A stretch of DNA of 64,000 nt from Antechinus flavipes (lineage: Eukaryota), in contig NC_067401.1 in the NCBI RefSeq assembly GCF_016432865.1, positions 38,254,001 through 38,318,000 of the forward strand, read 5' to 3'. The notes beneath the pieces were generated by a model. It saw only the letters and a list, made by a program, of their open reading frames with translations, searched no databases and had not been told where the DNA came from. Of the stretch, positions 1 through 64,000 are shown piece after piece. Position numbers and translations under genes: made by a program. The stretch's first letter is position 1, and the number at the start of each line of letters is the position of its first letter.

Positions 1-37890: not shown

Positions 37891-38479
37891 AAAATAAGGT
37901 ATGTAAAATATATTCAAAATAAAAAAGTAAGTAACTTTAAAGTAGGCAGCACTAAGTCTAAGGAATGAATGTCCCATATAAATCAGGAAAAACCTTGTAC
38001 AAAACACAAGCTGAGTCTTGATAAAAGCAGGAATTCTGGAAGATAGAGCTAAGGAGGAGATTGGAAGTATCTGGGATAGATAGTTAATGCAAATGGCATG
38101 GAAACAGGAAATGGCACAGTGAATGAGGAGACCAGCACGTAGACTAGTCTGGCTAAAGGATAGACTGTATGAGGGAAAGTATTGTGTAAGAAGATTGAAA
38201 GGATAAGAAAGGATTAGGGTGTGAAGGGTTTTAAAAGCTAAACAGAAGAGTTTCTACTTGATCCTGGAAGTAAGAAGGAATCACTAGAGTTTGTTTACCT
38301 AATAAGAGGAAGGGGGAAAGATCAAATAGATGATTTATTTTTATGGACAACTTTATGGAAGGTGAATTGGAGTCTGGAGAGACTTTTGGCAGGGAAACTA
38401 GTAAGGAGGCTATTGCAATAGGTAACATATATAGGTCTTCCAAAAGAGCATAACAAAACTGTACTGCAGGGAATAGTAC

Positions 38480-38800
38480 AAGAAAATTGGCCTTAACTTT
38501 TGAATATAGACAATGACTTGTATTTGGTTGGATCCCCAAGATAATTCCAAAGGAAAATTCCACACTTGCAAACAAAATAAAACATTGTCATGTGCCCAGC
38601 AGAACATCAGGGAGTATTTGAAATATGTAACAATAAATTTCCATTTCAAGAAAGCATATATAATAATGGAAGACATTATATTCATGACTATCTTTGCTTC
38701 TTTGTAGATTATTCTTTTATTCTCTGCTGTGCACTTTTTATTTTATTCTGTTTTTCCCCTTTCACCCACTCCATTTCCTCTAAGCAGGCTACAGTTAAGT
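38480..38800 (-). mobile_element. Old L1 3'-end fragment (related copy at ~40570-40850)
   Basis: The two loci share 'tgtcatgtg..cagca.aacat...aaatatg.a.caat.aatttccat' and a pyrimidine-rich 'ttctctgctgt...ttttcccc' tail in the orientation of a reverse-strand L1 3'UTR. Confidence 0.55.
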
Positions 38801-38811
38801 AGTTAAGTATA

Positions 38812-38949
38812 NNNNNNNNNNNNNNNNNNNNNNNNNNNNNNNNNNNNNNNNNNNNNNNNNNNNNNNNNNNNNNNNNNNNNNNNNNNNNNNNNNNNNNNNN
38901 NNNNNNNNNNNNNNNNNNNNNNNNNNNNNNNNNNNNNNNNNNNNNNNNN
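38812..38949. other. Assembly gap (138 N)
   Basis: Run of N. Confidence 1.
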
Positions 38950-41689
38950 CATACCTATATCTACATGCATATATACATATATACATACATGTTCACATAT
39001 GTGTGTGAAACAATATGGCTGATATAATGTAGATTTCTCTTTTAATAGGCTCTTTCTCTGTCTGATGTTTACAACCTTTTATCACGTAATGCTGAAATTT
39101 CTCCATACAAGTACCAAATGAAAACATTTTTAATTTATTAGTAAAAAGACCACATATGCAGGAACAATATTTTAAATAGCTTAGAATTACTCTTCAGCCA
39201 TAAGAAATCATAGAACTGAATCAAATATAATACTCTGAAAATCATATAAGCTCAAGCTGGAGTCCAAGGTAATATATTCTGCAAAACTGAGCCCAATTTT
39301 AATCATACACTTATTATTAATGCCATGTGTCAACAAGAAGAAAAAACAAGGCATTTGGGCATTTCTGCATAAATGGTAGTAATACTCCAGCTACAAGGCA
39401 GCTAGGTGGTGCACTGGGCCTGGAGTTTAAAAGATCTAAGTTCAAATGTGGCCTCAGATGCTTACTGACTGTAATACTGAATAAGTCAATTAACCTGTTT
39501 GCCTCAGTTTTCTCAGTGGAAAAATGGAGATAATATTGCAGGAATGCTGATGAAGAATCAGATGAAATAATATTTGCCTTTATAAATGTAAAAACACTTT
39601 ATAAATGCCTATTCCCTCCTTCCTTGCTTCAATTTAACCAATAGTCATAGGATATGAGCAAGCAGTTCTCAAAATAAAAACAAAAAAGCTATCAATAGCC
39701 AAACTTTTTAAAAGTTCCAAATCCCAAATAATTATTAAAGCAATTCTAAAGCTCCATCTCATACTTATCAGATTTGCAAATATGACCTCAAAATAAGGGA
39801 AATGACAAGTGTTGAAGGGACTGGCTCTTTTGTACATTAATGAACTTTTGGTGGAGATCTGGACTGGTCTAGTGATTCTAGAAAGTAATTTGGAACTATG
39901 CCCCCAAAAGGCATAATCATAGGAAGGGGCAAATAGTACTTCCCTAACTTAATGTCAGTTCCACAAAATGGAACATAGTCAATTGTTCTGACAAAATTGT
40001 ATCACTAGATTAGGAGGAAAAATTCTCCATTAAAAAAAATTACATTAAGGAAATCAGATCAAAAGCATCCTACTCAGCCCATGCTGAAAGTCGCATCTTT
40101 CCTTGAGACAAAACTTCACTTGAAGTACTTTGCAGCTGTCATTCTTAATTCCTGTTAATCTTGTAGATCACTGACTCAATAGCATATCTTAATCATATTT
40201 GGGATCAGACTCAGAATAATATCAGTAATCATAGTTTGGGGTAATTTAACTTGCTAAAGCTCATGTATCTTTGATATAGATGAACAAAGTTCAAAAGTCT
40301 GTATTGTACTTAAGTCACACTATAGAGTTCTTTCAATCTGCTTTTTTGTTTGGATAAATCATATTCTTAAATCAGCTCTAAAAGGACTTCTTTCTTCTCA
40401 ATCTGCTTCTCAGGTTTGAAAATATAAGACAAATGATATAAAATAGAGATATAAGAAGAATCATTATGTTATATTACACATAATCCACCTGAAACTTGAG
40501 AGAATTTTCACGAAGACCTGAATTAGAAAATCAAGCTGTGTCCTTTGCCATGTTATTAGACAGATGTTTCAAATGACATTTTTACACATAAAATACTTTA
40601 TTTATTTATCTTAAACTTGCATACAAAATGGGGGGGGTGTCATGTGTACAGCAAAACATAGGAAAGGATTCAAAATATGAAGCAATGAATTTCCATCAAG
40701 ACAGCCTATATAATATATATTACACATTGTATTCAGAGCTGTCCATCTTTTCTTTGCTTCATTATAGGTTTCCTTTTGTTCTCTGCTGTATACTTTTTAG
40801 TTTATTCTTTTCCCCTTCCTCTCCTCACCACCAAGAAGGTTACAATTAAGTGGGGGGATAGATAGGTAGGTAGATAGATAATTATTCATTTATTCCTTTA
40901 CAAACACATAAATATGCATATATGTGTATATATATACATAAATATATACATGCATATATAGATATTTAGAGCAAAATATACATAGACCCTACTATGTTTG
41001 TTTGTCTTCTGTTTCTCATAAAGATGGATAACATCTTCCTTTATAAGTCCAAGTCTTTCTATCTTTTCTTACACCACAGCTATATATCAATCTCATAATC
41101 CCAATTATTTTAATAGTCTAAAATAATATAGATTAATGACTGACATATAGTGTGGTTTCCCTATTTTTATCTTTTAATTAATTGTATTTTAGCTTTAACT
41201 TTGTGCAAGATCATGATTACTAAATCCCTGCTTTTTTTTTAACATAACAAATTCTATTCCTGATCTTTATTATATGTTTTGTGTATATCTCTTATTTCCT
41301 AATCATCCTAATTCCTCTATGTTAGTTTTACCCTTTTCCTTGCCCTCCTATTACTTAACTGACACCTTGGATTTATTTATTTTACTTTTTTTTCCCCTCA
41401 ATATCTTTCATTTGATTTTTAAAGTCTCTTTTTAGTTCTGTGAATTCTTTGGGGGCAAGTGACCATTTGTTACTACACTTTGGGGTAAAAGAAGCCTTTT
41501 ACTTCCTCTGAAAATAAACCCATTTTCTCTATTCCTATAGTAATTTTTTTATGATTGGGTTCTTTCTCCTTTATTCTTTTTTTTAAAAAATTTTTATAAC
41601 ACCTTGTTTTTGTAATCACCTCTAATTCTGGGGTATGGGGAACAACCTAACTCTAGATTGAATCTAGATTGAAGACTAAACAAGTATAT

Positions 41690-42155
41690 TTCAAGAGGTT
41701 TAAAAGTCTTCTAAACTTCTAGAAAGATGAAAAACTTGCTAAAATAGAGATGGGCTTTTTAAAAGGATGTATAGAATAAGATTAGGAGAGTGGGAGGAGA
41801 AAATAGAAAAAGGAATATTAGATGAAATAAAGAGTAAGTTGGTAAGGGGAAAAGATAAGATAACAGGAATAGTGTAAAAAGAGAGGCTAAAAAAGAAAAT
41901 AGTGGGTAAAAATAAAATGGAAGAAAATTCACCAATAATGATTATAGCTTTGAATGTGAATGTGATAAACTCACCCATAAAATGGAAATGAATAGCATAA
42001 TAGGTTAAAAATCATAATCCAACAAAATGCTATTTATAAGAAACATTTAAGAATGAGAGCTACACACACAGTTAAAAATAGAGGGTTGGAGCAAAATTTA
42101 TGTCAGTTGATGCAAAAAAAAAAAAAAAAAAGCAAGGGTAGCAATTATGATCTCA
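41690..42155 (+). mobile_element. L1 fragment: purine-rich inter-ORF region and start of the ORF2 endonuclease
   Basis: 'tttgaatgtgaatgtgataaactcacccataaaatgg...aatccaacaaaatgctatttataagaaac...gggttggagcaaaatttat...aaagcaagggtagcaattatgatctca' parallels 60070-60290. Confidence 0.8.
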
Positions 42156-42179
42156 AAGCTTTCATACTATCTTGGAATA

Positions 42180-42410
42180 GGTGTGAGATGTTGATCTATG
42201 CCAAACTATTTTCCAGTTTTCCCAGCACTTTTTGTCAATTAGGGAGTTCTTAACTCAGAAGCTGGAGTCTTTGGGTTTATCAAAGAGTAGATTGCAGTTA
42301 TTGACTCTTGTGTCTTATATACCTTACCTACTCCACTGATGCCACTCTATTTCTTAGCCAATACCAGATGATTTTGATGACTGAGCACTTTATAATATAG
42401 TTTTAGATCA
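42180..42410 (-). mobile_element. L1 ORF2 fragment, reverse strand
   Basis: Reverse complement reads gatctaaaactatattataaag...gtcatcaaaatcatctggtattggctaagaaatagagtgg; compare 63296-63320. Confidence 0.8.
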
Positions 42411-45400
42411 TGGTTTTCTAAATGACCTTAAATGTTACCCATTTTGGTTGAGAAAGATCCTAGTTACTAAAATAGCAGTGCTGCAAAGTAAAGAAAGATT
42501 GTTAAAATCTATCTTATAACTCGCAAAGACTTGGAAGTGAACTCTGACATTCTTTTCTCCCAATGATGGGTTATTGTGATATTCTAATTTACTAAAGCAA
42601 AATATATTAGGCGATAATAACTTAGTCAGATGTGTTTCAAATTTATAAATTCTTTAAAAAATCATTTATTTTGTAATCCCTGGCATTTTTATAGAATAGT
42701 AGTTTATTGGTTTGTTGTCTTTTATTCTTGAAAGGGACTAAAATAACATTACTATGTTAGAGTTGAGTTATAGTGTATCTTGATTATAGCTAATCAGACC
42801 AATATGAGCTCAGAGAGTTCTGCCACAGATCAGACACAAATAAGCCCTATAAACATTTGACAAACACATATCAGTAAACCTGATTGCTATAGAAAACATA
42901 ACTTCTTTACTCTGATTCAAACTGTTATGATAAAGGATTAATAATTTAAAAGTATAAAGCAATGGGTTTGGTTCTTTTCATGATTCAAAATATAAAAAAG
43001 CAGTAAAGATGGCTGAAAGTGTCACCATGGATTTGTAATATGAGTCAACTAAAATAATTGCCACTAGTAATTATAACTTGAAATGAATTGGGTTTAAAAT
43101 TTAGTTTTAAAGCTACATTGTAATTGTACTATAATAGGAGATTTAATCAGTCTTTGCATATACAAGGAGATAAAAAATATTTTCACCTATCTCCCAAAGT
43201 TGTTGGAAGAAGTACATGATTATAGAAGACTTAGCATGGCTTATGTAAGAATTCAGTTAGACATAGGTACCCATTTTGCTTTGCATATGTTTATTTTTAT
43301 TACACAAAACTAATTAATTGCAATACTGTCACCCTTTTTGTGCTTCATGGATATAAATACACAGTTCATTCTAGTTTCCTTAAGTCTATGGTTTTTATAA
43401 GTGATTGTCAAATTAGTCTGAGAGCAATTAGAAAGTTTAAGGTCCCCCCTTCTTCCTCATTTCCTTCTCCAAGTTAACTTTTTTTATGCTGGAATACTAT
43501 TCATCAAGCCGTTTAATAAAGGTTAGGATCAATGACAAGGCACAAGCTTTTTGATGTATGGAATGGGTACAAAGAGGATTACAAATCCAATCAATCCAAA
43601 TCTTGAAGGGAAGAGAAAGGTGCCAAGCTTGTGACTGTGTATAAATTTCACTCCCTTTGAGTTGCTTTCTGATCCTCAAAACAAGCTTTTCTTTTTCTTG
43701 AAGCATGTTAGGATTCACCCTCAACCTAAGAATCCCAATCAGGACAGTCTTGGTATCCTTGAGTTGGTTGTTTAAAAGCAGAGCAAATGAATTCCAATTC
43801 AACCCCCTTTTTACTTAATCCTGGGGCTACTAAAGATATTCCTTCCTTTACAACATCTTGAAGACCTTCAATGATAGCAAACTTGCTATTTTGGGAGACA
43901 TCCCATTTTATCTTTGAATATTTCTAATATTTAGGGGTTTTTTTGGTTATATAGAGTTGAAATTTGTCTTTTTATAACTTCAACTCATTGCTCAGGTATG
44001 TCATCTAGAACCACAAGAGATTTTGGCCTCTTTATTTCCTATTGGAAAGCCATCAGATATTTATACAAAGTTCCACTATTGTGCTTTCCCCTGCTTCCAA
44101 GTCTCCTCTTCCATATTTTATATATTCTTATTTCCTTCTGGTTCAAAAGAGCTGACATATCAGTAAGAAGTCTTTAGAATATTTATTGGTTCCTTATCCT
44201 TCTTTATACCTTACCTAACACTTGGCCATCATAACTGAAGTTATCTGTAGGAAGAAGTAACATAAATCTAGTTGCTTATCTGTGGATTTATACCTGTCAT
44301 TTAATTTAATAGCCAAAATATCAGGCTGATGCCAGGAATAATAGAAATTTTCACTTTCACTTCCTCCTTCATACCTAAACCATTTACCACATCAGGAAAC
44401 ACTACTGATGTTTGTTCATGTCAAGTCAGAACTTGACATTGGAACTGGGCCTTGTGTTACAGTGATATATGTATATAGAACAATCTGGATTCTGGTCCAC
44501 CTCTTCTATGTGGAGACTGATTTCCATCTTTGTGGGGAGCAAGAGGAAGAGGAAGCTGGGAACTCATTACTATCTCCAAGACAGGTATAAGATTAGAATT
44601 ACAAATATTTCTTTTACATCAGATATTTGCAGGATAGTTATTCTTTGTCCTTTGTTCTCGAAGAGGACCATAACATCAGGTTGGCAATGGATGCCATGAC
44701 TTGCAAGTGAATTGGATTTAAGTGAGGGAAGCCTTACTTTCTCTCCCAGAGCTATCTGGGTCCACTGGCAAGATATAGATCAGGAAGATTGGAAATGGCC
44801 CAGGATTTAGTGGGAGATCTTGGTCTTTTCATGCAAAGGTCTTCAACAGGTCTTAGTTTTATTTTATTTTTTATTTTTTGCTGTGAGGGTGGGATCAGAA
44901 TTTAAAAAAAGAAAAAACACTTTGTCTAGTTACTCCAAAGTGAGGGAGGAAAAATAGATTGCTTTGGGCCAGTTTAGTTCCTTCTGAGCAAATGCTTATC
45001 ACACAAAAATTTAACATGGATAGTGAGTAAATGTATTTACCACAACAAGTAGTAAAAAAGGGATTGGAAAATTTGTAGAGATTAGCTATTATAATTTTTT
45101 TTTATTTTTTATTCTATTTTTAAAATTAAATTTAATTTTATTCTAGAGTTTTATTCTAATTTTTCCTGTATTGTCTCCTAAAATTTTCCCTTTTTTAATA
45201 CTTTCCTGAATCCCTATTTCACTGAATTTATCCTGAACATTTCTTATTATTAATAAAAACAGTTCTTAAAATTCAGACTACAACTTTAAATCAATCCCAA
45301 ATGATTTTAAAGGTCCCTTTATGTAAATAATTGATCTGTTAAGCTTTGATCTAACCAGATTTTAAATAGTTTGCTGGTGCCCCAAAGGCTCATCAAAATA

Positions 45401-46040
45401 TTTCTTAAACTATCCAAATTACAATTTTAGAAATTAAAAAAATTAATTATTCCTTTTTCACAAATTTGGTATCTGTCTTTGCATGATAGTTTCCAATTGA
45501 TTTCTGTATCTGTTCTTCATCTCAGCAATCTCCCACATGACCAGTATTGGGAATTATGAAGAAAAAAAAAAAAGGAGAGAGAGATTTATCTTAAGTTTTT
45601 TTTTTTTTTGGGGGGGGGAATTACTTTTTATTACGTATTTCTTTTGGTTAATCACACCAAAAGAAAAGGCATGGTTAAGATACCTGTTGACTATGAATTC
45701 GCACAAAGCACAAAAAGTATAGCATAGACAAAACAGACACAGTTAAAACCTTGCAAAAATGGACCCTTTAAGGAGCAGTAAACATGTCCTTCAGTTTTAT
45801 ATTTAGTTTTTCTAGTGCAAAAAGAAAGGTTTACAAATTTATTGGTTTACAAATGTATATTTTAATTTTGTGTGTATTTGAAAGGGATAGCAAGTTGCAG
45901 CTGCCAAGCCTACCTGCTTTCTACTGTTACAAATTTTTCTCCACTCCTTACCCTGCTCTTTATGGACTTTGTTTTTTGTTTGAATTTTTTAGCCAAAAAA
46001 AAAAACTGATATTAAAATTCACAAAGAAATAGGTGTACTT

Positions 46041-46822
46041 ATTTGGATCTATGCTCAAAAAATTATCAAACTGTGCATACCCTTTGATCTAGCAGTGTTT
46101 CTACTAAGCTTATATCCCAAAGAAATATTAAAGAAGGGAAAAGGACCTGTAGGTGCATGAATGTTTGTGGCAGCCCTTTTCGTAGTGGCTAGAAACTGGA
46201 AGTTGAAGGGATGCCCATCAATTGGAGAATGGCTGAATAAATTGTGGTATATGAATATTATGGAATATTATTGTTCTGTAAGAAATGACCAGCAGGATGA
46301 TTTCAGAAAGGCCTGGAGAGACTTACCTGCAGTGATACTGAGTGAAGTGAGCAGCACCAGGAGATCATTATATACTTCAACAACAATACTATATGATAAT
46401 CAATTCTGATGGATGTGGCCATCTCCAGCAATGAGATGAATCAAATCAGTTCCAATTGTTCAGTAATGAATAGAACCAGCTACACCCAGCGAAAGAACTC
46501 TGGGAGATGACTAAGAACCATTACCTAGAATTCCCAATCCGTATATTTTTGTCCCTCTACATTTTTGATTTTCTTCGCAGGCTAGTAGTACACTATTTCA
46601 AAGTCTGATTCTTTTTGTACAGCAAAATAACTGTTAGGACATGTATGCTTATATTGTATTTAATTTATACTTTACCATATTTAATATGTATTGGTCAACC
46701 TGTCATCGGAGGGAGGGGATGGGAGGAAGGAGGGGGAAATTTGGAACAAAAGTTTTGGCAATTGTCAATCAAAATTACCCATGCATATAACTTGTAAGTA
46801 AAAAGCTATAATAATAATAAAA
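46041..46822 (+). mobile_element. 5'-truncated L1 (end of ORF2, 3'UTR, A-rich tail) with 18-bp target-site duplication
   Basis: Translates MFVAALFVVARNWKLKGCPSIGEWLNKLWYMNIMEYY (ORF2 C-terminus). Flanked by aaagaaataggtgtactt (46023-46040) and aaagaaatagatgtgctt (46823-46840), 2 mismatches. Confidence 0.92.
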
Positions 46823-49800
46823 AAAGAAATAGATGTGCTTTAACAAAAGCTTCTCTTCTTTTTCTTTTATACATGCGCAAGTTCTCACTAAAAAAAAAAA
46901 AAGTAGGGGGGGGAGTTCTAAAATGTCATTCTTCCCCATTAATGTGGAGGTTCCTTATTGTATGGATCCTTTCCCACAGCTAAAACTCAAATATTCTGGA
47001 ATCTGTTTTGGTATATTCTTGAGTTCTTTCCATTTTTAATTTTAGGGCTTAATCTCTAAAGTCTTAAGACCAATCAACCAGGACCTTTTTATCAATGAAG
47101 AGAAACATTAAAAATCATTTGATTGGTCCCTGGAAAGTCTATATTGAACAAACCCAGAGACCAATTTTATAGAGTAATTTTAATTTTGACTGAATTTCCA
47201 GCAAAATTTATGCTAACTTTCCTTTAAAACTTCCTAACTAATTTAACTTTGTCAGTAAATGACTTAGTTCTAAGAATAAAATACATGGTTCTTTTCTCAT
47301 AATAGCCTTATTCACTAACCAAAAGAGAGCTCTTCCCTTTTCTCATATCTTTGAAAACTAAAATGAACCTTCTTTTCAGGTCAGAAAAAGGTGGGATTGT
47401 GTCCAGAGTGGTAGAATGCCTTGACAATTTATCACTGAGATGGGGCATCTCTGCCCTAAGATCCAATCATTGCTCCTTCAAAGTGATGTCTGAGCACTCC
47501 AGAGGGGAATCACTCCCCCAAGCCTTACCCATCCAAGAGTCGATTCATTATCTTATGAACTACTGTTTGAGTTCCCTCTCAATCAGTTTGAGAAATTGCT
47601 GTAATGATGACAAAATGATTTAATTATTCCTTGTTGAAAACTATTCTTTAAAAGGCCAAAACCTTTTTAGATTCTATCAAAAGGAAGTTCTAGCTGCTGG
47701 CTATAAAAATAAAAAAACAAAACCTAACTTCTTCATTACTGAATCTCCCTTGGCTTTTCTATTTAACAAAATTAAAGTAAGAAAGAATGGAAGGGGAAAA
47801 TAACCTATGTTTAAAAAGTTTAAATTATGGTCATATAATTTTCATAAAAAATGAATTTGTTTAAATGCTCTAGAGCTCATAAATTCAAACAATACCTCTT
47901 AACCCAATTGGGGGCCTTCCTTTAAGAAAAAGAATTTTAGGGAGTAAATTAAGGCAGACTCACTCATCTTGAAGAGACTTACCTCAGGCTTGGAGAATTT
48001 GGGTGTGGATGATGAGAACCCAGCCTCCCAGGGCTAGTATCTTTGGGGGAGCCATCAGCAAAAAAATTCATTTGGTTGTGCTCTTTCTGGGTCCTTTGTA
48101 AGGACCAGACTAAAAAATATGGGGTCCACACATTACCATCCCATCTGGGTTTGCCATAATTTGGAATCCAAAATCATCCAACCTACAATAAAAGAAACTG
48201 AGGCAGAGCTCCAAACTAATAGAACTTTATGATTCCCTTCAATAAAGTGGACTTCATATCTTTCCTATAATCTGGGATGTCCTCTTCCTCAAGGACTTGA
48301 GATTTATAGTGCTTGATATCTAGACAATGTAGAAAACCAAATCAAAAACACACAGTTTCATTGGTTTACAAATATATATTTTAATTTTGTGTGTATTTGA
48401 AAAGAACTAGCAAGTTCTGCATAGTAGATTTCTAGTTTCATTAAAATTACCTTTTTTTGCTGTACTGTTATAGAAATGCTTGTTTTATCCCATAAGTTAA
48501 AAATAAAATTAAGAAAGATTTTTTTAAAAGAATCTCATTGGTTGACAGACCTTACCTTTGGCCTTCTGGGAAGGTCAACACAAAACCTAGAATCCCATTG
48601 TTGACAAATGAACCAGTGAGTAGATATTGACAAATCTATATTCATCTTTCAGGAGGTCTTACCTAGCTGACTAGCACCCTCATGGGCTGGGTTGTTAACA
48701 GATGTAAAAACATCTAGGTGGGCTGCTGGCTGGTAGAAAAGAAGGCCACAAGCAAGCAAAAATGGTCACTTATTGGCCAAATGCTCATGGCCATTTCCCC
48801 ATGTTGGACACTAAAGGAACGATGAAGAATAGAGGGGCAACAAAAATAGCTAGGGGGAGAGGAAAACTTTCCATGCTATTGAGTCACTTCTGCCACTATG
48901 GGCTAGGTCATCATAACAAGGCAAAAACAAGGGTGGAAGTTCTGTAGTTTAGTTTCCTATGATTAAGCAAATGAACTTACAATCTGCAGTTCACAGCTCT
49001 GAGGCTTAACATAGAAAACTTAAAATCACTATCAGATTAATGCTGAATGGAATAAAATCAGGATCTTATTAATTATCTATCATATTTTCCAGACTGTATA
49101 TGGAAATACTCTTCTTATTGAGTATTTGTTAAGTTCAGAATATTTTAAGTTTAAATGGAAGTGAGTAATTGACTTAAAAACACTCAAAAAAGAAAAATGT
49201 AAGAACAGAAAATAAGGATGATTATTATTAAAAAGCTAATCAGTGAAATAAAGTATCTCATACTTGGTTGTTTTCAAAAAATTTGGATTGCATAGTTTTT
49301 TTAAAGTATCACTAAATCATTGAGGAAAAGCTTTTAAAATCAAGAAATGGGGAAAAGAAAGAACTAAATTCACATTCAATGGACTAAATTCCACTACCTT
49401 ATAACTGAGTCAATATATTTTATTGAAATGATTACATAAAGGGAAGTCGCATACATGGAAAGATGGAAAACAAGAAGAAAAGATTCTGAAGATGTATCCC
49501 CACCTAGTCCTGTGGTGAGTAGAGAAAGGATAATAATTTCTTTAATCTTCCAATGAGAAGAAAAAGTTGGGAGAACAAGATAAAATCAATGGCGGAGAGG
49601 GTTGGAAGGATAGAAAATTAAGATTTATCCAAGAAGAAGAAGGAATACTACCATACCAGGGAGATGGGGTTCAGGGAAGGACAACATTATCTGTCACACA
49701 CCAAAAAAAAAAAAAAAACCCAGATATCTTATAATGAATTCCATTTGAGTAGAATGGGTACGATGAGAGGTTGTCTTTTCTCAAATAATGCTTTTACCTC

Positions 49801-50599
49801 TCAAGATTTCATCTCGTATAGGGCTCTGAGGGAAGCCAGAATACAAAATGGTGAGAGAAATATGGAACCAAAGATAGAATAACTTGGACAGGTAATGATC
49901 ACAATAAGGGCAGGATGCAGGATTAGCCATAAAAACTCAGGAAACTACAGACCAATATGATTGATGACTATCATGAAAAAAATTAAGACCTTCCCAGAAA
50001 AAAAAGATATTGGCTATATTTAGATGAAACATGATTTATATCCCGTCCAAATAACCACTTCAAGACTCTTGATATCCATTATTTATCATGGGCTTTCTGT
50101 TCCACCCTGCAAATCAAATCCTCTGTACCAATTTTCTGCTATTTGATTTAGTAATCATAATCAGTTCGATACTACCATTATTTCTGGTAAAGTCATGTCA
50201 GGAAAATTCCTATGGTTCCACTTGACATCTCTGTGACCCAGATCCTGATGCCCTTCCCTGGCCTTAACACCCCTTTACATATTGTTTCCTCTTTTCTGAC
50301 TAGAAGCTGACTTAGGGCAGATGCTGTTTTGTTGTTGTATTTATGTAACAAACAGAATGTTTTTCATTTATTCATTGAGGTGAACTTGAAACTGTCATGA
50401 CCCATTTCCAATTCTAAATTCTGTAATCCTATAATCCTATGGCCCCTGCCTTCAGCAAATGTATGAAGCTCACAGAGGTTCTTGTGTAAAACACCCTAAA
50501 ACAATGATAGATGGGAGCTAATTTTGGCTCAAATTGGGGAGCTCCTAATGTAATCATGATGAGTAGGTGAGGAGCAGTTAGCTTAGTTAATATTGTTGG

Positions 50600-50730
50600 T
50601 GACAAGGGTGGAGAAAGAGGGGTGGCGCTGGGTTTGGTTGAGAATGAATCAGGCCATCCCACAGAAAGGGAGTCACCACCCTGAGATGGATGATTAGACC
50701 CAGTATAAGAAGCCCAGTATCCCAGACAGT
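50600..50730 (+). promoter_or_regulatory. Proximal promoter of SFTP gene 2: TGAATCA 50645-50651, CACCC box, TATAAGA 50704-50710
   Basis: Collinear paralog of the gene 1 promoter; TGAATCA-to-TATA spacing is 59 nt in both. Confidence 0.75.
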
Positions 50731-50732
50731 TG

Positions 50733-50785
50733 ATACCCTGCAAGTTGCTTCTATCTCCATCCTCTTTGTTCCTTTGGTGAACAAG
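50733..50785 (+). other. Non-coding exon 1 of SFTP gene 2 (start site inferred)
   Basis: gataccctgcaagttgcttctatctccatcct...ggtgaacaag|gtaagtgag, nearly identical to gene 1 exon 1; donor GT at 50786. Confidence 0.75.
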
Positions 50786-51485
50786 GTAAGTGAGGACTTC
50801 TTCAGTCTTGCTACGACTACAGGCATTTAGTGTGGTAACAGGCATAAATCTAGGGAATGGGGTGATTAGAACAGGAACCCTGAACTGGTACCAGAAGAGC
50901 AGGGTTCAGATTATAGCTCTTCCCCTTAATAGCTGTGTAACCTTGGGTAGCTAGGTGGCACCATAGTATACAGAATACTAGGGCTAGAGTCAGGAAGACC
51001 TGCATTCAAATTTGACTTTAGGCACTTACTAACCATGTAACTCTGGGCAAGTCACTTAACCACTATTCTCCTTATCTGTAAAGTGAGGGTAGGGAACAAC
51101 ATGATCTCTAAGGTGCTTTCCAGCACTCCTCTGTTAGGATGCCTATAGAGGCCTATAAGAGCATCTGGCAGTTTTGTTTTCCCCTCCCTTTAAGGCCATC
51201 ATCAGGATAAGAGTAGGTTTTGCTTCCAGTCCTGTCTTTCAAGACTTCCTATGGGACCTTGGAGCTTAAGTCTCTAGGACTGAGTGTTTTATTGTATTGA
51301 TGAAGAAGAATTTCCCTGCTCTACCTTTCCCCATGACACAGTTCAAAGGGAAAACAGATAAGATGGGAAATAAGTTCAAGAATGTTATTGTAGAAAATTG
51401 TCACTTGAAGCCCCTTAAAGAATATAAAAAATGGCAGTAAAGGGTTATGTTTTCTCCCTCCAGGTCAATTAAATTGTGCACCAAG

Positions 51486-51617
51486 ATGTCTCATCTCTTG
51501 GCAAGCATCTCCACCATCATGGATGTTTTCTACCAATATTGTGACCAAGACGAGGACACAATGAGCCAAAGTGCACTGAAGGAATTTCTGGAGAATGAGC
51601 TGCAATGTATTCTGAAG
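51486..51617 (+). CDS. SFTP gene 2 (hornerin/filaggrin-2-like), coding exon 2: N-terminal S100 half
   Basis: Acceptor ctccctccag| at 51463, ATG at 51486, 44 codons MSHLLASISTIMDVFYQYCDQDEDTMSQSALKEFLENELQCILK, donor aag|gtgag at 51618. Confidence 0.92.
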
Positions 51618-51739
51618 GTGAGTTTTCTATTAAATGCAATGGGCTGGGACAAAAGGCAGGTGTATTTTCTTTTATTTGGTATTTTTCATATTCAGCCATT
51701 CCTAAAAAGAGGGAGCCAGGTGGTATAGTAGATAGAGTA

Positions 51740-52000
51740 CAGGAGAGAGGAAGTTCTTATTGTTGTGGTTGAATGATTTTCCAATAGTGCCAAAACCTTA
51801 GTGACCCCATTTGGGGTTTTCTTGGCAAAGATACTAGTTCATCATTTCCTTCTCCAGCTCATTTGACAGATGAAAAAACTGAGACGAACAAGGGTAAATG
51901 ACTTACCCAAAATCACATAGTTGATAAGTGTCTGAGGCCAGATTTAAATTCAGGGACTCCACACAAGAGGAGGAGTGCTCTATCCACTGCTCTACCTACT
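51740..52000 (-). mobile_element. Mar1-like marsupial SINE in intron 2 of gene 2 (absent from gene 1)
   Basis: 'gaccccatttggggttttcttggcaaagatac...catttccttctccagctcatttgacagatgaaaaaactgag...gacttacccaaaatcacatag'. Confidence 0.75.
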
Positions 52001-52670
52001 TCCCTGAGAGGGAGGGAAAACTGAGGTCAAACTCTACTTCAGACATTTACTAGCTGTGTGATCCTGAGCAAGCTACTTAACAAGTCTCAGCTTCAGTCTT
52101 TTTTATCTGTAAAATGGGAGAGAATAGCATCTCCCTTATAGGAGTATTGGGATACACATATATCTATATGTGTATATTCAGAAAGAACATATATAAAGTG
52201 CTTTGCACTCTCAAAGAAGTATATAAAATCCTAGTTAACACTTGCTTCTAATTAGTAGGAAGCAAAAAAATTCACATAATCAATATTCCATCTGAGTCCT
52301 GTAAAGAGCATTCTAAAATTAAATACAGCAATGATAATATCTGATGTTTAGTGAGGTAATAGATAATGAGCCAGCCTTGAACCCCAAAATCTGTATCCAA
52401 TTCCTCACTAATACATATAAGCTGTGTGATCCTAGACAAATCACATAACTTCTAAGTACTAAAAGCAACTAAGACTATGTATGTACCAATCTCTGTATTG
52501 GTAGAGGAGACGATAGTCTACCTATTCATTGAAAGCACACATTCTGGAGAACTAATTGGTGGAATAGATAGAGCAAAGGCCCTATAGTCAGAAGGACCTG
52601 AGTTCAAAGCCGTTCTCAAATATTTACTAGCTGTGTGACCCTCGACAAGTCATTTAATCATGATTGCCTC

Positions 52671-52810
52671 TGAAAGGAAGGAAGGAAAGAGGGAAGAAGG
52701 GAAGAAGGGAGGGAAGGAATGAGGAAAGGAGAGAGGGAGTGAGAGAGGAAAAAGGGGAGGAAGGAAGGAAATAAGAAAAGGAAGGAGGAAGGAAAAAGGG
52801 GAAGCAAGAA
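52671..52810 (+). repeat. Purine-rich (GGAA/GAGG) low-complexity tract, probably a SINE tail
   Basis: About 140 nt of almost pure G/A directly after a short core-SINE (~52555-52670). Confidence 0.85.
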
Positions 52811-53188
52811 AAACACATTCAGTAGTTTTCAAAGGGCAATAAAAAGATGAAGAGGAAAGTCAATCATATTTGTTGATTGGTGATTCCCAAAGACTTAATA
52901 CAAATTTAACCTATTGTTTCTGTTGAAATTATCATACTTCCATAAATAGTGTCTTATATACATTCATTCTCTTGCTCAACAGAATTCCCCCCTGATAACT
53001 AATGCTATTTGTTCCCTAAATATGACTGTCTACTGACAATGAACAGAGTAAGAGCAGGGTAGCAGGGACTAATTAGAGTCCATCTAGGTACAACTACATG
53101 CACCAGTGGCTAACACACCTTCATTTATTGGGGATGTAGTAATTTCAGATTCATTGGAGGTGTTTTTGCATCTTGCTTTTTTGTACAG

Positions 53189-56100
53189 AATCCAGGAGAT
53201 GCTGATACTGTGGATGTCTTCATGCTTAATATGGATCATGATCGTAACAGAAGAATAGATTTTACTGAGTTTTTGTTGATGATATTCAAGCTGACAATGG
53301 CATTCAACAAAACCTTCAAAGAAGAGTATTGTCATCATCATCATGAGGATCAGACTGAAGAAGAGGAAGAAGAACAAAAGGGGGGAGAAGCAGATGGACT
53401 GAAAAAAAGAAAAAATGAATCTAGGAAAAAGGCCCATCAGCAGCTTCTGAAGAAGGAGAAAGTCTCAGTAACCCTCAGTCCTCAAGCACAGGGAAATATA
53501 GTTCTGGCTCAGGCTCTGGCTCCAGACAGTCATCTAGCTCTGGTCAACATGGGTCAAGATCAGACCACTCATCAAGCAATAGAGGTCATGGATCTAATGT
53601 AGGTCAAGGTCATAGTTCCCATTCCCAGCAGTCCTCCAGCTCTGGCCAACATGGCTCACACTCAGATTCTGACTCAGAATCTGGCTCAGGTCAAACTTCA
53701 AGCTCTAAGCACCAGGGGTCTAGATCAGATCATTCCAGCTCTGGAAGACATGGTTCCAGAATCACTCATTCCTCCTCTCAGAGAAGACATAGGTCCAGCT
53801 CAGGTGAACAATCTGAAACTTCTCAAGATCAAGGACATAGTTCTAGCTCCCATCAATCCTCCAGCTCAGGGAAACATGGCTCTGGCTCCATCTCAGGCTC
53901 AGGTTCTGGCTCTGGCTCACAGTCATCTAGCTCAAAAAAACATGGCTCAAGCTCAGATTCTGGCTCTGGCTCCAGGCAATCATCTAGCTCTGGTCAATAT
54001 GGATCAAGATCAGATCATTCATCAAGCAACAGGGGTCATGGATCTACTGGAGGTCAAAGGCATAGTTCCCATACCCAGCAGTCCTCCAGCTCTGGCCAAC
54101 ATGGCTCACATTCAGATTCTGGCTCAGGCTCTAACTCTGCCTCTGAATTTGATTCAGAATGTGTCTCAGGTCAGTCCTCAAGCTCTAGGAAACAGGGTTC
54201 AAGATCAGGCCATTCCTCTAGGTCTGAGAGACATGATTCAGGCTCAGCTCAATCCTCTCAGAGAAGACACAGGTCCAGCTCAGGTGAGCAATCTGGAATT
54301 TCTCAAGACCGAGGACATAGTTCCCATCAGTCCTCTAGCTCTGGGAAACATGGCTCTGGTTCAGGCTCAGGCTCAGGCTCTAGGCAGTCATCTAGCTCTG
54401 GTCAACATGGGTCAAGATCAGACCACTCATCAAGCAATAGAGGTCATGGATCTAATGTAGGTCAAGGTCATAGTTCCCATTCCCAGCAGTCCTCCAGCTC
54501 TGGCCAACATGGCTCACACTCAGATTCTGACTCAGAATCTGGCTCAGGTCAAACTTCAAGCTCTAAGCACCAGGGGTCTAGATCAGATCATTCCAGCTCT
54601 GGAAGACATGGTTCCAGAATCACTCATTCCTCCTCTCAGAGAAGACATAGGTCCAGCTCAGGTGAACAATCTGAAACTTCTCAAGATCAAGGACATCGTT
54701 CCAGCTCCCATCAATCCTCCAGCTCAGGGAAACATGGCTCTGGCTCCATCTCAGGCTCAGGTTCTGGCTCTGGCTCACAGTCATCTAGCTCAAAAAAACA
54801 TGGCTCAAGCTCAGATTCTGGCTCTGGCTCCAGACAATCATCTAGCTCTGGTCAATATGGATCAAGATCAGATCACTCATCAAGCAAAAGGGGTCATGGA
54901 TCTAATGTAGATCAAGATCATAGTTCCCATTCCCAAAAATCCTCCATCTCTGGATCAGGTCAGGTCTCCTCTCAGAGAAAACATAGGTCTAACTCAGGTG
55001 AAGAATCAGGAAACCAGGGTTGTAGGGTAATTAGTTTCAGCTCCATTCAGCCTTCAAGTTCCAAGAATAATGGCTCTGACACTGCGGCAGGCTTTGGCCA
55101 GTCCTCTAGCACTAGTCAGTATGGCTCAGGATTAGGTCAGTCATCTACTAGAAAGGGACATGGATCTGGTTCACATGGCAAGATAGGTATTCCCATAGGA
55201 GAGGGGCAGAGTTCCAGTTCCCAGCAGTCTTCTGGCTCTGGCCAACATGGCTCATACTCAGATTCTGGCTCTGGCTCTAGGCAGTCATCTAGCTCTGGTC
55301 AACATGGGTCAAGATCAGATCATTCATCAAGCAATAGGGGTCATGGATCTAATATAGGTCAAGGTCACAGTTCCGGTTCCCAGCAGTCCTCCAGCTCTGG
55401 CCAACATGGCTCACAGTCAGATTCTGACTCAGAATATGGCTCAGATCAAGCTTCAAGCTCTAAGCGCCAGGGGTCTAGATCAGACCATTCTTCCAGGTCT
55501 GGGAAACACCAATCAGGCTCAGGTCACTCCTCCTCTCAGAGAAGTCATAGGTCCAGCTCAGGTGAGCAATCTGGAACTTCCCAAGATCAAGGACATAGTT
55601 CCAGCTCCCATCAGTCTTCTAGTTCTGGGAAACATGGCTCTGGTTCAGGTTCAGGCTCAGGCTCTGGCTCCAGACAGTCATCTAGCTCTGGTCAATATGG
55701 GTCAAGATCAGATCATTCATCAAGCAACAGGGGTCATGGATCTACTGGAGGTCAAAGGCATAGTTCCCATACCCAGCAGTCCTCCAGCTCAGGCCAACAT
55801 GGCTCACACTCAGATTCTGGCTCAGGCTCTAACTCTGCCTCTGAATCTGACTCAGAATATGACTCAGAATATGGCTCAGGTCAGTCCTCAAACTCTAGGC
55901 AACAGGGTTCAAGATCAGGCCATTCCTCCAGGTCTGGGAGACATGACTCAGGCTCAGCTCAATCTTCCTCTCAGAGAAGACACAGGTCCAGCTCAGGTGA
56001 GCAATCTGGAATTTCTCAAGATCGAGGACATAGTTCCCATCAGTCCTCTAGCTCTGGGAAACATGGCTCTGGTTCAGGCTCAGGCTCAGGCTCAGGCTCT

Positions 56101-56757
56101 AGGCAGTCATCTAGCTCTGGTCAACATGGGTCAAGATCAGATTACTCCTCAAGCAATAGGGGTCATGGATCTAATGTAGGTCAAGGTCATAGTTCCCATT
56201 CCCAGAAGTCCTCCAGCTCTGGCCAACATGGCTCACACTCAGATTCTGGCTCAGAATCTGGCTCAGGTCAAACTTCAAGCTCTAAGCACCAAGGGTCTAG
56301 ATCAGATCATTCCAGCTCTGGAAGACATGGTTCCAGAATCACTCATTCCTCCTCTCAGAGAAGACATAGGTCCAGCTCAGGTGAACAATCTGAAACTTCT
56401 CAAGATCAAGGACATCGTTCCAGCTCCCATCAGTCCTCCAGCTCAGGAAAACATGGCTCTAGCTCCAGCTCAGGCTCTGGCTCCAGGCAGTCCTCTAGCT
56501 CAGGAAAATATGGATCAGACTCTGGCTCTGGCTCTGGCTCTGGCTCCAAACAGTCCTCTACCTCTGGCCAATATGGATCAGATTCAGGTCAGTCATCAAG
56601 CAACAGGGGTCATGGAATTAGTCCACGTGACAAGATAGGTGTTGCTACAGGTGAAGGTCATAGATCCCATACTCAGCAGTCTTCCAGCTCTGGGCAACAT
56701 GCCTCTGAACATGGCTCAGATCAGCTTTCTCTGAAGAGAAAGCAGCAATATTTCTAA
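53189..56757 (+). CDS. SFTP gene 2, coding exon 3: EF-hand, short spacer, ~4 diverged Ser/Gly/His/Gln/Asp repeats. One -1 frameshift at ~53423-53437 (error or recent pseudogenisation)
   Basis: Acceptor ttgtacag|53189. Reads [42 protein letters not shown] translated the Ser/Gly frame by hand from 53425 to ...GSDQLSLKRKQQYF-TAA (56755-56757) and found no stop. Uncorrected, the S100 frame ends at TAG 53600-53602. Confidence 0.8.
53527..56700 (+). repeat. Diverged coding tandem repeats of gene 2 (~820-900-bp period with half-unit substructure)
   Basis: The anchor cagtcatctagctctggtcaacatgggtcaagatcaga occurs at 53527, 54385, 55282 and 56104 (intervals 858, 897, 822). Confidence 0.9.
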
Positions 56758-57831
56758 GAGTAGCCACATTCTAGTCCTAAAGGATCCATGTTCTCCCTCT
56801 TTTAATTAATCAGATTTGGTGGCCTATATCCTATACCTCCGTGATTCTTCTTTGATATATGGATCCACTTATGGGAGAGATCTATTCATTTTTTTGCTTT
56901 GCCTTTTTGACAATTATATGACCTGAGCCTATCATAACACTTTTTTTCTGGGGTTAGAGAAATCCTTTTTAAAATTCTTCTGTTCTATGTAGAATTTTAT
57001 GCTTTTCTTCCTATTTGCTTTTGATTTCTTTTAGCTATATCATTTAGTAATATAGCTTGTTGTTTACTTGATTAGCTAATCAAGAGGGGAATAAATGAAA
57101 GAAGGTAAACACAGTCAGGGATTGATTGGAAAGCCAAATTAGGAAGTGTTTGGGGTATTTGGTATAACAATGGCACTTTTCTTCATTTGAGAACTTGACT
57201 TATGAAACACCTTTGTGATTGTGAATTGATATTATGGGCAATCAATAATCTCTAAGGAGCTAAAAGATAGTTGAATAGATTCCTGGTCTTTAATTGCAAA
57301 ATCATACTTCCAGTCCTATGTTCCAGATAGAATGCTATACTGTGGGAATAAGTATTAAGATTATAAAAGCAGGGAAGCATCTTCAGTACTTTTGAAGTTC
57401 ACAATGGTGATAAAACCCTGATTCCTTAGAGTATTTTCATAAGAAAACCAACAATCTTTAAGAGAATTTGGAATTATGCCCTTCTCCCTCAGAAACAGAT
57501 GAAAAGAGGTAGTTGAGAGGTAGTAATGTCTCCCATTTTGATCCAAAGAGCAAAATTATGGGCACTAACAACATTAAAGAATGTGCATTTAGAAACTATT
57601 GTAAATTTGAAATCTAGGGAATAATTTCTTCAACTTCTGACTTTAGACTACCTCGTCCTTTCACCAAACGTTACACTTAAGAGAATGGTATCTATGAGGA
57701 GAAGGGAAGAGAAAATGTACATTATTATTGTGAAGCTCTTATAATTGGCTATAATAAATTCAAGATTATTGACTCTTAATTGTTATAGGACATTTGATAA
57801 ATTTTTAAAATTGAATTTCAACATAATTAAC

Positions 57832-57837
57832 AATAAA
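57832..57837 (+). terminator. Probable polyadenylation signal of gene 2 (AATAAA)
   Basis: Lies in a block homologous to 35930-36560, followed by tgtgtatcttctctg. Confidence 0.65.
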
Positions 57838-58404
57838 CAATTGATTATCAAATAATATGATGTGTATCTTCTCTGCTTCAAAATAATAGTCAAAAAATAT
57901 TGATTCTGTCCAACTGTGGAAAATAAAAGTTGGAAAACTGGAGGAGTGCAAAGCAATACCAGGTAGCTAGTTATAAGACATGAGTCATGATCTTCCAGAG
58001 AGAAAGGTCATGAAAAAATTCATCTAAGAGTAATTTTTTTCACACATAATATAGTACATACATGTATCCAAATGGGTCCGCACATTACTCAGCTGCAGGA
58101 TACTTAGCCTTGGGGACATTTGCAGCAGAGGAAGAGAGAAAAGACAAAGAATGAGAAGGCAAAAAGCAATTTTTAAAAAAAGAAATAAAACTCACAAGCA
58201 TAAAAAAATGAATAAAAATTCATGGAAGACAGGAAACATATAACATGTGTCTGTGTTTGTATGCATATGTACATATACATATTATATGTGTATGTATAAT
58301 GAAAAATTAACCCAAAATTGCCGATGAACAAAAGATATAGCTGTAGCTTCCCTAAAAATCATCATAAAAGAGTAAGATAATCTAGTATTGTTCCAAGTAG
58401 AACA

Positions 58405-58758
58405 ACATTTTTTTTCTTTTTTTATTTAGTTTCTTTTAAATTTATGGAATAAAACAAACATTTCCATAAAATAGCATGATAAATTGCACATAAAACCACA
58501 AATCTATTATGTACAACTTGCTATTCCTTTTAAATATATAGTAATGTAATCAAGGAAATTTGTCCATCCCTCACTGTAAAGATGGCAACTATTAGACAGA
58601 AATATGTATTCCATGTAATATCATTTGATACAGACTTCTATTAATCATTTTTCCTCTGGATGCAGATAGAATCTTCCTTCATGTGTCTTTGTGGTTAGAG
58701 TATTTATAAAAGTCAAAATGATTCATTCACTAAAAATTGTTCTTAAAACAATATTGCT
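58405..58758 (-). mobile_element. Old L1 3'-end fragment, reverse strand, abutting the large L1
   Basis: T-rich tail then 'aatttatggaataaaacaaacatttccat...aaatctattatgtacaacttgctattcc', the reverse complement of the L1 ends at ~37300-37450 and ~48360-48510. Confidence 0.7.
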
Positions 58759-61700
58759 GGGACTTCTGGCCAAGATGGTGGAGAGGAGGCACACATCTCC
58801 ATAAGCTCCGCGTTTTCTCTCAAAATTCATTTCATGACAAGCCTCTGAATTAATGCTTGACTGAAAAAAAAAACCCACAAATAATTACCAAGAGAGGATA
58901 TCCTTGAAATTTGCCAGGAAAGATCTGTTTTTGCTGGAGGGCAAGGATGGTTTTAGATCAGGCACAGGCTGAGAGCAGGCAGCAGCAGCGAGAGCAGGGT
59001 AGGCAGTTCACAGCTGAGCAGACCAGAATGGGGTGGAGTGTGATCTCAACTGTCTCTGCGGGGAGAGCTTTGGTACAGGATTGGATACTTTGCCCTGGCA
59101 GCAAGCCAGTAGACAAGCAGAGAAGCTAAAAACACAAGGGGTAAAGAATACAACCCTGAAAAGCTACAGTCTCTCAGGACCTGGCTACCCCTCCCCCACA
59201 GTGTCTCAGCATGCCCGCCCCCCCCCCAAAAAAAGCAGATTCTATTTGTTTTTCTTTTCTTTTTTTCTTTGCTAGTTTGTCTTTGGTTCTTCTCTGACAA
59301 AATGAACAATCTAGCAGCATCCACATTAAAGGATCAAAGGGCCTGGAATATGATATTGCAAAAGGCTAAGGAACTTGGTATGGAACCAAAAATAACTTAC
59401 CCAACCAGAATGAGTATCTTTTTCCAGGGAAGAAGATGGACATTTGATGAAATAAGTGAATTTCACCTATTCTTGATGAAAAAAATCACAACAAACAAAA
59501 GTTTGATCTACAATTATAGAACTCAAGAGAAACCTAAAAAGGTAAAAAGAAATCTTGGGAACTATATTTCTGCTATAAAGATATATAAAGAACACACGTA
59601 TACTTTGTTCTAGAAACTAGAGGTGGAAAGGAAATTGTATCAGAAAAAGGGTAAAGTGGGGATACTACATCTCATGAAGAGGCAAAGGAAACCTATTATA
59701 TCTGAGAGAAAGAATGGAGGGGGATGAATATAGTGTGTATATTACTGCCATCAGAATTGGCTTAAAGAGAAAAATTTTAGACATATTTGATTTATGATGA
59801 AACTTCTCCCACCTCATTGAAAAGTGGGAAGGGAAAAGTGAAAAGGGAAGGAATAAGCTAAGCGGAAGGGAATACGAAAACTGGGAGGGAAAGGGGTAAG
59901 ATAGGGGGAAGAACTCTAAGGTGAGAGGGGGAGGGATACTAAAAAGGGAGGGCTGTGAGAAGCAAGTGGTGCTCACAACTTTAATACTGGGGAGGGGGTT
60001 ATGGGGGAATGAAGGGAGAAAAGGATAAACAGGGGTTAACAAGAGGGCAAGTAATACAGAATTGGTCATTTTAACCATAATTGTGAATGGGGTAAACTCC
60101 CCCATAAAGAGGAAGCAGTTAGCAGAATGGATGAAAAGCCAGAATCCTACAATATGTTGTTTACAGGAAACACACCTGAAGCGGGGAGATACATGCAGAG
60201 TAAAGGAAAAAGGTTGGAGCAGAATCTACTATGCTTTAGGTGAAGTCAAAAAAGCGGGGGTAGCCATCCTGATCTCAGATCAAGCTAAAGCAAAAATTGA
60301 TCTAATTAAAAGAGATAAGGAAGGGCACTATATCTTGCTAAAGGGTAGCATAGATAATGAAGCAATATCAATATTAAACATATATGCACCAAATGGTGTA
60401 GCATCTAAATTCTTAAAAGAGAAATTAAAAGAGCTGTAAGAAGAAATAGACAGCAAAACTATAATAGTGGGAGATCTCAACCTTGCACTCTCAGAATTAG
60501 ATAAATCAAACCACAAAATAAATAAGAAAGAAGTCAAAGAGATAAATAGAATACTAGAAAACTGGATCTCTGGAGAAAACTAAATGGAGACAGAGAGGAG
60601 TACACTTTCTTCTCAACAATTCATGGAACCTATACAAAAATTGACCATATATTAGGATATAAAAACTTCCAACTCAAATGCAGTAAGGCAGAAATGGTAA
60701 ATGCATCTTTTTCAGACCATGATGCAGTGAAAATTACATTCAACAAAAAGCCAGAGGGAAACAGACCAAAAAATAATTGGAAACTAAATAATCTCATACT
60801 AAAGAATGATTGGGTGAAACAGCAAATCATAGACATAATTAATAACTTCACCCAAGAAAATGACAATAATGAGATGTCATACCAAAATGTGTGGGATGCA
60901 GTCAAGCAGTAATAAGGGGAAATATCTTTATATTCTTTATAGCCTTATTTTCATAAAATAGAGAAAGAGAAGGTCGATGAATTGGGCTTGCAACTAAAAA
61001 TGCTAGAAAAGGAACAAATTAAAAACCCCCAATCAAACACTAAACTTGAAATTCTAAAAATAAAAGGAGAGATTAATAAAATTGAAAGTAAACAAACTAT
61101 TGGATTAATTAATAAAATGAAGAGTTGGTTCTATGAAAAAACCAACAAAATAGACAAACCCTTAGTACATCTGATTTTAAAAAGGAAAGAAGAAAATCAA
61201 ATTGTTAGTCTTAAAAATGAAAAGGGAAAACTCGCCACTAACAAAGAGGAAATTAGAGCAATAATTAGGAATTACTTTGCCCAACTTTATGCCAATAAAT
61301 TTGACAACTTAAATGAAATGGAAGAATACCTTCAAAAATATAGTTTGCCCAGATTAACAGAGGAAGAAGTAAATGGACTAAACAGTACCATTTTAGAAAA
61401 AGAAATAGAACAAGCTATTTACCAACTCCCTAAGAAAAAATCCCCAGGACCAGATGGATTTACATGTGAATTCTACCAAACATTTAAAGAACAATTAATT
61501 CCAATACTATATAAACTATTTGAAAAAATAGGGATTGAAGGAGTCCTACCAAACTCCTTTTACGACACAGACATGGTACTGATACCTAAACCAGGTAGGT
61601 CAAAACCAGAGAAAGAAAATTGTAGACCAATCTCCCTAATGAATATTGATGCTAAAATCTTAAATAAAATATTAGCAAAAAGATTACAGAAAATCATCTG

Positions 61701-64000
61701 TTGGAATCCTTACAAAGTGTCAAGTTGTTAGAATTGATAGAGACAATAATTATCTAATTTAGCGTGGTTCACTATGATTGATTTGATCTTACAAGGAGAT
61801 GTTATGGGCCAGAAGAAACAAGGTACTAAGTGGAACTGAGAAACAATGCTTGTGTTCACACCTTTAGAGTGTTCATATAAGCAAGAAGATTTTAGGGCCA
61901 GAGGAAACCCATAATCCCATTCTCAGATCCCACAATCCCACTCTCTTGGAGAAGGAGCATAGAGATTCAGTGAGCCAGTTAAGGAAGTTCAGCTGAAAAG
62001 ATTGAGAGGGGAGCATCAAGTCAGTTCAGAGCCAGAAGCCCTCTCTGGGAGGCAAGAGAGATTCATTCCATCTTCCATCTTGGTGCTGGCTGGAGGCTGA
62101 AGAAAGCAGAAGCAGAAGAAAAGGATAAAGCTGCAAGAGCTCTTAGAACCAAGGAGAGAGAGAGGCCTCTAAGAAAGCTAACCAGGCTTGGAAAGAGATA
62201 AGAAATAAACATTTGCATTCTATCTGCTGGCTGTATTTGAAGTGATTATTACTTTTAACTGAAACTAAGGCTGCTTCCAGATAACCTCCCCAAGAAACCT
62301 GTTCCCAGAGAGAAGTATTTTATTTTAAAGAAGAAAAACACTGCAATCATCCCCAGGATAACATACTATGACCAAGTAGGATTTATACCAAGAATGCAGG
62401 GCTGGTTCAATATTAGGAAAACTATTAGCATAATTGACTATATCAATAACCAAACTAATAAAAGCCATATGGTCATCTCAATAGATGGAGGAAAAGCATT
62501 TGACAAAATCCAACATCCATTCCTAAGAAAAAACACTTGAGAGGATAGGAATAAATGGACTTTTCCTTAAAATAGTCAGGACCATATATTTAAAACCGTC
62601 AGTAAGCATCATATGCAATGGGGAAAAACTGGAAGCGTTCCCAGTAAGATCTGGAGTGAAGCAAGGTTGCCCCCATCACCATTATTATTCAATATTGTAT
62701 TAGAAACACTAGCCTCGGCAATAAGAGTTGAGAAAGAGATTAAAGGAATTAGAGTAGGTAATGAGGAAACCTAACTATCACTCTTTGCAGATGATATGAT
62801 GGTATCCTTAGAGAACCCCAGAGATTCTGCTAAAAAGCTATTAGAAATAATTCATAACTTTAGCAAAGTTGCAGGGTACAAAATAAATCCCCATAAATCC
62901 TCAGCATTTTTATATATCATCAACAAAAGCCAACAGCAAGAGATACAAAGAGAAATTCCATTCAAAATAACTGTTGATAACATAAAATATTTGGGAATCT
63001 AGCTACCAAAGGAAAGTCAGGAATTATATGAGCAAAACTACAAAAATCTTTCCACACAAATAAAGTCAGATTTAAATAATTGGAAAAATATTAAGTGCTC
63101 TTGGATAGGCTGAGCAAATATAATAAAGATGGCAATACTCCCTAAACTAATCTATTTATTTAGTGCTATATCAATCAGACAATGATCTAGAAAAAATAAC
63201 AACAAAATTCATATGGAAGAACAGAAGGTCTAGAATCTCAAGGGAATTAATGAAAAAAAAAAAAAAGACAAATGAAGGTGGCCTAGCTGTACCTGATCTA
63301 AAACTATATTATAAAGCAGCAAGTATACCAATATGATGGTATACTTAGAGAACCCCAGAGATTCTACTAAAAAGCTATTAGAAATAATTCATAACTTTAG
63401 CAAAGTTACAGGGTACAAAATAAATCCCCAAAAATCCTCAGCATTTTTATACATCACCAACAAAATCCAATGGCAAAAAATCAAGCCATTCTCCAAGTGA
63501 TAAATGGTCAAAGGATATGAAGACAATTTTCAGATAATGAAATTAAAATTATTTCTAGCCATATGAAAAAATGCTCCAAGTCATTATTAATCAGAGAAAT
63601 GCAAATTAAGACAATTCTGAGATACCACTACATACCTGTCAGATTGGCTAAGATGACAGGAAAAAATAATGATGAATGGTGGAGGGGATGTAGGAAAACT
63701 GGGACACTGATGCATTGTTGGTGGAGTTGTGAATGAATCCAACCATTCTGCAATTATGCCCCAAAAGTTATCAAACTGTGCATACCCTTTGATCCAGCAG
63801 TGCTACTATTGGGCTTATATCCCAAAGAAATACTAAAGAAGGGCAAGGGATCTGTATGTGCCAAAATGCTTGTGGCAGCCCTGTTTGTAGTGGCTAAAAA
63901 CTGGAAAATGAATGGATGCTCATCAATTGGAGAATGGTTGGGTAAATTGTGGTATATGAATGTTATGGAATATTATTGTTCTGTAAGAAATGACCAACAG
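58759..64000 (+). mobile_element. Large decayed marsupial L1: 5'UTR, internally deleted ORF1, disrupted ORF2 (EN and RT); runs off the window
   Basis: 5' end gggacttctggccaagatgg. ORF1 C-terminus QRAWNMILQKAKELGMEPKITYPTRMSIFF. Endonuclease VNGVNSPIKRK...CCLQETHLK. RT region [35 protein letters not shown] and ctctttgcagatgatatg (LFADDM). Multiple stops and frameshifts. Confidence 0.95.
61699..62345 (+). mobile_element. Solo ERV LTR (647 bp) inserted in L1 ORF2
   Basis: TG...CA ends (tgttgg...actgca), perfect 6-bp TSD ATCATC (61693-61698 and 62346-62351), internal TATA-like catataag (~61875) and AATAAA (62204-62209). Removing it rejoins L1 ORF2 (KRLQKII|PR...YDQVGF). Confidence 0.88.

What the first reader, a model, noticed from the sequence alone, without database searches (positions are those of the whole stretch)
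50704..57837. A second, hidden SFTP paralog: a 3.3-kb stop-free repeat frame cut off from its S100 domain by one base
Seen: the promoter, three exons with canonical splice sites and the poly(A) signal are all present. The S100 frame drifts into the 'LAQALA' frame and stops at 53602 (181 aa). The Ser/Gly frame is open from 53425 to TAA 56757 across diverged repeats, but has no start codon, so the ORF track misses it. Alignment with gene 1 (aatgaatatgtaagaaagaaccattca vs aatgaatctaggaaaaaggcccat-ca) and a TAG at 53422 confine the missing base to ~53423-53437, which includes an A5/GG/CCC run. Adding one base gives ~1,233 aa. Inference: an intact gene with a homopolymer error, or a very young pseudogene; either way likely mis-annotated automatically.
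Basis: partly seen in the sequence, partly recalled or inferred. Interest (0 to 1): 0.75.

Follow-up and report, generated by a model that had tools for sequence, protein, structure and literature searches.

The report
Frame-broken hornerin-like skin gene, antechinus
The window holds a real second filaggrin/hornerin-type skin-barrier gene of the yellow-footed antechinus whose calcium-binding head is cut off from its 1,110-codon repeat body by one base, and I could not tell a very young real mutation from an assembly error because the read check was lost.

Summary
The window is Antechinus flavipes assembly GCA_016432865.2, chromosome CM028220.1. Gene 2 has a TATA box, three exons with canonical splice sites and a poly(A) signal shared with gene 1. 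Its S100 frame stops at 53600-53602, giving 181 aa. A Ser/Gly/His/Gln frame runs stop-free from 53425 to TAA 56755-56757 and has no start codon. One added base would give 1,233 codons.

The repeat units differ mostly at third codon positions. dN/dS is 0.16-0.42 (0.29-0.64 for the divergent unit U4), and every indel between units is a multiple of three. So the repeat frame was selected as coding until very recently. If the break is real, it is at most a few million years old.

New here: gene 2 alone, among about 38 S100 fused-type proteins compared, has a first EF-hand loop two residues short and lacks its conserved Glu.

Real or error is undecided. My estimate is about 0.50 for a real young or segregating 1-base deletion and 0.42 for an assembly consensus error. 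The assembly is PacBio CLR with one Pilon round, and neighbouring gene 1 shows three same-direction 1-base gaps.

This is an ordinary kind of gene. The scan had already noted gene 1 in this same window.

The parts
50704..50709 (+). TATA box variant TATAAG (gene 1 has TATAAAAG), inside a promoter block that is mostly identical to gene 1's
50733..50785 (+). Non-coding exon 1. The start is inferred at about 25-30 bases after the TATA box; the donor is AAG|gtaagt
   Evidence: homology with gene 1 exon 1
51464..51617 (+). Exon 2 with ATG at 51486 and 44 codons. It encodes the first (pseudo) EF-hand of the S100 domain, with a 6-base deletion and Glu>Ala in the loop
   Evidence: Pfam S_100 E=1.2e-11; alignments
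53189..53602 (+). Start of exon 3 in the S100 frame: an intact canonical EF-hand 2, a short His/Glu/Lys-rich linker, then an out-of-frame tail ending at TAG 53600-53602
53423..53457 (+). Zone that must hold the net -1 frame break. The most parsimonious place is CAT|CA at 53435-53439. The A5 run lies at 53426-53430
   Evidence: codon comparison with gene 1 and P0001
53425..56757 (+). Ser/Gly/His/Gln repeat frame: 1,110 open codons plus TAA and no start codon
53530..56535 (+). Seven repeat units of 393-450 bases (U1-U7). U1 and U3 are 99.3% identical. U4 (54838-55284) is a divergent unit that resembles the C-terminal tail
57832..57837 (+). AATAAA poly(A) signal in a block shared with gene 1's 3' end

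Best explanation
Gene 2 is a genuine S100 fused-type protein gene of the hornerin/filaggrin-2 group and a tandem paralog of the giant gene 1 in the antechinus epidermal differentiation complex. Its repeat domain was kept as coding sequence by selection until very recently. I take the break to be most likely a real one-base deletion in the linker, at 53425-53457 and probably TT>T at 53437. It would be at most a few million years old and possibly still a segregating null allele, like the common human FLG null alleles. This haplotype would then make a 181-aa S100-only product from a last-exon stop, which should escape nonsense-mediated decay, and the 3.3-kb repeat frame would be untranslated.

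Shown: the gene anatomy, the frame break, the selection signature and the EF-hand 1 lesions. Inferred: that the break exists in the animal's DNA, how old it is, and what product results.
For: The break lies in sequence that is unique within the window, about 90 bases before the repeats begin, and the longest homopolymer in the allowed zone is only A5. Here 100-base polishing reads should map and correct a consensus error (assembly method: PMC9290055).

Gene 2's S100 head shows relaxed constraint. It is the only one of about 38 family members with a 12-residue instead of 14-residue first loop, and the only one lacking the Glu of the xxELK motif. By hand count from the alignment, exon 2 differs from gene 1 by 7 nonsynonymous changes, 2 synonymous changes and a 6-base deletion. 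Against the outgroups P0001 and P0002, most of the derived changes are on gene 2's side.

The TATA box is altered. Loss-of-function alleles and pseudogenes are common in this family: platypus has 2 pseudogenes (PMC10791643), and common human FLG loss-of-function alleles are described in the abstract of PMC5174745. Earlier follow-ups on this assembly reported several unique-sequence frameshifts as real. Those are leads only.
Against: No reads were seen. The assembly is PacBio CLR with canu correction, wtdbg2 and a single Pilon round, and such a consensus is prone to one-base deletions. Gene 1, 15 kb upstream, shows three one-base frame jumps in the same direction.

Apart from this one base, gene 2 looks fully functional. 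The repeat frame has 0 stops in 1,110 codons and offers 544 single-substitution routes to a stop, which gives a mean wait of 1.8-5.5 My to the first one. All inter-unit indels are multiples of three and dN/dS is 0.16-0.42. Splice sites, ATG and poly(A) signal are intact. A real lesion must therefore be very recent, which has a small prior.
Confidence: 0.5

Rival explanations
1. Assembly consensus error. The animal's gene is intact and encodes a protein of about 1,233 aa: an S100 head, a short linker, seven Ser/Gly/His/Gln repeats and a tail. One base was dropped from the long-read consensus and polishing did not restore it.
For: The assembly is CLR with wtdbg2 and one Pilon round. Gene 1 has three same-direction one-base gaps. 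The specialists' paper warns that SFTP exon 3 is generally prone to sequencing and assembly error (PMC10791643). Everything else in gene 2 is intact and under purifying selection, and the -1 shift is the only indel in the gene that is not a multiple of three. Other unchecked notes list single-base gaps in conserved genes of this assembly (leads only).
Against: Gene 1's gaps sit in GGCTCN microsatellite context inside near-identical 915-base repeats that short reads cannot polish. Gene 2's break is in unique sequence with at most an A5 run. The reported BUSCO score of 92.4% equals that of the Illumina-based A. stuartii assemblies, so residual coding frameshifts are not rampant, though BUSCO is a blunt measure. 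The EF-hand 1 lesions show the head is not under normal constraint.
Confidence: 0.42
2. An older pseudogene whose repeat frame stays open by chance, by recent internal duplication, or by gene conversion from a functional paralog outside the window.
For: U1 and U3 are 99.3% identical, so part of the array is very young. The 5' end (promoter to exon 2) is far more similar to gene 1 than the 3' UTR (70%) or the exon 3 S100 part (65% at protein level). That suggests conversion in this locus.
Against: Most units are diverged (dS 0.12-0.5), yet they differ mainly at third codon positions (44 variable columns against 17 and 20 of 125 each), and all their indels are multiples of three. The repeats are only about 50% identical in protein to gene 1's, so gene 1 is not the donor.
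Confidence: 0.05
3. The break is real and is bypassed, either by -1 ribosomal frameshifting on G_AAA_AAG (53425-53431) or by a cryptic acceptor at ctag|G (53424/53425). The locus would then yield both a short S100 protein and a repeat-bearing protein.
For: The only place where a -1 slip could enter the open repeat frame, just after the TAG, carries a lysine-codon slippery-like heptamer. The AG of that TAG would also put exon 2 in phase with the repeat frame (read directly from the sequence).
Against: The 136 bases downstream fold no better than shuffles (z = -0.11). The P-site codon would mispair after the slip. The putative acceptor is preceded by an A-rich tract rather than a pyrimidine tract.
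Confidence: 0.02

Closest known systems
Gene 1 of this window (NCBI XP_051852475.1, 'filaggrin-2-like', Antechinus flavipes)
   Same: The promoter, exon 1 and exon 2 are mostly identical in sequence. Both have the same three-exon plan, the same phase-0 exon 2/3 junction, homologous linker blocks, a homologous 3' UTR and the same poly(A) signal. Both have Ser/Gly/His/Gln repeats.
   Different: Gene 1 has about 25 near-identical 915-base repeats in a 26-kb exon. Gene 2 has seven diverged units of 393-450 bases in 3.3 kb. Gene 2 has a linker about 330 bases shorter, a first EF-hand loop two residues shorter, and repeats only about 50% identical in protein.
Wombat 'filaggrin-2-like' proteins XP_027717525.1 and XP_027718303.1 (P0001, P0048)
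   Same: These are the best matches to gene 2's exon 3 S100 part (75% identity), closer than gene 1 (65%). The EYxHxHHED motif after the domain is shared.
   Different: They have the full 14-residue first loop with Glu and a long linker. The wombat models are themselves short (302 and 317 aa). No wombat DNA could be fetched.
Opossum FLG2, FLG, HRNR and HRNR-like 1-3 cluster (PMC10791643)
   Same: Tandem lineage-specific hornerin-like S100 fused-type genes in a marsupial epidermal differentiation complex. Several are listed as predicted differently by GenBank.
   Different: One-to-one orthology to gene 2 was not tested, because no opossum sequence was available here.
Human FLG loss-of-function alleles
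   Same: They would be the model for a real break: frameshift or nonsense alleles in the last, repeat-bearing exon of an S100 fused-type gene, common in populations (abstract of PMC5174745; details from general knowledge).
   Different: Human null alleles lie inside the repeats and leave the head plus some repeats. Here the break precedes all repeats.

Membership tests
S100 fused-type proteins (SFTP; filaggrin/hornerin group) | N-terminal S100 domain with two EF-hands, split between exons 2 and 3 | tested here: met
   Exon 2 matches Pfam S_100 at E=1.2e-11, above the cut-off. Exon 3 has all the conserved EF-hand 2 residues (DxDxNxxxDxxE). Caveat: the first loop is 12 residues instead of 14 and lacks its Glu.
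S100 fused-type proteins (SFTP; filaggrin/hornerin group) | Three exons: non-coding exon 1, start codon in exon 2, one large last exon | tested here: met
   Canonical GT/AG at all junctions, at positions homologous to gene 1. There is no RNA evidence.
S100 fused-type proteins (SFTP; filaggrin/hornerin group) | Long low-complexity repeat domain in the same reading frame as the S100 domain | tested here: not met
   As assembled, the repeat frame is offset by one base and the S100 frame stops after 181 aa. Whether this holds in the animal is undecided.
S100 fused-type proteins (SFTP; filaggrin/hornerin group) | Location in the SFTP cluster of the epidermal differentiation complex | tested here: met
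   Gene 2 lies 15 kb downstream of another SFTP gene on the same strand. The wider locus was not inspected.
S100 fused-type proteins (SFTP; filaggrin/hornerin group) | Expression in differentiating keratinocytes and processing or cross-linking of the repeats | not testable with these tools
   No RNA run held the stretch. The genome paper's main text never mentions skin.
Processed or unitary pseudogene | Several disabling lesions and neutral substitution pattern | tested here: not met
   There is a single frame break. The repeat frame has 0 stops, third-position-biased differences and only 3n indels. Only exon 2 looks neutral.

The most novel reading that the evidence does not exclude
The break is real and fixed, and the locus is read in two frames. 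It would make a short S100-only protein by default and, through a -1 slip on G_AAA_AAG just after the TAG at 53422-53424, a full S100-plus-repeat protein. That would explain why the repeat frame still looks selected. No stimulatory RNA structure supports this reading.
Probability: 0.02. Interest if true: 0.8.

Novelty: new member of a known kind. Interest (0 to 1): 0.3.

Why it matters
If the break is an assembly error, antechinus has an extra intact hornerin-like skin-barrier gene that no protein catalogue searched here contains, and the reference needs a one-base fix. If it is real, this would be a filaggrin-family gene caught within at most a few million years of losing its repeat body, possibly as a segregating null allele in a wild marsupial. 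That would be a natural parallel to human FLG null alleles. Either outcome is a modest contribution to a family already known for lineage-specific gain, loss and mis-annotation.

Tried and rejected
- **Word searches.** The repeat frame, whole and as residues 1-70, found nothing. The S100-frame piece found only placental proteins at 65-73% identity.
- **Representatives search.** The best hits were wombat, an unnamed UniParc entry and gene 1, with no ortholog of gene 2.
- **Fetching contigs.** P0002 is not on record. No DNA is held for the wombat P0001. Two window ORFs next to the break are not on record. So no independent contig or orthologous site could be read.
- **Global alignment.** A global MAFFT alignment of the two linkers misplaced gene 2's linker. 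The local alignment was used instead.
- **Frameshift-stimulating fold.** None was found.
- **Spliced model.** The joined exon 2 plus exon 3 model was not sent to any search tool; the exons were searched apart. In one search the two exon peptides were set side by side only inside a local alignment script. One search repeats the exon 3 part alone.
Full report
**Identity of the window.** The best antechinus hit of the protein search, P0003, is NCBI XP_051852475.1, 'filaggrin-2-like [Antechinus flavipes]'. Its locus, on GCA_016432865.2 chromosome CM028220.1, is identical to the window over all 20,187 overlapping bases. The window therefore comes from the published yellow-footed antechinus assembly. 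That assembly used 100x PacBio reads, canu correction, wtdbg2, and one Pilon round with 50x 100-base BGISEQ reads (PMC9290055).

**Anatomy of gene 2.**
- TATAAG lies at 50704-50709, inside a promoter block that is mostly identical to gene 1's.
- Exon 1 ends at 50785 (AAG|gtaagt).
- Exon 2 spans 51464-51617, with ATG at 51486 and 44 codons, and ends in phase 0.
- Exon 3 starts at 53189 after tttgtacag.
- AATAAA at 57832-57837 lies in a block shared with gene 1's 3' end.
- Exon 2 matches Pfam S_100 at E=1.2e-11. Exon 3 carries an intact canonical EF-hand.
- Only two S100 exon 2 copies exist in the window. L1 remnants follow at 59-62 kb.

**The break.**
- The S100 frame stops at TAG 53600-53602, giving 181 aa.
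- The frame one base back is open from 53425 to TAA 56755-56757, which is 1,110 codons. It is 39% Ser, 17% Gly, 10% Gln and 9% His, and TAG 53422-53424 bounds it upstream.
- It has 0 stops, against 11 and 92 in the other two frames and about 50 in shuffles.
- A local alignment with gene 1 (9575-9643 against 53393-53463) is significant: score 43 against 21.3 +/- 3.2 for shuffles. It begins in the S100 frame and ends in the repeat frame of both genes, with a net length difference of +2.
- The break therefore lies between 53423 and about 53457.
- Codon by codon, gene 2's NESRKKAH matches gene 1's NEYVRKNH in the S100 frame. Gene 2's SAASEEGES matches gene 1's SVTFEEESE and wombat's SVTFEGEEE in the repeat frame. 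The two readings share T 53437. The most parsimonious lesion is therefore CATTCA to CATCA rather than loss of an A from the A5 run. At this divergence that is a preference, not a proof.

**Was the repeat frame selected?** I cut the array into seven units (U1-U7, 393-450 bases).
- Pairwise dN/dS in the Ser/Gly frame is 0.16-0.42 for the ordinary units, at dS of 0.02-0.5. It is 0.29-0.64 for pairs with the divergent unit U4.
- In a frame-agnostic DNA alignment, variable columns fall 17, 20 and 44 on codon positions 1, 2 and 3 (125 columns each).
- Every gap run between units is a multiple of three. Hexamer microsatellites would favour that to some degree, so this is weaker than it looks.
- The frame offers 544 single-substitution routes to a stop. 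At 1-3e-9 substitutions per site per year the mean wait to the first stop is 1.8-5.5 My, and less once indels are counted.

The repeat body was therefore coding until very recently. A real break would be young.

**Signs that gene 2 is not pristine.**
- Of about 38 family N-termini compared, gene 2 alone has a first EF-hand loop two residues short, and it alone lacks the Glu of the xxELK motif.
- By hand count from the alignment, exon 2 differs from gene 1 by seven nonsynonymous changes, two synonymous changes and the 6-base deletion. Against the outgroups, most derived changes are on gene 2's side.
- About 330 bases of linker are absent relative to gene 1.
- The TATA box carries an extra G.
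- EF-hand 2 is intact.

These lesions show relaxed constraint on the head. They do not show that the gene is dead.

**Real or error?** The decisive test was lost. The look-up of sequencing runs listed DNA runs of several related organisms that hold the stretch. No other tool gave an independent copy of the locus.

- *For an error:* the assembly method is prone to one-base deletions. Gene 1 changes frame three times by one base in the same direction, near 12850, 31100 and 32440. The specialists' paper warns about SFTP exon 3.
- *Against an error:* gene 1's gaps sit in GGCTCN microsatellite context inside 915-base near-identical repeats that 100-base reads cannot polish. Gene 2's break is in unique sequence with at most an A5 run, about 90 bases before the repeats. 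BUSCO completeness equals that of the Illumina-based A. stuartii assemblies.
- *Earlier notes of this scan cut both ways:* several unique-sequence frameshifts in this assembly were reported as real, while other single-base gaps in conserved genes remain unchecked. I treat these as leads only.

My estimate is 0.50 for a real young or segregating deletion, 0.42 for an assembly error, 0.05 for an older pseudogene kept open by duplication or conversion, and 0.02 for a bypass by frameshifting or a cryptic acceptor. No supporting RNA fold was found for a bypass. The remaining 0.01 is for anything else.

**Comparison with what is known.** Tandem hornerin-like S100 fused-type genes are described for the opossum (FLG2, FLG, HRNR, HRNR-like 1-3). 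Disrupted copies occur in platypus, and several opossum genes are listed as predicted differently by GenBank (PMC10791643). Gene 2 is a new member of that known kind. No protein matching it was found at the lengths searched. NCBI's model for its neighbour gene 1 is a 365-aa mis-model followed by a separate 2,934-aa model that starts inside the repeats. This makes mis-annotation or non-annotation of gene 2 plausible, but I did not see it directly.

**Verdict.** The kind is ordinary and the interest modest.

Noticed in passing
window 12778-12901, 30696-31182, 32366-33011: Gene 1's Ser/Gly frame jumps by one base three times, always in the same direction. Two jumps share the identical context GGCTCCGGCTC-GGCTCTGG, where other repeat copies read GGCTCCGGCTCTGGCTCTGG. 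The third is GGCTCCGTTCC against GGCTCCAGTTCC. They are probably consensus errors in repeats that short reads cannot polish.
   Followed up: partly
window 7331-10187 and from 11193 (L001 10001-12857 and 13863 onward): NCBI models gene 1 as a 365-aa 'filaggrin-2-like' protein (XP_051852475.1) that leaves the Ser/Gly frame, followed by a separate 2,934-aa model starting inside the repeats. The giant gene is split in the annotation.
   Followed up: partly
window 51540-51575: Gene 2's first EF-hand loop lacks two codons (GAA TAT in gene 1) and has Ala where about 38 other family members have the calcium-binding Glu. This recalls S100 proteins that have lost calcium binding in the first site.
   Followed up: yes
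window 6200-7480 against 50500-51630; 35604-36216 against 57369-57998: Similarity between genes 1 and 2 is mosaic. The promoter, exon 1 and exon 2 are mostly identical. The 3' UTR is about 70% identical, and the exon 3 S100 part is 65% identical in protein, less than to the wombat relative (75%). This suggests gene conversion of the 5' end between older paralogs.
   Followed up: partly
window 54838-55284: Repeat unit U4 is divergent, with Cys, Phe and Ile residues. It resembles the C-terminal tail ([18 protein letters not shown] against KIGVATGEGHRSHTQQSS), as if an internal duplication had once included the tail without its stop.
   Followed up: partly
window 38812-38949: An assembly gap (run of N) lies between the two genes. 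I did not touch it.
   Followed up: no
window 59113-59610 and 60943-61728: Two open stretches downstream of gene 2 are L1 remnants, with weak Pfam matches to the L1 dsRBD-like domain and to reverse transcriptase.
   Followed up: yes
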